Program-made: the position numbers and the translations under genes
Notes under the pieces: model-generated
Told to the model about the DNA's origin: nothing
Databases searched by the model: none
What the model saw: the letters and a program-made list of their open reading frames with translations, nothing else
Shown: positions 1 to 64,000 of the stretch, in pieces
How positions within the stretch are numbered: position 1 is the first letter of the stretch
Layout of the letters: the number at the start of each line of letters is the position of its first letter
Source: Bacilli bacterium
Lineage (GTDB): Bacteria; Bacillota_I; Bacilli_A; ML615J-28; CAG-698
Assembly (NCBI GenBank): GCA_050953065.1
Contig: JBMNLZ010000003.1
Coordinates: 224,001 to 288,000, forward strand
Direction: 5' to 3'
Length of the DNA stretch: 64,000 bases

Positions 1-105
1 CATCAAAGCTCCTAAAAGCTTCTTATAAATAATTCTATAAATTTCCGCCACCTCCTTTAAAAATACCATAATAATACTAACATAAAGGGGCATTTTTTGC
101 AATAA

Positions 106-130
106 AAAAACCAAGAAAACCTTGGTTTTT
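106..130 (-). terminator. Intrinsic terminator after crtB
   Basis: Inverted repeat AAAAACCAAG/CTTGGTTTTT with a U-tract on the minus strand, at the crtB stop. Confidence 0.7.
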
Positions 131-947
131 ACTTAATTATATCTGAAATAATTTTTTTCTTCATACTTGGTGCAATACAATTCTTCTTTGTAAAAACATC
201 ATATTCGCTTTCTCTACAAACATCTAGAATTGCTTTATAATAAAGCAAACTTAAAAGTACTGCATTTCTTGCATCTGAATCAATTTTTCCAATATCTTTA
301 ATTGCTTGATCATAATACCCATCAGCTCTTAAAGCTAAATCTTCAAACAGTTCAATAAATTCTTTTGTTGGTTTTTGAAGTGATATATCATAATTATATT
401 TTTTTAATAATTCTTCTGGAAGATAAACTCTAGCATTTCTATAATCTTCACCAACATCTCTTAAGATATTAGTTATTTGCATTGCATAGCCTAAATTAAT
501 TAATAATGGTTTTAACTCTTCATGATTTTTAGGCGATAAAATTGGACCAAGCATCAAACCAACAGTACTTCCAATTAAATAACAATATTCTAAAAACTCA
601 TCAAATGTTTGATAAGATTTCTTTTCATAATCCATTTTTTGGCCTTTAATAAAATCTAGAAATACCTCTATATCCATTTCATATTTATTAAAAACTCTAC
701 TTAAAGACCTCCAAAAAAAATCATTTTTATTAGAAGTTTTGATATTTACAAGTTTTTCTTCAATTTTATTTAAAGCTTCTAAATCTTTTTTTTCATCCAC
801 TATATCATCTACCATTCTAACAAAAGCATAAATAGAATAAATGGCTCTTTTTTTATCCCTATTCTCGACTCTTTTGAAAGAACAAAAAATTGATTCTGAA
901 TTATTTTTTATAATTTGTTTACATTTTCTATTATCTACACATCTCAT
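129..947 (-). CDS. crtB: Phytoene/squalene synthase family (CrtB/CrtM)
   Basis: YAFVRMVDDIVD (DDxxD), YCYLIGSTVG and LGYAMQITNILRDVGED motifs; overlaps the crtI stop. Confidence 0.9.
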   Translation of the reverse strand: MRCVDNRKCKQIIKNNSESIFCSFKRVENRDKKRAIYSIYAFVRMVDDIVDEKKDLEALNKIEEKLVNIKTSNKNDFFWRSLSRVFNKYEMDIEVFLDFIKGQKMDYEKKSYQTFDEFLEYCYLIGSTVGLMLGPILSPKNHEELKPLLINLGYAMQITNILRDVGEDYRNARVYLPEELLKKYNYDISLQKPTKEFIELFEDLALRADGYYDQAIKDIGKIDSDARNAVLLSLLYYKAILDVCRESEYDVFTKKNCIAPSMKKKIISDIIK

Positions 948-2440
948 GATTTTCTTTTACTATCCTTTATAATTTCTGATACTGCTAATTTTGCACTAGT
1001 TAAAACAAAAGGTACTCCAGGTCCTGGATGACTTGAACCCCCTGCAAAATATAAGTTTCTAGCAACTCTAGCACGATTTTGTGGTCTAAAATAATTACTT
1101 TGAGAAAGAATTGGTTTTAGGCCATAAAGTGCACCTTTAAACATCATAAACTTTTCTTTAAAATCTTCAGGACTAAAAGGAATTTTAACTTCAATATGGT
1201 TTCTAATATCCTCAAAGCCTTTTATCTTTTCAAGCATGTTTAATATTTTTTCAGAAAAATCAGTCACCAAATCTTTTTTCCATTTATTTTCACTATCATG
1301 TAAATTAGGTACTGGAACTGAAACATAAAGTATTTCTTTACCACTAGGTGCTACACTTTCATCAATTTGACTTGGCGAATAAAGATAAATTGTTGGATCA
1401 TCAGGTATTCTATCTTCATATAAATCTTTAATATTTTGATTAAAGTCTTTTGAAAATCTAATATTATGGACTGGTAGATTAGGATATTTTTTATTTAGTC
1501 CTAAATAAAGCATAAATGCAGAAGACGAATATTCCATTTTCTCAACTTTTTTAGTTGGGAATCTACTTTTATCTTCTTCCTCTTTCATCAAATATTTTGT
1601 AGCATAAGGAAAATCTGCGTTTGAAAGAACAATGTCATATCTTTTAACTTCTCTATCAATTAAGATACCTTGAATTTTTTTCTTATCTATAATAATTTCT
1701 TCTACTCTAGTATTGAAATGAATTTTTCCACCTAACTCTAGAAATAGTTTTTCTAAAGATTTTGCATAAGTATACATTCCACCTTTAATATACCATACCC
1801 CGTAAATAGAAGCCATAATTGGAATTATTGAATAAAAGGAAGGACTTGTTTCAGGATTAATTCCAAGAAATATATTTTGAACTGCCAAAGCTTGGATTAA
1901 TTTTTCATCTTGAATATATTTTCTAATTAAACCATAAGTACTTTTAAATTTTTTTAATTTAGAACCTGCTATTAAGGATTTCAAGCTGTATTGTTCAAAT
2001 ATATTACGATAAGTTTTTTCAAGACAATTCTTTTTAACATATAAATATTTTTTATAAACATCTGCAATATATTCAAGATAGCCTAAAACATCTTTTTCAC
2101 TTAGACCTTCTAAATTTTTCATCGTTTTTACTAAATCATTAGACATCTGGAACTCTTTACCGTCTGCATAACTTAAAACACACATTGGGTCTAACCTTTG
2201 CATAGTAAAATAATTATCTGGACTTTTACCAGCGTAAATAAATATTTCTTTATAAATATCTGGAAACATTACAAACGTTGGACCCACATCAAATAAAAAT
2301 CCATTCTTCTTTATAATGCTCATTCTTCCACCTACGATGGGATTTTTTTCATAAATATCAACATCATAGCCATTAACTTTTAATCTAATCGCTGAGGCAA
2401 GCCCTGCTACCCCAGATCCTATAATCGCTATTTTTTTCAT
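944..2440 (-). CDS. crtI: Phytoene desaturase family (CrtI/CrtN)
   Basis: N-terminal GSGVAG FAD motif, FDVGPT, C-terminal NLYFAGGSSHPGPGVP; C30 versus C40 specificity cannot be resolved by eye. Confidence 0.9.
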   Translation of the reverse strand: MKKIAIIGSGVAGLASAIRLKVNGYDVDIYEKNPIVGGRMSIIKKNGFLFDVGPTFVMFPDIYKEIFIYAGKSPDNYFTMQRLDPMCVLSYADGKEFQMSNDLVKTMKNLEGLSEKDVLGYLEYIADVYKKYLYVKKNCLEKTYRNIFEQYSLKSLIAGSKLKKFKSTYGLIRKYIQDEKLIQALAVQNIFLGINPETSPSFYSIIPIMASIYGVWYIKGGMYTYAKSLEKLFLELGGKIHFNTRVEEIIIDKKKIQGILIDREVKRYDIVLSNADFPYATKYLMKEEEDKSRFPTKKVEKMEYSSSAFMLYLGLNKKYPNLPVHNIRFSKDFNQNIKDLYEDRIPDDPTIYLYSPSQIDESVAPSGKEILYVSVPVPNLHDSENKWKKDLVTDFSEKILNMLEKIKGFEDIRNHIEVKIPFSPEDFKEKFMMFKGALYGLKPILSQSNYFRPQNRARVARNLYFAGGSSHPGPGVPFVLTSAKLAVSEIIKDSKRKS

Positions 2441-2475
2441 TTTTCTCTTTCCCTTTTTCTTTTTCCCTTTTTCTT

Positions 2476-5400
2476 TTAAGTTAAAGTAACTGATATTCCT
2501 TTTTGAGCAACAAATGATGTTCCATCAATTTCAGCATAAATAGTTACCTTTCCTATTGAATATGCTCTAACTAACCCATTCTCATCAACTGTTGCTACCC
2601 CTGGATTACTTGTACTCCACTTAACAGTTAAAGATTCATTTTCAGGGGTAATAGTATAACCTAACTGCATTGTTTGACCAACTTTCATGGAGTTTGAACC
2701 ACCAGTAATTGTTATTGTATAATTTACTTCTGGAGGATTAGAATCAGTCACAGTAATTAAAATTGTATCATAAACAGTTGGATCGTTTACTAAATAAGCA
2801 GTAATTGTTACAACACCAGCACTAACTCCTGTAACAACTCCGTTATTAACAAAAGCTACATTATTATCACTTGAACTCCACTGAATAGCACCACCAACAT
2901 TTGAAGTTGCAGTTAAAGTAATTTGTTCTGCTACTTCTACAGTATCAAGCCCACTAATTGTTACAGTAGGTGTAACTTGGCTTACACTAATATTTGTAAA
3001 AGCTACTATTTCATCTCCTGAAATATCAACAATTAAATATATCGTAACATTTCCAGTACTAACTCCTTTAACTAAACCACCAGATGTTACAGATGCAACT
3101 CCCACATTACTGCTTGACCACGAAATAATAGCATTAGGGTTAGCTGGATCAATTACATACCCAAGTTGTAATTCTTCATTCACTGTAATATTTTTTGAAT
3201 TAGTGATGTATACATTTGGAAGAGAACTTGAATTATTAGTTACCGCAACCTCATGTGTTGCATAAACATTAGCATCAGTTGAAAGTGCTGCTTTAATATT
3301 AACAACTCCTTCTGCAACGCCATATACTATACCATTATTAACAATCGCTACATTTGAATTACTACTTGTCCAAGTAACATTTCCACCATTAGAAGCACTT
3401 GCAAGTAAAGTTATTGTTTCTTCGATATTAACCTCATGAGCACCAGTAATTGTTATCGTAATTACTTCAGTTTCAGTTACTGTAATATTAACAGAGTTAG
3501 TAATTGTAGTTCCTTCAATTGAAGCAGTTATTTGAACAGTACCTGTTGCTTTTGCAGTAACAAGCCCAGTTGCACTAACTGATGCCACACTAGAGTTGCT
3601 TGATTCCCATAATACAACTGCACTACTATTTGCAGGATTAATTGTATAACCAAGTTGTCTAGTATTACCAATTACTAAATTGACATTGTTTGTTATTGTA
3701 AGAGTACTACCTGGTCCAGTTTCTAAAACTTTAATACTATGTGTTGCTGATACATCTTCATCTGATGATAGATAAGCAGTAATATTTACATCTCCTTGTG
3801 CAACACCATATACTACACCATTATTAACAAATGCTATATTACTATTACTTGTAGTCCAAGTAATAGCACCCTCTAGATTACACGTGGCTTTTAATGTTAT
3901 TTGTTCACCTTTAATTATTTGATTTCCACCAGTTATACTCATAATTCCATTTGGAGAAGAAGCTTCACTAACTACTTCTAGTTGGTGAGTTGCTTTAACT
4001 GCTGGATCACTTTGTAAATAAGCAGAAATTATAACCGTACCTACTGCTAAACCTAAAACACTTCCATTATTAACTAACGCTTTATTTGTATCACTACTTT
4101 CCCAAACAATCGTACCAACTTCAGAACATTCAACTATTAAATCAATAGTATTAGCAACTACTACTTCACTTGGCCCAGTAATTGTAATAGTTGGTGCAGC
4201 AACTATTAATAAAGTTACTGTACTTGAAACATTTTGATTTGCAGTTAGAGTTGCAGTAATTACAACCGAACCTTCGCCTATTCCTGTTACTAATCCACTA
4301 CTATTTACTGTTGCCATATTAGTATGATTTGAAGTATAACTAACAATAACTCCTTCTGGAACTAACCCAAGTTGCATTGTGCTTCCTACATATAAATAAC
4401 TATTTTGTCTAATCAACATAATAGAAGTAGGTATAATATAAATTTCTATTGTATCAGTAATTGTTTCATCTTCATCTAGTGTTACAGTAATATCAACAAA
4501 GCCACCTTTTTTTGCAGTAATTAAACCAGTTGCTGAGACTGTTGCAATATTTTCATCTGATGAGGCAAAACTATAACTAGCATTCTTAGGAGTAACAACT
4601 ACGACAGCTTGTGAAGTCTCACCAACAGTTATCTCAGTTGCAGTACCAATTAAACTAATAGATCTTACAACATCATAAACTGTAATCAACACTTCATCAT
4701 AAATACTAGAACCTTCAATTGAAACTGTAATCGTAGCAGTTCCTACTTTTTTGGCTTCTAGTAAACCACTAGAATTAATACTTATTATACTATTATCACT
4801 ACTACTCCAATTTATGATAATTGATTCATCGATAAAATTAATTGAATAACCAAGTTGTAAAGTTTCACCAAGTCCAACATCACTTGCATTGTTTATTATA
4901 ATACTTTGAGTTAAATTATCTTGATTTTCAAAAACTTCAATTTCATATGATGTAATTAAAGTTGGATCACTTGACAAAAAGGCTACAATATCAACAACAC
5001 CTGCACTAACTCCAGTAACTTTTCCAGTTTCATCAACTGTAGCAATATTCTTATCACTAGAAACCCAAGAAATATTGCCAACAACAGAACAAGTTGCAGT
5101 TAATTTAATATTTTTTGAAACTAATAATTCATTAAACCCGGTAATTGTAATTGTCTCACCTGAATTAGGACTCATAACTAAAACAATATGAGTTGAAAAA
5201 ATGCTAGGATCATTTTTTAAACTAGCAATGATTGTTGCTTGTCCAACAGACACCCCATAGACAATGCCATTAACAACCGTAGCAACATATGGATTACTAC
5301 TTGACCATGCAAAATTTGTTGCTCCTAAAGATTCTGTTGCATTAAGTAAAATTGTATCACCTACTAAAACTGTATCATTACCTGTTATTGTTATAGTAGG

Positions 5401-6750
5401 TTTTTCTATTTCACCTGAAATAGTGATAACATAGGTTGCACTAAATTCATCATTGTAACCAGCTGAGGCTACAACTACTAAATTACCAGCTTTATGAGCA
5501 GTTAATAAGCCTGAAGCTGAAATTGTAGCTAAAGCTGTATTAGTACTAACCCATTTTATTTCAGAATAATAAGTTGATGAAAAATTAACATTAAGTTGTA
5601 GAGTCTCACCGCTTGCAATAGTATTGCTATCAGCAGTTATACTCATGTTAACTGTTGTAATATCATTTACATAAATTCTATAATTAGAACTAATCGTAGA
5701 ATCACTTTTTAGCGTTGCTGTAATATCAGTAATTCCCTTTTTAATTGGATTTATAACACCTTCATTGTCAACAGTTGCAACACTTACATCACTACTTGTC
5801 CAATTTACCACCGCATCAACATTATAAGGTCTTTCTACCGCAATCAAAGTTGCACTGTTTCCAACTTGAAAATATCTTTTACCTAATATATCAACTGAAA
5901 TTTCTATTTTAGCTTCCGTAACTTCAAAAATTAAATATGCTCTAACCTTTGTATCAGTGCTTAAAACTGCACTAACTACTGCCGTTCCAACGGCATTAGC
6001 TGTAGCAGTATTACCACTAATACTTACTACGGATGGAGTATCAGAAGAAAAAGTTACTAGCGAAGAATTAGTAATATTTTCTAAAACAGGAGCAAGTACT
6101 GCAGTATCTCCTACAAATAAATCAAGTTTACTATTAGCAAAAGTAATACTTGGTGTAATATCTGCTAAACTTTGACCAACTATAATATCTACTGAGGTAA
6201 ATTTATCAGTTCCAACTATAGTTACTGTGATTGTTGTTGTTCCACTTGTAAAAGCTCTAACTAACCCTGAATTACTAACATTAGCAACACTTGGTTTACT
6301 ACTGTGCCATTGAAGTTGAGATGATGAGCCATTTGCACTGCTAATAGAGTAAGCAAGTTGTAATTCATCTCCTATAAGCAAGTTTTTTGCATTGGTAATT
6401 TCAATGTCTCTTTGGTCAAGATGTTCTTCAATTATTTCAATGTCTATGAAATATTTTACATCTTCATATGTAACAAAAATACTTTGATCACCTAAAGTTG
6501 TATTATCAAAACCTGTTATCATATTTTTTTCAACAACAATATTTAAAACAGTACCATCTTTATAAGTTCTTTTAATAATTAAACCAGATAAATCTATTTC
6601 TTCATCTAATTCATAAACTGTTTGAAAATTAGTCGTATCTAAAGAAACTTCATATTTTGAAGCATTTAATTTACATCCGTTTAAAAAAAGAAAAAAGAAA
6701 AGAGGTATCATTAATAACCATTTCTTATTTAAAAAAATATTTTTCATCAT
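2476..6750 (-). CDS. Large surface lipoprotein with tandem bacterial Ig-like (Big_2-type) repeats
   Basis: Lipobox-like LNGC after a hydrophobic stretch; many ~80-aa repeats of W-S-S-S-x-x-x-VA-x-V...G-x-V...G-x-x-x-IT. Confidence 0.85.
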   Translation of the reverse strand: MMKNIFLNKKWLLMIPLFFFLFLNGCKLNASKYEVSLDTTNFQTVYELDEEIDLSGLIIKRTYKDGTVLNIVVEKNMITGFDNTTLGDQSIFVTYEDVKYFIDIEIIEEHLDQRDIEITNAKNLLIGDELQLAYSISSANGSSSQLQWHSSKPSVANVSNSGLVRAFTSGTTTITVTIVGTDKFTSVDIIVGQSLADITPSITFANSKLDLFVGDTAVLAPVLENITNSSLVTFSSDTPSVVSISGNTATANAVGTAVVSAVLSTDTKVRAYLIFEVTEAKIEISVDILGKRYFQVGNSATLIAVERPYNVDAVVNWTSSDVSVATVDNEGVINPIKKGITDITATLKSDSTISSNYRIYVNDITTVNMSITADSNTIASGETLQLNVNFSSTYYSEIKWVSTNTALATISASGLLTAHKAGNLVVVASAGYNDEFSATYVITISGEIEKPTITITGNDTVLVGDTILLNATESLGATNFAWSSSNPYVATVVNGIVYGVSVGQATIIASLKNDPSIFSTHIVLVMSPNSGETITITGFNELLVSKNIKLTATCSVVGNISWVSSDKNIATVDETGKVTGVSAGVVDIVAFLSSDPTLITSYEIEVFENQDNLTQSIIINNASDVGLGETLQLGYSINFIDESIIINWSSSDNSIISINSSGLLEAKKVGTATITVSIEGSSIYDEVLITVYDVVRSISLIGTATEITVGETSQAVVVVTPKNASYSFASSDENIATVSATGLITAKKGGFVDITVTLDEDETITDTIEIYIIPTSIMLIRQNSYLYVGSTMQLGLVPEGVIVSYTSNHTNMATVNSSGLVTGIGEGSVVITATLTANQNVSSTVTLLIVAAPTITITGPSEVVVANTIDLIVECSEVGTIVWESSDTNKALVNNGSVLGLAVGTVIISAYLQSDPAVKATHQLEVVSEASSPNGIMSITGGNQIIKGEQITLKATCNLEGAITWTTSNSNIAFVNNGVVYGVAQGDVNITAYLSSDEDVSATHSIKVLETGPGSTLTITNNVNLVIGNTRQLGYTINPANSSAVVLWESSNSSVASVSATGLVTAKATGTVQITASIEGTTITNSVNITVTETEVITITITGAHEVNIEETITLLASASNGGNVTWTSSNSNVAIVNNGIVYGVAEGVVNIKAALSTDANVYATHEVAVTNNSSSLPNVYITNSKNITVNEELQLGYVIDPANPNAIISWSSSNVGVASVTSGGLVKGVSTGNVTIYLIVDISGDEIVAFTNISVSQVTPTVTISGLDTVEVAEQITLTATSNVGGAIQWSSSDNNVAFVNNGVVTGVSAGVVTITAYLVNDPTVYDTILITVTDSNPPEVNYTITITGGSNSMKVGQTMQLGYTITPENESLTVKWSTSNPGVATVDENGLVRAYSIGKVTIYAEIDGTSFVAQKGISVTLT

Positions 6751-6875
6751 TATTCCCCCTTTTTAAACACTCTTTCTTAAAATCCTTTGATACATTATTA
6801 TACCATATTTAACTTAAAATAAAGTTGTTTTTAAAGAAAAAAAGGTAAATTTTAATTTTACCTTTTTCTTGCTTT

Positions 6876-7484
6876 TTATTCAGTTTCTTCTTCAGTTTCT
6901 TCAGTTTCTTCAGTTTCTTCTTCACCTTCAGTTGGTTCTTCTACTGTTTCAACTTTAACAGTCGGTTCTTTAACTATTAAAACCATTTTTTCAGGATCTT
7001 CTAAAATTTTTAAGCCTTCTGGTACTACCATATCTTTAATATAGATAGCATCACCTGCGTTAAATTCAGCAACATCTATATCATAACTTGCAATTCCTTT
7101 TCCAACAGCATATTCTGTTTCAATAGCATCTGTAACAATTTGTACAAACAATTTTCTTTTTTCAACTTCTTCTTTGTTAATCGCAACAACTGGAATCGCT
7201 ACTATCATAGTATCAGTTTCAGAAACTTTTTGGAAATCAAAATGCATTATTTTATTTCCTCTATAAGTATCTATTTGAAGATCTTTTATATAAACTATAT
7301 GTTTTTTACCTTCAAGTTCAACTTGAAAAGTTCTACTTCTTCCAAATTCACCATAGATTTTTTTAAGTAGTCTTTCATCAATCATTACAGATTGTGTTTC
7401 AATTAGTTTGCTGTACATAACACCTGGCACCATATTCTTGGCACGCACTTTTTTTACTGATTCTTTCCTTAATTCTAATTTCAT
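6876..7484 (-). CDS. rplY: 50S ribosomal protein L25 / Ctc
   Basis: VPGVMYS and IKDLQID...IMHFDF motifs; long Ctc-type form with an acidic tail. Confidence 0.9.
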   Translation of the reverse strand: MKLELRKESVKKVRAKNMVPGVMYSKLIETQSVMIDERLLKKIYGEFGRSRTFQVELEGKKHIVYIKDLQIDTYRGNKIMHFDFQKVSETDTMIVAIPVVAINKEEVEKRKLFVQIVTDAIETEYAVGKGIASYDIDVAEFNAGDAIYIKDMVVPEGLKILEDPEKMVLIVKEPTVKVETVEEPTEGEEETEETEETEEETE

Positions 7485-7738
7485 ATGTCTTACTCCTTTT
7501 CTAACTTACTATAGTATTGTATCACATTTAAAAGAGTTTGTCTATAAATAAAAAACGCTCTTTTTTATAGCAAATGCAAAGTTTATCTTTTAATCTTATA
7601 TAATTCTATGATTATTATAAATATATCATTTACCTTTCACTTTAAATTTCATAACAAAAGCCCCTTAAGTTTTTCCAAATTATATTTGGTCCAACTTAAG
7701 GGGTTGGGGGTTAGGGGTTACAATTTTTTAAAAACATT

Positions 7739-8359
7739 TTATTCACAAAGAATTATAAGGTCATCTAAGTTTAAATCTCCCTTAGGATTGCTATGTCCTA
7801 CGAAATTAAAACTAAATGTTACCTCAGTAGTTGCTTTTGGATAGACAACTCCATTTACTCCTGTTGTATAGAAGTAAGATAAATCAAATGAAGCTTGAGT
7901 CCAAGTCTTAGGGATTGGTTGATTGTTAATCAAATATACTGTTACAGTGCCATTAATTATTGCAGTTAAAGTTAAGTTATGAGGATTATTAAATCCATTT
8001 GTTACTTGACTATAATAAAAGGAAATTGATGTAGCTCCAGTATAACTATCTGCTGATGTAAAAGATGAATTTTATTGCAATCTTAAACTTTGAGTTCCAT
8101 TATAATTATCAGTTGAACTATTACCAACAATTATATTTGTTAGATTCCATGTTTTACCATCAATTTTCAAAGTAGATCCGCCAGTATAATTTTCAAATCC
8201 GCTACCAGCCTCTCCTCTCCAATCACCAAGAGGAACCGTTTCAAATTGATTTGTAGTTAAATTATCAAAATAAGCATACGTGAAAGAAGTCGCAACAAAG
8301 AAAGTTAACATTGACATTACCATTAACATATATATTGGTATAATTTTAGTTATTTTCAT
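7739..8359 (-). pseudogene. Secreted SipW-type signal-peptide protein, paralog of 9275..9898, interrupted by an in-frame TAA at 8072-8074
   Basis: ORFs 8072..8404 and 7739..7933 are in the same frame; read-through LRLQ*NSSFTSADSYTGA aligns with the paralog LRMKRNSSLASVDSYKGA; start MKITKII at 8359 follows an AGGAGG RBS. Confidence 0.85.
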
Positions 8360-8459
8360 ATTGCCCTCCTTTCTTTTAAAATTAGCCCAAATTAAACATT
8401 TCAATCTGGGCTAGTTTTAAGTAATTCTTTTTAAAATTTGTTTTTTAAAGTGTAATAAA

Positions 8460-8954
8460 TTAAGCAACTGAACCAGTAAATGTTAATGTGAAAGTAATAG
8501 GTTGTCCTTTAACTTCATCATAAGCTGCTTGTGTAGCAGGTTCAGCCATAGTTACTTCTACAGTAAACAATGTAGGTGTTGTAGTAATTGTTGTTGAACC
8601 AGATGGAGTTACAGTAACTGTTACAAGACCAGCATGAGTTGTAGAATTATTAATTTTAACATTGCTTGCAGTCGCAACAACACTCATTGTTCCTGATACA
8701 GTTTTGCTTGCTGCAACATTGTAAGTTAAAGTAATTTTTTTAACATCATTTGGACCAACATAAGTTGCTGTTGATGGAATTAAAACCTTCCCTGCTGGAG
8801 CTGTTGCTACCGCTTCAACTTCTACAGTTAATCCTTCACCAATTGTAATTGTTTCATCTTTTGTAACTGTTAAATTATCCCAATATGCATAAATTAAACC
8901 TGCACTCAATGAAATAAACAACACTAATAAAATAACTGATAAACGTTTTAACAT
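8460..8954 (-). CDS. Secreted protein with SipW-type (TasA/camelysin-like) signal peptide; putative fibre subunit
   Basis: Hydrophobic leader ending IYAYWDNL; Thr/Val-rich beta-strand body ending ITFTLTFTG; paralog of 10073..10555 and 10656..11150. Confidence 0.7.
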   Translation of the reverse strand: MLKRLSVILLVLFISLSAGLIYAYWDNLTVTKDETITIGEGLTVEVEAVATAPAGKVLIPSTATYVGPNDVKKITLTYNVAASKTVSGTMSVVATASNVKINNSTTHAGLVTVTVTPSGSTTITTTPTLFTVEVTMAEPATQAAYDEVKGQPITFTLTFTGSVA

Positions 8955-9038
8955 TTTTAAATACCTCCTTATTGTATTCTCTCTTTTTTACGTTTTTATA
9001 TACACAAGATTTTAAAAATCTTGAATATGCCTTTTTTA

Positions 9039-9144
9039 CAAAATAAAAACTACCATAAAAATATTTTTTATGGTAGCTGGCTATCTTACATCTAAGACCC
9101 TGTAGTTTTCCGTCACTAAATCACTCTAGTTTTGGCTTTTTCAT
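9039..9144 (-). ncRNA. c-di-GMP-I (GEMM) riboswitch with terminator, copy A
   Basis: Minus strand GCCAAAACUAGA-GUGA-UUUAGUGACGGAAAACUACAGGGUCUUA...UAAGAUAGCCAGCUACC matches the GEMM layout (GNRA loop, GACG-AAA junction); its 3' end overlaps terminator CUACCAUAAAA/UUUUAUGGUAG-U5. Confidence 0.9.
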
Positions 9145-9166
9145 TTATTTATCACTTTGTATTTAT

Positions 9167-9195
9167 ATTGTAGCAAATAATTTTAATCTTGTCAA
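9167..9195 (-). promoter_or_regulatory. Sigma-A promoter for riboswitch A
   Basis: TTGACA-17-TACAAT with extended -10 TG. Confidence 0.75.
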
Positions 9196-9274
9196 CAAAT
9201 AAACACATTTTTTTAAAAATTTTTTTTTGATTGATTATTATAAATAGTTATCTTAGTAAAATGTATTTTTTAAG

Positions 9275-9898
9275 CTATAAGGGACTATATACTATCCTAA
9301 TATCATCAATATTCAAATCATATAAAGTAAATGTACCACCTGTAAAATCGAACCTAAAAGTAATTACACTATCTCTACTAAATACAGTACCATTTACACC
9401 TGTTGTATAAAAATAAGATAAATCAAATTCAGTATAACTAAATGTTTTAGGAATTGTTTGGTTATCTATCAAAGTTACTGTAGTAATACCGTTGATAGTG
9501 GCAGTCAAGGTTAATTTAGGACTACCCAAACCATATTTTGATTGACCATAATAAAAAGAAATAAAATTAGCTCCTTTATAGCTATCTACCGAAGCCAAAG
9601 ATGAATTACGTTTCATTCTTAAGCTTCTCGTATCATTGTAGTTATCCAAAAAACTATTCCCATATGTTGAATTTGTTATCGACCACACTTTACCATCTAA
9701 ATTAACATTTCCTGTTCCGCCAGTATAATTTTCAAAACCTGTTAAATAAACACCTCTCCAATCGCCAATTGGAATTGTTTCATTTTGTAAAGTGCTTAAA
9801 TTGTCAAAATAAGCATAACTGACAGAAATAGTAATAAAAAATGTTAATATTGACATTATCCATATCATATATATTGGTATAATTTCAATTTTTTTCAC
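9275..9898 (-). CDS. Secreted SipW-type signal-peptide protein (long type)
   Basis: Leader ending SYAYFDNL; beta-rich domain with TGFEN near the start and LNIDDI near the end; GTG start. Confidence 0.7.
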   Translation of the reverse strand: MKKIEIIPIYMIWIMSILTFFITISVSYAYFDNLSTLQNETIPIGDWRGVYLTGFENYTGGTGNVNLDGKVWSITNSTYGNSFLDNYNDTRSLRMKRNSSLASVDSYKGANFISFYYGQSKYGLGSPKLTLTATINGITTVTLIDNQTIPKTFSYTEFDLSYFYTTGVNGTVFSRDSVITFRFDFTGGTFTLYDLNIDDIRIVYSPL

Positions 9899-9939
9899 AA
9901 TTTTCCACCTCTAGTAGCAGTAGGGTCACGCTATTTTTG

Positions 9940-10045
9940 CAAAATAAAAACTACCATAAAAATATTTTTTATGGTAGCTGGCTATCTTACATATAAGACC
10001 CTGTAGTTTTCCGTCACTAAATCACTCTAGTTTTGGCTTTTTCAT
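9940..10045 (-). ncRNA. c-di-GMP-I riboswitch with terminator, copy B (intercistronic)
   Basis: 106-bp direct repeat of 9039..9144 with one mismatch (9993 vs 9092). Confidence 0.9.
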
Positions 10046-10072
10046 ATATTTTGCTAATTCTTTACTAACTTT

Positions 10073-10555
10073 TTATTCAGGTATCGTTGCAGTAAATGTC
10101 AACACGAAACTAATTGTTTGATTTTTTAAAGCATTTGCTGCTTCTTGACTATCTGGATCATTTATTGATACCGTAACTATTACTTCTGCTGTAGTTGCGT
10201 TAATCTTAGTAGGAGCATCAATCAAAACATTTACAAGAGATGCATAAGTAGTCTCTCCACCAATTTTAATCTCACTTGCTACTACTTCAAAATCTAAGTC
10301 TACTGATGTTGCACTAGTTAACTCTACATCATAACTCATCACAACTTCTTTGACATCTCCTGGTTTTAAAACTGCGTTTGTTGGAATTAATGTTCCACTT
10401 GGTTCTACCTTAACTGTAACATCTAATGCTACATCATCACCAAGTATAACTGATGCGCTTCTAGTTGCACGTAGTTTATCCCAGTAAGCTGATGTCATAG
10501 TTGCTACTACAAATAATATAACAAATATGAAAAACGATATGATTTTTTTAAACAT
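10073..10555 (-). CDS. Secreted SipW-type signal-peptide protein (short type)
   Basis: Leader ending TSAYWDKL; LIPTNA..DVKEV..Y.V and ISFVLTFTA motifs shared with 8460..8954. Confidence 0.7.
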   Translation of the reverse strand: MFKKIISFFIFVILFVVATMTSAYWDKLRATRSASVILGDDVALDVTVKVEPSGTLIPTNAVLKPGDVKEVVMSYDVELTSATSVDLDFEVVASEIKIGGETTYASLVNVLIDAPTKINATTAEVIVTVSINDPDSQEAANALKNQTISFVLTFTATIPE

Positions 10556-10601
10556 CTCTCTTACCTACTTTCTTATTAGTTTTTTACCAATAAGCATAAT
10601 A

Positions 10602-10630
10602 ATTTTATGTTATAAACAATCCCTTGTCAA
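10602..10630 (-). promoter_or_regulatory. Sigma-A promoter for 10073..10555
   Basis: TTGACA-17-TAAAAT. Confidence 0.6.
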
Positions 10631-10655
10631 TATGTTTTTCATAAAAGTTAATTTT

Positions 10656-11150
10656 TTATACTGCAGAAAGTTTTACAGTGAATTTAATTGGTTTATTTAC
10701 AACACTTTCATATTCTAAATAATCCTTTGGTTCACTTAAAGTTACTTTCACAGTAACTTGTGCATTTAATTTATTAGCTATTTCCCTAACTTTTATAATT
10801 TCAAAATTAACTAAACTACCTAATTCTAAAGATTCACCAATCATAACGTTGATAGCCTCAACATTTAGTTCTACTTCTTTTACGGTTTTAGAGTTTAATT
10901 TTACATTATACTGTAAAATCACTTCTTTTACATCGTTATCTTTAGCAATGGCTGTTATAGGGATTAAAGTTTTATCTGGACAACTAAGAACTTCTACAAC
11001 TTCAATTGAATCGTTTTCACCTAATCTTAAATAAAGGCTTTCAGCTTTAGTTGTGCTTCTCCAAAATAATATACCTAAAGCGATATTAAAACATAAATAT
11101 ATAAGTAATAAAACTATAAACAATTTTTTACGTCTTATTATTCTACGCAT
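10656..11150 (-). CDS. Membrane-anchored or secreted paralog of the short-type subunits
   Basis: Shares LIPITA..DVKEVILQYNV and IKFTVKLSA motifs; N-terminal TM segment, but lacks the AYW/AYF-D cleavage motif. Confidence 0.65.
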   Translation of the reverse strand: MRRIIRRKKLFIVLLLIYLCFNIALGILFWRSTTKAESLYLRLGENDSIEVVEVLSCPDKTLIPITAIAKDNDVKEVILQYNVKLNSKTVKEVELNVEAINVMIGESLELGSLVNFEIIKVREIANKLNAQVTVKVTLSEPKDYLEYESVVNKPIKFTVKLSAV

Positions 11151-11230
11151 AATATTAGCCTTTATCCTCCTTCTTAAAAAACTTTTTCTTTAAATTATAA
11201 AGAAATCCAATGAACGCTTTTTAAAAATAG

Positions 11231-11330
11231 AATAAAAAAGCGCCATAAAAACTTTATGGCAGCTGGCTATCTTATACTTAAGACCCTATAGTTTTCCGTC
11301 ACTAGATCACTCTAGTTTTGGCACTTTTAC
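11231..11330 (-). ncRNA. c-di-GMP-I riboswitch with terminator, copy C
   Basis: GCCAAAACUAGA-GUGA-UCUAGUGACGGAAAACUAUAGGGUCUUA...UAAGAUAGCCAGCUGCC followed by terminator GCCAUAAA/UUUAUGGC and a U-tract. Confidence 0.9.
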
Positions 11331-11338
11331 ACACTTTT

Positions 11339-11367
11339 AGTATAACAAACTAATTTAATTTTGTCAA
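11339..11367 (-). promoter_or_regulatory. Sigma-A promoter for riboswitch C
   Basis: TTGACA-17-TATACT with extended -10 TG. Confidence 0.8.
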
Positions 11368-11442
11368 TACATATGATTAAAAAAATTTTTTAATATTTTT
11401 TTAAAAAAAACTCCTAAAATATATAATTTTAGGAGTATATTT

Positions 11443-13539
11443 TTAACGATTTGTAATGATATCCCACAAACATCTAAAGCTATCGCTTGAAATAACTGGT
11501 GCAATAATTAAAGAAATAATAGACATTAACTTAATTAAAATATCCATGGCAGGGCCTGCTGTATCTTTGAAAGGATCTCCTACTGTATCTCCAGTTACAG
11601 CTGCTTTATACGTTTCACTATCTTTTCCACCGTAATTTCCTTCTTCAATATATTTCTTAGCATTGTCCCAAGCACCACCAGCATTAGCCATGAATACAGC
11701 TAACATAATAGCACTAACAAGTCCACCAACTAAAATTCCACCAAGTCCAGCTGGACCGATTAATAAGCCACCCACAATTGGAGATGCAATTGCAATAATG
11801 CCAGGAATAATCATTTCTTTTAATGCAGCTTTTGTTGAAATATCAACACATCTTGCATAATCAGGTTTACTAGTACCTTCCATAATACCAGGATCTTCTC
11901 TAAATTGAAGACGAACTTCTTCAATCATTTGATTAGCTGCCTTACCAACTGATTTAATAGTAAGCGATGAGAATAGATAAGGTAACATAGAACCCACTAA
12001 TACACCTGAAATTACTTCAGGAGCAATTAAGTTAATTGCATCAAGTTTTGTTGCTGCTGCATATGCTACAAACAAAGCAACTGATGTTAAAGTTGCAGAC
12101 CCTATACAGAAACCTTTTCCAATAGCAGCTGTAGTGTTACCAACTGAATCAAGTTTATCTGTAATTGCTCTAACGCTTTTATCTAAATTTGCCATTTCAG
12201 CAATTCCACCAGCATTATCAGAAATTGGTCCATAACCATCAACACTAATAGTAATTCCTGCAGTTGAAAGCATACCAACAGCAGCTAAACCTATTCCATA
12301 TAAACCAAATGCAAAATACGCAATAATAATACCTAATACTAATACTGCAATAGTTAAAGCAGTTGATTGCATTCCACTACCAAATCCTGCGATTATGTTA
12401 GTAGCATGACCAGTCTGAGATTGCTTCGCAACCTCTTTTACTTGTTTATAATCACTTGATGTATACCATTCAGCAATTCTACCAACCATTACACCTGCAA
12501 ACAATCCTGCAAAAACTGCTAAAAACGCACCAAATGTTTTCAAATATAATAAACTTAATAAAAGTGAGCCCAACAATACTATTCCAGTTGCAACATAAGT
12601 TGAAATTGATAAAGTGATTTGAGGGTTTTTCCATTCACGCATTCTAATAAAAATAACACTTAACAAAGCAGCAATAACTCCAATTGCAGCTATCATTAGT
12701 GGGAATAAAATATATTTAATACTTGCTTCCATTGTTGCTGCATAAATTGAACCAAGTGCTACAGCAGAAATAATAGCTCCAACATATGATTCACATAAAT
12801 CACTACCCATTCCAGCAACATCCCCAACATTATCTCCAACATTATCAGCAATAACTGCAGGGTTTCTTGGGTCATCTTCTGGAATTCCAGCTTCAACTTT
12901 ACCAACTAAATCCGCTCCAACATCGGCAGCTTTTGTATAAATACCACCACCAACACGAGCAAATAAAGCTATTGTTGAACAACCAAGTCCATATCCACTA
13001 ATAACATGAACTGCCACTTTTAATTCAAAAATTCCATAAAACATAAGGAATAATGCTGCAAGACCTAACAATCCTAATCCTACTACTACTAATCCTACTA
13101 CTGAACCACCACTAAAAGCAACCTTTAAAGCAGAAGACATTCCACCAGTTTGTGCTGCATGAGTAGTTCTAGAGTTAGCTCTAATTGCTGCTTGCATTCC
13201 AACAAAGCCTGCAAGCCCAGAGAATAATGCTCCAACTAAGAAACAAATAGTTGATTGCCATCCAACTCCTTCAGCATTTTCAAGTCCAGGTATAAACCCA
13301 ACTCCTGTAAGCAATAACCCAATTATAATAAATATAGGGATCATAACCTTATATTCTCTTTTTAAGAAAGCCATAGCTCCCTCTTGAATATAATTACCAA
13401 TTTCTACTACTCTTTCATTTTCTACTTTAATAGCAACAACCTTCTTGTATAAATTAATTACGTATACAAGTGTAGTAAGCGTAGCTGCAATTACCAAAGC
13501 CAAAATAATAATTGTTGATGTACTCATATTTTTTATCAC
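11443..13539 (-). CDS. hppA: Membrane-bound pyrophosphatase, K+-dependent type (probably Na+-translocating)
   Basis: DVGADLVGKVE, DNVGDNVGD, GNTTAA (Ala at the K+ determinant), GDTVGDPFKD; Glu in DLCESY. Confidence 0.92.
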   Translation of the reverse strand: MIKNMSTSTIIILALVIAATLTTLVYVINLYKKVVAIKVENERVVEIGNYIQEGAMAFLKREYKVMIPIFIIIGLLLTGVGFIPGLENAEGVGWQSTICFLVGALFSGLAGFVGMQAAIRANSRTTHAAQTGGMSSALKVAFSGGSVVGLVVVGLGLLGLAALFLMFYGIFELKVAVHVISGYGLGCSTIALFARVGGGIYTKAADVGADLVGKVEAGIPEDDPRNPAVIADNVGDNVGDVAGMGSDLCESYVGAIISAVALGSIYAATMEASIKYILFPLMIAAIGVIAALLSVIFIRMREWKNPQITLSISTYVATGIVLLGSLLLSLLYLKTFGAFLAVFAGLFAGVMVGRIAEWYTSSDYKQVKEVAKQSQTGHATNIIAGFGSGMQSTALTIAVLVLGIIIAYFAFGLYGIGLAAVGMLSTAGITISVDGYGPISDNAGGIAEMANLDKSVRAITDKLDSVGNTTAAIGKGFCIGSATLTSVALFVAYAAATKLDAINLIAPEVISGVLVGSMLPYLFSSLTIKSVGKAANQMIEEVRLQFREDPGIMEGTSKPDYARCVDISTKAALKEMIIPGIIAIASPIVGGLLIGPAGLGGILVGGLVSAIMLAVFMANAGGAWDNAKKYIEEGNYGGKDSETYKAAVTGDTVGDPFKDTAGPAMDILIKLMSIISLIIAPVISSDSFRCLWDIITNR

Positions 13540-13609
13540 TCCTTAATATATTTTTTTTGCACACACTTTTAACATTATAGCATAATATTTTTAAAAGACA
13601 AATTATTTT

Positions 13610-14029
13610 TTATAAAAATGTATTATCAATTGTTTCAACTTTCTTTTCTTTTAAAATTTCTAATGCTTTTTCTAATTTATCAACCTTTACTAGAATAATT
13701 GCTTTATCAGCCTTTATTCCTAAAGTATATAAATAACTAATAAAGATATTTCCTTCTTCAAAAATTTTTAAAATCTTAGCAAGCCCACCTGGTTTATCAT
13801 CAACACGAAGTCCTAATAAATCATTATTAGATACAATAAAACCTGCTTTTTCTAAAACTTCTTGAGCTAACTCGTTATCATAAGTTAAAAGTCTTACAAC
13901 TCCGTAATCATCAGCATCAGCTACAGATATCGCAGCCATATTGATATTATTTTCAGCTAAAATCTTACACATCTCACTCAATCTTCCAGTTCTGTTTTCT
14001 AAAAAAACAGCTATTTGATTTATAATCAT
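13610..14029 (-). CDS. ACT-domain protein
   Basis: QIAVFLENRTGRL and DDKPGGLA tandem ACT motifs; usual paaK neighbour. Confidence 0.85.
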   Translation of the reverse strand: MIINQIAVFLENRTGRLSEMCKILAENNINMAAISVADADDYGVVRLLTYDNELAQEVLEKAGFIVSNNDLLGLRVDDKPGGLAKILKIFEEGNIFISYLYTLGIKADKAIILVKVDKLEKALEILKEKKVETIDNTFL

Positions 14030-14042
14030 TTATTTCCTCCTA

Positions 14043-15347
14043 CTATAACTTTCTTCTATCAGTTACTCTATTAATTTTTCCTTCACTACGAGGTAGTGAA
14101 TTAGGTGATACTAAAGTAATCTTAGCCCTTAAACCTAACATAGATTGCATATTAAATTCAATTTGTTTTCTAACTTGTTCAATCTTAGAGATTTCATCTG
14201 AAAATAAATTAGGACTCATTTCAATTTGAATTTCTAAAACATCTAAATTATTTATTCTATCAACAATAATATGATAGTGTGGTTCTACTTTACCACTAGC
14301 ATCTACAATCACAGCCTCTATTTGAGATGGGAATACATTAGCACCTCTTATAATTAACATATCATCATTTCTACCAAATACTTTTTCCATACGAACAAAA
14401 GTTCTACCACACTGACAAACTTCATAGTTTAATTTAGTGATATCTCTTGTTCTATATCTAATTAATGGAATTCCTTCTTTTGAAAGAGTTGTAAAGACCA
14501 ACTCACCAGTTTCACCTTGTTTTAATGGTTGAAGTGTATCTCCGTCAATAATTTCAGGATAAAAATAGTCTTCATTAATATGCATACCATCTTTATAAAC
14601 ACAATCACTTGATACTCCAGGGCCAGTAATTTCTGAAAGTCCGTAAATATCATAAGCATCTATTCCAAAACTTTTTTCAATACTTTCACGCATTTCTTTA
14701 GTCCAAGGTTCGGCTCCAAAAACTCCAATCTTTAAATGAGGTAATTTAAGATTATTTTTTTTAATTTCATCTGCTAAATGAATCGCATATGATGGTGTGC
14801 AACATAAAACATCTGCTTCAAAATCATTCATTAAAGTTAATTGTCTTTGAGTATTTCCACTTGAAGCTGGTACTACAGTTGCACCTATTTTTTCAATTCC
14901 ATAGTGAAGACCTAACCCGCCTGTAAAAAGCCCGTAACCAAAAGCAACATGAACAGTAGATAAGTTAGTTACTCCCATAGCAATTAGGCTTCTTGCTACC
15001 ATTTCAGTCCAAATATCAATATCTCTTTGAGTATATCCAACTACAGTTAGTTTTCCTGTTGTTCCACTTGATGCATGTATTCTAACAATATTTTTCTTAT
15101 CAGTAGCAAACATTCCAAAAGGATAATTATCTCTTAAATCCTGTTTTGTTGTTAAAGGAAGTTTAACAATATCATCAATGCTTTTGATATCTTCTGGTTT
15201 TATTCCAACTGCATCCATTTTTGCTCGATACATTGGAACTCTTTCATAAACTCTTTTTACAACTTCTTTTAAACGTTCACCTTGTAATGCTTTAAGCTCA
15301 TTTCGCGGCATGCACTCTATTTTTTTATCATAATAATTAACTTTCAT
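14043..15347 (-). CDS. paaK: Phenylacetate-CoA ligase
   Basis: HASSGTTGK, YGLFTGGLG, DIYGLSE and RYRTRD motifs. Confidence 0.92.
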   Translation of the reverse strand: MKVNYYDKKIECMPRNELKALQGERLKEVVKRVYERVPMYRAKMDAVGIKPEDIKSIDDIVKLPLTTKQDLRDNYPFGMFATDKKNIVRIHASSGTTGKLTVVGYTQRDIDIWTEMVARSLIAMGVTNLSTVHVAFGYGLFTGGLGLHYGIEKIGATVVPASSGNTQRQLTLMNDFEADVLCCTPSYAIHLADEIKKNNLKLPHLKIGVFGAEPWTKEMRESIEKSFGIDAYDIYGLSEITGPGVSSDCVYKDGMHINEDYFYPEIIDGDTLQPLKQGETGELVFTTLSKEGIPLIRYRTRDITKLNYEVCQCGRTFVRMEKVFGRNDDMLIIRGANVFPSQIEAVIVDASGKVEPHYHIIVDRINNLDVLEIQIEMSPNLFSDEISKIEQVRKQIEFNMQSMLGLRAKITLVSPNSLPRSEGKINRVTDRRKL

Positions 15348-15349
15348 AT

Positions 15350-15925
15350 TTATTCCTCTGTCTTAATAGCTTTAATTCCAGCTTCATATGCTTTTAAATT
15401 ATCTTCTAAATATTTACTAGGGATTACCTCTTTTAAAGCTTCAATAAATTTTTCTTGATTAAAGCCAAGCAAGAAACTTGCAGCCCCCAACATCACAACA
15501 TTAACAGTTTTTATATTTCCTATACCTTTCGCGATTTTATCCGCATCAATAAAATACTTTTTATAATCTGTATTTTCTAAATCTTTTAAAACATCAGGAT
15601 AATTTAGTATTCCACTTGCAACTGAAAGCGGAAAAATCTTTTGAGTATTAGCAAGCAATATTTTCCCCTTTTTTAAGAAATTAACCGCTCTTTTTGCTTC
15701 TAGTAATTCAAAGGCTAGAATCATATCAGCCTCACCATATGAAATTATAGGAGAGTATACTTTAGGAGCAATTCTAACATGTGTTACAACATTACCACCC
15801 CTTTGACTCATTCCATGAATTTCACTTAACTTACAATCTTCGCCAATTAAACTAGCATATGCTCCTAATACTTTAGAAGCAAGAATTGTTCCTTGACCAC
15901 CAACTCCAACAATTAATATATTCAT
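15350..15925 (-). CDS. iorB: Indolepyruvate:ferredoxin oxidoreductase beta subunit
   Basis: GVGGQGTI and SEIHGMSQRGG motifs. Confidence 0.9.
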   Translation of the reverse strand: MNILIVGVGGQGTILASKVLGAYASLIGEDCKLSEIHGMSQRGGNVVTHVRIAPKVYSPIISYGEADMILAFELLEAKRAVNFLKKGKILLANTQKIFPLSVASGILNYPDVLKDLENTDYKKYFIDADKIAKGIGNIKTVNVVMLGAASFLLGFNQEKFIEALKEVIPSKYLEDNLKAYEAGIKAIKTEE

Positions 15926-17634
15926 GCATTTTCACCTTTAATACAATTAAATGGACATACCTTAGCACAAACTCCGCAGTCTACACAAAGCATTTGATCA
16001 ATAAATGCTTTGCCATCTTTTTTGATAATAGCAGGACAGCCTATTTTAAAACAAGCCATACAACTCTTACAATCTTCTACTACCATTGTACCCTTTTTTT
16101 GTTTACTTAACATTACACATGGTCTTTTAGCGATTATTACAGAAACTTCCTTTTGTTTTAATTCGGTTTTAACAACTTCTTCCACTTCTTTAATATTATA
16201 AGCGTCAACTGTAAAAACTCTTTTTACACCACACCCTTTTACTAAAGCTACTAAATCAAGTTTGTTTGTTGGTTGATTTTGTAAAGTTTTTCCAGTGGCA
16301 GGATTGTCTTGATGTCCTGTCATACCTGTTGTGTCGTTATCTAGAATGATTAAAGTAATATTAGCATTATTATAAACTGCATTAATTAATCCAGTTATTC
16401 CGTTATGAATAAAAGTAGAGTCTCCTATAACACTAACTACATTTTCACTATTAGAAGTCGCTTTAACAAAGCCATGAGCCATACCTAGTGCTGCTCCCAT
16501 ACAAATCATTGTATCCATTGCAGCTAAAGGTTCAGATGCTGCTAAAGTATAGCAACCCACATCTCCAATTACTCTTAATTTTAATTTTTTTAAAACATAG
16601 AATACTCCTCTATGAGGACAACCTGCACACAAAATTGGAGGCCTCGCTGGAAGTTTTTCTTGTATTGGTGCTTCTTCTTTTAAAAAGCGTTGTTTAATAG
16701 TTGATGCTAGAATTTCTCCTTGAACAGAAAAAACATTTCTTCCATCACAGTCTATCCCTAAAGCTTTAACTTCCTTTTCAATGTAGGGTTCATTTTCTTC
16801 TATTACTAATATTTTATCAACTTGTTTGGCAAACTCTTTTATCTTTTCTGTTGGTAATGGATATACCAACCCTAATTTTAAAACAGATGCATTAGGTAAA
16901 GTCTCTTTTACATGTTGATAAATAACTCCAGCACAAATCACCCCTAGTGATTTATCATTAATTTCTACTTTATTAATTGAAAAATTATTACACGCTTCTT
17001 TTAATTTGTTTTCTCTAGCCTCTACTGCAATATGACGAAGTCTAGCAGTAGCAGGATACATTACATATTTAGAAACATTTTTAACATATTCTTTTAATGG
17101 TAATTCAACTCTTTCGCCTAATTCTACAAAACTTTGAGAATGAGATACTCTTGTAGTTGTTCTAACAATCACAGGAGTATCATATTCTTCTGATAGTTCT
17201 AAAGCAATTTTTACATAATCTTTTGCTTCTTGAGAATCAGATACCTCTAAGACAGGCACATGAGCCATAGCACCATATAATCTTGTATCTTGTTCGTTTT
17301 GAGAAGAATGCATTCCAGGATCATCTGCTACTACAATTACAAGTCCCGCATTAACTCCACTATATGAAGCACTAAATAAAGCATCGCTTGCTACGTTTAA
17401 TCCCACATGTTTCATACAAACCATACTTCTAGCACCAGCAATTGATGCACCAAGTGCTACTTCTAGAGCAACCTTTTCATTTGGAGCCCATTCTGCATAT
17501 ACATCATTATATTTCGCAAATTCTTCAGCAATTTCAGTTGAAGGCGTACCAGGGTAAGCTGATAAGACTCTAACTCCAGCCTCATACGCACCTCTTGCAA
17601 TTGCTTTATTTGCAAGCATTAATTCTTTTTTCAT
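15922..17634 (-). CDS. iorA: Indolepyruvate:ferredoxin oxidoreductase alpha subunit
   Basis: YPGTPSTE, MKHVGLNVA, CAGCPH, GDSTF..G TPP motif, C-terminal 2x[4Fe-4S] cysteines. Confidence 0.92.
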   Translation of the reverse strand: MKKELMLANKAIARGAYEAGVRVLSAYPGTPSTEIAEEFAKYNDVYAEWAPNEKVALEVALGASIAGARSMVCMKHVGLNVASDALFSASYSGVNAGLVIVVADDPGMHSSQNEQDTRLYGAMAHVPVLEVSDSQEAKDYVKIALELSEEYDTPVIVRTTTRVSHSQSFVELGERVELPLKEYVKNVSKYVMYPATARLRHIAVEARENKLKEACNNFSINKVEINDKSLGVICAGVIYQHVKETLPNASVLKLGLVYPLPTEKIKEFAKQVDKILVIEENEPYIEKEVKALGIDCDGRNVFSVQGEILASTIKQRFLKEEAPIQEKLPARPPILCAGCPHRGVFYVLKKLKLRVIGDVGCYTLAASEPLAAMDTMICMGAALGMAHGFVKATSNSENVVSVIGDSTFIHNGITGLINAVYNNANITLIILDNDTTGMTGHQDNPATGKTLQNQPTNKLDLVALVKGCGVKRVFTVDAYNIKEVEEVVKTELKQKEVSVIIAKRPCVMLSKQKKGTMVVEDCKSCMACFKIGCPAIIKKDGKAFIDQMLCVDCGVCAKVCPFNCIKGENA

Positions 17635-17643
17635 ATTTTACTC

Positions 17644-18843
17644 CTATTTGTTAACTAACTTAGTAAAGTAATCACCAATTACTTTAATTCCTTTTTCAAT
17701 TTCTTCTAAACTTGCATTAGAAAAATTAAGTCTCATTGAATTAGTAAATCTATCTCCAGCAAAGAAATCATCACCTGGTAAATAAACAACATCTATAGAT
17801 ATTAATTTTTCAAAATGTTCTCTTGTATTAATTTTTAAAGCTAAATCAAATTCACCCCAAATAAATAGTCCACCATCTGGGTCTACAAAACTAAATCCTT
17901 TTGGCATATAGTGCTTTAACGCTTCAACCATTTTATTTTTCTTTTCTTTATATATAGGGACTATTGTTTTTAGATGATTTTCTAAAATATCATCTTTTAA
18001 AAATTCTGTTACTATTGCTTGAGATAAAGTTGATGTTTGAACATCAGTTGTTTGTTTAGCAATCGCAAACTTAGCAACTAGTTCTTTACTTGCAACCAAA
18101 GCACCACACCTTAAACTAGGTGCAATTATTTTAGAAAAACTTGTAATATAAACTATTAAACCTTTAGTATCTAATCTTTTTAAACTCTGAATATAGTCTT
18201 CCTTATAACTAATCATTGAATAAGGATCATCTTCTAAAACATGTAAATCATATTTATTAATGATTTCAATAATTCTTTTTCTGTTTTCTAAAGAATAAGT
18301 TTTTCCTGATGGATTAGAAAAAGTAGGTACACAATATAAAAACTTAGGATTATATTTCTTTATCTTTTTTTCTAAATCATCTAAATCAAGTCCATCAGAG
18401 TTTGAATTAACTCCAATTGGCACCCCTTCATATATTCTCATAATTTGTAAGGCTGCTAAATAAGTTGGGTCTTCTACTAATATAACATCGCCAGGATTAA
18501 TAAATGTTTTACACATAAAATCAATTCCTTGCTGTCCACCAGAAATTATTAAGATTTCAGATAAATCTAAATTTTTTAACCCCTTATATTTATCAAGAAA
18601 AATCTGAAGTTCTTTTTTAAAAGGCACATACCCTTCACTTGGACCATATTGTAAAATGTCTTCTGCATTAGCAGTTGATAAAACTTTATCAGCTAAAGTT
18701 TTAATTGTATTAACTGGTAATGTAGATTTAGTTGGAAATCCTCCAGCAAAAGAAATAATTTCAGGTCTTGTCAACATACTAAAAATCTTTCTTACTGAAT
18801 TTCCTTGAGCATCTCTCATCCGATTACTTAATTTTTCTCTCAT
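17644..18843 (-). CDS. PLP-dependent aminotransferase class I/II (probable aromatic amino-acid transaminase)
   Basis: ISFAGGFP, LQYG, EDDPY and SFSKIIAPSLR motifs; leads the ior operon. Confidence 0.85.
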   Translation of the reverse strand: MREKLSNRMRDAQGNSVRKIFSMLTRPEIISFAGGFPTKSTLPVNTIKTLADKVLSTANAEDILQYGPSEGYVPFKKELQIFLDKYKGLKNLDLSEILIISGGQQGIDFMCKTFINPGDVILVEDPTYLAALQIMRIYEGVPIGVNSNSDGLDLDDLEKKIKKYNPKFLYCVPTFSNPSGKTYSLENRKRIIEIINKYDLHVLEDDPYSMISYKEDYIQSLKRLDTKGLIVYITSFSKIIAPSLRCGALVASKELVAKFAIAKQTTDVQTSTLSQAIVTEFLKDDILENHLKTIVPIYKEKKNKMVEALKHYMPKGFSFVDPDGGLFIWGEFDLALKINTREHFEKLISIDVVYLPGDDFFAGDRFTNSMRLNFSNASLEEIEKGIKVIGDYFTKLVNK

Positions 18844-18846
18844 AAT

Positions 18847-19413
18847 TTACTCCTTATAAAATTTCTCTTCATAATCTATTGTTAGGTTAAATAAAGCTTT
18901 TTTAATTAATGGACTAACTAACCCCGCTAAAATAATCTTTATTATATCAAACCAAATAAATGGGACTACACATAATATCAATGCTTCTTTTAGACTAACC
19001 ATCATCACAAAAGAAAACCAAAGACTTCCTAATAAATAACAAACTACTAGTGCTATAAACATTCCAACAAAGTTAAACAAATATCTAAATTTTTTAATTT
19101 GAGAAAAAAGCCCTATGATTAAAACCATTAAAGGATAAGCAAAAATGTATCCACCAGTTGGTCCTGCCAAAACTGAAACCCCGCCCCTAAACATCGCAAA
19201 GACTGGAAGACCAAGTGCGCCCAAAATAATATATAAACTAACCGAAACTAACGATATCTTTAATGGTAAAACAATTGAAACTATAAAGATCACTAGAAGT
19301 GATAATGTAAAAGGAATTGGTGGAGTTGGAATACTAATCTGAGCAAAAATACACATAAGCGCTGTATAAATTGAAACTTGTGCTATAAAATTTATCTGAC
19401 TTTTTTTCCTCAT
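18847..19413 (-). CDS. bioY: Biotin transporter BioY
   Basis: IPFTL and LGALGLPVFA..GG..VLAGPTGGY motifs; start taken at MRKKSQ. Confidence 0.88.
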   Translation of the reverse strand: MRKKSQINFIAQVSIYTALMCIFAQISIPTPPIPFTLSLLVIFIVSIVLPLKISLVSVSLYIILGALGLPVFAMFRGGVSVLAGPTGGYIFAYPLMVLIIGLFSQIKKFRYLFNFVGMFIALVVCYLLGSLWFSFVMMVSLKEALILCVVPFIWFDIIKIILAGLVSPLIKKALFNLTIDYEEKFYKE

Positions 19414-19486
19414 ATTTTCACCAATTAGAGTTATTATATCACAAAGCATATAGATTTACAAAAATTAAATTTAAAAAATGATGAAG

Positions 19487-19675
19487 TTATTCTTCATCAC
19501 TTTTAATTTTTTCTTTTAACTTTTTAAAATATTCTTTATCTTTTGCAATACATCTATTTTTTTTACTACAACTTGCACATGCACCTTCTTTAATAAAACT
19601 TCTAATACTAAAAAATAAAACTAAAGCTACTATTAAAACTACTACTATAAGTATTATGATATCAATTAAACTCAC
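19487..19675 (-). CDS. FeoB-associated Cys-rich small membrane protein
   Basis: Single TM segment followed by CASC....C, directly after feoB. Confidence 0.8.
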   Translation of the reverse strand: MSLIDIIILIVVVLIVALVLFFSIRSFIKEGACASCSKKNRCIAKDKEYFKKLKEKIKSDEE

Positions 19676-19676
19676 T

Positions 19677-21662
19677 TTAACCTCCTAGTAAAGTGCCAAC
19701 CCCAAAGATAACAACCGAAATCACCCAAGCCATTGCTGTTTGAAAACCAATTGCATAAAACATCTTCTTAACACTTCCTAATTCTTTACGCATAGCAGCA
19801 ATAGCTGCAAAACAAGGTGCTGAGAATAAGTTAAATGCAATAAAAGAATATGCCGATGCTTTAGTAAAGAAACTAAACATACCAGTCTCAAAAACACTTG
19901 AAGTAATGCTATTAGCATCAAATCCTGCAATAATATTCATTGAAGAGATTACTTGTTCTTTTGCAACTAGTCCTTGAATAGCACTAACTGTAGCTCCCCA
20001 ATTAAGTTCACCCAGTAATGGATAAAACAAATACGATAGAACTTTTCCAATGGAAGCTAAAATACTATCATCAATTGTTAAAACATCACCATCAATATAA
20101 TTAAACTTCCATGTAAAACTTAGCAATAACCAAACAATAATTGAACAAAGCAAAATTATTGTTCCAGCTCTTTTAATAAATTCCCAAGTTTTTTCTCCTA
20201 CATCTCGTGCAACATAACTTACTTTAGGTTTTTTATATTCTGGAAGTTCTGAGATAAAACTAGAAACCTTTTGTTTATAAACAAATTTCTTCATTATAAG
20301 AGCTGATAATACTATCATTATAATTGCTAAAAAATAAAGCGAAGCAGAAACTAACCCAGCATATTTATCAAAAAAATATCCTGAGAACAATGCAATTACA
20401 GGTAGTTTTGCACTACACGGAACAAATGGTGTTAAAATAATTGTCATTTGTTTTTCTTTATCATTTTCTATAGTTCTTGATGCCATTATTGCAGGCACAC
20501 TACAACCTGAACCTACAATAAAAGGTATTAAAGATTTTCCACTCAAACCAATTTTAGAAAATAATCTATCTAAGAAAAATGCAATTCTAGACATATAACC
20601 AGTAGTTTCTAAAAGTGAAATACACAAAAACAAAATAATTAATTGAGGCACAAATCCTAAAACCGCACTAACTCCAGCAATTATACCGTTAATTATTAAA
20701 CTAACTGCCCAGTCAGATGCATTAAGATTAATTAAAACACCTTCTAACCAACCAGAAAAATCATCAAACAAACCAGCGACTAAATCAACTGTTGCACTTC
20801 CTACAAGTCCAACTGATAAAAAATACACTGCAAACATAATCAATATAAAAATTGGAATCGCAAAATACTTATGTAAGAAAATTCTATCTAATTTATCATT
20901 CCATGTATCTTTAAAGATTTTTTCTCTAACACTTTTAATCTTTTTATTAACAATATAATCATATCTTTGATTAACAATTAATTGCTCTACATCAGTTTGA
21001 TATTTTTTTTCTAAAGACTCAATTACACCTTTTATTTCTTCTGTTTGAAACTTTAAAAATCTTTGATCACTTTCTAATATTTTAACCGCTACAAATCTTT
21101 TATGTTTTCCGTCCAAGTTAGCAATTATTTTTTCTAACTCTTCTTCTACATCTTTTTCATAAATTTTAGATTTAATCTTTTCAATTTCTTTATAATCTTT
21201 TATTTTCCTAATTAAATCATCAATTCCTGTTCCTTTTAAAGCTGATATTGGAATAATAGGAATACCTAAATCCTTTTCAAGTTTTTCAAGATCAATTGAA
21301 ATACCTTTTTTTTCCATTATATCAGCCATATTAAGAGCAATTATAACTTTTGTATCTAATTCTTGAAGTTGAGTTGTTAAATAAAGACTTCTTTCTAATG
21401 AAGTTCCATCAACAATATTAATAATTAAATCTACTTCTTCATCTAAAACAAAATTTCTAGATATTTCTTCTTCTTCAGTATAAGGACTTAAAGAATATAT
21501 CCCTGGTAAATCTACGATTTCATATTTTGTTCCTTTAATTGTTCCAATCTTTTTTTCTATCGTTACCCCAGGCCAATTGCCAATCTTTTGATTAGTACCA
21601 GTAAGCAAATTAAATAAAGTAGTTTTACCACTATTTTGATTTCCAACTAACGCTATTCTCAT
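19677..21662 (-). CDS. feoB: Ferrous iron transporter FeoB
   Basis: GNQNSGKT, GNWPGVT and DLPG GTPase motifs plus the gate-domain membrane region. Confidence 0.95.
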   Translation of the reverse strand: MRIALVGNQNSGKTTLFNLLTGTNQKIGNWPGVTIEKKIGTIKGTKYEIVDLPGIYSLSPYTEEEEISRNFVLDEEVDLIINIVDGTSLERSLYLTTQLQELDTKVIIALNMADIMEKKGISIDLEKLEKDLGIPIIPISALKGTGIDDLIRKIKDYKEIEKIKSKIYEKDVEEELEKIIANLDGKHKRFVAVKILESDQRFLKFQTEEIKGVIESLEKKYQTDVEQLIVNQRYDYIVNKKIKSVREKIFKDTWNDKLDRIFLHKYFAIPIFILIMFAVYFLSVGLVGSATVDLVAGLFDDFSGWLEGVLINLNASDWAVSLIINGIIAGVSAVLGFVPQLIILFLCISLLETTGYMSRIAFFLDRLFSKIGLSGKSLIPFIVGSGCSVPAIMASRTIENDKEKQMTIILTPFVPCSAKLPVIALFSGYFFDKYAGLVSASLYFLAIIMIVLSALIMKKFVYKQKVSSFISELPEYKKPKVSYVARDVGEKTWEFIKRAGTIILLCSIIVWLLLSFTWKFNYIDGDVLTIDDSILASIGKVLSYLFYPLLGELNWGATVSAIQGLVAKEQVISSMNIIAGFDANSITSSVFETGMFSFFTKASAYSFIAFNLFSAPCFAAIAAMRKELGSVKKMFYAIGFQTAMAWVISVVIFGVGTLLGG

Positions 21663-21994
21663 TACTCAAGCACCTCTATATCTATATTTTTCAAATCTTG
21701 TCTTCTTAAACAAAGTTCATACCCTCTCAGTTTTACAGCAACAGGATCTCCCATTGGAGCAATTTTTTTTACCTCCACTGTTACACCATTAGTAATCCCC
21801 ATATCTAAAAGTCTTCTTCTTAAAGCTAGGTTATCATTATGAACACCTTTAACAATTGCTTTTTGGCCAATACACAAATCACTTAAATGTCCTTCTTCTT
21901 TAGGTCCTAACCTTCTTCCTCTAGGACAAACCACTTCAACTTGGCCATCTGCTTGCATACATTCACCACGTCTAAATCGTCTTCTTTTCCTCAT
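21662..21994 (-). CDS. feoA: FeoA
   Basis: RRRLLDMGI..G..V.V...APMGDP; start moved to MRKRRRF (RBS AAAGGA) because the longer start overlaps the promoter. Confidence 0.88.
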   Translation of the reverse strand: MRKRRRFRRGECMQADGQVEVVCPRGRRLGPKEEGHLSDLCIGQKAIVKGVHNDNLALRRRLLDMGITNGVTVEVKKIAPMGDPVAVKLRGYELCLRRQDLKNIDIEVLE

Positions 21995-22020
21995 ATTAAA
22001 TTTATCCTTTCTAAAAAAAT

Positions 22021-22067
22021 TGTTAACCTCGGTTAACATTATATCATCTTGTAAAAAGGTTTGTCAA
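22021..22067 (-). promoter_or_regulatory. feoAB promoter with DtxR/MntR-like operator
   Basis: TTGACA-18-TATAAT; palindrome TGTTAACC-TC-GGTTAACA (22021-22038) over the start site; DtxR-family gene nearby. Confidence 0.7.
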
Positions 22068-22104
22068 GAGAAAAAAGAAAAAACTATTGTTTTTTTACAA
22101 TAGT

Positions 22105-22188
22105 TTTCATTATAGTGTCAATATTTATACCAAAAGATTAACACTATAATGTCAATCTTTATTATTAAACATTGACATTATAGTGTAA
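22105..22188. repeat. Three imperfect 16-bp palindromes (consensus TGACAYTATARTGTCA) at 34-bp period
   Basis: Copies start at 22105, 22139 and 22173. Confidence 0.7.
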
Positions 22189-22199
22189 AACAATCGCTT

Positions 22200-22559
22200 T
22201 TAATTAGAAATTTTTGCTCCAAACGGAATTAAAGCTAAAGGAACCATTTTAAAACATTGCATTCCAAAAGGGATTGTTATAATAAAAATAAACATAATTA
22301 TCCCAGCCCCAAGAAAAGAAAGTGCTAATTGCCAACCAACAATAAGTAACCAAATAATATTCATAATCGGATGTTTATCAAAATTAGTTGTAATACTTGA
22401 CCCCATAGGCGATAAAGAAAACTTAGCAATTTTAAAACATTGCTTACCAAATGGTATTCCTATTATTGTTATACAAAGTAGTAATCCTACGAAACCCCAT
22501 GCAAGAGCTAACCAAATTCCACCAAAAATTAACCAAATAATATTACCAAGTGTTTTCAT
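22200..22559 (-). CDS. yccF: YccF-family inner membrane protein
   Basis: Duplicated GNIIWLIFGG...CITIIGIPFG repeat; start at MKTLGN after AGGAGG. Confidence 0.85.
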   Translation of the reverse strand: MKTLGNIIWLIFGGIWLALAWGFVGLLLCITIIGIPFGKQCFKIAKFSLSPMGSSITTNFDKHPIMNIIWLLIVGWQLALSFLGAGIIMFIFIITIPFGMQCFKMVPLALIPFGAKISN

Positions 22560-22668
22560 AATTTCCCTCCTTTTGTCCATTAAATTATACTTTTACTAAT
22601 TTTTAATTGCAAGATTTTTCTTAACTATTTTCTTAAAATATGGTATAGTTAAAGCAAGAGGTAAAGAT

Positions 22669-23046
22669 ATGAAAAAACTAACTATGTCTAATGAAGACTA
22701 TTTAGAAGCCATAATCATTCTTGAAAAAGAAGGAAACGTAAAACTAACTAAAATAGCTGAAATGTTAAAGGTTTCAAAACCAGCAGCTAATAAAGCAATG
22801 AACCTTTTAGAAGAAAAAGGTTTCATCACCAAAGAAACTTATGGTAATATCATTCTAACAGAAAAAGGTAAAGAAGCTGGTAATAAAATCTATAAAAAAC
22901 ACTTAAATATTAAAAACTTTTTAACTTCTCTTGGTGTAAAAGAAGAAACAGCTGAAATTGACAGTTGTAAAATCGAGCATGTTATAAGCGAAGAAACTTT
23001 CCAAAGTATTTTAAAATATTTAGAAAAAAACAAAGAAGACAATTAA
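22669..23046 (+). CDS. DtxR/MntR-family metal-dependent regulator
   Basis: EDYLEAI, HTH VSKPA and C-terminal CKIEH motifs. Confidence 0.9.
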   Translation: MKKLTMSNEDYLEAIIILEKEGNVKLTKIAEMLKVSKPAANKAMNLLEEKGFITKETYGNIILTEKGKEAGNKIYKKHLNIKNFLTSLGVKEETAEIDSCKIEHVISEETFQSILKYLEKNKEDN

Positions 23047-23055
23047 ATGTCTTCT

Positions 23056-23994
23056 TTATTTTATATTATAAGTATCAATTCCTCTATAATTAATAATTTT
23101 AACTTTAGGATCTTTTGCTAGTCTTTCAAAAATTTCTTGCTTGTTTTTAACTTTTCTATTATTTAAAAAACTTTCAACTTCAAATTGATTCATTGGATGG
23201 CGCTGAGTAATATTTAAGATCGCGTCATAATCATCTTCAATAACACTTAAGAATTGTTCATGTGCTAAAACATCTAATGATATTGCATTTAACTCTTTAG
23301 ATACTTCTAACATTTTTTCATATGATAAAGCTTTAACTTTTAAATCTTGTGGCGGCCTATTAGGAGTATTAATATATAGTCTATCATATTTAATTTCTTT
23401 TAAAATCAATTTAAACTTTTCTAAATCTTCTTTAGAATCATTAACGCCTTCCATTACCATCATTTCAAGCCAGATTTTTCCTTTAAATTCAAAAGAAAAA
23501 TCTATTAAACCTTGATATACTTTCTTAAAAGACAAATCTTTATGATGACGATTTATTTTTTTAAAAGATGCTTCATCATAAAAATCTAAAGTCGGTAAAA
23601 CAATGTCTGCTTCATATAATGCTTTTTTTACTTCACTTTCAAATAATAAACTTCCATTGGTAATTACTGCAAGAGGTTTTGTAGTTAAAGATTTTATTTT
23701 AATGATTAACTCATATAAATCTTTAAATAACGTTGGTTCACCATCACCTGCAATTGTTATTACATCAAAGTTTAAGTTTTTAGATAAAACAGTTTTTAAC
23801 TCTTCTATTATATCTTTAACTTCAAAAAAACTTTGAGGTTTGTTTATCATTAAATTAGTTTTTCCAATTTGACAGTAGATACAAGAATAATTACATGTTT
23901 TTTTAGGAGTTATAGAAACTCCTAAAGAAGAACCTAATCTTCTTGAAGGAACTGGCCCATAAACATATTTCATTTCTTTATCTTCTTTCTTCAT
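23056..23994 (-). CDS. Radical SAM protein
   Basis: YGPVPSRRLG.SLG, CNYSCIYC and GEPTL motifs. Confidence 0.88.
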   Translation of the reverse strand: MKKEDKEMKYVYGPVPSRRLGSSLGVSITPKKTCNYSCIYCQIGKTNLMINKPQSFFEVKDIIEELKTVLSKNLNFDVITIAGDGEPTLFKDLYELIIKIKSLTTKPLAVITNGSLLFESEVKKALYEADIVLPTLDFYDEASFKKINRHHKDLSFKKVYQGLIDFSFEFKGKIWLEMMVMEGVNDSKEDLEKFKLILKEIKYDRLYINTPNRPPQDLKVKALSYEKMLEVSKELNAISLDVLAHEQFLSVIEDDYDAILNITQRHPMNQFEVESFLNNRKVKNKQEIFERLAKDPKVKIINYRGIDTYNIK

Positions 23995-24039
23995 AAATAT
24001 TAGTTAATAAGGGGAACTAGTAATCAATCCCTTTATTTT

Positions 24040-25170
24040 TTAAGATAATCTAGATTTAAAATCTTGATAACCAAATTCTTTAACTATTTTTACTTCACCA
24101 TTCTTTTCAACATAAACAATACTTGGTAAATTAATACCATTAAATGTATTATTCTTAACCATACTATAATGAGCCATATCAGTAAAAATAACTCTTTGTT
24201 TATATTCTAGTGGTTTATCAAATGAATAATCTCCAATAATATCTCCTGCTAAACATGTCGGTCCAGCAAAACGATAATTATATTTTTTTTCACCTAGCCT
24301 ACCACTGTTTAAAACAAATGGTCGATAAGGCATTTCTAAAACATCTGGCATATGACAAGCAGCCGAAGTATCTAGAATAGCAATATCCATATTATTATGA
24401 ACAATCTCTAAAACTTCTGATACTAAAAACCCAGTATTTAATGCGATGGCTTCGCCTGGTTCTAGGTAGACTTCTAAATTATATTTTTCTTTAATTTCAT
24501 TAATTGTTTTAATTAATAAGTCTAAATCATAATCATCTCTTGTAATATGATGACCTCCACCTAAATTAATCCATTTAATAGAAGAAAAATATTTTGAAAA
24601 CTTCTTTTCTACTTCTTTCCAAGTTCTATACAAAGTATCTGAATTTTGTTCACACATTGTATGGAAGTGTAGCCCTTCAAGCCCATCAAGCGTTTCAAAG
24701 TCTTCAAGCCTAACTCCAAGGCGCGAATTAATAGCACATGGATTATAAATCTCATGTTCAATTTCTGAATACTCGGGATTAATCCTCATCCCACAACTAA
24801 TATGTTTTTTATGGTTTTTAACTAAATTTTTATATTTATGCCATTGGTTAAATGAATTAAAGACAATATGATCCACTATATCTAGAATTTCAGACATTTC
24901 TTCTTCTTTATAAGCAGGAGAGAAAATATGATTTTCTTTACCTATTTTTCTCCCTAAAAGTGCTTCATGCAAAGATGAAGCAGTTGCTCCATAAAGATAC
25001 TTTGAAATTAATGGATATGTATAAAACATTGAAAAACCTTTTTGAGCCAATATTATTTTAGCGTTTGTTTTATCTTGAACTGTTTTTAGTTTTTCTAAGT
25101 TTTTTATTAATAATTCTTCAAACACTACATATGAAGGTGTTTTAACTTTATTCCAATCAAAGTTTTTCAT
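24040..25170 (-). CDS. nspC: Carboxy(nor)spermidine decarboxylase
   Basis: LAQKGF, GLHFH, GGGHHIT, EPGEA, HMPDVLEMPY and CLAGD motifs. Confidence 0.93.
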   Translation of the reverse strand: MKNFDWNKVKTPSYVVFEELLIKNLEKLKTVQDKTNAKIILAQKGFSMFYTYPLISKYLYGATASSLHEALLGRKIGKENHIFSPAYKEEEMSEILDIVDHIVFNSFNQWHKYKNLVKNHKKHISCGMRINPEYSEIEHEIYNPCAINSRLGVRLEDFETLDGLEGLHFHTMCEQNSDTLYRTWKEVEKKFSKYFSSIKWINLGGGHHITRDDYDLDLLIKTINEIKEKYNLEVYLEPGEAIALNTGFLVSEVLEIVHNNMDIAILDTSAACHMPDVLEMPYRPFVLNSGRLGEKKYNYRFAGPTCLAGDIIGDYSFDKPLEYKQRVIFTDMAHYSMVKNNTFNGINLPSIVYVEKNGEVKIVKEFGYQDFKSRLS

Positions 25171-25174
25171 ACTA

Positions 25175-26374
25175 TCAATCTACTAACTTTGGATTGAAGT
25201 CTTCATGCCAAGGAAGACCATATTTATTTAATGCTTCCATAAATGGATCTGGATCAAATTCTTCTACATTAAAGACACCTGGTTTTTTCCATTTCTTATT
25301 TAAAACAAGCATTGCTCCTATCATTGCAGGAACACCAGTTGTATATGAGATTGCTTGAGAACCAACTTCTTTATATGCTTCTTCATGATCACAAACATTA
25401 TAAACATAATATGTTTTATCTACACCATCTTTTTTACCTCTAATGATACAACCAATATTAGTTTTACCTTTAGTTCTTGGTCCAAGAGAAGCTGGATCTG
25501 GCAAAATTGCTTTTAAAAATTTTAGAGGAATAATTTCTTGCCCTTTATAATTAATCGGTTCAATTGAAGTCATTCCAATGTTTTCTAAAACTCTTAGGTG
25601 TGTTAAATATTTTTCAGAAAAAGTCATAAAAAATCTAATTCTTTTAATTCCCTTAATGTTTTTAGCAAGTGATTCTAATTCTTCATGATATAAAAGATAC
25701 ATATCTTTTTTACCAATTTTGGGAAAATCATATTCACGCTTCACTTCAAGTGGTAAAGTTTCAACAAACTTTCCATCTTCATAATATCTTCCGTTAGCTG
25801 TAATTTCTCTGATATTAATTTCCGGATTAAAGTTTGTTGCGAAATGATAGCCATGATCTCCTGCATTAGCATCTAGGATATCTAAATATTCAATTTCATC
25901 AAAATAATGTTTTTGAGCATAGGCAGTAAAGACTCCAGTTACACCAGGATCAAACCCACAGCCTAAAACTGCAGTAATTCCTGCTTTTTCAAACTTTTCT
26001 TTATATGCCCATTGCCATTTATATTCAAACTTTGCTTCATCTTTTGGTTCATAATTAGCTGTATCTAAATAATCTACCTTTGTTTCTAAACAAGCATCCA
26101 TAATAGATAAATCTTGATACGGTAATGCAACATTGATTACAATATCAGGTTTAAATTCTTTTATTATTGCTACTACCTCACTAGTATTATCTGCATCAAG
26201 TTGAGCAGTAGTAACTTTTGTTTTATATTTTTTTACACTTTCCTTAATCGCATCACATTTAGCAAGCGTTCTACTCGCAATACAAATTTCCTTAAAAACT
26301 TCACTGTTTTGGCAACACTTATGCACGACAACGTTTGCCACTCCACCAGCTCCAATAATTAATGCTCTACTCAT
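25175..26374 (-). CDS. Carboxy(nor)spermidine dehydrogenase (saccharopine dehydrogenase family)
   Basis: GAGGVA, YLDTANYEP, GCGFDPG and FATNFNPEINIRE motifs; adjacent to nspC. Confidence 0.9.
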   Translation of the reverse strand: MSRALIIGAGGVANVVVHKCCQNSEVFKEICIASRTLAKCDAIKESVKKYKTKVTTAQLDADNTSEVVAIIKEFKPDIVINVALPYQDLSIMDACLETKVDYLDTANYEPKDEAKFEYKWQWAYKEKFEKAGITAVLGCGFDPGVTGVFTAYAQKHYFDEIEYLDILDANAGDHGYHFATNFNPEINIREITANGRYYEDGKFVETLPLEVKREYDFPKIGKKDMYLLYHEELESLAKNIKGIKRIRFFMTFSEKYLTHLRVLENIGMTSIEPINYKGQEIIPLKFLKAILPDPASLGPRTKGKTNIGCIIRGKKDGVDKTYYVYNVCDHEEAYKEVGSQAISYTTGVPAMIGAMLVLNKKWKKPGVFNVEEFDPDPFMEALNKYGLPWHEDFNPKLVD

Positions 26375-26405
26375 AGTAAACGTCTCCTTTATTTAATATA
26401 TTTTT

Positions 26406-27257
26406 TTATAATTGTAATAATAATTCTCTTAATAACTTGCAAGCAACTGCAGTTGAAGTCCCACTTGGGTCAAGCGGAGGTGATAATTCATTAATATCAC
26501 AACCAACAATATTGCAACCCTTTAAAACTTTACCCATTGCTTCAAGTAATTCTAAAAATGTTACTCCACCTGGTTCTGGAGTTCCTGTTCCCCAAAAATA
26601 TGATGGATCTAACACATCTAAATCTAGTGTAAAATACACTGGTTTCCCTTTTGTTTTTTCAATTGCGGAATCAAGCCCATCAAAATTAAATTTGGTTAAG
26701 CAAGAATGGATTTTAGCCCATTCAAACTCTTCTTTTTCTCCGCTTCTAATTCCAAATTGGAATATTTTATTATCACCAATTAAATCATGAATTCTTCTAA
26801 TAACAGTTGCATGTGATAATTTTTCATCAAAGAATTCATCTCTTAAATCAGTATGTGCGTCAAAATGAATCACATGCAAATCAGGATATTTTTTTAAAAC
26901 TCCCTTAACAGCACCAAGTGTTACTAAATGTTCACCACCTAGCATTACTGGAATCTTATTGTCTTTTACAACTTGTGTTGTATACTTTTCAATTTTTTCA
27001 ATAGATTTTTTAGCATCTCCAAAAGGTAATACTAAATCTCCTCCATCAAAAACAAAAATATCCGTTAATGATTTATCTAAATACGGACTATATAGTTCAA
27101 GTCCAATACTATCTGTTCTAATACTACTTGGTGCAAATCTAGAACCTGGTCTAAAAGATGAAGTACTGTCAAATGGTGCTCCAAACAATACTATTTTACT
27201 TTCTTTATATGACTTATCACAACCAAGAAAGGCATATCGCTTTTCTGTTATAATCAT
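26406..27257 (-). CDS. speB: Agmatinase
   Basis: GGEH, DAHTD and DLDVLDP...GTGTPEPGG ureohydrolase motifs. Confidence 0.92.
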   Translation of the reverse strand: MIITEKRYAFLGCDKSYKESKIVLFGAPFDSTSSFRPGSRFAPSSIRTDSIGLELYSPYLDKSLTDIFVFDGGDLVLPFGDAKKSIEKIEKYTTQVVKDNKIPVMLGGEHLVTLGAVKGVLKKYPDLHVIHFDAHTDLRDEFFDEKLSHATVIRRIHDLIGDNKIFQFGIRSGEKEEFEWAKIHSCLTKFNFDGLDSAIEKTKGKPVYFTLDLDVLDPSYFWGTGTPEPGGVTFLELLEAMGKVLKGCNIVGCDINELSPPLDPSGTSTAVACKLLRELLLQL

Positions 27258-28090
27258 TTAATTAACTCCTTTACATAATTAGGTAGCGCAAAAGAACCTT
27301 TGTGTAGTTCTTCATTATAATATTTACATTCTATTTTAAAATCTTTCCAAGCACTATCTACTACATCACCCTTAAACTTCTTAGATGCAAAGCCAAACAA
27401 CCAATGACCTGACGGATAGGTTGGAATATGTGCTTGATATACCTGACAAATATCAAAGAAGCTAGAAATTCTTTGATGCATTTTAGTAACCATATCTTTA
27501 TATTGTTCATAAAATGGGCTTTCATGTTGATTAATTAAAATTCCATTTTCATTTAAAGCATTATAACAATTTCCATAAAACTCTTTTGCAAAAAGCCCTT
27601 CTCCAGGACCAAATGGATCAGTTGAGTCTACAATTATTAAATCATAATAATCTTTAATTTGTCTAACAGCTTTTAAGCCATCTTCAAATTTAATTGTTAC
27701 TCTTTCATCTTTAAAGCCTCTTGTAAGATGCGGAAAATATTCAATACATTTTTCAACTACTACTTTATCAATTTCAATCATTGTAATTTCTTTAATAGTT
27801 TTATATTTTACCAATTGACTAACAGTTCCACCATCCCCTGCTCCAATTACTAAAACTTTTTCTATTTTTGGATTAACTGCCATCGGAAGATGAGTCACCA
27901 TTTCATGGTAGATGAATTCATCTTTTTCTGTAATCATTAAAACACCATCTAAAACTAAAATTCTACCATAATCATATGTATCTAGGATATCAAGTTTTTG
28001 ATATTCTGATTTTACACTACATAAATGTTCTTTTATTTTCATAGTAAGTTTAGCTGTTTCACTATGTAATTCTGAAAACCAAAGTTCCAT
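27254..28090 (-). CDS. speE: Spermidine synthase (polyamine aminopropyltransferase)
   Basis: DEFIYHEM, IGAGDGG, DSTDP and PTYPSG motifs. Confidence 0.93.
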   Translation of the reverse strand: MELWFSELHSETAKLTMKIKEHLCSVKSEYQKLDILDTYDYGRILVLDGVLMITEKDEFIYHEMVTHLPMAVNPKIEKVLVIGAGDGGTVSQLVKYKTIKEITMIEIDKVVVEKCIEYFPHLTRGFKDERVTIKFEDGLKAVRQIKDYYDLIIVDSTDPFGPGEGLFAKEFYGNCYNALNENGILINQHESPFYEQYKDMVTKMHQRISSFFDICQVYQAHIPTYPSGHWLFGFASKKFKGDVVDSAWKDFKIECKYYNEELHKGSFALPNYVKELIK

Positions 28091-28092
28091 AT

Positions 28093-29538
28093 TTATTCCT
28101 CTACTATATTAATTTTTTCAATATTCATATCTTGCGGACCAATAATTAAACATCCTTTATCTTTAGCATACATTATATAGTCAATGATTTCAGCTGTAAT
28201 TACTTCGCCTGGTGCTAAAATTGGAATTCCCGGAGGATAACTCATTAAGAATTCTCCAGCAATTTTACCATAACTTTCTTCAATACTAACCTTTTTCTTT
28301 TTACTATAAAAAGCCTTTTGAGGACTCATTACAGGTAATGGATTAATATATTCATGATCAAAAAGACCAATCGGATCTTTTCCATAACGTCTTTTAATTT
28401 CAGATAAAGAAGCAATCAATCTTTCAATTTCTAAATCTCTATCTCCAGAAGAAATGATTGCTAGAATATTTCCAATATCTCCAAATTCAATTTGAATCCC
28501 GTAATCATCCCTTAAAATATCATAAACCTCTATTCCAGCCAAGCCCATTGCTCTTGTGTGAACTGATAGTTTTGTCATATCAAAATCAAAAACATTTTTC
28601 TTATCAACTATATCTTCTCCAAAAGCCCAGTATCCACCGATTTTATTTACTTCTTCTCTTGCATAATTAACATTTTCTAAAACTTTTTTTAACTTTTCTC
28701 TTCCATGTGCTACCATATGTTTTCTTGCAATATCAAGAGATGATAACAATAAATAAGATCCACTTGTAGTTTGAGTAAGATTTATAATTTGTCTAACATA
28801 AGTATGATCTACATTTTTCCCACAAAGCAAAAACGAACTTTGAGTTAATGAATTTCCAGTCTTATGCATACTAGCAGCTGCCATATCAGCTCCTGCTGCC
28901 ATCGCAGAAATTGGTAAGTTATCTCCAAAATAAAAGTGCGTTCCATGAGCCTCATCTACTAACACTTTCATATTATGTGCATGAGCAAGTTCAACGATTC
29001 CTTTTAAATCTGAACATATCCCATAATAAGTTGGATTATTAACAAAAATTGCTTTTGCATCTGGATTTTCTTTGATTGCTTTTTTTACATCATCCATACT
29101 CATTCCAAGTGCAATCCCTAAATCTTTACTAACACCAGGATTAATATATACAGGAATCGCCCCACAAACAACCATCGCATTAATTGCACTTCTGTGGACA
29201 TTTCTTGGTAAAATTAATTTTTCACCTTGTTTACAACTACTCATTATCATTGCTTGAACAGCTGAAGTTGTTCCACTAACCATAAAAAATGCATGATGAG
29301 CTTTAAAAGCCTCTGCTGCTAAGAGTTCAGCTTCTTTGATAACTCCAGTTGGATGACAAAGGCTATCCACATCTTTCATAGAATTAACATCTGCTCTCAT
29401 ACAATTAATTCCTAAAAATTCAGTTAATTCAGGATTGCCCCTTCCACCTTTATGGCTAGGCACATCAAATGGTACTATACGATTTTGTTGGTGAGCTTTT
29501 ATTGCTTCATAAATTGGTGCTCTTGTTTGATCTTTCAT
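28093..29538 (-). CDS. speA: Arg/Lys/Orn decarboxylase (PLP fold I), probably arginine decarboxylase
   Basis: VDEAHG, SMHKT and YPPGIP motifs; precedes speE/speB; substrate inferred from context. Confidence 0.8.
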   Translation of the reverse strand: MKDQTRAPIYEAIKAHQQNRIVPFDVPSHKGGRGNPELTEFLGINCMRADVNSMKDVDSLCHPTGVIKEAELLAAEAFKAHHAFFMVSGTTSAVQAMIMSSCKQGEKLILPRNVHRSAINAMVVCGAIPVYINPGVSKDLGIALGMSMDDVKKAIKENPDAKAIFVNNPTYYGICSDLKGIVELAHAHNMKVLVDEAHGTHFYFGDNLPISAMAAGADMAAASMHKTGNSLTQSSFLLCGKNVDHTYVRQIINLTQTTSGSYLLLSSLDIARKHMVAHGREKLKKVLENVNYAREEVNKIGGYWAFGEDIVDKKNVFDFDMTKLSVHTRAMGLAGIEVYDILRDDYGIQIEFGDIGNILAIISSGDRDLEIERLIASLSEIKRRYGKDPIGLFDHEYINPLPVMSPQKAFYSKKKKVSIEESYGKIAGEFLMSYPPGIPILAPGEVITAEIIDYIMYAKDKGCLIIGPQDMNIEKINIVEE

Positions 29539-29548
29539 GTTTCACCTT

Positions 29549-30331
29549 TTAGTAAATATTAGTTCCACTAAATATTTCAATCATTTCTTTTCTTAAACTA
29601 TTTGTTATTTCAAGTCTTACTTTTGGGTCTAATTCATAAACATCTGTATTAAATAAATAATGTTGTAAGTTGATTTCCTTAATTAACATTTTTGTATGAA
29701 AAATGTTAGATTGATAAACATTAACATCAATTGCATCATATATTTTTAAAGTATCAGAACTTATATAGTCTTGAATTGAAGTAATTGAATGGTCTAAAAA
29801 ATGTTTTTTTCCATCTGTATCTCTTGTAAAGCCTCTAACTCTATAATCAATTGTTATAATATCAGAATCAAAACTACTAATTAAAAAGTCTAGGGTACTT
29901 AATGGAGAAATTGTTCCACATGTAGAAACATCAATATCTACTCTAAAAGTAGAAATATTGTTAGCAGGATTATATTCAGGATATGTATGAACTGTGATGT
30001 GGCTTTTATCTAAATGCCCCATAAAATATTTATCAAAATCTTTTCCTAGATTGCATGACTTATCAACCAATTGTTTATCAATTGGTTCTTCTACTAATAA
30101 TAAGTTAACACTTGCTCCTTGTGGCTCATAATCTTGTTTTGAAATGTTTAAAATTTTTGCACCGATTAATTCTGAAACCTTACAAAGAATCGCTGTTAAT
30201 CTTTCACTGTTATATTGTTCATCGATATATGCAATATAATCTAAGTGTTCTCTTTTTGTTTTAGCATAACAAATATCAAAAATGTTAAAGCTTAATGTTT
30301 TTGTTAGATTGTTAAAACCGTATAATTCCAT
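29549..30331 (-). CDS. speD: S-adenosylmethionine decarboxylase proenzyme (class 1A)
   Basis: LYGFNNLTK, QDYEPQGAS, HLDKSHITVHTYPE and DVSTCG motifs. Confidence 0.93.
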   Translation of the reverse strand: MELYGFNNLTKTLSFNIFDICYAKTKREHLDYIAYIDEQYNSERLTAILCKVSELIGAKILNISKQDYEPQGASVNLLLVEEPIDKQLVDKSCNLGKDFDKYFMGHLDKSHITVHTYPEYNPANNISTFRVDIDVSTCGTISPLSTLDFLISSFDSDIITIDYRVRGFTRDTDGKKHFLDHSITSIQDYISSDTLKIYDAIDVNVYQSNIFHTKMLIKEINLQHYLFNTDVYELDPKVRLEITNSLRKEMIEIFSGTNIY

Positions 30332-30364
30332 GTGTCTTCTCCTTCAAAGATTATTTTAAATATA

Positions 30365-30390
30365 AAAAACCTAATTGACTAATTAGGTTT
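30365..30390 (-). terminator. Leader terminator upstream of speD
   Basis: AAACCUAAUU-AGUC-AAUUAGGUUU followed by further Us, about 35 nt before the speD start. Confidence 0.8.
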
Positions 30391-30450
30391 AATAGGTTTC
30401 TTACATAATTCTAGTTATTGTTTGTGATAATACTAGCATATATCAAAAAC

Positions 30451-30568
30451 CTATTAAATTGCGGATTTTACCGACGGCTCCGGAATCTCACCAGAACTTA
30501 TTTAACATGGGCTCGTTGACATATGTCACATTACCACCGATGAAGTTATGGAATACTCCACCTAATAA
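30451..30568 (-). ncRNA. FMN-riboswitch-like variant RNA with altered ligand junction, leading the polyamine operon
   Basis: CGGUGGUA...CGA and UUCUGG-UGAGAUU-CCGGAG-CCG-U-CGG-UAAAAU-CCG reproduce RFN P3/P5/P6; P1 UUAUUAGG/UUUAAUAG; GGGGCA and GAUGRGA junctions are absent. Confidence 0.75.
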
Positions 30569-30575
30569 CAATGTT

Positions 30576-30604
30576 AGTTTATCATAATAGTGTTGTTGTG
30601 TCAA
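30576..30604 (-). promoter_or_regulatory. Sigma-A promoter of the speD leader
   Basis: TTGACA-17-TAAACT with extended -10 TG; predicted +1 near 30569, at the start of P1. Confidence 0.75.
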
Positions 30605-30617
30605 TTACTTTTATCTT

Positions 30618-32444
30618 TTATTTGCCTTTTATATAATACCTTTTAGGAGACGTTTTTTTATATTTAATCAAACAAGTATTCTTATCTCCAATTAAATCAC
30701 TACGCCCTGCTTTAATTAAAGCCTCTTTTACTAATTCATAGTTTTGAGGTAAATGATACTGTAAAAGAGCTCTTTGCATTGCTTTTTCGTGTTTATCTTT
30801 TGCAACATAAACCTTATCTTTTAAGAATGGATCCATTTCTGTATAATACATACAAGTTGAAGCTGTCCCTGGGGTTGGATAAAAATCTTGAACTTGTTCA
30901 GGTCGATATTTATTTTCTTTTAAATAAAGTGCTAACTTTATAGCAGAAGAAATTGTTGAACCAGGATGAGATGATATTAAATAAGGAACAAGAAACTGTT
31001 TCTTATCATATTTTTCATTTAATCTTTTAAATTCTTCTACAAAGCTATCATATAGTTTTTTAGAAGGTTTTCCCATTCTTACTAAAACATCATCATCTAT
31101 ATGTTCTGGTGCAACTTTTAGTTGCCCTGAAATATGATGCTTAACTAACTCTTCAAAAAACTCTTTATTCTTATCATACATTATATAATCATATCTTAAA
31201 CCACTTCTAATAAAGACTTTTTTAACATTATCAAGCCCTCTTAGAGTTTTTAAAATCTCTAAATATTCTTTATGACTTACTTCCAGTCTTTCACAAGGAT
31301 TAAAACCAATACACTCTTTATTAACGCAAGCTCCATGTTCTTCTTGTTTACTACAAGCTTTATTATAAAAATTAGCAGTAGGTCCTCCAACATCATGAAT
31401 ATAACCTTTAAAATCAGACATCGCAGTAATCAACAAAGCTTCATTTACAATAGAGTCTTTACTTCTTGATTGAATGATTCTGCCTTGATGCATTGTTAAT
31501 GCACAAAAATTACAGCCTCCAAAACACCCTCTATTAGCAACAATTGAAAACTTAACTTCATCAATCGCTGGAACATGTCCTTTTTTTTCAATTAAAGGAT
31601 GAGTTTTTCTCATGTAAGGCAATTCATAAACTGCATCTAATTCTTTCCTCGACAAAGGAAATTCAGGTGGATTTTGAACTACATATTCTTTATCATAAAC
31701 TTCAACTAAGGCTTTTCCACTAAATGCATCAGTATTATTATATTGCATAATGAAACTATTTAAATAATCTTCTTTATTATTTACTATTTCTTTATAGGTA
31801 GGTAACTTTAAATACTCATATGCTACCATATCTAAAGACCTAGTTTTATAAACTGTATTTCTGATATATATTATATCTTTAATATCCATCCCGCTATTTA
31901 GCGCATCTGCTATTTCAACAATAGGTTTTTCTCCCATCCCATAAACCACTATATCAGCTTTAGAATCTATTACTATTGATTTTAAAACTTTATTATCCCA
32001 ATAATCATAATGAGCAAGTCTTCTTAGTGATGCTTCAATTCCACCTAATATAATAGGAGTATCTGGATAAAGTTCTTTAATAATTCTAGAATAAACTATA
32101 ACTGCTCTATCAGGCCTTTTTCCCATTTCACCATTTGGGGTATAATAGTCCTTCGTTCTTCTTCTTTTAGCTACTGTATAATGATTAACCATTGAATCAA
32201 TATTCCCGCTACTTACTAAAAACCCTAAACGAGGTTTCCCAAATTCTTTAAATTCTTCTTTTGTTTTAATATCTGGTTGAGAAATAATACAACACTTATA
32301 ACCAAAATTTTCAAGAACTCTAGTAATAATTGCACAACCAAAACTTGGATGGTCAATATAAGCATCCCCAGTAACAAATATAAAATCAGGTTCTTCTATA
32401 CCTTGATTAAGCATTTCTTTTCTTGTAAGTGGTAAAAAAGGCAT
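30618..32444 (-). CDS. ygiQ: YgiQ-family radical SAM protein
   Basis: GDAYIDHPSFG, RGCFGGCNFC and QVQDFYPTP motifs. Confidence 0.92.
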   Translation of the reverse strand: MPFLPLTRKEMLNQGIEEPDFIFVTGDAYIDHPSFGCAIITRVLENFGYKCCIISQPDIKTKEEFKEFGKPRLGFLVSSGNIDSMVNHYTVAKRRRTKDYYTPNGEMGKRPDRAVIVYSRIIKELYPDTPIILGGIEASLRRLAHYDYWDNKVLKSIVIDSKADIVVYGMGEKPIVEIADALNSGMDIKDIIYIRNTVYKTRSLDMVAYEYLKLPTYKEIVNNKEDYLNSFIMQYNNTDAFSGKALVEVYDKEYVVQNPPEFPLSRKELDAVYELPYMRKTHPLIEKKGHVPAIDEVKFSIVANRGCFGGCNFCALTMHQGRIIQSRSKDSIVNEALLITAMSDFKGYIHDVGGPTANFYNKACSKQEEHGACVNKECIGFNPCERLEVSHKEYLEILKTLRGLDNVKKVFIRSGLRYDYIMYDKNKEFFEELVKHHISGQLKVAPEHIDDDVLVRMGKPSKKLYDSFVEEFKRLNEKYDKKQFLVPYLISSHPGSTISSAIKLALYLKENKYRPEQVQDFYPTPGTASTCMYYTEMDPFLKDKVYVAKDKHEKAMQRALLQYHLPQNYELVKEALIKAGRSDLIGDKNTCLIKYKKTSPKRYYIKGK

Positions 32445-32561
32445 AAGTTTATCTCCTTTTAAAATATCTAGATATTATTATAACATAAATTATTTTTTAT
32501 GTTTTAAACTTTTTTTAAAAAACTATCTATATAAAAATAGATAGTTTTTTAAAAAGTGATA

Positions 32562-32948
32562 TTATTTCATCAACATTTTAATTAATTCTAAATCAGATGG
32601 TAACCAATTAAGAGAATCTAGATTTTCTTTTTTAAGCCACCTCATCTCTTGATGTTCTAATAAAACAATATCTTCTTCAAGTAAAATACAATCATATACA
32701 TACATTTTTAAAAGAAAATCATGATACTCATAATCAATTATTGTTATTAAAGAGTTAACCTTTATTTTTACATCTAACTCTTCTTTGATTTCTCTAATTA
32801 AAGCTTCTTCTTTAGTTTCACCATCTTCAACTTTTCCACCTGGAAATTCCCAATAACCTGGAAATTTTTTTGAAGTTGGTCTCCTAGTGCATAATATTAA
32901 ATTATTTTTTTTTATAACAGATGCTACTACTTCAACCGTTTCTTTCAT
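32562..32948 (-). CDS. NUDIX hydrolase (MutT/NudG-like)
   Basis: WEFPGGKVEDGET.EEALIREIKEEL Nudix box. Confidence 0.9.
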   Translation of the reverse strand: MKETVEVVASVIKKNNLILCTRRPTSKKFPGYWEFPGGKVEDGETKEEALIREIKEELDVKIKVNSLITIIDYEYHDFLLKMYVYDCILLEEDIVLLEHQEMRWLKKENLDSLNWLPSDLELIKMLMK

Positions 32949-33026
32949 TTTCTTTCCTTCACTTTTAATTTATCGTTTTATTATAAACGAATCTTACCGC
33001 TTTTTTATAAAATTGATAGCGTATTT

Positions 33027-33899
33027 TTACCTTTCTTTTCCGAAAAAGAACACTGCAAGAGTTCCAGGACCAGTATGCGCTCCTATGATTGGACCAATTT
33101 GATTATACATAATTTCTTTAATTTTATATTTTTCTTTAATTTTTTCACCAATATATTTAGCTTCATCTAATGCATCACTATGTGAAATAAAGATTGTTTG
33201 ACCTGTTGGGTTTTCAATCTTTTCTTCTACTAAATCAACCAATGCTTTTAAAGAAGCATTTCTTCCTCTAGCCTTTCTTATAGGGCTTAGTTTTCCTTCA
33301 TTAGTAGTATGTAAAATAGGTTTAACACCAAGAAGAGATCCTAAAAATGCTTTAGGGGCACTTAATCTTCCCCCTCTTTTTAGAGTTCCTAAATCATTAA
33401 CTGTAAAAATATGTGTAATTTTTAATTTCACATTTTCAACTATAGTTGCTATTTCATTAATACTTTTACCTTCTTCTTTTAATTTCCAAGCATACCAAAC
33501 AAGCATGCCTTGACCAGATGATGCACAAAGTGAGTCGATTGTTATTACATTACAATTAGGATATTTTGTTTTTAATTCTTCAACTGCAATTCTTGATGAA
33601 TTAAAAGTACCACTTAATTGTGAAGAAAAACCAATATATAAAACTTGTTTTCCTTCTTTTACAAACTCTTCAAAAAACTGAATAAAAGCATCTGGATTAA
33701 TTTGAGAAGTTGTTGCAACTTTCTTTTCTCTCATTAAATCATAAAACTTTGCAGTAGTTAAATTTCTCTCATCAGGATAATGACTGTAATTCTTTCCTCC
33801 AATTTCAACTGAAAGAGGTATTATTTCTATATTCATATCTTTTACAGCTTTTGCACTTAAATCACAACACGAATCTGTAGCTATTATCATTTTTTCCAT
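33027..33899 (-). CDS. DegV-family fatty-acid-binding protein (FakB-like)
   Basis: TDSCCDL, TSQ, SSQLSGT, L.RGGR and IGAHTGPG motifs. Confidence 0.92.
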   Translation of the reverse strand: MEKMIIATDSCCDLSAKAVKDMNIEIIPLSVEIGGKNYSHYPDERNLTTAKFYDLMREKKVATTSQINPDAFIQFFEEFVKEGKQVLYIGFSSQLSGTFNSSRIAVEELKTKYPNCNVITIDSLCASSGQGMLVWYAWKLKEEGKSINEIATIVENVKLKITHIFTVNDLGTLKRGGRLSAPKAFLGSLLGVKPILHTTNEGKLSPIRKARGRNASLKALVDLVEEKIENPTGQTIFISHSDALDEAKYIGEKIKEKYKIKEIMYNQIGPIIGAHTGPGTLAVFFFGKER

Positions 33900-34000
33900 A
33901 ATTTAATTAGTCTCCTTTTCCTTTAAGTTTAAATAATTCTATCATAATAAAAATCTCATGTCAAACAAATAAAAAATAATAAAAAAGGTGTTTTTTTATC

Positions 34001-34714
34001 TTAAAAAACACCTATAAAATATGCTTGATAAATAAAATAAATCGCTAAAACAAACATTAAGATTGCCATTAAAACTTTTAGAATGATTGATATAACTCTA
34101 AATTTTTCAGATGTTGAGATATCTCTTATTGTTTGAATGCTTAGTCCAGCAATAATAATACATAAACTATAGCCTAAAGAATAAAATAAAAGCAATAACC
34201 CACCAAGTAAAACTCCAGCACCAGTTGCACTAACATAAGCAAGCATCGCAGTTAAAACTGGAGTTGCACAAGGTGTTGAAAACAAAGCACCAACCATTCC
34301 AATAATTAAAGCACCTAAAATTCCTTTTTTACTAACCTGTGGCATTGGCTTTTGAAGTTTTGCTAAAAAATTAGTTAAGCCAATTATTTCAAAAGCCATA
34401 AAAAGCATTAAGAATGCAAGAATTGTATACCAGACTTGACCAAAGCCATTTATACTCATTGCAGTTCCAATTAAAGCTGCTAAAACTCCCAAAACTACAA
34501 AAACAATGGTTTGACCTATTGCTAAAAATAAAGAATACAATAAAGCTTTTCTTCTAGTAGTACCAGCCCCACCTACATAAGCAATAATTAAAGGAACCGA
34601 ACTTAGTGAGCATGGAGTAAAGAAAGTAATCACTCCAGCCACAAATGCTATTAAAAACCCTAGCCAAAGATTAGAAGCGATGATTTCACTTAAATTTTGT
34701 AAAAAAGCATCCAT
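34001..34714 (-). CDS. ccdA: CcdA/DsbD-type thiol-disulfide membrane transporter
   Basis: FTPCSL and STPCATP motifs in a multi-TM protein. Confidence 0.85.
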   Translation of the reverse strand: MDAFLQNLSEIIASNLWLGFLIAFVAGVITFFTPCSLSSVPLIIAYVGGAGTTRRKALLYSLFLAIGQTIVFVVLGVLAALIGTAMSINGFGQVWYTILAFLMLFMAFEIIGLTNFLAKLQKPMPQVSKKGILGALIIGMVGALFSTPCATPVLTAMLAYVSATGAGVLLGGLLLLFYSLGYSLCIIIAGLSIQTIRDISTSEKFRVISIILKVLMAILMFVLAIYFIYQAYFIGVF

Positions 34715-34718
34715 ATAA

Positions 34719-35108
34719 CTATCTCCATCCTAATGTAGTAAAACGATTCTTAATCGTACTGTATTCTTGATAACCTACCATTCGATATAACTCAGTACCA
34801 TCTCTATCTAAAAAAATCAAAGTAGGAACTGTCGTAGCATTATACTCAGCTGCCTTTTGAGCACCCGCTTGAGTATTCCACGAATCATATACTACTACAT
34901 TTACTCTTCCTTTATATTCCTCTTTTAAAGTATCAATTGTAGGTTTAAGTTTTTGACAAGGTTCACAACTAACAGAACCAATTTCCATTAAAGTTGGTAA
35001 ATTAGGATTCATATCTGTTTCATTTTTATTGCCTAAAATAATGCCTAAAGCTATTGCTCCCATAAATAAACAAACGATTACTAATGCTATAATTGTATTT
35101 TTTTTCAT
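34719..35108 (-). CDS. Membrane-anchored thioredoxin-family protein
   Basis: N-terminal TM segment, CEPC, VPTLIF. Confidence 0.85.
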   Translation of the reverse strand: MKKNTIIALVIVCLFMGAIALGIILGNKNETDMNPNLPTLMEIGSVSCEPCQKLKPTIDTLKEEYKGRVNVVVYDSWNTQAGAQKAAEYNATTVPTLIFLDRDGTELYRMVGYQEYSTIKNRFTTLGWR

Positions 35109-35195
35109 AGAATACCTCGCTATTTTTAAAATAAGTCTAACTTTAAATTATTCTATCATACTTAAAAAATTAAAGGGTGGTTTTTACCCCCTTAA

Positions 35196-35443
35196 TTAGA
35201 TTGCTTTAACTAAAATTATATCTTTATCTAAAGCACCTCGTTCACTTTTTTTACTAATTCGTTTTGTTTGATATTCAGCAACTATAACGTTTTTATATTC
35301 TAAAATCACATGAATAACCTCATCAACATCAACTAATTCTTCTAAATACTCATTATCTTCTAAAACTCTAACAATACCTTTTTTCCATCTTTTTTAATAA
35401 TATTCGGAATATTATCTCTAACTAATTTATTATAAATCATCAT
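35196..35443 (-). pseudogene. Decayed MazG-like/PRA-PH nucleoside triphosphate pyrophosphohydrolase
   Basis: Not in the ORF track: MMIYNKLVRDNIPNII, then LEELVDVDEVI and KKSERGALDK fragments in shifted frames. Confidence 0.7.
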
Positions 35444-35523
35444 TTTTCCACCTCTTACTAACAATAATTATAGCATAGAGTAAATAAAATAAGAAACTTA
35501 AAAGTTTCTTATTTTTAGTTATT

Positions 35524-36027
35524 TTATCTTTTTTTCCTCTTACTTCTATTATCATGGAACATCTTATCTAACATTAAAACTAATGCTACATAAAACTCTG
35601 CCATTTCTTCATCAAAAATTGCAATTTCATATGTGTCTCCGAATGAAATAACTTTCTTTCTAACCGCAACAACTTGCTCTTCACCTTTAAATATTTCAAA
35701 AGTATAAGCATAGATGTCTCCTCTAATTTTAAAGTCTCCATAGATTGATTCAATCGTCATTTTTTGAGTTAAAATTGAAATTCTTTTTTTGATTTTAGCA
35801 ATTCGTTTACCACTTGGATCTTTTAAATAGTAAACTGGCAAAATTCTAAATATCTTTTTATTTAATGTATATATATGTCTATTAGTAGCCGTTTCGATTA
35901 TCTTAGTTTTTCCTGATAATGAAAACAGTTTACTAATCATATTGTAAAGCACTTCTTTATTCTCATTATAAACTTTATATTTGTCTTTAATTTGAAAAAC
36001 ACCTTGTTTTAAAAAATATCGTTTCAT
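35524..36027 (-). CDS. LURP-one/scramblase (Tubby C-terminal-like) protein
   Basis: YFLKQ...I.D.Y and GDTYEI pattern of the YxjI-like family. Confidence 0.8.
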   Translation of the reverse strand: MKRYFLKQGVFQIKDKYKVYNENKEVLYNMISKLFSLSGKTKIIETATNRHIYTLNKKIFRILPVYYLKDPSGKRIAKIKKRISILTQKMTIESIYGDFKIRGDIYAYTFEIFKGEEQVVAVRKKVISFGDTYEIAIFDEEMAEFYVALVLMLDKMFHDNRSKRKKR

Positions 36028-36052
36028 TTTTAAGTCTTCCCTTTCAATTTAG

Positions 36053-36697
36053 TTAATAATATCTAAATACTCTACCTCTATCATCAAATTCGTAAATAAT
36101 TAATAAAGAACCTCTTCCAACTGAAACAGAACTTTTTTTCCCTATAAACTCATTACTAATTCCTATAGGATATTTGTTAGTCAAAGTTTGATTTTCTATT
36201 TCATATTTTAGATTCTTAATACTTACCTTTTCAGCTTTTTCTGATAAAGAAAAAACTGAAATAAAGCCTCTATAATTATCACCAAAATCAATTTGGCTAT
36301 CCGTAATAACTGTAATAATTTCTGCATCTCCATACATAAAACCTTGCAGGCCTTCTTGTGAGAGCATATGTAGACATTGAATATTTGCGATAGTATGTGA
36401 AATTCTTCCTCCAATCCCGCCATATAAACAAAAGTTTTTATAGCCCTTTGATTTTCCTATATTAATAGCAGCTAACATATCTGTTTCATTTTTTTCTTGT
36501 TTTAAAACTACTACATTAGGATGTATTGGAATACCTCCGTAAGAATCAAAATCTCCTACAACTAAATCAATTCTTACTCCCATATTCATTAAATAATTAA
36601 AACCATTATCAACCGCAATAACATAGTCATCTGAGCCTGGATCAATCATATGATTGTAAAATTCACCAGCCCCAACTACATAACATATTTTTTCCAT
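36053..36697 (-). CDS. thiN: Thiamine diphosphokinase
   Basis: AVDNG, VGDFDS, EKNETD, GGR..H and GISNEF motifs. Confidence 0.9.
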   Translation of the reverse strand: MEKICYVVGAGEFYNHMIDPGSDDYVIAVDNGFNYLMNMGVRIDLVVGDFDSYGGIPIHPNVVVLKQEKNETDMLAAINIGKSKGYKNFCLYGGIGGRISHTIANIQCLHMLSQEGLQGFMYGDAEIITVITDSQIDFGDNYRGFISVFSLSEKAEKVSIKNLKYEIENQTLTNKYPIGISNEFIGKKSSVSVGRGSLLIIYEFDDRGRVFRYY

Positions 36698-36822
36698 ATA
36701 AGTCCCCCAACACATTTATTATAACACTATTTTTTATTTTTATCAATACAGATTGGATTCTTAAAAAACGATTTTTTTATTTAAAAAAACCACTATTTAA
36801 ATTAATAGTGGTTTCATTTTTT

Positions 36823-39800
36823 TTAAATATCTTGACCTATTTTTAAAACTTTATTTATAAAAATATCAACTACTGCTGGATCAAAATGAATTCCTGCTTT
36901 TTTCTTTAATTCTAAAATTGCTACTTGTTTACTCTTAATAACATTATATGCTCTTAAATTAGTCATCGAATCATATGCATCAGCAACCGCAACAATTCTT
37001 CCGTTAAGTGAAATCTCTTTTCCTTTAATTTTTCTAGGATAACCAGTTCCATCCCATTTCTCATGATGCTCTAAAACTCCAAGTGCAAGACTTGCAAACT
37101 CATTAATTGAAGATAAAATTTTATAGCCTGTTTCTGGATGTTTTTTCACAATAGCCCATTCATCATTTGTAAGAGTTGAAGCTTTATTTAGAATAACATC
37201 TGGAATAATAATCTTTCCTATATCATGCATTAATCCAGTCGTTTTTAATTCATTAATCGCACTATTATCAAGTTCCATTGCTTTTCCGATTTGTTCACAT
37301 AATTTAGAAACTCTTTTTGAATGCATTTCTTCTGTTTGGCTTTTTTCATATAGCGTTCTCATAATGATTTCTAAAGTATTATATCTCATACTTTGACTTT
37401 CTGAAAGTTTATGTTTATACATTTTACTTTCAGCTTTTTTAAAAACATCTCTAATACTTTCATCTTTTAATGTCTTAGTTTCATAGCCATAAGAAATTGA
37501 TAAATTAATTGATGATATTTTTTCTTGAGAAATTTTAGCGGCTATTTTAGTAATTATATCTTTAGCTTGTTTAGCATTTGTATTAGGCAAAAGTAAAGCA
37601 AATTCATCGCCACCAATTCTTGCAATCAAATCATTTTTTCTATAACTTTCTTTTAATATATTAGCGATTTTTTGGAGCATGGTATCTCCGACTAAATGTC
37701 CAAAAGCATCATTGATTAATTTTAAACCATTAACATCAATCATAATAATACTTAATGGAAGATTAGCTTCGTTATCATATACTCTTAATTGTTCTTCAAA
37801 ATATCTTCTATTATTTAAAGTAGTTAAGTGATCATTATAACTTAAATAAAGAATTCTTTCTTCTTTCTTTTTCTTTTCAGTAATATCTCTAAATACTAAA
37901 ACAATTCCTAAAACATCCTCTTTTTTATCTAGTATAGGTGTTGCTACAATTTCAATTGGAATAAATTCATTTTTTCTGTTTTTAAGTCTAACATCATCCA
38001 TTGGCCCAAGTGGTTTTTTTTGTTCAAAAACTATTGGAAAACCAATATCGCAAAGTCTATTATTATTTACATCATATGCACTAAAAACATCCCTACAATT
38101 CTTTCCAACAGCTTCTTCTACACTATAACCAATTAAAGAAGATGCTATTTGATTCATTAAGGTAATAGTTCCATCTTTATCAGTTGTAATTACTGCATCA
38201 GCTACTGAAAACAAAGTGGTTCTAAATAATTCTTTTTCATGAAATAACTCTTCTAAGGCTTTTCTTTTAGTACTTACATCTCTAGTTGTTCCAATTAATC
38301 CTATTATTTCATCGTTTTCAACTAAGAATTTAACAGTATATTCAACCCATACAGTTGAACCATCTTTTCTAACAAGTTCAGCTTCAAAGGTTTGTTTTTC
38401 TCTTGTTTAATTTTCTCAGAATTAATTAAATTTTTCTTTAAAAGCTCATCAACTTTTTTAACAGATTCTTTAGTAAACTTCTTTTCTTTAGGAATCTTCA
38501 TATATTCATCAGCTGTATAACCAGTTAACTCATAAATTGAAGGATTTATGAAAGTAATTCCCGAGCGAGCATCTACAACCCAAACTACATCATTCATGTT
38601 ATCAGTAATTTGACGATATTTATATTCACTGTCACTTAATGCTTTTTCATAATAGTTCATATTAAATGCACCAATTAACATGCCACTAAACTCAGTAAAT
38701 ATTGCTTTTTCAGTTTCACTAAATTCTTGATAACTTTTAACGTATTCAAATCCTAGAATACCACGACATTCTCCTTTATACATCATCGGCAAAGAAATTA
38801 AACTTTTTATATTTCTATTTATTAAAAAGTTTTTAAGTTTAGAATCTTTTAAAATGTTAGTATTTGGAATATACAAGATTTCATTTTTATCATAAAAGTT
38901 GTCCCACAACTTTATAATATCATCATCAATTGTTTGAAAAATTTCAATTTCTGAAGTTATTCCTTCTTCTACCCATTCATAAGTGTTTTTAGGTTTTCCA
39001 CCATCTTCACAAAAATACTCAACAATATACGCTCTATCAGCTTTTATGTGTTTACCTAATTTTTTTAAACTATAATTAATTGTTTTATCGATTTCTGATT
39101 TTTTTGATAACATTAAATCCATTGATAAATCAAAAACAATATTTCTTAATTTTTTTTCGTTTTCTCTTTCTTCCTTATCCATTTTAATTTTTAATTCTTT
39201 TTCTTTTAAATCATTAATGTCTTTGATTATTACAACATATTTTTTTGTTTTTGAAATATATTCAATATCTATTTGGTACCATCTTGAAACAGAAGCAACT
39301 TTTAAATCATATTCTATCGTTACTAATTTAGCAGTATTTTTAGCTTTTTTAAGAGATTCCACAAAATGATTAGTTACTTCAGGAATATATAGTTCAGTTG
39401 CTTTTCTACCAATTGAACGCCTAAGTATTTTAATTAATTTACTATCTCCATTTCCTCTTGCTTTTGCTAAAGAAAAATCTTCATTAAATTCTAAAATAAT
39501 ATCATTTAAAGGACCTAACATTTTGTTTTGGCCCTTAATTAATTCAATTTCTTTTGTTTTATCTATGAATTCAAAAAATAATGCTTCTTCACTTGCTTCA
39601 AAAGAATTAATAAAAAAATATTTATTATTATAATAATAATATTTTTCAGTTTCTATTTCTTCAAACCCAAAAATATCACTACAATTTTTATGGATAACCT
39701 CTTCTTTTTTTAATAAAAAATATTCTTCAAAGGCATTATTTACATCCAGCACTATTAATTTATTATTTTGTTTTTCTAATAATAAATATGGAATTTTAAT

Positions 39801-39836
39801 ATTTTTATATAAGCTTTCATAAAGTTGACTATTCAT
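36823..39836 (-). pseudogene. PAS/GAF-GGDEF-HD-GYP c-di-GMP enzyme split by one frameshift near 38385-38407
   Basis: The 5' ORF (PAS, GAF, start of PAS) continues in the -1 frame as KQTFEAELVRKDGSTVWVE...RDVS into the 3' ORF, which has RKND-x5-GGDEF, HDIGK and HHEKWDGTGYP. Confidence 0.85.
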
Positions 39837-39947
39837 AATGCCTCCTAACATCCATCATATTATATCACATTTTATAATTTTACAATAAATAAAAAAAGAA
39901 TTGACTCAAATTAATTAGTCAATTCCTTTTTTAAAAAAATATTAAAA

Positions 39948-41243
39948 TTAATTACCTTGATACCAACTTTCATCTTTATACCAAAGAATACTATCTTCAT
40001 CACAGAAATACCCTTCATACCAAGATGAAGCATCATAGTTTTCATCTTCATTAACAAACCTATTTCCATAAAACTCATATGAAAAATCTTGAATATTAAA
40101 AGAATATTTATATAAGTAATTCATCTCTTCATCATTATAAAAAGGATCAATAAAAAGTTCAACTCCACTATAAACACTAATAGCTGTAGAATCATCAGGT
40201 GCAGGTTCAGTTGTATAGTCTTTATCACCTGAAGATGGCATGATATTCCCTGCTGCATCACCACTTGCTTCCTCTAAAAAATCATATCTATAATCATAAA
40301 GATTTTCAATCTCATAACCTACCTTAAACTTTTGAATACCTTCAACATCAATCTTACTAATATTAAATGTTTTTAAATATGTATCTTGTGAAATCTTTAA
40401 AACCAATTCTAAATTATCAGAACCTTTTAAATCTAGGATGCTTTTATGGATTAAATTTGAATCCTTATATAATTCATAACTTAATTTTTGAATATCACCA
40501 TCTAGGTAACTCATTAGTTTTACATAATTTTGATTTGAAGCAGTCTCTGCAAAAACTAACATTTGGAATTGATTAGTTATTAAATTTTGAATTGAATTAA
40601 TTCTAAACTCTACACTTCCAATTTCTAAAGAACCATTCATGATAATTTTATTTTTTTGACTATAATCATTTGTATAATAAATTGTATAACTAACTTCATT
40701 TCCTAAAAGATCAGTAGCTGAAAAGATAATCTTTTCTTGATATTCAGGCCTTTCTGATTCTAAAAGTTGATAATTCATATCATCTTTAGAGCCAATAATG
40801 ATTTCAAAAATATTTAAGTAACTATTTAAAAACTTTAAATCTTTTTTTTCTAATGAAACAGTACTACTACTTGTTGCACTCATTGGCCCCAAATTGCTTT
40901 CATCTAATGAAAGTTTTAAAAGAAAACTTGATGAAATACTTGTAAAACTGTATAATTCTTCTCTATGAGATAAAGGAGATGCACTCATACTAGTAGCATC
41001 AAGTGCTGCATATTTTCCTTTACCAACTCTATCAACTGATATAATTGCAACTATTGCTAAAACAGCAATAAAAATAAAAGAAAGTCTTGGAAGTAATTTA
41101 AGAAAGGCATTAGGTTTAAAAAGAGCAGTCTCTTCTATTGGTGCCTCAAATACAATCGTCTTAAGATCTATTTTATCAGTAATATTAGGAATAGAAGATT
41201 TCATTCCCTCATTAATGATTTTTTTAATTTCCTGTTTTTTCAT
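39948..41243 (-). CDS. Putative anti-sigma factor (single-TM protein)
   Basis: Overlaps the ECF sigma stop; short cytoplasmic N-terminus, one TM segment, large external domain. Confidence 0.6.
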   Translation of the reverse strand: MKKQEIKKIINEGMKSSIPNITDKIDLKTIVFEAPIEETALFKPNAFLKLLPRLSFIFIAVLAIVAIISVDRVGKGKYAALDATSMSASPLSHREELYSFTSISSSFLLKLSLDESNLGPMSATSSSTVSLEKKDLKFLNSYLNIFEIIIGSKDDMNYQLLESERPEYQEKIIFSATDLLGNEVSYTIYYTNDYSQKNKIIMNGSLEIGSVEFRINSIQNLITNQFQMLVFAETASNQNYVKLMSYLDGDIQKLSYELYKDSNLIHKSILDLKGSDNLELVLKISQDTYLKTFNISKIDVEGIQKFKVGYEIENLYDYRYDFLEEASGDAAGNIMPSSGDKDYTTEPAPDDSTAISVYSGVELFIDPFYNDEEMNYLYKYSFNIQDFSYEFYGNRFVNEDENYDASSWYEGYFCDEDSILWYKDESWYQGN

Positions 41244-41757
41244 TATTTACTTCTCCTTTCTTTTGCATTTTCTTCATTGCTTGATTATATAACCACATTA
41301 CAGTGCCTATTTTTTTATCTAATAATTTAGCAATATCTTTGTGTTTCATATCATCAACTATTTTTAATGTTACAATTTGTCTTTCTTCCACCGTTAAGAT
41401 ATCTAAAAGTTCATCCATTTCAAGTTGTAAACTAGTTCTTGGAGCCTCATGCGGAAGCATAAATTCACTTTCAGATGCATCAATTAAAAGTTCTCTTTTT
41501 CTTTTTCTATAATAATCAATTGCTTGGTTTTTAGCGATTGTTAATATCCAATTTTTAAAACTATTTCCTTCTTTAAATTGATAAATTGATTGGATTGCTT
41601 TCATATAAGTATCTTGCATTACATCTTCTGCTAAAGAGCGATCTCTAATGATTGATAAAATCATTGCATAAACTGCCTCTTTAGTTTCGTTGTATATATA
41701 CTCAAAAGCTTCCTCGTCTCTTTCTTTTAATTTTTCAATTGCTTTATTAATATCCAT
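41224..41757 (-). CDS. ECF RNA polymerase sigma factor
   Basis: AEDVMQDTY, F..WI.TIAKN.AIDYYRK and region-4 HTH; start taken at MDINKA. Confidence 0.9.
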   Translation of the reverse strand: MDINKAIEKLKERDEEAFEYIYNETKEAVYAMILSIIRDRSLAEDVMQDTYMKAIQSIYQFKEGNSFKNWILTIAKNQAIDYYRKRKRELLIDASESEFMLPHEAPRTSLQLEMDELLDILTVEERQIVTLKIVDDMKHKDIAKLLDKKIGTVMWLYNQAMKKMQKKGEVNNEKTGN

Positions 41758-41923
41758 ACTTACCCCTCTATTATATGTATTAATAATAGCACAAGGAAAC
41801 ATTTTTGTAAATTACAGTTTTTTATCTTTAAATCTTCTTTACAATATATATACGTATTAACTCTTATTTTTCTTGGAATTTTTTTAAAAAAATAAAAAAG
41901 ACAAGAAATCTTGTCTTTTAAGA

Positions 41924-42490
41924 TTATATGTTTTGAAGTCCTTTTGAAATAATATTTTCACAAGGTACTATAACTTCTTGAATTGGAGTCTTACATCCAC
42001 CTTTAAACCATTCCGTAAAAACACCAATTCCTCCTGCCACAATAAAAGTCATAATAACATTTATAGCTTTAAGATCATATTTTTTTGAAGTTCTAGTATA
42101 CATTTTTACTGAATGTTCAACCATAATATCATGGACTCTACCTAAAAAAAATGGGTCTCCATTAGGTGAAATTAAAGCTTGCATAAATCTTTTATCTTAA
42201 TAAAAATATTCTATAATTTTTACTAGGGTTGGTAAGTATAGGTAATTTGTTGCAAGCGTATTTCCTGAATCAACAATCTTTTTAATTTTATTAATAATCT
42301 CATCTTCTAACTTTTCTACCATGTCGTAAATATCTAAATAATGTAAATAGAAGGTTCCTCTATTAATATTGGCTTCTTTTGTTATATCACTAACAGTAAT
42401 TTTACGTAATTCTTTTTCTTCCATTAAAACAATTAAGGCATTTTTTAAGGCCTTTAAGGTCTTACTTACTCTTCTATCTGTTTTATCCAT
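41924..42490 (-). pseudogene. TetR/AcrR regulator with in-frame TAA at 42197-42199
   Basis: DRRV.KT, ITVSDI..EANINRGTFYLHY HTH; ORFs 42197..42508 and 41924..42184 share one frame; divergent from the MMPL gene. Confidence 0.85.
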
Positions 42491-42657
42491 TACTTTCCTC
42501 CTGAACAATTTTAATTGATTTGTTTAGTATCAAACACTTCTTAAAAGATTGATTATTGCATTATTCTCTAACTATATTATAATGGAATTGTAGAAAATAG
42601 TCAACACTACATTGAAAAATGGTGTTGATTACTAGACATCAAATATAGGAGGTACTT

Positions 42658-44895
42658 ATGAAATATATTATCAAATTTCGTCATATTATATTTGGTCTTG
42701 CAATAGTTTTATTTGTTATAGGAATCTTTATGATTACGAAAGTAAAAATTAACTATGATGGAACCGTTTATTTACCAGACAACACTAATACTAAACAAGC
42801 ACTTGTTGTGATGGAAAAAGAATTTGGAAATTATGGTGCTTGTGAGGTTATGGTAGATAACATCTCACAATTAGAGGCCCAAAGTGTTTTTCAAAGTTTA
42901 AATGAAACTGAAGGTATTAGGCAAGCAGAGTTTTATGCAAATCAAGAGGGCTATTATCAAAACAACAAAGCTCTTTATAAAATCATCTTTAATAGTGGAA
43001 CATATGATGATGAGACAAATGAAACACTCGACAGAATTAAAACCCTATTAGCAGATTATGACATTTATTTAAGAGGTGAATCTGTTACTTCTATTGCCTA
43101 TAACAATGTCCTTCAAGATGAAATTATAAAAATTGTTGCTATTCTTCTACCTATCGTTTTAATAATTTTATTCTTGATGACTACTTCTTGGATAGAACCA
43201 TTATTATTTGTTATTGTAGTTTTAGTAGCTGTTTTGATTAATATGGGAACAAATGTCTTTTTCCCAAGCGTATCTTATATGACTCATGCAACATGCGGGA
43301 TTTTACAACTAGCCCTTTGTATGGATTATGCCGTGATGATGCTTAGTTCCTATAAAGCAGCAAGAGAAAAAACAGATGATGTCAAAAAAGCTGTTAAAAT
43401 TGCTAGCCGTGAAAGTTTCTTGCCAGTTCTTGCAAGTATGCTAACAACCGTAGCTGGATTTGTTGCATTACTATTTATGAAATATACTATTGGATTTGAT
43501 GTAGGTATAGTTTTAATTAAAGGAACACTATTAAGTTTTGCATCTACATTTTTATTAATGCCTGGTTTAATTGTTATCTTTGCTAAACTTCTTGAAAAAA
43601 CAAAACATCGTTCAATTTTTAGACAAGTTAAAATGACTTATAAATTCCTTTATAAAACAAGATTTATTTTGCCTGTTGCTGCTGTTATATTAATTGGCGT
43701 TTGTTTCTTTGTTCAACAAAAAAATACTTTTGACTATAGTGAAACAAAAATAGTTTATGAAAGTCCAACTTTAGGTGTTGATTATAATAAAATTAAAGAT
43801 ACCTTTGGCTTTAATAACAATCTAGTAATTCTCGTTCCAAAAGGCCTTGAAAAAGAAGCTGCCTTGATGGAAGAATTACAACCATTACTTACAGAAGTTG
43901 AAGCAAAGACAGTAATTACTCCATTAATCTTCTACACCCCTTATACAAAGATGGAATTTACTAATCTTTTAAGGAGTTTTGGTGCAGATCAAGAAGCTAT
44001 TGATGGATTAAGTAGCATCTTTGATTTAATGATAATCAATTCAGGTGGAACTAAAACAACCTTTTCAGTTGTTGAAATGGTTGAGTTTGTTCAAACAACA
44101 GCATTCTTAACAGATGAACAAAAAGCTGAATTAGAACCTTTTGTTATAATGATGAATCAAGCAAAAGCTGAATTAGAAGGTACAGAATATGATCGCTTCT
44201 TAATCGTTACTGATATGGCATCTGAATGCGATGAAGTTTTTAAGTTCATAGATGATGTTGAAACAATTGTTCTTAAGCATTACGAAGAATACTATTTATT
44301 AGGAGATAGCGTTGGTATTAAAGATGTCAAAACTATCATTGATTCTGATTATTGGAAAATAACTATTATCACTGTAGTTTTAGTTTTTGTTATAATTTTA
44401 TTTAGTTTTAGAAATATCTTTATACCAATATTCTTAGTTTTCTTAATTTTAGGTGCAACATGGATTAATATGTCAGTTCCTGTATTGCTTGGAACTAACC
44501 TATTATATGTAGGTTACATTGTAGTAAGTAGCATTATGCTCGGAGCAACCATTGACTATGCAATTCTTTATACTCATAAATATCAAGAAAAGCGCCTAAT
44601 ATATGATAATAAAATTCAAGCAATGGAAGAAGCTTTCTTTGAAGCAAAACACACAGTATTAACTTCAGGACTTATTCTAATTTTTGCAGGATATTCTTTA
44701 GGGTTTATCTCTACAATTCCATCTGTTGCTGTTTTCGGCTCTTTAATTGGAAGAGGTGCTATAGCTTCAGTTGTACTTGTATTGTTTGTTTTACCACAAA
44801 TTCTATTTGTTTGCGATAAAATCGTTGTTAAGAAAAATAAAAAAGAAATTATAGCTGAAGATAACATAGAAAAGAAAGAAGAATCTTTGGAATAA
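42658..44895 (+). CDS. MMPL/RND-family transporter
   Basis: Two repeats of external loop + TM bundle; LALCMDYA and LGATIDYA motifs. Confidence 0.88.
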   Translation: MKYIIKFRHIIFGLAIVLFVIGIFMITKVKINYDGTVYLPDNTNTKQALVVMEKEFGNYGACEVMVDNISQLEAQSVFQSLNETEGIRQAEFYANQEGYYQNNKALYKIIFNSGTYDDETNETLDRIKTLLADYDIYLRGESVTSIAYNNVLQDEIIKIVAILLPIVLIILFLMTTSWIEPLLFVIVVLVAVLINMGTNVFFPSVSYMTHATCGILQLALCMDYAVMMLSSYKAAREKTDDVKKAVKIASRESFLPVLASMLTTVAGFVALLFMKYTIGFDVGIVLIKGTLLSFASTFLLMPGLIVIFAKLLEKTKHRSIFRQVKMTYKFLYKTRFILPVAAVILIGVCFFVQQKNTFDYSETKIVYESPTLGVDYNKIKDTFGFNNNLVILVPKGLEKEAALMEELQPLLTEVEAKTVITPLIFYTPYTKMEFTNLLRSFGADQEAIDGLSSIFDLMIINSGGTKTTFSVVEMVEFVQTTAFLTDEQKAELEPFVIMMNQAKAELEGTEYDRFLIVTDMASECDEVFKFIDDVETIVLKHYEEYYLLGDSVGIKDVKTIIDSDYWKITIITVVLVFVIILFSFRNIFIPIFLVFLILGATWINMSVPVLLGTNLLYVGYIVVSSIMLGATIDYAILYTHKYQEKRLIYDNKIQAMEEAFFEAKHTVLTSGLILIFAGYSLGFISTIPSVAVFGSLIGRGAIASVVLVLFVLPQILFVCDKIVVKKNKKEIIAEDNIEKKEESLE

Positions 44896-44952
44896 TCCTC
44901 CTTTTATATAATGGAAAAGCCCTATCTTTTTTAAGATAAGGCTTTTTCTTTT

Positions 44953-45108
44953 TTATTCTTCATTATTTTTACTTTCTTCATTTTGTTCTTTTGGTCTTGT
45001 AATATGATTTAAAATTACAATTCCAAAAAATATAATTGTTATAGCAATAAAAGTTGCTAACATTCCTTTCCATAAAATCTCAAGTGCTTGCATAAAATAT
45101 TTCTCCAT
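44953..45108 (-). CDS. oadG: OadG-like small subunit (51 aa; below the ORF-track cut-off)
   Basis: MEKYFMQALEILWKGMLATFIAITIIFFGIVILNHIT...; RBS AGGAGG immediately after the oadB stop. Confidence 0.7.
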   Translation of the reverse strand: MEKYFMQALEILWKGMLATFIAITIIFFGIVILNHITRPKEQNEESKNNEE

Positions 45109-45117
45109 ATTCCCCTC

Positions 45118-46254
45118 CTACAATAATCCTGGAACAATATAAAGAATTACTCCACCAACTATAACAGAAGCAATTTGTCCTGCAACGTTTGCTCCAACAG
45201 CAAACATTAATAGGTGGTTAGTTGGATCTTCTTTAAGTCCCATTTTTTGAATAACTCTTGCAGACATTGGGAAAGCTGAAATTCCAGCTGCACCAATCAT
45301 TGGATTTATTTTCTTTCTACTAAATATATTAATTAGTTTTCCAAATAAAACTCCACCAATTGAATCAAAAATGAAAGCAAACAATCCTAATCCCATAATT
45401 AAAATAGTTTCTAATGCAACAAAACTTTCTGCTTGCATACTAAATGAGATAGTAATTCCAAGTAATAATGTAATAAGATTTGCTAAAACCTTACTAGCAG
45501 TTTCTGACAAGCTATCTAATACGCCACATTCTTTAATTAAGTTACCAAACATCAAAAATCCTACTAAAGAAACTGACGCTGGAGCAATTAATCCTGCAAC
45601 AATGGTAACTACAATTGGAAAAAATATCCTTGTAGTTTTACTAACGTTTTGTGGATCATAATCCATTTTAATACTTCTTTCTTTTTTTGTTGTAACTAAC
45701 TTAATAGCAAACGGTTGAATTACAGGTACAAGTGCCATATAAGAATATGCTGCTATTGCTATTGCTCCTACATAATTGCTTTTTAGCACTCTTGAGACGA
45801 GAATTGAGGTTGGTCCATCAGCTGCTCCAATTATACCAATTGAGGCAGCATCTCTTAACTCAAAGCCAAGTAATACCGCTAAAATAATAACTATAAAAAT
45901 TCCTATTTGAGCCGCTGCTCCAAAGAATATTAATTTTGGATTTGAAAGTAACGGTCCAAAATCAATCATTGCGCCAATTCCAATAAAAAGTAATAACGGT
46001 AATGCTTCTGATGCATCAATTCCCACATCAAATAACCAAGATATAATACCTGTAGCTTCAGTTCCATCAGCTAATGTTTGAGTTAAAACTCCAGAATTAG
46101 GCAAGTTAACTAAAATTGCACCAAATCCCATTGGTAAAAGTAGGGCAGGTTCCATTTCTTTTCTAATTGCTAAATAAATTAGAATAAACCCTACTATGTA
46201 CATTACTATTTGTTGCCATGTGATTTGGGTAATCCCTTCATATAAAAAACCCAT
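45118..46254 (-). CDS. oadB: Na+-translocating decarboxylase beta subunit
   Basis: EPALLLPMGFG, IGIIGAADGPT, AAYSYMALVP and GANVAGQI motifs. Confidence 0.92.
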   Translation of the reverse strand: MGFLYEGITQITWQQIVMYIVGFILIYLAIRKEMEPALLLPMGFGAILVNLPNSGVLTQTLADGTEATGIISWLFDVGIDASEALPLLLFIGIGAMIDFGPLLSNPKLIFFGAAAQIGIFIVIILAVLLGFELRDAASIGIIGAADGPTSILVSRVLKSNYVGAIAIAAYSYMALVPVIQPFAIKLVTTKKERSIKMDYDPQNVSKTTRIFFPIVVTIVAGLIAPASVSLVGFLMFGNLIKECGVLDSLSETASKVLANLITLLLGITISFSMQAESFVALETILIMGLGLFAFIFDSIGGVLFGKLINIFSRKKINPMIGAAGISAFPMSARVIQKMGLKEDPTNHLLMFAVGANVAGQIASVIVGGVILYIVPGLL

Positions 46255-46366
46255 TAATTGTCTCCTTACTTTAAAATTTTTTAACTTGTTTACTAAATAC
46301 TATTAAAACAGAATATTTTAACAATATTCTGTTTTAAATAGTCTATTATTATTTGTTTTTCTAATT

Positions 46367-48472
46367 CTAGAAAATACTATACATTAAGAATAACATTGCC
46401 ATTAATGATGCAATTAATGAAACAACTGTAATTTGAGTGTTAATAGAAGGTCCAGCTGTATCTTTAAATGGATCACCAATAGTATCACCTACTACTGCAG
46501 ATTTATGAGCCACACTTCCTTTTCCACCGTTATTTCCAGCTTCAACATATTTCTTAGCATTATCCCAAGTTCCACCAGCATTAGACATATATAAAGCTAA
46601 GAATAATCCTACTACGATATTTCCTAATAAGAATCCACCAATAGCTTTAACTCCGCCTAAGAATCCTACTACTAAAGTAGCGATAATTGTAAAGCCTCCA
46701 GCGATCATTAATTCTCTAATAGCTCCACTAGTTGCAATAGCGATACATTTATCATATTCAGGTTCAACACCTGCTTTACCTTCTTTTAAACCAGGAATTT
46801 CTTCAAATTGACGATGAATTTCTGTTAACATTCTTTGAGCATTCTTATCAACACCTCTAATTAATAAAGCAGAGAATACCGCAGGAATTGTTGCTCCGAT
46901 TAAAATACCAAAGAACACAACTGGGTCAAGTACGTCAAAGCCTGTTAATAATTCATATGTTCCAACTCCTTGATGCATAAGTCTTTCTATAATATCATTT
47001 ACTTCTGCAAGAAAAGCACCAAGTAGAGAAATTACAGTAAGTCCTGCTGCAGAAATTGCAAATCCTTTTGTAATAGCTTTTACAGTATTTCCAGCACTGT
47101 CTAATTCATCAGTGATTGCAATAACCTCATCAGTAAGTCCACCCATTTCAGCTAAACCTCTAGCATTATCAACAATTGGTCCGTAAGCGTCATTTGAAAC
47201 AATCATCGCAACAATTGATAACATACCAACAGCTGCCATTGAAATACCAAGCATACCAGATGTTACATCACCACTAATAGGGAAACAAATCTTATATGAT
47301 AATAATGCTGATAAAGCAATTCCAACCATTGCAGGGAATGAACTTAAGAATCCATAACTAGTACCTGATAATACTGTAAATGCAGGGCCTAATTCAGATG
47401 CTTTAGCAACATTTTGAACCGGTTTCTTTTCATCATTTGTAAAGTAATCAGTAGTAATGCCAATTACTACACCAACTAATAATCCAATTACAGTTGCACC
47501 CCAAATACGCCATTTATCTACTAAAGGAATGATTAAAGTTGCAATTGCAGTTAATCCAACAAATAAACCAGTTGTAATATAAGTAGTTAAGTTTAATGCA
47601 CGTGTAGGATTTCCTGATTCACCAATTCTAGCTAGAATAACACCAACAATTGATGCTAATAATCCAAGTGATGCATAACAGAAAATAATTGGAACAAAAT
47701 TAGCACCTACTGCTGCGGATACAACTGCAGCAATTGTAATAGTTGCAGCAAATGCAGCAACATTAGAGTCAAATAAGTCAGCACCCATTCCCGCAACATC
47801 ACCAACGTTATCACCAACGTTATCAGCAATAACCGCAGGGTTTCTTGGGTCATCTTCTGGAATTCCTAATTCAACTTTTCCAGCAAGGTCAGCACTGATA
47901 TCAGCAGTTTTTGTAAAGATACCACCACCAACTTTAGCAAATAAAGCCAGTGAACTAGCACCAAAACTAAATCCAAGCAAAACTGTAGCATCTTTTGTAA
48001 TCCAGTAAACAGCAGTTACACCGATAAGACCTAAGCCAACTACTGCCATGCCCATAACACTTCCACCTCTAAAGCCAACATTAAAAGCAGTTTTAATGCC
48101 GTCTTTTGCAGCCTCAGCACACTTTCCATTGGCATCAGTTGCAACTTCAAGCCCTATAACACCAGCTACTGCAGAAAGAACTGTACCAAGAATATAAGCT
48201 ACTGCCATATAAATGTTTTCTTTTATAACAGCTTCAGCTTTCCAAATTGGTGTTGGCAAGAAAACAAAAATTAACACAACAGCTACTAAAACAAATCTTA
48301 ATAATACTAGGTACTCTTTCTTTAAAAAAGTTCTTGCCCCTCTTTTAATTAGTTTACCTACTCTTTGGATTTCAGCATTCTCAGATGGTTGTTTTTTAAT
48401 CCATCTAAAAAATACGAAAGCCACCACAAACGATGCGGCAGATACAACAAGCGCCAAAATATAAAATACCAT
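46367..48472 (-). CDS. hppA: Second membrane-bound pyrophosphatase, Lys-type (predicted K+-independent)
   Basis: DISADLAGKVE, DNVGDNVGD, GNTVKA (Lys at the K+ determinant), GDTIGDPFKD. Confidence 0.88.
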   Translation of the reverse strand: MVFYILALVVSAASFVVAFVFFRWIKKQPSENAEIQRVGKLIKRGARTFLKKEYLVLLRFVLVAVVLIFVFLPTPIWKAEAVIKENIYMAVAYILGTVLSAVAGVIGLEVATDANGKCAEAAKDGIKTAFNVGFRGGSVMGMAVVGLGLIGVTAVYWITKDATVLLGFSFGASSLALFAKVGGGIFTKTADISADLAGKVELGIPEDDPRNPAVIADNVGDNVGDVAGMGADLFDSNVAAFAATITIAAVVSAAVGANFVPIIFCYASLGLLASIVGVILARIGESGNPTRALNLTTYITTGLFVGLTAIATLIIPLVDKWRIWGATVIGLLVGVVIGITTDYFTNDEKKPVQNVAKASELGPAFTVLSGTSYGFLSSFPAMVGIALSALLSYKICFPISGDVTSGMLGISMAAVGMLSIVAMIVSNDAYGPIVDNARGLAEMGGLTDEVIAITDELDSAGNTVKAITKGFAISAAGLTVISLLGAFLAEVNDIIERLMHQGVGTYELLTGFDVLDPVVFFGILIGATIPAVFSALLIRGVDKNAQRMLTEIHRQFEEIPGLKEGKAGVEPEYDKCIAIATSGAIRELMIAGGFTIIATLVVGFLGGVKAIGGFLLGNIVVGLFLALYMSNAGGTWDNAKKYVEAGNNGGKGSVAHKSAVVGDTIGDPFKDTAGPSINTQITVVSLIASLMAMLFLMYSIF

Positions 48473-48555
48473 TTTTCTCCTCCTTTGATATTCTTTTATA
48501 TTTTTAACACTAAATAATAAATAATTTATTATTATGTTAATGACCTAAAATTAAT

Positions 48556-48748
48556 TTTAAATTTAAAAAGTGGACATAGTCCACCCACACTTGACAGACT
48601 CCACCTAATTAAAACAATTATTTAAATTTAAAAAGTGGACATAGTCCACCCACACTTGACAGACTCCACCTAATTAAAAACAGTATTTAATTTAAAAAGT
48701 GGACATAGTCCACCCAAGCTTGACAGACTCCACCTTAATTTAAAACAG
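48556..48748 (-). ncRNA. Three tandem ~65-nt aptamer-like + terminator units (candidate Na+-sensing riboswitch array)
   Basis: 3x AGGUGGAGUCUGUCAAG(UG/CU)UGG-GUGGAC-UAU-GUCCAC-UUUUU, periods 65 and 64, located between the promoter and hppA-oadB-oadG. Confidence 0.65.
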
Positions 48749-48776
48749 TTATTATATAAACACATCCACGTTTAAA

Positions 48777-48805
48777 ATTGTATCACTTAATTATTTTAAA
48801 ATCAA
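48777..48805 (-). promoter_or_regulatory. Sigma-A promoter upstream of the tandem leader
   Basis: TTGATT-17-TACAAT with extended -10 TG. Confidence 0.7.
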
Positions 48806-49007
48806 GTAGTTTTTACTTTTTATTACACGTGTAAATTTTTAAAATTATTTAAGCTATCATTTCTATCAAGATTAAAAATAGAGATTCATACTTTAAAATT
48901 TTTTTACTTAACTTTTAATAAAAAATGCAAATTAATCAAGACTTTTCTCAATTTAATTTGCATTTTTATACTCTTTTTGCAAATTAAATTTAATTTTAAT
49001 TTGCAGT

Positions 49008-50042
49008 TTATTTTAAATATTTAATCCAATTATTTAATGATTTAACACTTCTTAAATATCCTTTAACTTCAGGACTATATAGCATTGAATTATAAATTGC
49101 TTCTTCTGTTGCTTCTACTACTGCTTGAAATAAAAGATTAAGATGTTTTTGAGATAAAACATTTTGTGTTAAAAAACTAGCATCATCTGTTGCACTAATA
49201 GTATTTGCAGTAGTAAATCCTACAAAAACATCTCCACTACCATGACCTACATAAGAACCCGTTCTTCCTATTGCAATACTTGCTCTTTTAACAATTCGCC
49301 TCAAACTATTATTATCAAGTCCAATATCAGTTGCAACTACTACTATAATAGAACCTTTATCTTCTTCACCTTTTGAAGATTCTTTTTGAATCTCTTTACC
49401 AATTGGTTTACCATTAACAATTAAATCTTTACTACTAGAATGTCCAAAGTTAGAATTTATCAAAACTCCTAAAGTGTAAGTTTTATCATCAATTACTATT
49501 TCTCTAGAGCTAGAGCCAATTCCCCCCTTTAACCCATGACAAATCATTCCAGCACCTGCTCCAATACTTCCTTGGAAGTTATTAGTATTAGCAGAGGTTA
49601 TAGCTTCTTTTACGTCTTCAAACGTAACAGCTATTTTTCTTATATTATTTAATTTACCATCATTACATTCTAAAACTATTGGATTAACTGTGCCAAGTGA
49701 AAGTCCTAGTTCAGGATTTTCATCAATTAAAATCCTGACTAAAGAATCACTTACCTCTCCAACAGCTAAAGTATTAGTTAACATAATTGGTGTTTCAATT
49801 GTTCCAAGTTCATCTATTTGCATTAGACCAACTGATTTACCATAGCCATTCATAACATATGAACTTGCGATAACTTTATTTAAATAAACATTTTCTTTGT
49901 GTGGCAATATCGCAGTGACACCAGTTCTAATGCCATCTTCAGCAATTAATGTTTTATGACCTACTAAAACTCCTTTAACATCGCAAATATGATTTAGTTT
50001 ACCTGGATTTAATTCTCCAACTTTAATTATTCTTTCACTCAT
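49008..50042 (-). CDS. dmpA: DmpA-family (P1/S58) aminopeptidase
   Basis: ICDVKGVLVGH, NGYGK..G, ECND and DKGSII autocleavage motif. Confidence 0.88.
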   Translation of the reverse strand: MSERIIKVGELNPGKLNHICDVKGVLVGHKTLIAEDGIRTGVTAILPHKENVYLNKVIASSYVMNGYGKSVGLMQIDELGTIETPIMLTNTLAVGEVSDSLVRILIDENPELGLSLGTVNPIVLECNDGKLNNIRKIAVTFEDVKEAITSANTNNFQGSIGAGAGMICHGLKGGIGSSSREIVIDDKTYTLGVLINSNFGHSSSKDLIVNGKPIGKEIQKESSKGEEDKGSIIVVVATDIGLDNNSLRRIVKRASIAIGRTGSYVGHGSGDVFVGFTTANTISATDDASFLTQNVLSQKHLNLLFQAVVEATEEAIYNSMLYSPEVKGYLRSVKSLNNWIKYLK

Positions 50043-50752
50043 TCTTTTTCACCTTTTAAAGGATAACCTAATTTTTTTATAGTACGTTTTGCTAATACAT
50101 CAATTGAACTAATATATTTTTTATTTAAATCTAAATTTTCTACTATTAAAGGAAGTTCAGTACAACCTAGAATAAAATGTTTTAAGTTCTTTTTTTCTAA
50201 AGAGTTAATTAAAGACTTAAACTTTTCTAATACTTTTTTAGTAACTCCTTCTTCTTTAACTAAATAAATTATTTCACTTACCTTGTTTTGTTCTTCTAGA
50301 TTTGTTTCATAACAAAAAATTCCTGCTTGATTTAATTTTTCCTTATAACTTGGAAAAAGTCTTAAGCCTTCAGTTCCTAAAATTGCAAGGCCTTCTTGCA
50401 AGTTAGGATTTTCTTTTATTTCTTCAACAACTTCTTCTATCATATGATAGATTGGTATAGATACATCTTTTTTTAACTTTTCATAACAAAAGTGTGCAGT
50501 GTTACATGCAATGATAATTGCATCAACATTTGAATTTTCTAAAAAGATTGCAGATTCTTTTATAAAAGGATATGGATCTTTTCCTTTTCCTGTTAGAAAG
50601 GCGGTTCTATCTAAAATCTCAGTTTTATTATCTATTATGATTGGAATATGGTCTTGATCTTTTAAAGCGTTAGTTAATTCAATAATTCTCTTATAAAGAT
50701 ACGCACTAGCAAGAGGTCCCATTCCACCAATTATTCCTAATTTTTTATTCAT
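50039..50752 (-). CDS. Aspartate/glutamate racemase family
   Basis: GIIGGMGPLA, ACNTAH and LGCTELP motifs. Confidence 0.9.
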   Translation of the reverse strand: MNKKLGIIGGMGPLASAYLYKRIIELTNALKDQDHIPIIIDNKTEILDRTAFLTGKGKDPYPFIKESAIFLENSNVDAIIIACNTAHFCYEKLKKDVSIPIYHMIEEVVEEIKENPNLQEGLAILGTEGLRLFPSYKEKLNQAGIFCYETNLEEQNKVSEIIYLVKEEGVTKKVLEKFKSLINSLEKKNLKHFILGCTELPLIVENLDLNKKYISSIDVLAKRTIKKLGYPLKGEKE

Positions 50753-50788
50753 AACTTTTAGCCTTTCTTAATATAAACATCTCATTAT

Positions 50789-50817
50789 ATTATAATCATT
50801 TAAATTAATTTAAGCAA
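50789..50817 (-). promoter_or_regulatory. Promoter of racemase-dmpA
   Basis: TTGCTT-17-TATAAT. Confidence 0.6.
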
Positions 50818-50832
50818 GTTATTATATTATTT

Positions 50833-50893
50833 TGCAAGTGATTTGTTGGAATTCTTGCAAGTGATTTGTTGTGTTTTCTGCAAGTGATTTGTT
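50833..50893. repeat. Three perfect 15-bp direct repeats TGCAAGTGATTTGTT at 23-bp period
   Basis: Copies at 50833, 50856 and 50879, directly upstream of the -35 box. Confidence 0.85.
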
Positions 50894-50944
50894 ATAAATA
50901 AATAAGCAAACCTTTTAGATTTGCTTAATATAGGCTTTTATAGA

Positions 50945-51946
50945 TTACTCTGTAAAAGCAGTTATTACAGCTGAAAAAGCAAACTTCTTTACTGATTCAA
51001 CATTATTAAGGGCTGATTCTTTTGTTGTGAATGATTCACCTGAATAAATACCAGTACTTCCTGCCCCTCTTAAAATAAATCTAAACTTTCCAAACTTATC
51101 TTCTTCTATGAAAAAGTTCTCTCCAAAGACAGCTTTTTTAAAAGTTTCAATTCCTGCTTGTGCACCTGCTAAAGTTGTATATGGTCTACTTGTATAAAGT
51201 AGTTGGCCATTATTGGCAATCAAATAGAAGTGATATCCTTCTGGACCTTTTTCAAATTCATATTTTCCAAGTGGTTTAATATCTTGAGATAAGAATTTAT
51301 TATAAAAATCCTCATCAAAAGGTTTAATTTCTTTTTTTGTTTCTTCATATAGTTTTTCTTTTTCTGGATTAGATGCATAATGTAGTATTTGAGCATCAAA
51401 TGCAAATCTTTTAACTGAGTTAATACCATTCTCACAAGATGCTTTATTATCATAGTTCTCACCAATATATCTTTTACTTAAGATATATCTATAACGATTA
51501 AACTTATCTTTATAAACTACAAAGTCATCTTCTTCAACTGCTTTTTTAAAAGTATCAATTCCACTTAAGGCACCTTGTGCAGTAGTAAATGCATAACTGT
51601 CAAATAAGATTTGACCGTTACTTGCGATTAAAGTAAAGTGATATCCATCGCGTCTTAAAGTGATTTCATATTTACCTAAATATTTAGTTTGGTCTAGTTT
51701 TTTCTTTGAAGTAGTTTTTGGCTTTTTAGGTTTTGAAGTAGTTTCTACTTCTTTAGTAGGTATCTTTTCTACTATATCTTGTTTTTCTTCATCTTTGTTT
51801 GTTTCAGCATTAGATTTTAAAGCTTTCTTTTTTTTAGCTTTTTTCCCCATTACAATAAATAGTATTATAAAAAATATAACTCCTAAACCAATTTCAATAT
51901 ACAATTCATATTTTTCTATAAAATCAATAATTACTTGAAAATCCAT
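50945..51946 (-). CDS. Membrane-anchored protein with YegP/DUF1508 repeats
   Basis: Duplicated GKYE....GYHF.LIA.NGQ.L..S..YT...A..GI units after an N-terminal TM segment. Confidence 0.8.
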   Translation of the reverse strand: MDFQVIIDFIEKYELYIEIGLGVIFFIILFIVMGKKAKKKKALKSNAETNKDEEKQDIVEKIPTKEVETTSKPKKPKTTSKKKLDQTKYLGKYEITLRRDGYHFTLIASNGQILFDSYAFTTAQGALSGIDTFKKAVEEDDFVVYKDKFNRYRYILSKRYIGENYDNKASCENGINSVKRFAFDAQILHYASNPEKEKLYEETKKEIKPFDEDFYNKFLSQDIKPLGKYEFEKGPEGYHFYLIANNGQLLYTSRPYTTLAGAQAGIETFKKAVFGENFFIEEDKFGKFRFILRGAGSTGIYSGESFTTKESALNNVESVKKFAFSAVITAFTE

Positions 51947-52070
51947 ATTTGTTCCTTTCCTAATTTATGAATATTTTATCACCTATTATATAATATCAAA
52001 TATTCATACATTTAACAATTAAAAAGCTTTTTAATAAAAAAAAGTTTTAAATTATCATTTTTAAAATAAG

Positions 52071-52262
52071 TTATTTTTGTCTTTTAAAAACACAAATAAG
52101 TGATGCACTGCTTCCATAATCTTTATTTGAAGTTGCAACAGTAACTAGTTCCCAGCCTTGAGAACCATATTTGTTTAATTCTTTTTCAATTTCATCCGAA
52201 TTAAATTTTCCACCTCGAAAAGATTTTGTTTCTTTAATTACAATTGTTTTATATTCCCACAT
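52071..52262 (-). CDS. DUF4177-family small protein
   Basis: WEYKT...LNKYGSQGWELV...FKR. Confidence 0.8.
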   Translation of the reverse strand: MWEYKTIVIKETKSFRGGKFNSDEIEKELNKYGSQGWELVTVATSNKDYGSSASLICVFKRQK

Positions 52263-52350
52263 AAGTTTAACCCCTTTTATAATTATCTTTAATAGCATTT
52301 TATCATTTTTAGAAGTTTTTTACAATCCTTTAAATCCTAATAAAAAAGTT

Positions 52351-52376
52351 TAAGTGCTTGCTAATGCAAGCACTTA
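52351..52376. terminator. Hairpin after the DUF2130 gene
   Basis: TAAGTGCTTGC-TAAT-GCAAGCACTTA perfect 11-bp stem. Confidence 0.55.
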
Positions 52377-52379
52377 TGG

Positions 52380-53609
52380 TTATTTATCATTTAGTTTATC
52401 AATTTTACGAGCTATTTTTTTAATATCAAATCTTTCAATCTTAACTTTAATTTCAGATATCTTATTTGAAATTATTTTATCAGCTAATCCAACTATCTTA
52501 TATGAAGCCTCATATGCTTTGTTGGCTTCTTTTTTAATATCTTCAACATCTTTTTCTAAAGATGCAAGTGGTTTATCAAGATATGTAGTTTTAAAGTTTT
52601 CAAACTCTTGAATAATACTTTGAGTTTCTTTAAAGTTTTCATCTGCTATTTTTCTTTCAATTAGTAGGTTTTGGTATTTACTAGCCAGTGACTTTATTAA
52701 AGATAAAAAACTTATAAAGTAAGCTGGTCTTACCATATACATGTTTTCATATTCTGCAATCTTTTTAATTGGAGGATCATTTACCATGTCCCATTCTAAC
52801 TCACTAATTAATAAAGCATATTGGCAATTTTTTTTGATTCTATCTTGATCTAACTTTTTATAATGTTCTGAGTTTTTTGTTTTAGTTTTTGTTTCTGGAG
52901 ACTCTGTCTTCATCTCGCAACAAACAGCTAAGATTTTATCTGTTGGATTTTTTTTACTATCTGTATATACTTCAAAGATATAATCTCCTTTAGTAGCTTT
53001 TTCATCAGGAGTATCTCTTATAGCTTTAGTATCTTTATACCATTTACAGTTAGTAAAACCTGATAAAGCGTATGATTCATATTCAGCATTGCACCATTTT
53101 TCAAGTTCTTCACCTAAAACTTTTGTTTGAAGATTAGTTTTAGCTAATCTTAATTGAGCAAGTTCTAAATCTTTTTGAGAAACTTCTTCAGTATGTTGTT
53201 GTTTAAGTTTAGCTAATTCTTTATCTAATTCTAATTTATTAAGATCATCTTTTGATTTTAACTTTTCTTCTAGTAAACGGATTGCTAAATCTTTTTCAGA
53301 AAGAATTTTATCTTGAGAAGATTTTAGATTCTCAATTGCTTTATCTTTTTCTTCTTTTAATAAACTATATTCTTTATTAAGTTTTTTCTCTAGTTCATTT
53401 AATGCATTTTTTGTTTCTAGTTCCTGCTGTTTTCTTTCTTGTGCTAATAATGCATTATATGTTTCATCTTGTTTATTTTTAATTGCTGTAAGAATTGCAG
53501 TATTATCTACTGTTTGAAGTTCTTTTAAATCTATAGTATCTCCAACTTCACCTTTTTCTTCTAATTTTAAGGTAAAGGGATTTACTATACTTACTTTAAT
53601 TTTAGCCAT
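52380..53609 (-). CDS. DUF2130-family coiled-coil protein
   Basis: Coiled coil followed by GEELEKWC, KGDYIF, EMKTE and YALLISELE (PD-(D/E)xK-like). Confidence 0.8.
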   Translation of the reverse strand: MAKIKVSIVNPFTLKLEEKGEVGDTIDLKELQTVDNTAILTAIKNKQDETYNALLAQERKQQELETKNALNELEKKLNKEYSLLKEEKDKAIENLKSSQDKILSEKDLAIRLLEEKLKSKDDLNKLELDKELAKLKQQHTEEVSQKDLELAQLRLAKTNLQTKVLGEELEKWCNAEYESYALSGFTNCKWYKDTKAIRDTPDEKATKGDYIFEVYTDSKKNPTDKILAVCCEMKTESPETKTKTKNSEHYKKLDQDRIKKNCQYALLISELEWDMVNDPPIKKIAEYENMYMVRPAYFISFLSLIKSLASKYQNLLIERKIADENFKETQSIIQEFENFKTTYLDKPLASLEKDVEDIKKEANKAYEASYKIVGLADKIISNKISEIKVKIERFDIKKIARKIDKLNDK

Positions 53610-53674
53610 ATTATGCTCCTTTTTTAATATTTTAATTAATTAAAATTAAAACTTGTTTTCAAAAAACACACAAT

Positions 53675-54463
53675 CTACTTTTTCTTTGACGTAGTTTTAA
53701 TCATTTTACTTTCATCTAGATTATAAACTGTGTCATCAATAGATATTTTAATTATGATATCTTCTATCAGTTCCCAAGTAGTTTGATTTTTGATATTCGC
53801 AGATTTTTTATTCTCATCAAAATAACTACATTCATCTAATTCTTTTATAAATTGTCTTCTAATTTCTGGTCTTAAATGCAGACTAAAATTTAATAGATTA
53901 GCATGTAACGACGAACGCCTCTCATTATTGATTATACAGTCTTTAAACTTAAGGTAATTTAAAAGAAATCTATTGTGACTGATGGCATTTCTTAATTCAA
54001 GAATTGCCTTAAGATTTAGTGATTCAAAATGCACACAACTAAATAAATTCGACTTATCTTCTTCCTTTAATGATATCACTTGGTCAATAAGTTCGCTAAA
54101 CAAAATATCATCTAGACAACTAGTTAAATTATTTTCTTTTTCTAATTTTTTTGTAATAGGCTTAATCCAATTAACTAATTCTAATTGATCTGAGTATTTA
54201 TTGGCAATATATGCACGTAAATATTCTTCAAATAATCCCATATATTTATAAAGAACTTTTCTTATTCTTTTGTCATATCTATATGCAGATGCAATTTCAG
54301 AATATTTAACTTTACCAGATTTCATACTAGATAAATAATTGAATATAGAAAAATGCAATCCTACTCCTTTAAGTTCACAATAATATTTTGCCTTTTCAAT
54401 CTCTTCTGCTTTTATTTCAATCTCATTTAAAAAATCAGTAAAGGTCATATCTATCAACCTCAC
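53675..54463 (-). CDS. Abi-family (AbiD/AbiF-like) HEPN protein
   Basis: YRYDKRIR..L...GLFE..LR and LRNAISHNR (RxxxxH); GTG start overlaps the upstream TGA. Confidence 0.7.
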   Translation of the reverse strand: MRLIDMTFTDFLNEIEIKAEEIEKAKYYCELKGVGLHFSIFNYLSSMKSGKVKYSEIASAYRYDKRIRKVLYKYMGLFEEYLRAYIANKYSDQLELVNWIKPITKKLEKENNLTSCLDDILFSELIDQVISLKEEDKSNLFSCVHFESLNLKAILELRNAISHNRFLLNYLKFKDCIINNERRSSLHANLLNFSLHLRPEIRRQFIKELDECSYFDENKKSANIKNQTTWELIEDIIIKISIDDTVYNLDESKMIKTTSKKK

Positions 54464-55074
54464 TTATAAAATTCATTAATAGTTTCTAAAAATATAGAAA
54501 AAGACCTTGTTTGATCATTTCTTCTAAGATGCATATTTTTAAGTTCAAGATATCTTTTTTTAAATAAAAGCCAATATCCTTTTTCTTTAATGACTTTAAA
54601 TTTAAGCATATAATCCTTGGATTGTTTCACCTCATTCCAAATATATCTATTGCTAAACTTATCAAATATCAACTTATAATAATTTCCGTTGTTTCCTTCT
54701 TTTATAATTGCAACATCAAATGAAAAATATAATTTATTATCATATAGTAACTTTGATGTTATTACAGATGTTGAGTCTTGTGCGTATTTAAAACCATATT
54801 CAGAATTTACATTATTAAACGCATTGAGAAATATCTGTTTAATCTTATCTGGACTAGATAGCAAATTTTTTTTATCCTTTTGTAAAAAAATATTGTAATC
54901 TAAATCAAATTCTCCGCTTTCACCGTTTTTAGTCAATAATCTTTTTTCTCCACTACCTATTAACCTAAAGTCAAAAGAAAAATATTCTTTAACTTCATTT
55001 TGAACATTTAATATTATCTCTTCACAAACTTTTGTTAATATTTGTCTTTCATCTTTTTCAATATAAATATACAT
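54460..55074 (-). CDS. Small Pol-beta-superfamily nucleotidyltransferase (SMODS/CD-NTase-like)
   Basis: LIGSG-x-FDLDY and a third Asp in SFDVAI, with DSTSVIT in between. Confidence 0.65.
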   Translation of the reverse strand: MYIYIEKDERQILTKVCEEIILNVQNEVKEYFSFDFRLIGSGEKRLLTKNGESGEFDLDYNIFLQKDKKNLLSSPDKIKQIFLNAFNNVNSEYGFKYAQDSTSVITSKLLYDNKLYFSFDVAIIKEGNNGNYYKLIFDKFSNRYIWNEVKQSKDYMLKFKVIKEKGYWLLFKKRYLELKNMHLRRNDQTRSFSIFLETINEFYK

Positions 55075-55559
55075 AAATTTAATCTCCCTCTTTATGTGTT
55101 CAGAAAAAATAAGTTCAATTCAAAATAAATTTTAGTGTTCTATCGTCTCCAAACTAACTTTCTTATGCGTTTTACCGATTTTATAAACTATAAATATACA
55201 CTGATTATATCACATTCGCACAAAAAATTCATCTTATTATTTGAATTACACAAACCATTTTGTTCGCACACACATTCTAGTATACACGAACAAAAAAAAT
55301 AATCGCATTTTTAATATCCCTTGAATTTTCTGGTGAATCAATGTTTTATCTTCAAACAATTCAAGTCCTTAAAAAGAGAGCCTCGTAATATTTTAATTTT
55401 TCAAAAAATAAGTTTTTTTTGGTTTTTATTTTGGGATTATTGAAAATCGTCCCCTACAATTAAATATATAAAAATAAGTTTTGTATTAATATCATTACTC
55501 TTTACTTTTTTTCTTAAGAGATTTCATATCATAATTTATTGTCTCACCCATTTTACATT

Positions 55560-56035
55560 CTTTAAGGTTATAGAAACACTTCCTTATACTCCAAATGACT
55601 GTTTAATTTTATTAAGTTCATCTTCTAAAGAACTTTGTTTTATAAAAATATCTTCCATATTTTTTTAATACTAAGATATATACAATCATCACTATAAACA
55701 AAATAAATCCAAACAAGAACATCGGTTTTACATTCAAATTAATTGTAGTTTTCCCTCCTGTGCTTGCTGTCGCTTTAATTTCATAATATTTTTGTACTCC
55801 ATCTTCTTCACTAAAAGCATCATATTTTCTATCCTTTCCCTCATATTTTTTTAAGCCCAGCGACATCCTAACTAAACTCTCTAAAAATAAGTTAGGTGTA
55901 AGCACATTTTGGCAATGACAAAAATTTTTTATGTTTTAAGCAAAATTTTTCAACATTTTTAAATATTTCAAAGCTGTTTTTTTATCAAACTTTTTCACAA
56001 TTTTCTTCAAATAATTTTCATCAACATAAGTCTTT
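55560..56035 (-). pseudogene. Degraded PD-(D/E)xK nuclease-like gene
   Basis: YDA...YYEIKAT in ORF 55618..55905; flanking coding-like sequence contains stops and frame changes; boundaries approximate. Confidence 0.45.
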
Positions 56036-56087
56036 TTGCTTTAACTATAATTTATTGTTTTTTGTTTTTGTAATTCTCAACTTGAAT

Positions 56088-57590
56088 TTATATTTTATTT
56101 GATAATTTTAAAATATCTAATATCTCTTTCATTAATTTTTCATTATTATAAACTACTATTGCTAGCTTTTCTCTAACTCTAGTAAGTCCTTGATAAAGCA
56201 TTTTCTCATATAAATAATCCGGATTGGGGTGTTTAGTAGATTTCAGTACATTCTTTTCGTAATAATACATTTCACCCATTGTCATTACAACATTATCAAA
56301 CTCTTGTCCAATAACTCTATGAGAATTATTGACCTCATTATACACAATGGAGTTAGTTTTATGATAAGCCGAAGGCGTATAAGCAATATATTTAAAATTA
56401 TAATTTTCTTCTAAGAATTTAACAATTTTGTCAGCTTTTTGAAGTGTTTCTCCATAAAATATATAAATGTTTTTGTAATTATTATATGATGAATCTTTTG
56501 TTTTGTTAAATAATTTTTTAATAAACGATGCTATTTCTTTGTTTGTCCTAATTTTATTTGACAGCTTAAATATCCCATTTGTCCCACAAAGTGCTATAAT
56601 TTTTTCAGAAATTTTTCTATAGTCTTCCGCTTTTGATAACGTTTGTGACTTATCAAACGAAAAAATCGCAAACGCATCAGTTTTATTAATCCAATTAATA
56701 ACTTTTTTTAGCTGATCCAAATAAATTCTATGAGTTTCATCTATTAAAACAGCCTGCCATTCTTTTATTTCTCTATATTTTAAAGATTTTACCTCAACAA
56801 TATCTATATTATTACACGCATTGTTTAAAAAATGCTGCCCCTCATTTAACAACCCACAATGAATTATACCTACTTTAAATAATTTTGATAAGATTATAGC
56901 TAAATCATATAATAACAATGTTTTTCCAGTTCCAGGGTTGCCAGTAATCCCAAAAAATTTTTTATTTTTATCTACCCCTTCTAATATTTTATGTCTTATT
57001 TCATCTTGCTGAACTGTTAAAAAATATTGATGGTCAAGAAATTTTTCTGGTGTATTAAAAGGGGAAATCAAGAAATTTGAAGCTTGAAAAAAATTATTTA
57101 TCTCTATTGAATAATTTGTTATAAATTCATTTAAAACATTTTTTAATTCTTCAAAATTCGCCATTTTTAAAATATCATCTGAATATTTATATAGTTTTTT
57201 CGTATTTTGCACAAAACAAAAAAGATATTTTTTGCCTTTAAAAACATTAAAATATAATAAGTTTTTAGATAACTGTTGTTTAATAGTATCTATAGAAGCA
57301 ATTTTTGACTTAAGTTCAATGTTTAGAATACTATCACCTTTAATTTTTATCAAATCAAACTCTTTGCCTATTTGAGGAATAGAATATGAATAAAAAAAAC
57401 CATCAAAAATTTTTCTTTGTAGATTTAAACATTCCAAAAATGAAATCAAAGATTGAATTTCTTCATCTTTTATTGTTTTATTTGTATCAAAATCACAAAT
57501 ATATTTTATATATTCATCTCTTATTTCAGCATTACTTATTGAAATAACATCACATAAATTTACCGCTCTCAATTTGGCTCCCCCACGCAT
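56088..57590 (-). CDS. DUF2075 (Schlafen group 3-like) SF1 helicase with N-terminal PD-(D/E)xK-like domain
   Basis: EFDL...NIELKS; GNPGTGKT, IDETHR, IGQEFD and YQGLTR motifs. Confidence 0.8.
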   Translation of the reverse strand: MRGGAKLRAVNLCDVISISNAEIRDEYIKYICDFDTNKTIKDEEIQSLISFLECLNLQRKIFDGFFYSYSIPQIGKEFDLIKIKGDSILNIELKSKIASIDTIKQQLSKNLLYFNVFKGKKYLFCFVQNTKKLYKYSDDILKMANFEELKNVLNEFITNYSIEINNFFQASNFLISPFNTPEKFLDHQYFLTVQQDEIRHKILEGVDKNKKFFGITGNPGTGKTLLLYDLAIILSKLFKVGIIHCGLLNEGQHFLNNACNNIDIVEVKSLKYREIKEWQAVLIDETHRIYLDQLKKVINWINKTDAFAIFSFDKSQTLSKAEDYRKISEKIIALCGTNGIFKLSNKIRTNKEIASFIKKLFNKTKDSSYNNYKNIYIFYGETLQKADKIVKFLEENYNFKYIAYTPSAYHKTNSIVYNEVNNSHRVIGQEFDNVVMTMGEMYYYEKNVLKSTKHPNPDYLYEKMLYQGLTRVREKLAIVVYNNEKLMKEILDILKLSNKI

Positions 57591-57624
57591 TTAGATTTTT
57601 CATAAGATATGTTTGCTCAATTTT

Positions 57625-60600
57625 CTACATCATAAACTCAGCTTGTTTAATCACAGTTTGAATGGCGTCTTCTGTATATTCTGGTGGATAATTATACTTT
57701 TTCAAAAGTCTTTTTATCTCTCTTCTCATTTTAGCTTGTGTTGATTTTTTCTTTGACCAATCAGTTGTTGCATATTCTTCTACAATATCTTTTAACTCAT
57801 GTGCTATGCATTTTAATGTTTCATCAGTTAACAACTCATAAGCACTCTTATTGTTTATTAAAGCATCATAAAATGCTCGCTCTCTACCTGATAAACCTTT
57901 TGCAAGTGCAGCGTCTTCATCTGCTACAACTTCTTGAGCAAAGTCAATAATTCTAATAATTGTGTCTGTTGTATCAAAGTTATAATCACGATTGTGATAT
58001 TTTTCTAAAATATTTCTTAGTTTTTCGCTATATTGTTGAGCTTTAAATAAATTTGTTTTTCTGCTTTCAGCAATAACTTGTCTTAACAAATTTTCTATTA
58101 TCCTTAAAAAGATATGTGGTGGATTAGATTTTTTAATCTCCTCAATTTTTTCAGGTCTTAATAAATCTATTAAGGAACCTCCTTCTTTCTCACCAATTTT
58201 TGTTAAAACTTTTACTTCATCACCTTTTATTGCATCTGCAACAAGTTCAGCGACTTGCTCGTTAATATCACCAACCCCCATTGGACCTTTACCTACGTCA
58301 AGTTTTAATATATAACTTCTAATTGAAAGATAATATTGTACAATTAAATGGTCTTCTTTTTCTAGCGTGCCTGCACATATAATATAGGCATGCTTTAAAT
58401 CTAAAGATAAACTTAGATAGTCTTTTTTTAAATTTTCATTTCTCAAAATAAAATTAGCACCATCTTGAATAACACTAAATCTTTCTTTAGAAGATTCTGA
58501 ATTAAATTTAGTTATATCGATTTGATAAAACCATTCATTTAAAATTGATAGTTTTTCTTTTAGAATTGTTAGTGCTACATCACGAATGTCCTTTAAGTTT
58601 AATTCTTTATCGCGAGCTGTATATTTATCTAATGCCTCTTCTAATGGTTTTGCTAAGCCAATATAGTCAACAACTAACCCTGATTCTTTGCCAGGGAAAA
58701 CTCTATTAACTCTAGCAATTGCTTGCATTAAATTATGACCTTTCATTTTTTTGAATAAATACATCACATCTAAATCAGGAACATCAAAACCAGTAAGCCA
58801 CATATCAACCACTATTGCAATTTTAATAGAACCATTTTCTAGTTTAAATTCCTTAGCCATATTTTCTCTGTGCAGAGAATTTTTAAATAGTTTTCTAGTT
58901 TCTTCATCATCTTTATTACTCTCAGTAACTACTATAGCCAATATATCCTTATACTCGGGTTTGATTGCTAGCATTTCTTTATAAAGAATAGCAGCAGCTT
59001 TTCTAGTAGGCATTACAATCATTGCTTTACCATTCAAGAATTTTTTTCTTGTTTCATAATGTTTTATAATATCTGTAGCAAGCAATTGTATTAAATCCCT
59101 ATCTTCTAAAATAACTTTAATACTACTCATTCTTCTTTTAGATTCTTCTATAGCTGCATCGCTAACACCTTTTTCTTCTAAACCTTCATAAAAGTCATCT
59201 ATTTTGTTTAATAGTGCATCATCTGTCCATACCCTTGCAAGACGTCCTTCATAAAATATTTTAACAGTTGCTCCATCATTTACTGATTGTGTCATATCAT
59301 ATGTGTCAATAATTTCTCCATATATATCAGCAGTTGATTTGTCAAGCGTAGTAATTGGAGTTCCTGTAAAACCTATAAACGTTGCATTAGGAAGTGACTC
59401 TCTGATATATTTTTCAATACCATAAGAAACAACCATTTCTAATTCTTTTGTTTGTTCATTTTCTTGATAACTAATTTTTTCATATAATCCATAATGACCT
59501 CTATGTGCTTCATCAGCCATCACTATTATATTTGAACGATCATTTATATGAATATTATCTTTATCAAATTTTTGAATAGTTGAAAAGATTATTCCTCCTT
59601 GTTTAGTATATACAAGTTTTTCAAGCAAATCTTCTCTTGAAGTAACTTTAATCGGTGTGCATCTTAAATACGTGCTCGCACTAGAAAACGTATTAAACAA
59701 TTGATCATCTAAATCATTTCTATCTGTCAAAACAATTATAGTTGGATTTACGTATTCTTTACTAGTTATTAGTCTATGGGCTAACATCACCATTGAATAA
59801 CTTTTCCCGCTTCCTTGAGTATGCCACAAAATTCCAGCTTTACCATCACCTTGAGGTTTTAAAGCATATTTAATCCTATCCATAGCTTTTTTAACACCAA
59901 AATACTGATGATATTGAGCCATTATTTTAACATTTTTATTTTTGTCTTTATTGATGAAAAAGATGTTGTTTTTAATAACATCTAATAATCTTTCTTGTTT
60001 TAATAAACCTTCTATTAAAACATTTAACTTATATGCATAGTCATCTTTATATCCTAATTCACCATTAATACTTTTCCATTCATTATATCTATCAAATTTA
60101 GACGTTAAAACGCCAACTTTTGAGTTGGCACCATCACTTATGATATTAAAAGCATTATAATTAAAAAGAGTTGGTATATCATATCTATATCCATCATTTT
60201 CAGAGTTCCCTCCTAATTGATGGTATGCATCTTCTAATAATGTTCCATTTAAACTTTCAAATGATTTTAGTTCCATTACAACTAAAGGAAGTCCATTAAC
60301 AAAAATAATAACATCTGGAATCCTAGCACTTCTATTAGAAAACTCTTTAAATTTAATTTGATTAGCGATCTCAAATTTATTATTACCAATATTTTCAAAA
60401 TCAACTAATTTTATTAAAGGATTAACATCGCTCTCATAATCTTCCACAGTAATCCCATCTATTAAAAAATGATAAAATATTTTATTTCTTTCAAACAACG
60501 ACGGATGATCAATTCGTTTGATAATACGAATTGCTTCTGCTAAGTTCTTTATATTTAATCCTTTATTGATTTTAATTAATTGCTCTAATAATATTTCTTC

Positions 60601-60720
60601 ATTAATAAAGTCGGATAGTTTTCTTTCTTGAACCCATTTATTATTATCACTAATATAAGAATATCCTACATTTATAAGTGATTCAATTATTGTTTTTTCA
60701 ATATCACTCTCATAAAACAT
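57625..60720 (-). CDS. hsdR: Type I restriction enzyme R subunit
   Basis: PD..IFVNGLPLVVMELKS, WHTQGSGKS, DEAHR, FTGTP, MWLTGFD and QAIARVNR motifs. Confidence 0.95.
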   Translation of the reverse strand: MFYESDIEKTIIESLINVGYSYISDNNKWVQERKLSDFINEEILLEQLIKINKGLNIKNLAEAIRIIKRIDHPSLFERNKIFYHFLIDGITVEDYESDVNPLIKLVDFENIGNNKFEIANQIKFKEFSNRSARIPDVIIFVNGLPLVVMELKSFESLNGTLLEDAYHQLGGNSENDGYRYDIPTLFNYNAFNIISDGANSKVGVLTSKFDRYNEWKSINGELGYKDDYAYKLNVLIEGLLKQERLLDVIKNNIFFINKDKNKNVKIMAQYHQYFGVKKAMDRIKYALKPQGDGKAGILWHTQGSGKSYSMVMLAHRLITSKEYVNPTIIVLTDRNDLDDQLFNTFSSASTYLRCTPIKVTSREDLLEKLVYTKQGGIIFSTIQKFDKDNIHINDRSNIIVMADEAHRGHYGLYEKISYQENEQTKELEMVVSYGIEKYIRESLPNATFIGFTGTPITTLDKSTADIYGEIIDTYDMTQSVNDGATVKIFYEGRLARVWTDDALLNKIDDFYEGLEEKGVSDAAIEESKRRMSSIKVILEDRDLIQLLATDIIKHYETRKKFLNGKAMIVMPTRKAAAILYKEMLAIKPEYKDILAIVVTESNKDDEETRKLFKNSLHRENMAKEFKLENGSIKIAIVVDMWLTGFDVPDLDVMYLFKKMKGHNLMQAIARVNRVFPGKESGLVVDYIGLAKPLEEALDKYTARDKELNLKDIRDVALTILKEKLSILNEWFYQIDITKFNSESSKERFSVIQDGANFILRNENLKKDYLSLSLDLKHAYIICAGTLEKEDHLIVQYYLSIRSYILKLDVGKGPMGVGDINEQVAELVADAIKGDEVKVLTKIGEKEGGSLIDLLRPEKIEEIKKSNPPHIFLRIIENLLRQVIAESRKTNLFKAQQYSEKLRNILEKYHNRDYNFDTTDTIIRIIDFAQEVVADEDAALAKGLSGRERAFYDALINNKSAYELLTDETLKCIAHELKDIVEEYATTDWSKKKSTQAKMRREIKRLLKKYNYPPEYTEDAIQTVIKQAEFMM

Positions 60721-60802
60721 AAATAAACTTCGCTCCCTTTTTATAAAATTATATCATAATTAGATGTTCATTACAATTTTTTATTAAACTTTTATAAAGA
60801 AA

Positions 60803-60836
60803 ACATAGTTGACACTATAGGAAGTATTGATGATTT
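60803..60836 (+). repeat. hsdS recombination repeat 1
   Basis: ACATAGTTGACACTATAGGAAGTATTGATGATTT, an exact 34-bp inverted copy of 63002..63035. Confidence 0.9.
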
Positions 60837-61482
60837 GATAGAAAATTTAAATATTATTAATCATAAAATTTATAATCTAATACAAGGAATTTTTAATAAA
60901 TACACAATAAATCTAGAGAAAATAAGAATTGGAGATTTATCAGGATATTCAATAATCAAATCTGGAATTGATGATTTTGATGGTAAAAAAATATATTTAG
61001 ATACCGCCTCAGTTAATAATGACAAAATTGAATCAACTGATTATATTATAACTATTAATGATAGACCATCCAGAGCAAACATGCAACCAATACCAAATTC
61101 TATTTGGTTCGCAAAATTAAAAGACAGTCCAAAATTTATATATGTTAGAGAGTTTATGAGAGACATATTAGAAAATTATATTTTTTCTACAGGCTTTATG
61201 GGATTAATTTGCGAAAATTCTTATTTTTCTAATTATATGTATTCATTAGTAACCAGTAAACAATTTGATGTAAATAAAAACACACTATCTATAGGTGCAA
61301 CTATGCAAGGAATTAACAATGATTCATTTAAAGAAATATTGGTCCCTAATACAAATCAAGAATTAATGTGCATTATAGGGAAAGAACTTGAACCAAAAAT
61401 TCAATTAATATATTATAATAAGAAAAAAATCGAAAAATTAACTTTTTTAAAAAATAATTACTTAAAAAAGTTCTTTGGATAA
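60805..61482 (+). CDS. hsdS: Silent hsdS 3' half (alternative C-terminal TRD cassette)
   Basis: Begins in frame at the repeat (IVDTIGSIDDLIE); RPSRA and GATMQGIN motifs; ends LKKFFG like the full hsdS; no RBS of its own evident. Confidence 0.85.
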   Translation: MVDTIGSIDDLIENLNIINHKIYNLIQGIFNKYTINLEKIRIGDLSGYSIIKSGIDDFDGKKIYLDTASVNNDKIESTDYIITINDRPSRANMQPIPNSIWFAKLKDSPKFIYVREFMRDILENYIFSTGFMGLICENSYFSNYMYSLVTSKQFDVNKNTLSIGATMQGINNDSFKEILVPNTNQELMCIIGKELEPKIQLIYYNKKKIEKLTFLKNNYLKKFFG

Positions 61483-61555
61483 TAACACCAAAGAACTTTT
61501 TTTGTTAATTTTTTGCTAATATAATATATAAATACTATAGGGGGTATATTTATAT

Positions 61556-62359
61556 ATGATTAACAAATTTAGAGATTGGTTAAAAAAACAAAACTTGTCA
61601 GCAAATACGATAGACTCATATATTTGCTCAGTAAATCGTTTTTTTTCTTTTAGTAAAAAAATAACAAAGGATAAACTTTCTACATATAAACTGTTTTTAG
61701 TAGAAAATTATAAGGCTAAAACTGTAAATTTAAGAATCCAAGGTATAAATAAGTATCTTGATTTCATAGGAAAAAGCACATTTAAAATTAATTTAATAAA
61801 GATTCAACAAAAATCATTATTAGAAAATGTCATCAGTAATGCCGATTATTATTTTTTATGTAATCAATTAAAAAAGGATAAAAACATTGAATGGTATTTT
61901 GTAGTAAGATTTTTAGGAGCAACAGGATGCCGAGTTAGTGAACTAGTTGAAATAAAAGCAGAACATATAAAATTAGGTCATATTGACATATATTCAAAGG
62001 GTGGAAAGATGAGAAGATTATATATTCCTAAAATATTACAACTAGAAGCTATTGAATGGCTACAAGCTAAAGCTAAATTTACAGGCTATGTTTTTTGCAA
62101 TAGAAGAGGAACTAAACTAACAACAAGAGGTATATCACATCAATTAAAAAAACTGGCAAAGGATTATAAAATGAATGCTGATGTTGTTTATCCGCATTCA
62201 TTTAGACATAGGTTTGCAAAAAACTTCATAGAGAAATGCAATGATATTGCTTTGCTTGCCGATCTTATGGGACATGACTCTATTGAAACAACAAGAATAT
62301 ATTTAAGAAGGACTAGCGAAGAGCAACGAGAGATTGTTGATAAAATTGTTACTTGGTAA
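61556..62359 (+). CDS. Tyrosine recombinase (hsdS invertase)
   Basis: TGCRVSE, KGGK.R, HSFRH, LMGH and T.IY catalytic motifs; lies inside the inverted repeats. Confidence 0.92.
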   Translation: MINKFRDWLKKQNLSANTIDSYICSVNRFFSFSKKITKDKLSTYKLFLVENYKAKTVNLRIQGINKYLDFIGKSTFKINLIKIQQKSLLENVISNADYYFLCNQLKKDKNIEWYFVVRFLGATGCRVSELVEIKAEHIKLGHIDIYSKGGKMRRLYIPKILQLEAIEWLQAKAKFTGYVFCNRRGTKLTTRGISHQLKKLAKDYKMNADVVYPHSFRHRFAKNFIEKCNDIALLADLMGHDSIETTRIYLRRTSEEQREIVDKIVTW

Positions 62360-62379
62360 AAAATATTAGTTCTTTCAAA

Positions 62380-63498
62380 TTAACCGAAAAATTTCTTCAA
62401 TAGAATTTCCTTTAATATTATTAATTTTCTATTTTGTATCATCTTGCTTTTTATATCACAAAATAATGGTTCTATAATATTGTTAAATTTTGTTAAATTA
62501 ATTTCATTCGGGATTATAACATCATAATCAACGAATGAAGACCAATTAATTATGGGCATTTTTGTTCCTTGGGATTTAGTATTACAATGATTATGAAAAT
62601 TAAGAGAACTTATGACCCCTAAAATCCAATAATAATATTTGCTATCGTATGTTTTAAAAGAATGTACGGTTCCTGCAACATAGTTTATTTCAGTTGTGAA
62701 GCCACACTTATGAAAATAAGGACGAATTGAACCATAAAGCAATGTGTTTTCTACAAGAGTTTTAATATTAGTATTAAACAATGCTCCATCACTAAAAGTG
62801 TTTATTACCACATTATCCGAAGGCATAGATGATAGATCAATTAATTTAGATTGCCTCCATTCTTGATTCTTACATAGTTTTCCAGTTTTATATATTAATT
62901 TATCCAATTTTATAACTACCTGAGATTTTAATATAAATTTATGAAGCAAGATTTGTAAAAAGTTATTAAACTTATTAAATATATGATTGTTTGATTCGAT
63001 TAAATCATCAATACTTCCTATAGTGTCAACTATGTGTTGTTGAGTATTTAAATCAGGAATATTTATAATTATATTTTCAAATGAATTTCGGATGATTGTA
63101 TCAAAAACTCCTCCGTTCGACTGGGTTTTTAATTGCTCAACATTTTGTTTTAGCCAATAATATAAATAGAACTGATTTAATTGAGAAGATATAACTCTTA
63201 AACCATAACAGGATTGATTAAATGCCATAGATGTTCCTATTAAAGCTATTTTTCCTACTGTTCCTCTTGCTGAAATAATAATATCATTTTTTTGAAGTAT
63301 ATTTGAAGAACTATTTTGCAACCCTAATTTCGTAATATTTTTTTCTGTTGAAAAAACAAAACGATTTACAACTCCAAAATCTTTTACGGTCAGCCAAGGA
63401 ATATTTCCATTCCAATACTTGGCAACTGAAGTTTTTGGTGTTCCACCAGATATTATTTTAATGTAGTTTGTTAATTTTTTCATTTTTTCTCCAATCAT
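62380..63498 (-). CDS. hsdS: Type I R-M specificity subunit (complete two-TRD allele)
   Basis: SGGTP...YWNG.IPW, ARGTVG, central QQHIVDTIGSIDDLIE, second TRD with IRPY and GTKMP; the start could be 63483. Confidence 0.92.
   Translation of the reverse strand: MIGEKMKKLTNYIKIISGGTPKTSVAKYWNGNIPWLTVKDFGVVNRFVFSTEKNITKLGLQNSSSNILQKNDIIISARGTVGKIALIGTSMAFNQSCYGLRVISSQLNQFYLYYWLKQNVEQLKTQSNGGVFDTIIRNSFENIIINIPDLNTQQHIVDTIGSIDDLIESNNHIFNKFNNFLQILLHKFILKSQVVIKLDKLIYKTGKLCKNQEWRQSKLIDLSSMPSDNVVINTFSDGALFNTNIKTLVENTLLYGSIRPYFHKCGFTTEINYVAGTVHSFKTYDSKYYYWILGVISSLNFHNHCNTKSQGTKMPIINWSSFVDYDVIIPNEINLTKFNNIIEPLFCDIKSKMIQNRKLIILKEILLKKFFG
63002..63042 (-). repeat. hsdS recombination repeat 2 (central conserved region)
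   Basis: Inverted to 60803..60836 (34 bp) and to 63981..63999 (19 bp). Confidence 0.9.
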
Positions 63499-63527
63499 TC
63501 CTCATTTTTATAGAAAGAGGTTATAGT

Positions 63528-64000
63528 ATGATCTTATCAAAATTATGTTTAAACATTACTGACGGTACTCACAATACCGTAATTGACGATCCTAACGGTT
63601 CTTATTATTTGTTAAGTTGTAAAAACATCAAAAATGGTTCTATTATAATTACCAAAAACGAAAGAAAAATTAATAAAACAGTTTTTTTAAAACTAAACAA
63701 ACGAACTAAACTTACATTTAATGATATTTTAATAACTACTGTAGGAACCATTGGTCAATTAGCTATTATTAAAGATAAAGAAATTAAATATGAATTTCAA
63801 AGAAGTGTGGGTATAATCAAAGTAAATCCAAATATTATGTTACCAAAATATGTTTACTATTACTTGAATTCAAATGATGCCCAGTTTCAAATTTCAAGTT
63901 ATGTAAAAGGTGCTGTTCAGAAATGTCTTTTTTTAAATGATATTGGAAAAATTGATATTTTTGAAAAAAGTTTTGTTGAGCAACAACACATAGTTGACAT
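63528..64000 (+). CDS. hsdS: Alternative hsdS 5' half (N-terminal TRD), running off the window
   Basis: Not in the ORF track: MILSKLCLNITDGTHNT...VGTIG...FQRSV...GAVQ...EQQHIVD, with RBS AAAGAGG. Confidence 0.85.
   Translation, partial: MILSKLCLNITDGTHNTVIDDPNGSYYLLSCKNIKNGSIIITKNERKINKTVFLKLNKRTKLTFNDILITTVGTIGQLAIIKDKEIKYEFQRSVGIIKVNPNIMLPKYVYYYLNSNDAQFQISSYVKGAVQKCLFLNDIGKIDIFEKSFVEQQHIVD
63981..63999 (+). repeat. hsdS recombination repeat 3
   Basis: CAACAACACATAGTTGACA is the reverse complement of 63024..63042. Confidence 0.85.

Follow-up and report, generated by a model that had tools for sequence, protein, structure and literature searches.

A remodelled FMN-aptamer-like leader before a six-gene polyamine operon in Bacilli: a candidate lineage-specific variant riboswitch

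Introduction

To our knowledge, only one class of polyamine-sensing riboswitches has been validated, the SAM-I variant of 2023, and the widespread ldcC motif is still an orphan. In the available text of its description, that SAM-I variant, the spermidine riboswitch, is an OFF switch located before speD, speE, speB, and ldcC genes (Salvail et al. 2023, PMC10853860). According to the available part of its original report, the ldcC motif probably regulates arginine, ornithine, and SAM decarboxylase genes in cis and may contribute to polyamine homeostasis; it has no assigned ligand (Weinberg et al. 2017, PMC5737381). Two variant subtypes of the FMN riboswitch, close to the consensus and grouped with FMN in Rfam, differ from it mainly at the nucleotides contacting the ribityl or phosphate moieties; according to the accessible portion of that paper, all of them precede COG3601 or multidrug-efflux transporter genes, and flavin derivatives are ligands of subtype 2 (Atilho, Perkins and Breaker 2019, PMC6298564). 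Full-text literature searches turned up no polyamine-gene leader derived from FMN, and in the accessible text of PMC6298564 the word spermidine appears solely as a transcription-buffer component.

The leader considered here precedes speD on the minus strand of a 64,000-nt stretch of Bacilli DNA, hereafter the window, and a preliminary description had read it as an FMN-riboswitch scaffold with a rewritten ligand pocket, operating as an OFF switch on spermidine biosynthesis and possibly founding a new riboswitch class. Like the FMN variants of PMC6298564, the element is FMN-derived, carries altered pocket nucleotides, and is unlinked to riboflavin biosynthesis; in contrast to them it has been remodelled much more extensively and stands at the head of a polyamine operon, and both its gene context and the extent of its divergence set it apart from subtypes 1 and 2 as these are described in the published text. 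With the spermidine riboswitch it shares an association with spermidine-pathway genes, and in both a scaffold of cofactor-aptamer origin serves speD, speE, speB, and decarboxylase genes, with an OFF logic proposed; however, in the available description (PMC10853860) the former is a SAM-I four-helix junction for which binding was demonstrated, whereas the region 30300-30660 has no SAM-family match at E up to 10. The ldcC motif, as described in the available text, is an orphan cis-regulatory RNA of Firmicutes before decarboxylase and SAM-decarboxylase genes, and in the four closest speD loci with a leader it takes the equivalent position; it is, however, a 54-nt bulged hairpin of unrelated sequence and fold; its Rfam family, RF02440, gives no match in 30300-30660 at E up to 10, the ldcC core does not occur in the window with up to 4 substitutions, and neither this genome nor that of the sister species has an RF02440 match at E up to 1. 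The sister species is throughout the second species of the genus (genome G001; loci L004, L006, and L126), complemented by a metagenome contig of the same species (L103) that is 98.9% identical to L006.

The speD leader and its operon

The minus-strand gap of 286 nt between a YgiQ-family radical SAM gene (30618-32444) and speD is made up of a promoter, an FMN-like element, and a hairpin with a U-run, and the minus-strand sequence quoted in the preliminary description was found there as given. The promoter (30576-30604, minus strand) is of the sigma-70 type, with a -35 TTGACA at 30599-30604, a 17-nt spacer, an upstream TG, and a -10 TAAACT at 30576-30581, that is, 10 of 12 hexamer positions matched; it bears out the promoter that had been proposed upstream of the element, and its predicted transcription start lies at about 30569-30572. 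The sister species has the same two hexamers and the same TG but a diverged spacer, and the three differences of a strain variant in this region (30590, 30592, and 30593) all fall in the spacer. A Shine-Dalgarno sequence follows the terminator hairpin and its U-run. Metatranscriptome contigs from one run cover 30325-30536 with no differences, across the terminator and into the start of speD, and a contig from a second RNA run spans the promoter (30547-30697); in both, the depth is 2-6 and DNA carry-over is possible, and neither is taken here as a sign of transcription or read-through.

The first gene, already named as speD in the preliminary description, encodes a SAM decarboxylase of the E. 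coli type (29549-30331, minus strand; TIGR03331, 406 bits). Five further genes follow on the same strand (24040-29538): a PLP-dependent Orn/Lys/Arg decarboxylase (28093-29538), speE (27254-28090), the agmatinase gene speB (26406-27257), a carboxynorspermidine synthase (25175-26374), and nspC (24040-25170; TIGR01047). The element thus heads a six-gene polyamine operon, as the assignment to spermidine biosynthesis had anticipated, and the earlier remark that no riboflavin gene follows holds for the whole operon, in which no flavin gene was found. This is a clear difference from the FMN riboswitch, which is associated with riboflavin biosynthesis or transport genes.

Relationship to the FMN aptamer

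A cmscan of 30300-30660 aligns positions 30445-30574 of the minus strand to the full RF00050 model (1-138) with 36.4 bits and an E-value of 6.9e-7, and a whole-genome search returns the same match at 7.2e-7. This is about 30 bits below the gathering score of the family (66.2 bits), so that the element does not qualify as a family member by score; at gathering thresholds, no FMN riboswitch is reported in the window, where the Rfam matches are three c-di-GMP-I riboswitches elsewhere, and in 30300-30660 no other Rfam family scores better than E 1. The partial, low-scoring FMN hit that had been predicted is therefore what the search gives, and a full match to another described Rfam motif, raised beforehand as a finding that would overturn the proposal, did not appear. 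The same genome carries a canonical FMN riboswitch elsewhere, with 120.7 bits, before a gene for an ECF-transporter S component. Judged by its alignment, the element is homologous to the FMN aptamer, as proposed; nevertheless, partial homology is the only FMN-class property, among those tested, that it retains.

The anatomy was derived from the cmscan alignment and from a MAFFT alignment with seven canonical aptamers, six of them Clostridial and one from this genome. Besides aligning over the full length, lying in a 5'-UTR, and being followed by a terminator, the element keeps from the FMN riboswitch P3a (CG/CG), P3 with a long L3, P5 with its UGAGAUU loop, the GCCG-N-CGGUA motif, and P6. P2 (30540-30561, minus strand) is a hairpin of 7-8 bp with the loop AUUCCAUA in place of the canonical UGAAAUU-type loop, in agreement with the earlier claim of a non-canonical P2 loop; in the sister species the stem shows a one-sided change from G-U to A-U, and loop positions 30549-30550 vary among three lineages. 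P3 (30507-30537) has a long L3 with an internal mini-hairpin, of the Clostridial FMN type. It is followed by an 11-nt A/U-rich linker, GUUAAAUAAGU (30496-30506), which occupies the site of J3/4, P4, and J4/5 and is unpaired, so that P4 is absent. The segment 30462-30495, comprising P5 and L5 (UGAGAUU), the 3' strand of P3a, U30474, and P6 with L6 (UAAAAU), is the same in both species, and L6 has an A at the site of a canonical G.

The ligand-contacting parts differ from the FMN riboswitch most. In the accessible text of PMC6298564, the pocket comprises the stacking adenines A48 and A85 together with A99, G10, G11, G32, G62, and G84. In the element, U30505 aligns to the J3/4 adenine and U30474 replaces the J5/6 adenine, so that each of the two sites corresponding to a flavin-stacking adenine has a U, with the mapping of A48 and A85 to alignment columns being inferred; by the same mapping, the P3a guanines and the G of J4/5 are kept, and one A is kept in J6/1, which leaves the pocket set incomplete. 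The reported replacement of the A between P3a and P6 by U is confirmed at U30474 and recurs in the sister species; that first reading had overlooked the absence of P4 and the second U, at the J3/4 adenine position. J1/2, described as missing, is not simply absent: a GGU is present and pairs with AUC, which lengthens P2 to 8 bp. The J6/1 segment reads CAAUU versus the canonical GAUGGGA. The claim that the FMN-contacting junctions are rewritten is upheld, and the changed states are kept in the sister species.

The closing helix is a further departure. The FMN-type P1 of the preliminary description (UUAUUA/UAAUAG) amounts to -1.9 kcal/mol here and to 0.0 in the sister species, where a U-to-A change breaks the pairing, and its existence is doubtful; of the six-helix junction P1-P6, therefore, P2, P3, P5, and P6 are present, P4 is absent, and P1 is negligible. 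An alternative closing helix, P1*, between 30500-30514 and 30447-30460, reaches about -7.7 kcal/mol and is found in both species, but it cannot coexist with P3 and also crosses P3a. The minimum-free-energy fold departs from an FMN-like architecture. The secondary structure is in consequence assigned for four hairpins, and pairing beyond them, for which FMN-type P1 and P1* compete, is tentative and doubtful.

Conservation between the two species

The two species are well diverged: four-fold degenerate sites of the flanking genes differ at 44-50%, coding DNA is 81-88% identical, and promoter-proximal DNA and the expression platform are 76.7% and 81.4% identical, respectively. Against the 77-81% of flanking non-coding DNA, the 130-nt aptamer is 93.8% identical. 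Its core, which extends from the P2 3' strand to the J6/1-like segment (30448-30548, minus strand), has 1 mismatch in 101 nt; among the 7000 windows of this length taken along a 7.1-kb alignment, none has fewer. The mean over these windows is 16.5 mismatches, and the best one that does not overlap the core lies in speE, with 4. Of the seven differences in the 126-nt alignment of the aptamer, five lie within its first 24 nt, one changes an A-U pair of the L3 mini-hairpin to G-U, and one is at the last position. A strain variant, represented by a DNA contig, has 36 differences, and among the 33 listed the aptamer is touched only at 30549, in L2, and at 30572. On these comparisons, L2 seems to be the sole part of the element that varies freely, and the pattern is one of strong purifying selection.

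None of the 30 proposed pairs changes on both sides between the two species of the one genus from which the element is known. Such conservation would fit a protein-binding or ligand-independent RNA equally well. A decayed and relocated FMN switch, which had been named as the alternative to the proposal, is in turn contradicted, since no other stretch of 101 nt within the 7.1 kb is as well conserved as the core, despite the 44-50% change at four-fold sites.

Distribution and origin

In an RF00050 search of 106 genomes of the order, the sub-threshold, full-length element was found in two, this genome and that of the sister species, and the same two were the only ones among 57 genomes of the family; a further sub-threshold match in the order (G042) proved to be a canonical aptamer cut by a contig end. 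A BLAST search with the aptamer in 101 relatives returned these two and one 30-nt chance match. A covariance model of the variant (R1), which gives 161 bits on its own sequence, does not exceed 38 bits beyond the variant in 150 scored genomes of the Bacilli class; in 151 Clostridia it reaches up to 54.8 bits, and the six best matches, which were inspected, are canonical FMN aptamers, the higher Clostridial scores versus those of Bacilli coming from aptamers of the long-L3 type. On 91 speD loci, L001, and the window, apart from the variant and the canonical FMN riboswitch of this genome, nothing scores above 13.9 bits with R1, and a regex scan of 85 speD loci found the motif combination only in the sister-species contig L006. 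A metagenome-wide scan with exact patterns yielded 39 loci, with the variant only in L103, the sister-species strain; each of the remaining loci holds either the first half of a canonical FMN aptamer or a full FMN member in which the J5/6 adenine is replaced by G or C. Loci of the type of L086, which had looked like half FMN aptamers, are full-length FMN riboswitches of 83-84 bits with long P4 inserts. The expected recurrence of the element before polyamine genes hence holds for the sister species and its strain and for none of the other speD loci searched, and among the samples and patterns covered it was not found outside one genus of anaerobic-digester Bacilli.

SpeD proteins of this genus share 70-78% identity with their Clostridial counterparts, versus 57-64% with the SpeD of 11 other genomes of the order, and the long L3 of the variant is of the Clostridial FMN type. 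These two features suggest that the operon, and perhaps its leader too, came from an unsampled Clostridial donor. The canonical FMN riboswitch of this genome has the short L3 type, which makes it unlikely that the element arose by a recent duplication of that copy.

In the speD leaders of L007, L008, L011, and L016, whose SpeD proteins are 76-78% identical to the one studied here, the ldcC RNA is found with 64-71 bits (RF02440); these four are the closest speD relatives having a leader among the 91 speD loci. Such speD operons are accordingly commonly RNA-regulated, and before orthologous operons one leader RNA seems to take the place of another. A polyamine-related signal is, by this analogy, the most economical guess for the element, because the closest speD operons carry the ldcC RNA at the same place.

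Candidate switching strands and terminator

The expression platform contains two candidate pairings that use aptamer strands. The strand UUUAAUAGGUUU (30447-30458, minus strand), aligned to J6/1 and the 3' strand of P1 in the FMN aptamer, can pair with 30500-30514, as P1*, or with AAACCUAUUAAA (30388-30399), a candidate antiterminator. The latter helix, proposed in the preliminary description, is a perfect one of 12 bp, with -11.4 kcal/mol here and -11.1 in the sister species, an energy reached by 1 of 2000 shuffles; its partner strand 30388-30399 is conserved in the sister species within an otherwise diverged platform. The proposed overlap of this helix with the base of the terminator does exist, but it is only 3 nt. 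Immediately downstream of the switching strand, a linker (30424-30446) is complementary to P3/L3 and can form with 30516-30537 an anti-aptamer helix of about 21 bp, with -18.2 and -19.3 kcal/mol in the two species, likewise reached by 1 of 2000 shuffles. Between the species, 20 of 21 nt are identical in 30426-30446, whereas the next approximately 25 nt have diverged, and a C-to-U change at 30436 faces an A-to-G change at 30526, which turns an A-C mismatch of the anti-aptamer helix into a G-U pair.

The terminator (30364-30390, minus strand) consists of a hairpin at 30367-30390 with -7.8 kcal/mol and 2 G-C pairs, followed by a U-run, and a simple terminator scan requiring 3 G-C pairs does not report it; the terminator noted earlier at 30365-30390 is thus borne out as a hairpin with a U-run, albeit a weak one. 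In the sister species, the base of the stem and the U-run are kept and the loop is different. When the 12-bp helix forms, the terminator loses the three A-U pairs at its base and weakens from -7.8 to -4.3 kcal/mol. Every thermodynamic model contains the terminator, and in the minimum-free-energy fold the anti-aptamer helix occurs together with the full terminator; a pairing of the 5' end with 30407-30420 in that fold was discarded because it is not conserved in the sister species. The terminator hairpin is weak in every state.

Possible modes of regulation

The element is probably a regulatory RNA that no longer reads FMN, because P4 and the FMN-type P1 are lost and the ligand-contacting junctions are rewritten. 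That it binds a ligand, which ligand this is, and in which direction it switches are points that we infer. The reading we prefer, and in which our confidence is evenly balanced, is that of a functional, lineage-specific regulatory leader derived from a Clostridial-type FMN aptamer, no longer responding to FMN and acting through the terminator as a polyamine OFF switch. In such a leader, the peripheral domain P3-L3/P5-L5, P3a, and P6 would have been kept from the ancestral aptamer, and the six-gene operon would be controlled via the intrinsic terminator at 30364-30390. The folded, probably ligand-bound aptamer would hold P3/L3 and the strand 30447-30458; lacking that stabilisation, the continuous strand 30424-30458 would pair backwards with P3/L3 and forwards with 30388-30399. 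Since its two parts are contiguous and in the order of an H-type pseudoknot, both helices could coexist and stack coaxially, with no nucleotides between the stems, an arrangement that nested folding programs cannot display. The 12-bp helix would then trim the already weak terminator and transcription would proceed, and the stabilised aptamer would withhold both strands, allow the full terminator, and shut the operon. The preferred signal would be a pathway end product (spermidine or a close polyamine), and the switch would be functionally analogous to the ldcC RNA heading the closest speD operons. Against this OFF model stand the terminator overlap of only 3 nt, the weakness of the terminator, and its full formation in the minimum-free-energy fold. 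Of the OFF switch as first conceived, working through the 3' strand of P1, the part that depends on an FMN-type P1 is doubtful, that helix being negligible and not conserved.

The strongest competing explanation, which we consider unlikely but of some weight, is that the leader senses no metabolite and that the former FMN scaffold serves a protein, confers sensitivity to cations or temperature, or works as a fixed attenuator setting a basal level. It draws on the fact that conservation indicates function and not ligand binding, on a distribution restricted to one genus with covariation absent in all 30 pairs, and on a terminator present in every model; nevertheless, near-invariant loops and junctions over 101 nt exceed what a simple attenuator hairpin needs, two significant and mutually exclusive pairings use aptamer strands, and related operons carry a riboswitch-like orphan RNA, the ldcC motif (PMC5737381, in its available text).

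An ON switch appears rather improbable. In it, the ligand would hold P3/L3, block the anti-aptamer helix, and free 30447-30458 for the 12-bp antiterminator, and the ligand would be a precursor or demand signal (SAM, arginine, agmatine, or putrescine, for instance) instead of the end product. Two points suit an ON switch: an FMN-type P1 able to sequester 30447-30458 is, as noted, negligible and not conserved, and in nested folding the anti-aptamer helix and P1* hide that strand and allow the full terminator. However, biosynthetic operons are usually under end-product OFF control, and the pseudoknot geometry, which lets both alternative helices coexist, fits the OFF model; the published spermidine riboswitch is also described, in the text available, as an OFF switch (PMC10853860).

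It is very unlikely that the element still senses a flavin (FMN or riboflavin, or one of their analogues or degradation products) and so couples polyamine synthesis to flavin status. The homology itself, the retained P3a G-C pairs and L3/L5 modules, and the binding of flavin derivatives by published FMN variants (PMC6298564, in its accessible part) speak for it, but both stacking-adenine positions are U, J1/2 is absorbed in P2, J6/1 is rewritten, P4 is lost, the score is 30 bits under the family cut-off, the operon has no flavin gene, and the genome already possesses a canonical FMN switch. Finally, a neutral, decaying FMN-riboswitch relic carried on transferred DNA, with which the sub-threshold score, the lost helices, and a SpeD closer to Clostridia (70-78%) than to its own order (57-64%) would agree, is hardly credible for the most conserved 101 nt in 7.1 kb next to four-fold sites diverged by 44-50%.

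Conclusions

In summary, the comparison of sequences makes the polyamine leader of this genus a credible candidate for a lineage-specific variant riboswitch, probably with a polyamine-related ligand, short of a demonstrated new class. The FMN homology, the constraint on the element, and the polyamine operon behind it are supported; the earlier suggestion of a new class is not, given the occurrence in one genus (two species and strain variants) and the lack of compensatory change in 30 pairs. In a bolder formulation, that of a new riboswitch class, half of the FMN fold (P3-L3/P5-L5, P3a, and P6) would have lost P4 and P1 and become an aptamer for spermidine or another metabolite of the polyamine pathway, would act through a pseudoknotted double antiterminator, and would have replaced the ldcC RNA; we hold this only tentatively, as less likely than not.

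The weakness of the case is rarity, one genus of anaerobic-digester Bacilli; the candidate is, on the other hand, short, with its promoter and terminator defined, and thus directly testable. If true, it would be a second, independent instance of a cofactor aptamer recruited to polyamine control, in this case before a full spermidine operon, and an exceptionally far-reaching change of the FMN fold, in which P4 and P1 were lost and both stacking adenines replaced. Moreover, its location at the site of the ldcC RNA in the closest operons offers a comparative handle on the ldcC ligand: if this RNA was indeed replaced by the element, the ldcC RNA would sense the same ligand.

FMN aptamers among the metagenome loci

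The pattern used to scan metagenomes was designed on the P5–P3a–P6 half of the FMN-aptamer-like leader that precedes speD (30445-30574, minus strand); what it matched, however, was mostly the P2–P3a–P3 half of canonical FMN aptamers (e.g., loci L087-L090 and L093-L097), because the FMN fold has an internal two-fold sequence symmetry. Among the metagenome loci, the stacking adenine of J5/6 is replaced by G or C in three groups of FMN aptamers: the first comprises L086, L091, L098, and L119, together with a cut copy in L107; the second, L092, L100, L104, L110, and L121; and the third, L101 and L122. These aptamers score 71-87 bits, above the gathering threshold; in several of them J6/1 reads AAUGGGAG instead of GAUGGGAG, and in some the P4 inserts are very long.

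Genomic context and distribution of speD

In the window, a single operon (24040-30331, minus strand) encodes both routes to spermidine, the first through speD and speE with a decarboxylase and an agmatinase, and the second through a carboxynorspermidine synthase and nspC. The distribution of speD in the order is patchy (13 of 106 genomes), and none of the 11 speD loci from its other genera gave an FMN-like or ldcC match at E <= 0.1; in one speD locus, L132, a lysine riboswitch lies 3′ of the gene. The ldcC RNA (RF02440) occurs in the speD leaders of the closest Clostridial SpeD relatives, at 532-604 in L007, 1139-1194 in L008, 1171-1226 in L011, and 1206-1264 in L016, and in these four leaders it is followed by a terminator-like hairpin immediately ahead of the ribosome-binding site. 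Elsewhere in the window, three c-di-GMP-I riboswitch aptamers (RF01051; 9069-9146, 9970-10047, and 11255-11332, all minus strand; 55-58 bits) with almost identical cores lie within 2.3 kb.

Divergence around the leader promoter

Among the differences listed for the strain-variant DNA contig of run X9, those at 30590-30951, upstream of the promoter and covering the 3′ end of a radical SAM gene, amount to approximately 6 per 100 nt, versus approximately 1 per 100 nt in speD (compared over 29400-30331). This disparity suggests a recombination boundary close to the promoter of the leader.

Follow-up and report, generated by a model that had tools for sequence, protein, structure and literature searches.

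In the RAT antiterminators read by LicT and SacY, as in the trp leader with TRAP, a weak hairpin or strand lying over the left arm of a terminator depends on a factor for the outcome of its competition with that terminator, and for pyrBI and ampC a ribosome has been proposed to hinder the terminator hairpin. Other leaders sense a ligand or an ion directly. The HMP-PP riboswitch (thiS motif), as described in parts of PMC6478431, is an aptamer embedded in a terminator, with two exclusive folds, ON logic and a narrow gene set. Sections of PMC9337991 and PMC5737381 describe Na+-I (DUF1646) switches, which use terminators and control Na+-transport genes, including oxaloacetate decarboxylase; the consensus drawn in the former has two extended stems, P1 and P2, and its conserved nucleotides sit at the foot of P1 and in the loop of P2. 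Placing several switches of one class in tandem, every one with a terminator, is known to make a response sharper and more digital, and triplets of one class are recorded for glycine, SAM-I, c-di-GMP-I and -II, guanine, Moco, FMN, glutamine and Li+-I in sections of PMC9481103.

Here we describe a tandem array in a 64-kb stretch of DNA (the window). With a probability that we put at about 60%, the array would be the 5' leader of hppA and would hold three copies of an uncatalogued, hppA-specific transcription-attenuation element, either a riboswitch or factor-dependent. From sequence comparison we infer termination, its regulation, the ON direction and the effector.

A tandem array between a promoter and hppA

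On the minus strand, a promoter (48805-48777), three units of 64-65 nt and then hppA follow one another (Table 1), as the preliminary description had it: the repeat array, the promoter and a PF03030 gene were all found. Tandem Repeats Finder reported a single array at 48556-48749, with a period of 65, 3.0 copies and 93% matches. The head-to-tail units begin about 42 nt downstream of the promoter, and each is laid out as an A/U-rich spacer, GGUGGAGUCUGUCAAG, two variable bases, UGGGUGGAC-UAU-GUCCAC and UUUUU. The proposal that every unit carries its own terminator, GUGGAC-UAU-GUCCAC followed by five U residues, was borne out by a terminator scan, which placed GGGTGGAC-TAT-GTCCACTT and a T-run at all three hairpin positions in Table 1. 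Six terminator-like sites were detected in the 801-nt region, three of them the unit hairpins, against 0.1 in shuffled sequences.

Table 1. Features of the hppA locus in the window
Feature	Coordinates	Strand	Details
Promoter, sigma-70-type, TTGATT-17-TACAAT, TG before -10	48777..48805	-	9/12 hexamer matches plus TG
Unit 1, promoter-proximal	48685..48748	-	13-mer 48734-48722; loop variant AAGCUUG; terminator hairpin 48715-48697; U-run; model R1 73.9 bits
Unit 2	48620..48684	-	13-mer 48670-48658; terminator hairpin 48651-48633; U-run; R1 75.9 bits
Unit 3	48555..48619	-	13-mer 48605-48593; terminator hairpin 48586-48568; U-run; R1 75.9 bits
A/U-rich leader remainder	48473..48554	-	includes hppA Shine-Dalgarno AAAGGAGGAG at 48486-48477
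hppA, membrane pyrophosphatase, K+-independent (H+-pumping) signature	46367..48472	-	PF03030, E 8.8e-224; closest solved relative 8b37; motif GNTVKAITKG
AU-rich hairpin AAAACAGAAUAUU-GUUAA-AAUAUUCUGUUUU, likely terminator, between hppA stop and next gene	46305..46335	-	read from sequence

The 16-mer GGTGGAGTCTGTCAAG occurs three times in the 64-kb window, always on the minus strand (at 48734, 48670 and 48605), where 0.13 occurrences would be expected by chance and none of 100 shuffles reached three; nowhere else in the window did we find it, even with three mismatches allowed. The palindrome GTGGAC-NNN-GTCCAC likewise occurs three times against 0.21 expected. In alignments of 65-67 positions, the units agree at 58-61. 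Units 2 and 3 do not differ between the core and the U-run, and in that part unit 1 departs from them solely by CU for UG. This change, together with an extra A on the 5' side of the core of unit 1, had been taken for compensation; both variants are present, but the UG-to-CU change sits in the loop of the core helix described below, and compensation cannot be demonstrated from a single pair of changes when the copies are nearly identical. Each unit also contains two copies of GGUGGA, 20 nt apart. The arrangement is a tandem one, with complete units repeated in one leader, each with a predicted expression platform and putative ligand binding.

The array is followed by 95 A/U-rich nt, a strong Shine-Dalgarno sequence (duplex with the anti-Shine-Dalgarno -11.8 kcal/mol) and the start of the 701-aa HppA at 48472. 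The upstream neighbour is a peptidase-S58 gene that ends at 49008 and has its own hairpins after it. These are two A/U-rich inverted repeats built on GCAAATTAA (48920-49007, minus strand), probably the terminators of that gene, one of which gave a weak chance match to CRISPR-DR50. The first bases of the predicted transcript, GUGGAUGUG (48761-48769, minus strand), also resemble the left arm of the terminator, and when the first 81 nt are folded by themselves, these bases are paired to the right arm of terminator 1.

Recurrence of the element and identity of the gene it precedes

We compared the window with 80 loci, taken from the matches listed, that encode HppA relatives at 62-79% identity (676 kb; the window's own species is absent from this set), so that window and loci together gave 740 kb to search for the exact 13-mer. 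In three of the 80 loci listed (L001, L033 and L038), the exact 13-mer GGUGGAGUCUGUC and a terminator lie between a promoter and hppA. The 676 kb of listed loci hold four exact copies of the 13-mer GGTGGAGTCTGTC, at L001 3284, L033 3501 and 3726, and L038 1252; with the three of the window this makes seven in 740 kb, and all seven are in the sense orientation between a promoter and hppA. An extra copy in L033 is interrupted by an N gap, and the sole match with one mismatch is inside a 492-aa ORF. All four species share the order unrelated upstream gene, promoter, motif, terminator-like hairpin, hppA. The promoters match the hexamers at 9-12 of 12 positions, and the motif starts 12-64 nt after the -10. 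G+C-containing hairpins directly before a U-run, the mark of an intrinsic terminator, were found three times each in the window and L033 and once each in L001 and L038. Because the neighbours of hppA are different in each of the four loci, hppA is the only common gene. Comparison of the array with plasmid and phage collections by blastn returned no match, so nothing points to a mobile repeat. Conservation before hppA in other species makes a tandem cis-regulatory attenuator a fair reading of the array.

The number of copies varies among the species. L001 and L038 have one copy each, and L033 has an array of at least three with a period of 69 nt and a spacer unlike that of the window, where the period is 64-65. 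A run of N lies inside the L033 array (3563-3662); the repeat broke the assembly there, and the copy number is therefore known only as at least three. The occurrence of arrays in two lineages with different spacers argues that multiple copies have a use, and the tandem arrays of the window and L033 probably arose or were maintained separately.

The HppA proteins of the four motif-bearing species are 68-80% identical. On a FastTree phylogeny of 81 HppA proteins, those of the window, L001 and the pair L026 and L033 form one clade (support 98), and that of L038 lies far from it, adjoining L051. Among the 80 loci listed, L026, closest to L033, and L051, closest to L038, are without the motif. Its presence would thus need at least three changes on the HppA tree, which makes the distribution patchy.

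Model R1, built from six units and searched over the window and the 80 loci, returned the training units, the gap-cut L033 copy and weak matches, and nothing else. The top weak match (L016 8148-8194; 19 bits, E 0.054) is a hairpin before the promoter of another gene, and we judged it to be due to chance. R1 missed L038 because of the insertion there: about 75 nt (1265-1345) stand between the 13-mer and the terminator and include the hairpin AUAGAG-CGAAAAUA-CUCUAU. The whole L038 leader folds far better than shuffled versions of it (z -3.9), and the element may exist there in an enlarged form. In 36 of 75 loci, a crude scan picked up terminator-like hairpins no more than 300 nt upstream of hppA. 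Those that we inspected (L035, L047, L049, L053 and L064) stand after the stop codon of the upstream gene and before hppA's own promoter, a placement that makes the count uninformative on attenuation.

The same arrangement might involve no switch at all. The units could be constitutive terminators or insulators, or the 3' ends of a small RNA transcribed from the upstream promoter, with hppA expressed from a weak downstream promoter, or the 16-mer could be a DNA operator. Promoter-like sites do lie downstream of both arrays (48560-48531 in the window, a weak match at 9/12; 3782-3811 in L033, 10/12), the distribution is patchy, and the long and local hairpins described below both end at the U-run, so that both folds may terminate. 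However, the promoter-like sites downstream of the window's array are no better than those of shuffled sequences (seven found in the window scan, against 5.6 ± 2.8), and on this view four species would keep a strong promoter with no gene to express. What the substitutions in L001 and L038 conserve is RNA complementarity, not DNA sequence, and a non-palindromic motif at 12-64 nt from the -10 is unlike an operator. We regard this explanation as unlikely.

We then considered which pump the leader would control. At the diagnostic motif, the HppA of the window reads GNTVKAITKG, against GNTTKATTKG in 8b37, a K+-insensitive proton pump and its best solved relative, and GNTTAAIGKG in 4av3, the Na+ pump of T. 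maritima. It thus has Lys 12.46 and Thr 12.49, a signature common to all 81 proteins from the window and the 80 listed loci. According to sections of PMC10897367, these two residues mark K+-independent enzymes, a subclass known only among H+ pumps. By this signature, the element-linked HppA is predicted to be a K+-independent, H+-type pyrophosphatase. At the position aligned with 6.53, 80 of the 81 HppA proteins scanned, including the window's, have Asp (DLFDS) in place of the 'semi-conserved' Glu; the pattern was unmatched in one locus. The window encodes a second membrane pyrophosphatase (11443-13539, minus strand), 39% identical to the first, with GNTTAAIGKG and DLCES (A12.46/G12.49/E6.53), a type of pattern given as Na+-type in Table 1 of PMC10897367. 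This paralogue has a plain promoter and a short leader, in which the motif was not found. With a Na+-type paralogue lacking the leader in the same genome, the element would mark differential control of the two pumps.

A Na+-decarboxylase beta gene (OAD_beta, 45118-46254) lies downstream of hppA in the window and is absent from the other three loci. It is separated from hppA by an AU-rich 13-bp hairpin with U4 (Table 1), which our consensus terminator scan missed because it has just two G-C pairs. We found no conserved regulator gene beside hppA in the four loci.

The preliminary description assigned the units to the DUF1646/Na+-I class, and spoke of Na+ pump genes. A Na+-sensing switch of this kind, or a cation switch of the nhaA type, would turn on Na+-pump genes, and both the terminator-bearing ON-switch architecture and the OAD_beta gene downstream of hppA are what it would lead one to expect. 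The genes do not fit the label: the leader-bearing HppA has the H+-type signature (K12.46/T12.49), the paralogue with the Na+-type signature is leaderless, and OAD_beta occurs in the window only, behind a hairpin. Nor do the sequences fit the class. Searches with Rfam 15 for DUF1646/Na+-I, nhaA-I and nhaA-II gave no match at E<=10 with either the 801-nt region or a single 76-nt unit, and none at gathering score across the whole window. The units, of about 45 nt, are without the two extended stems, P1 and P2, of the Na+-I consensus given in sections of PMC9337991. The main texts of PMC5737381, PMC9337991 and PMC2965389 do not contain the word 'pyrophosphatase'; an earlier listing among the motif-gene associations in their supplements is possible. 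The H+-type signature, the leaderless Na+-type paralogue and hppA as the sole common downstream gene leave a Na+ switch unsupported, and we consider it very improbable.

More broadly, the element matches no catalogued RNA family in Rfam. No other riboswitch was found at E<=10 on the 801-nt region or the 76-nt unit, the L038 leader matched no riboswitch family, and at gathering score the 16 nearest hppA loci had no riboswitch before hppA, just three tRNAs and an antisense cobalamin element. Matches at permissive thresholds (tsr33, snoRNAs, the terminator end of the L20 leader and Ref1C) were noise. The literature that we searched, at the level of main texts, yielded nothing on an hppA leader or riboswitch, no PPi-sensing riboswitch and nothing on how bacteria decide when to make membrane pyrophosphatases. 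We conclude that the element is a real, conserved and uncatalogued candidate for cis regulation, with thin comparative support, from four species.

Elsewhere in the window, the only Rfam matches at gathering score were three unrelated c-di-GMP-I riboswitches (55-58 bits) within 2.3 kb on the minus strand (9069-9146, 9970-10047 and 11255-11332). Each precedes a small ORF without a Pfam family (8460-8954, 9275-9898 and 10656-11150), and the first and third of these ORFs are 29% identical paralogues with a hydrophobic N-terminus. A 1424-aa protein encoded at 2476-6750 (minus strand) has 14 Big_2 repeats and a hyaluronate-lyase N-terminal beta domain and is likely to be a surface protein.

Alternative folds and candidate effectors

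Two folds of the unit can be drawn. Fold T is the local terminator, (GG)GUGGAC-UAU-GUCCAC(UU), with a stem of 7-8 bp before U5 and a predicted energy of -9.4 kcal/mol. Fold B, obtained with RNAalifold from six units, takes the entire 13-mer into a helix, in which GUCUGUC pairs with GGUGGAC (seven pairs, three of them G-U) and GGUGGA with UCCACU (six pairs), with UAUG bulged. Of the 78 cells of fold B, 77 are paired, compared with 41-55% when the partner is slid; for fold T the figure is 45 of 48. An upstream strand can therefore pair with the left arm of the terminator, partly through G-U pairs, as had been proposed, but this strand is the core GUCUGUC and not the A/U-rich arm: a helix of that arm modelled from unit 1 (UUAAG/CUUGG) pairs 15 of 30 cells over six units, against 17-50% in slid controls. 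In the six-unit alignment we found no two-sided pair changes in either fold, a count for which the shuffle control was uninformative (500 of 500 shuffles as high), and without such compensatory changes the fold is not proven. What speaks for the helices are one-sided compatible changes in three or four lineages, with a 5' strand that never varies. Single units fold no better than shuffles (z -0.8 to -1.35), with the exception of L001 (z -3.1), and in L038 the helix of GGUGGA with the 3' arm is interrupted by a U-U mismatch and by 17 inserted nt. Whole-leader folding was set aside as uninformative on co-transcriptional folding, as the repeats pair with one another.

The terminator stem is kept across the four species despite changes in its sequence, from GGGUGGAC/GUCCACUU in the window and GGGUGGAC/GUCUGCUC in L033 to GUGGGC/GUCCAC in L001 and GGAGGACA/UGUCCUCU in L038, with predicted energies of -9.4 to -22.3 kcal/mol. 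In all four, the left arm of the terminator is a complement of the 5' strand GGAGUCUGUC, which does not vary. The partner of this strand is GGUGGACUAU in the window, whereas L001 has GGCAUGCUCU and L038 GACAGA(G)CUCU, so that most positions differ while the complementarity stays, which suggests an antiterminator/terminator alternative. When transcripts ending before the 3' arm are folded, the GGAGUCUGUC helix forms in each of the four species, with energies of -5.1, -5.1, -8.4 and -28.6 kcal/mol, the last as part of a larger fold. In every species this helix occupies the terminator's left arm, which makes it a candidate antiterminator. For the duplex alone, the energies in the window, L001 and L038 are -5.6, -8.7 and -11.7 kcal/mol; their sum was reached by a shuffled motif in 15 of 2,000 trials, and random windows of the same loci reached the observed duplex 198, 31 and 8 times per 3,000. 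For the window alone the complementarity is not above chance (398 of 2,000 shuffles and 198 of 3,000 random windows reach it). In three of the four species the 3' arm, once made, can also pair with the GGUGGA that opens the motif, giving a long hairpin that abuts the U-run. This long hairpin, fold B, means that the 'antiterminator' might not prevent termination.

We propose that each unit consists of an invariant 5' strand, (A)GGUGGAGUCUGUCA, and a modest intrinsic terminator of about -9.4 kcal/mol. Polymerase starting at the promoter would meet three such terminators in series. At each of them GGAGUCUGUC would be transcribed first and could capture the terminator's left arm and loop by base pairing, forming an antiterminator exclusive with the terminator hairpin. 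Since the antiterminator helix of the window is weak (about -5 kcal/mol, with three G-U pairs), termination would be the default at each unit. Read-through would become possible if an effector bound the conserved strand and helix, or stabilised them, so that the unit would work as an ON switch, and three units in series would multiply termination and sharpen the response. That tandem switches sharpen a dose response, as the preliminary description put it, is an established principle; its expectation that a triple array would be rare is not supported, as such arrays are uncommon but recorded for at least nine classes (sections of PMC9481103).

That one strand is strictly invariant although its partner drifts suggests that something else recognises the invariant strand. 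If the recogniser were a ribosome, GGUGGAG would be a Shine-Dalgarno-like site for a leader ORF running from nt 17 through the terminator, and the ribosome would hinder the hairpin. Six of the seven units do have a start codon at offset 17, with G, U or A as its first base (GUG, UUG or AUG), and the predicted peptides include MGGLCPLFK.., MGMLCPLFYCL and MGGLRLLILLI; the Shine-Dalgarno-like duplex has -6.9 to -7.4 kcal/mol. This duplex is, however, much weaker than that of the true hppA site, the spacing is long (10 nt from GGAG to the start codon, 13 nt from the better-paired AGGUG), and L038 has no start codon at offset 17. A Shine-Dalgarno function would also leave the invariance of the UCUGUCA spacer unexplained, and coding and hairpin constraints are inseparable in these sequences. 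We rank the ribosome below a ligand or a protein as the recogniser, and think ribosome-mediated attenuation improbable. A second ORF, starting from GUG inside the motif (MESV...), is open in all seven units and has no upstream Shine-Dalgarno sequence; we judged it unlikely to be used. We also discarded a two-quartet G-quadruplex formed from the GGUGG...GGGUGG tracts, a possible K+ sensor, as the fourth G-tract is missing in L001.

An RNA-binding protein acting in the manner of LicT or SacY on RAT, or of TRAP, would read the GGUGGAGUCUGUCA strand or the hairpin and stabilise or block the antiterminator. An invariance that extends over 13-16 nt in four species, with HppA proteins only 68-80% identical and a drifting pairing partner, fits recognition by a factor acting in trans no less well than it fits a pocket for a ligand. 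Each unit has its two GGUGGA copies, and tandem sites would titrate a factor. Against this stand the absence of a conserved regulator gene adjoining hppA at any of the four loci and the loss of the second GGUGGA copy in L001. A protein comes next after a ligand or ion, as a serious contender that we hold to be rather unlikely.

Among the kinds of effector, the likeliest would be a small ligand or an ion that the RNA itself senses, by means of a compact aptamer lying within the terminator as in HMP-PP riboswitches, a preference that we hold tentatively. As the only gene common to all cases is that for a pyrophosphatase predicted to be K+-independent and of the H+ type, the natural candidates for the signal are PPi, energy state, K+, Mg2+ and pH, and Na+ is not favoured. 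In the most specific form of the proposal, which is possible but on balance doubtful, the units would be an undescribed riboswitch class of about 40 nt, a terminator-embedded aptamer dedicated to the K+-independent H+-pyrophosphatase gene and sensing a signal tied to the enzyme. The boldest candidate ligand for such a class is pyrophosphate (or Mg-PPi), with K+ or pH status as alternatives. In that case, nature would have provided three-copy arrays with a steep threshold in the window and in L033.

Membrane pyrophosphatases let energy-limited cells use PPi, and not ATP, to build an ion gradient. A conserved, compact and hppA-specific leader would give a direct handle on the decision to make the enzyme. 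Should the leader prove to be a riboswitch, it would show what the cell reads as its signal, be it PPi, a cation, pH or energy state. The natural versions with one copy (L001 and L038) and with three (the window and L033, the latter with at least three) offer a test of the dose response of tandem terminators.

Comparison with described attenuators and riboswitches

Attenuators and same-class triplets are already known; the motif itself is absent from Rfam. The units resemble the RAT and TRAP systems in having a weak strand or hairpin that overlaps the left arm of weak terminators, but we saw no sequence likeness to RAT or to GAG/UAG repeats, and no regulator gene is nearby. With triple-tandem riboswitches such as Bc3-5, reportedly a c-di-GMP-I triplet, the leader shares three complete units with their own expression platforms in one 5' UTR; for such triplets both the ligand and the class of aptamer have been established, whereas the hppA element is known from its sequence. 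Na+-I switches, as far as described in PMC9337991, are similar in having a leader with a terminator platform and a cation-related gene downstream, and in the ON logic proposed here. They differ in that the hppA unit offers one interrupted helix or a terminator hairpin and no P1/P2, the covariance model found no match, and the leader-linked pyrophosphatase is of the predicted H+ type, outside the gene associations of that class. The covariance models of the Li+ riboswitches (nhaA-I and nhaA-II) did not match the units either.

For an aptamer embedded in a terminator, the closest analogue would be the HMP-PP riboswitch, on the description in parts of PMC6478431. The hppA element has another sequence, is not matched by the covariance model and stands before hppA instead of genes for thiamin synthesis. 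Like the HMP-PP riboswitch, it is very small, with conserved nucleotides placed within or against an otherwise classic intrinsic terminator, and for it we propose the same exclusive folds and ON logic.
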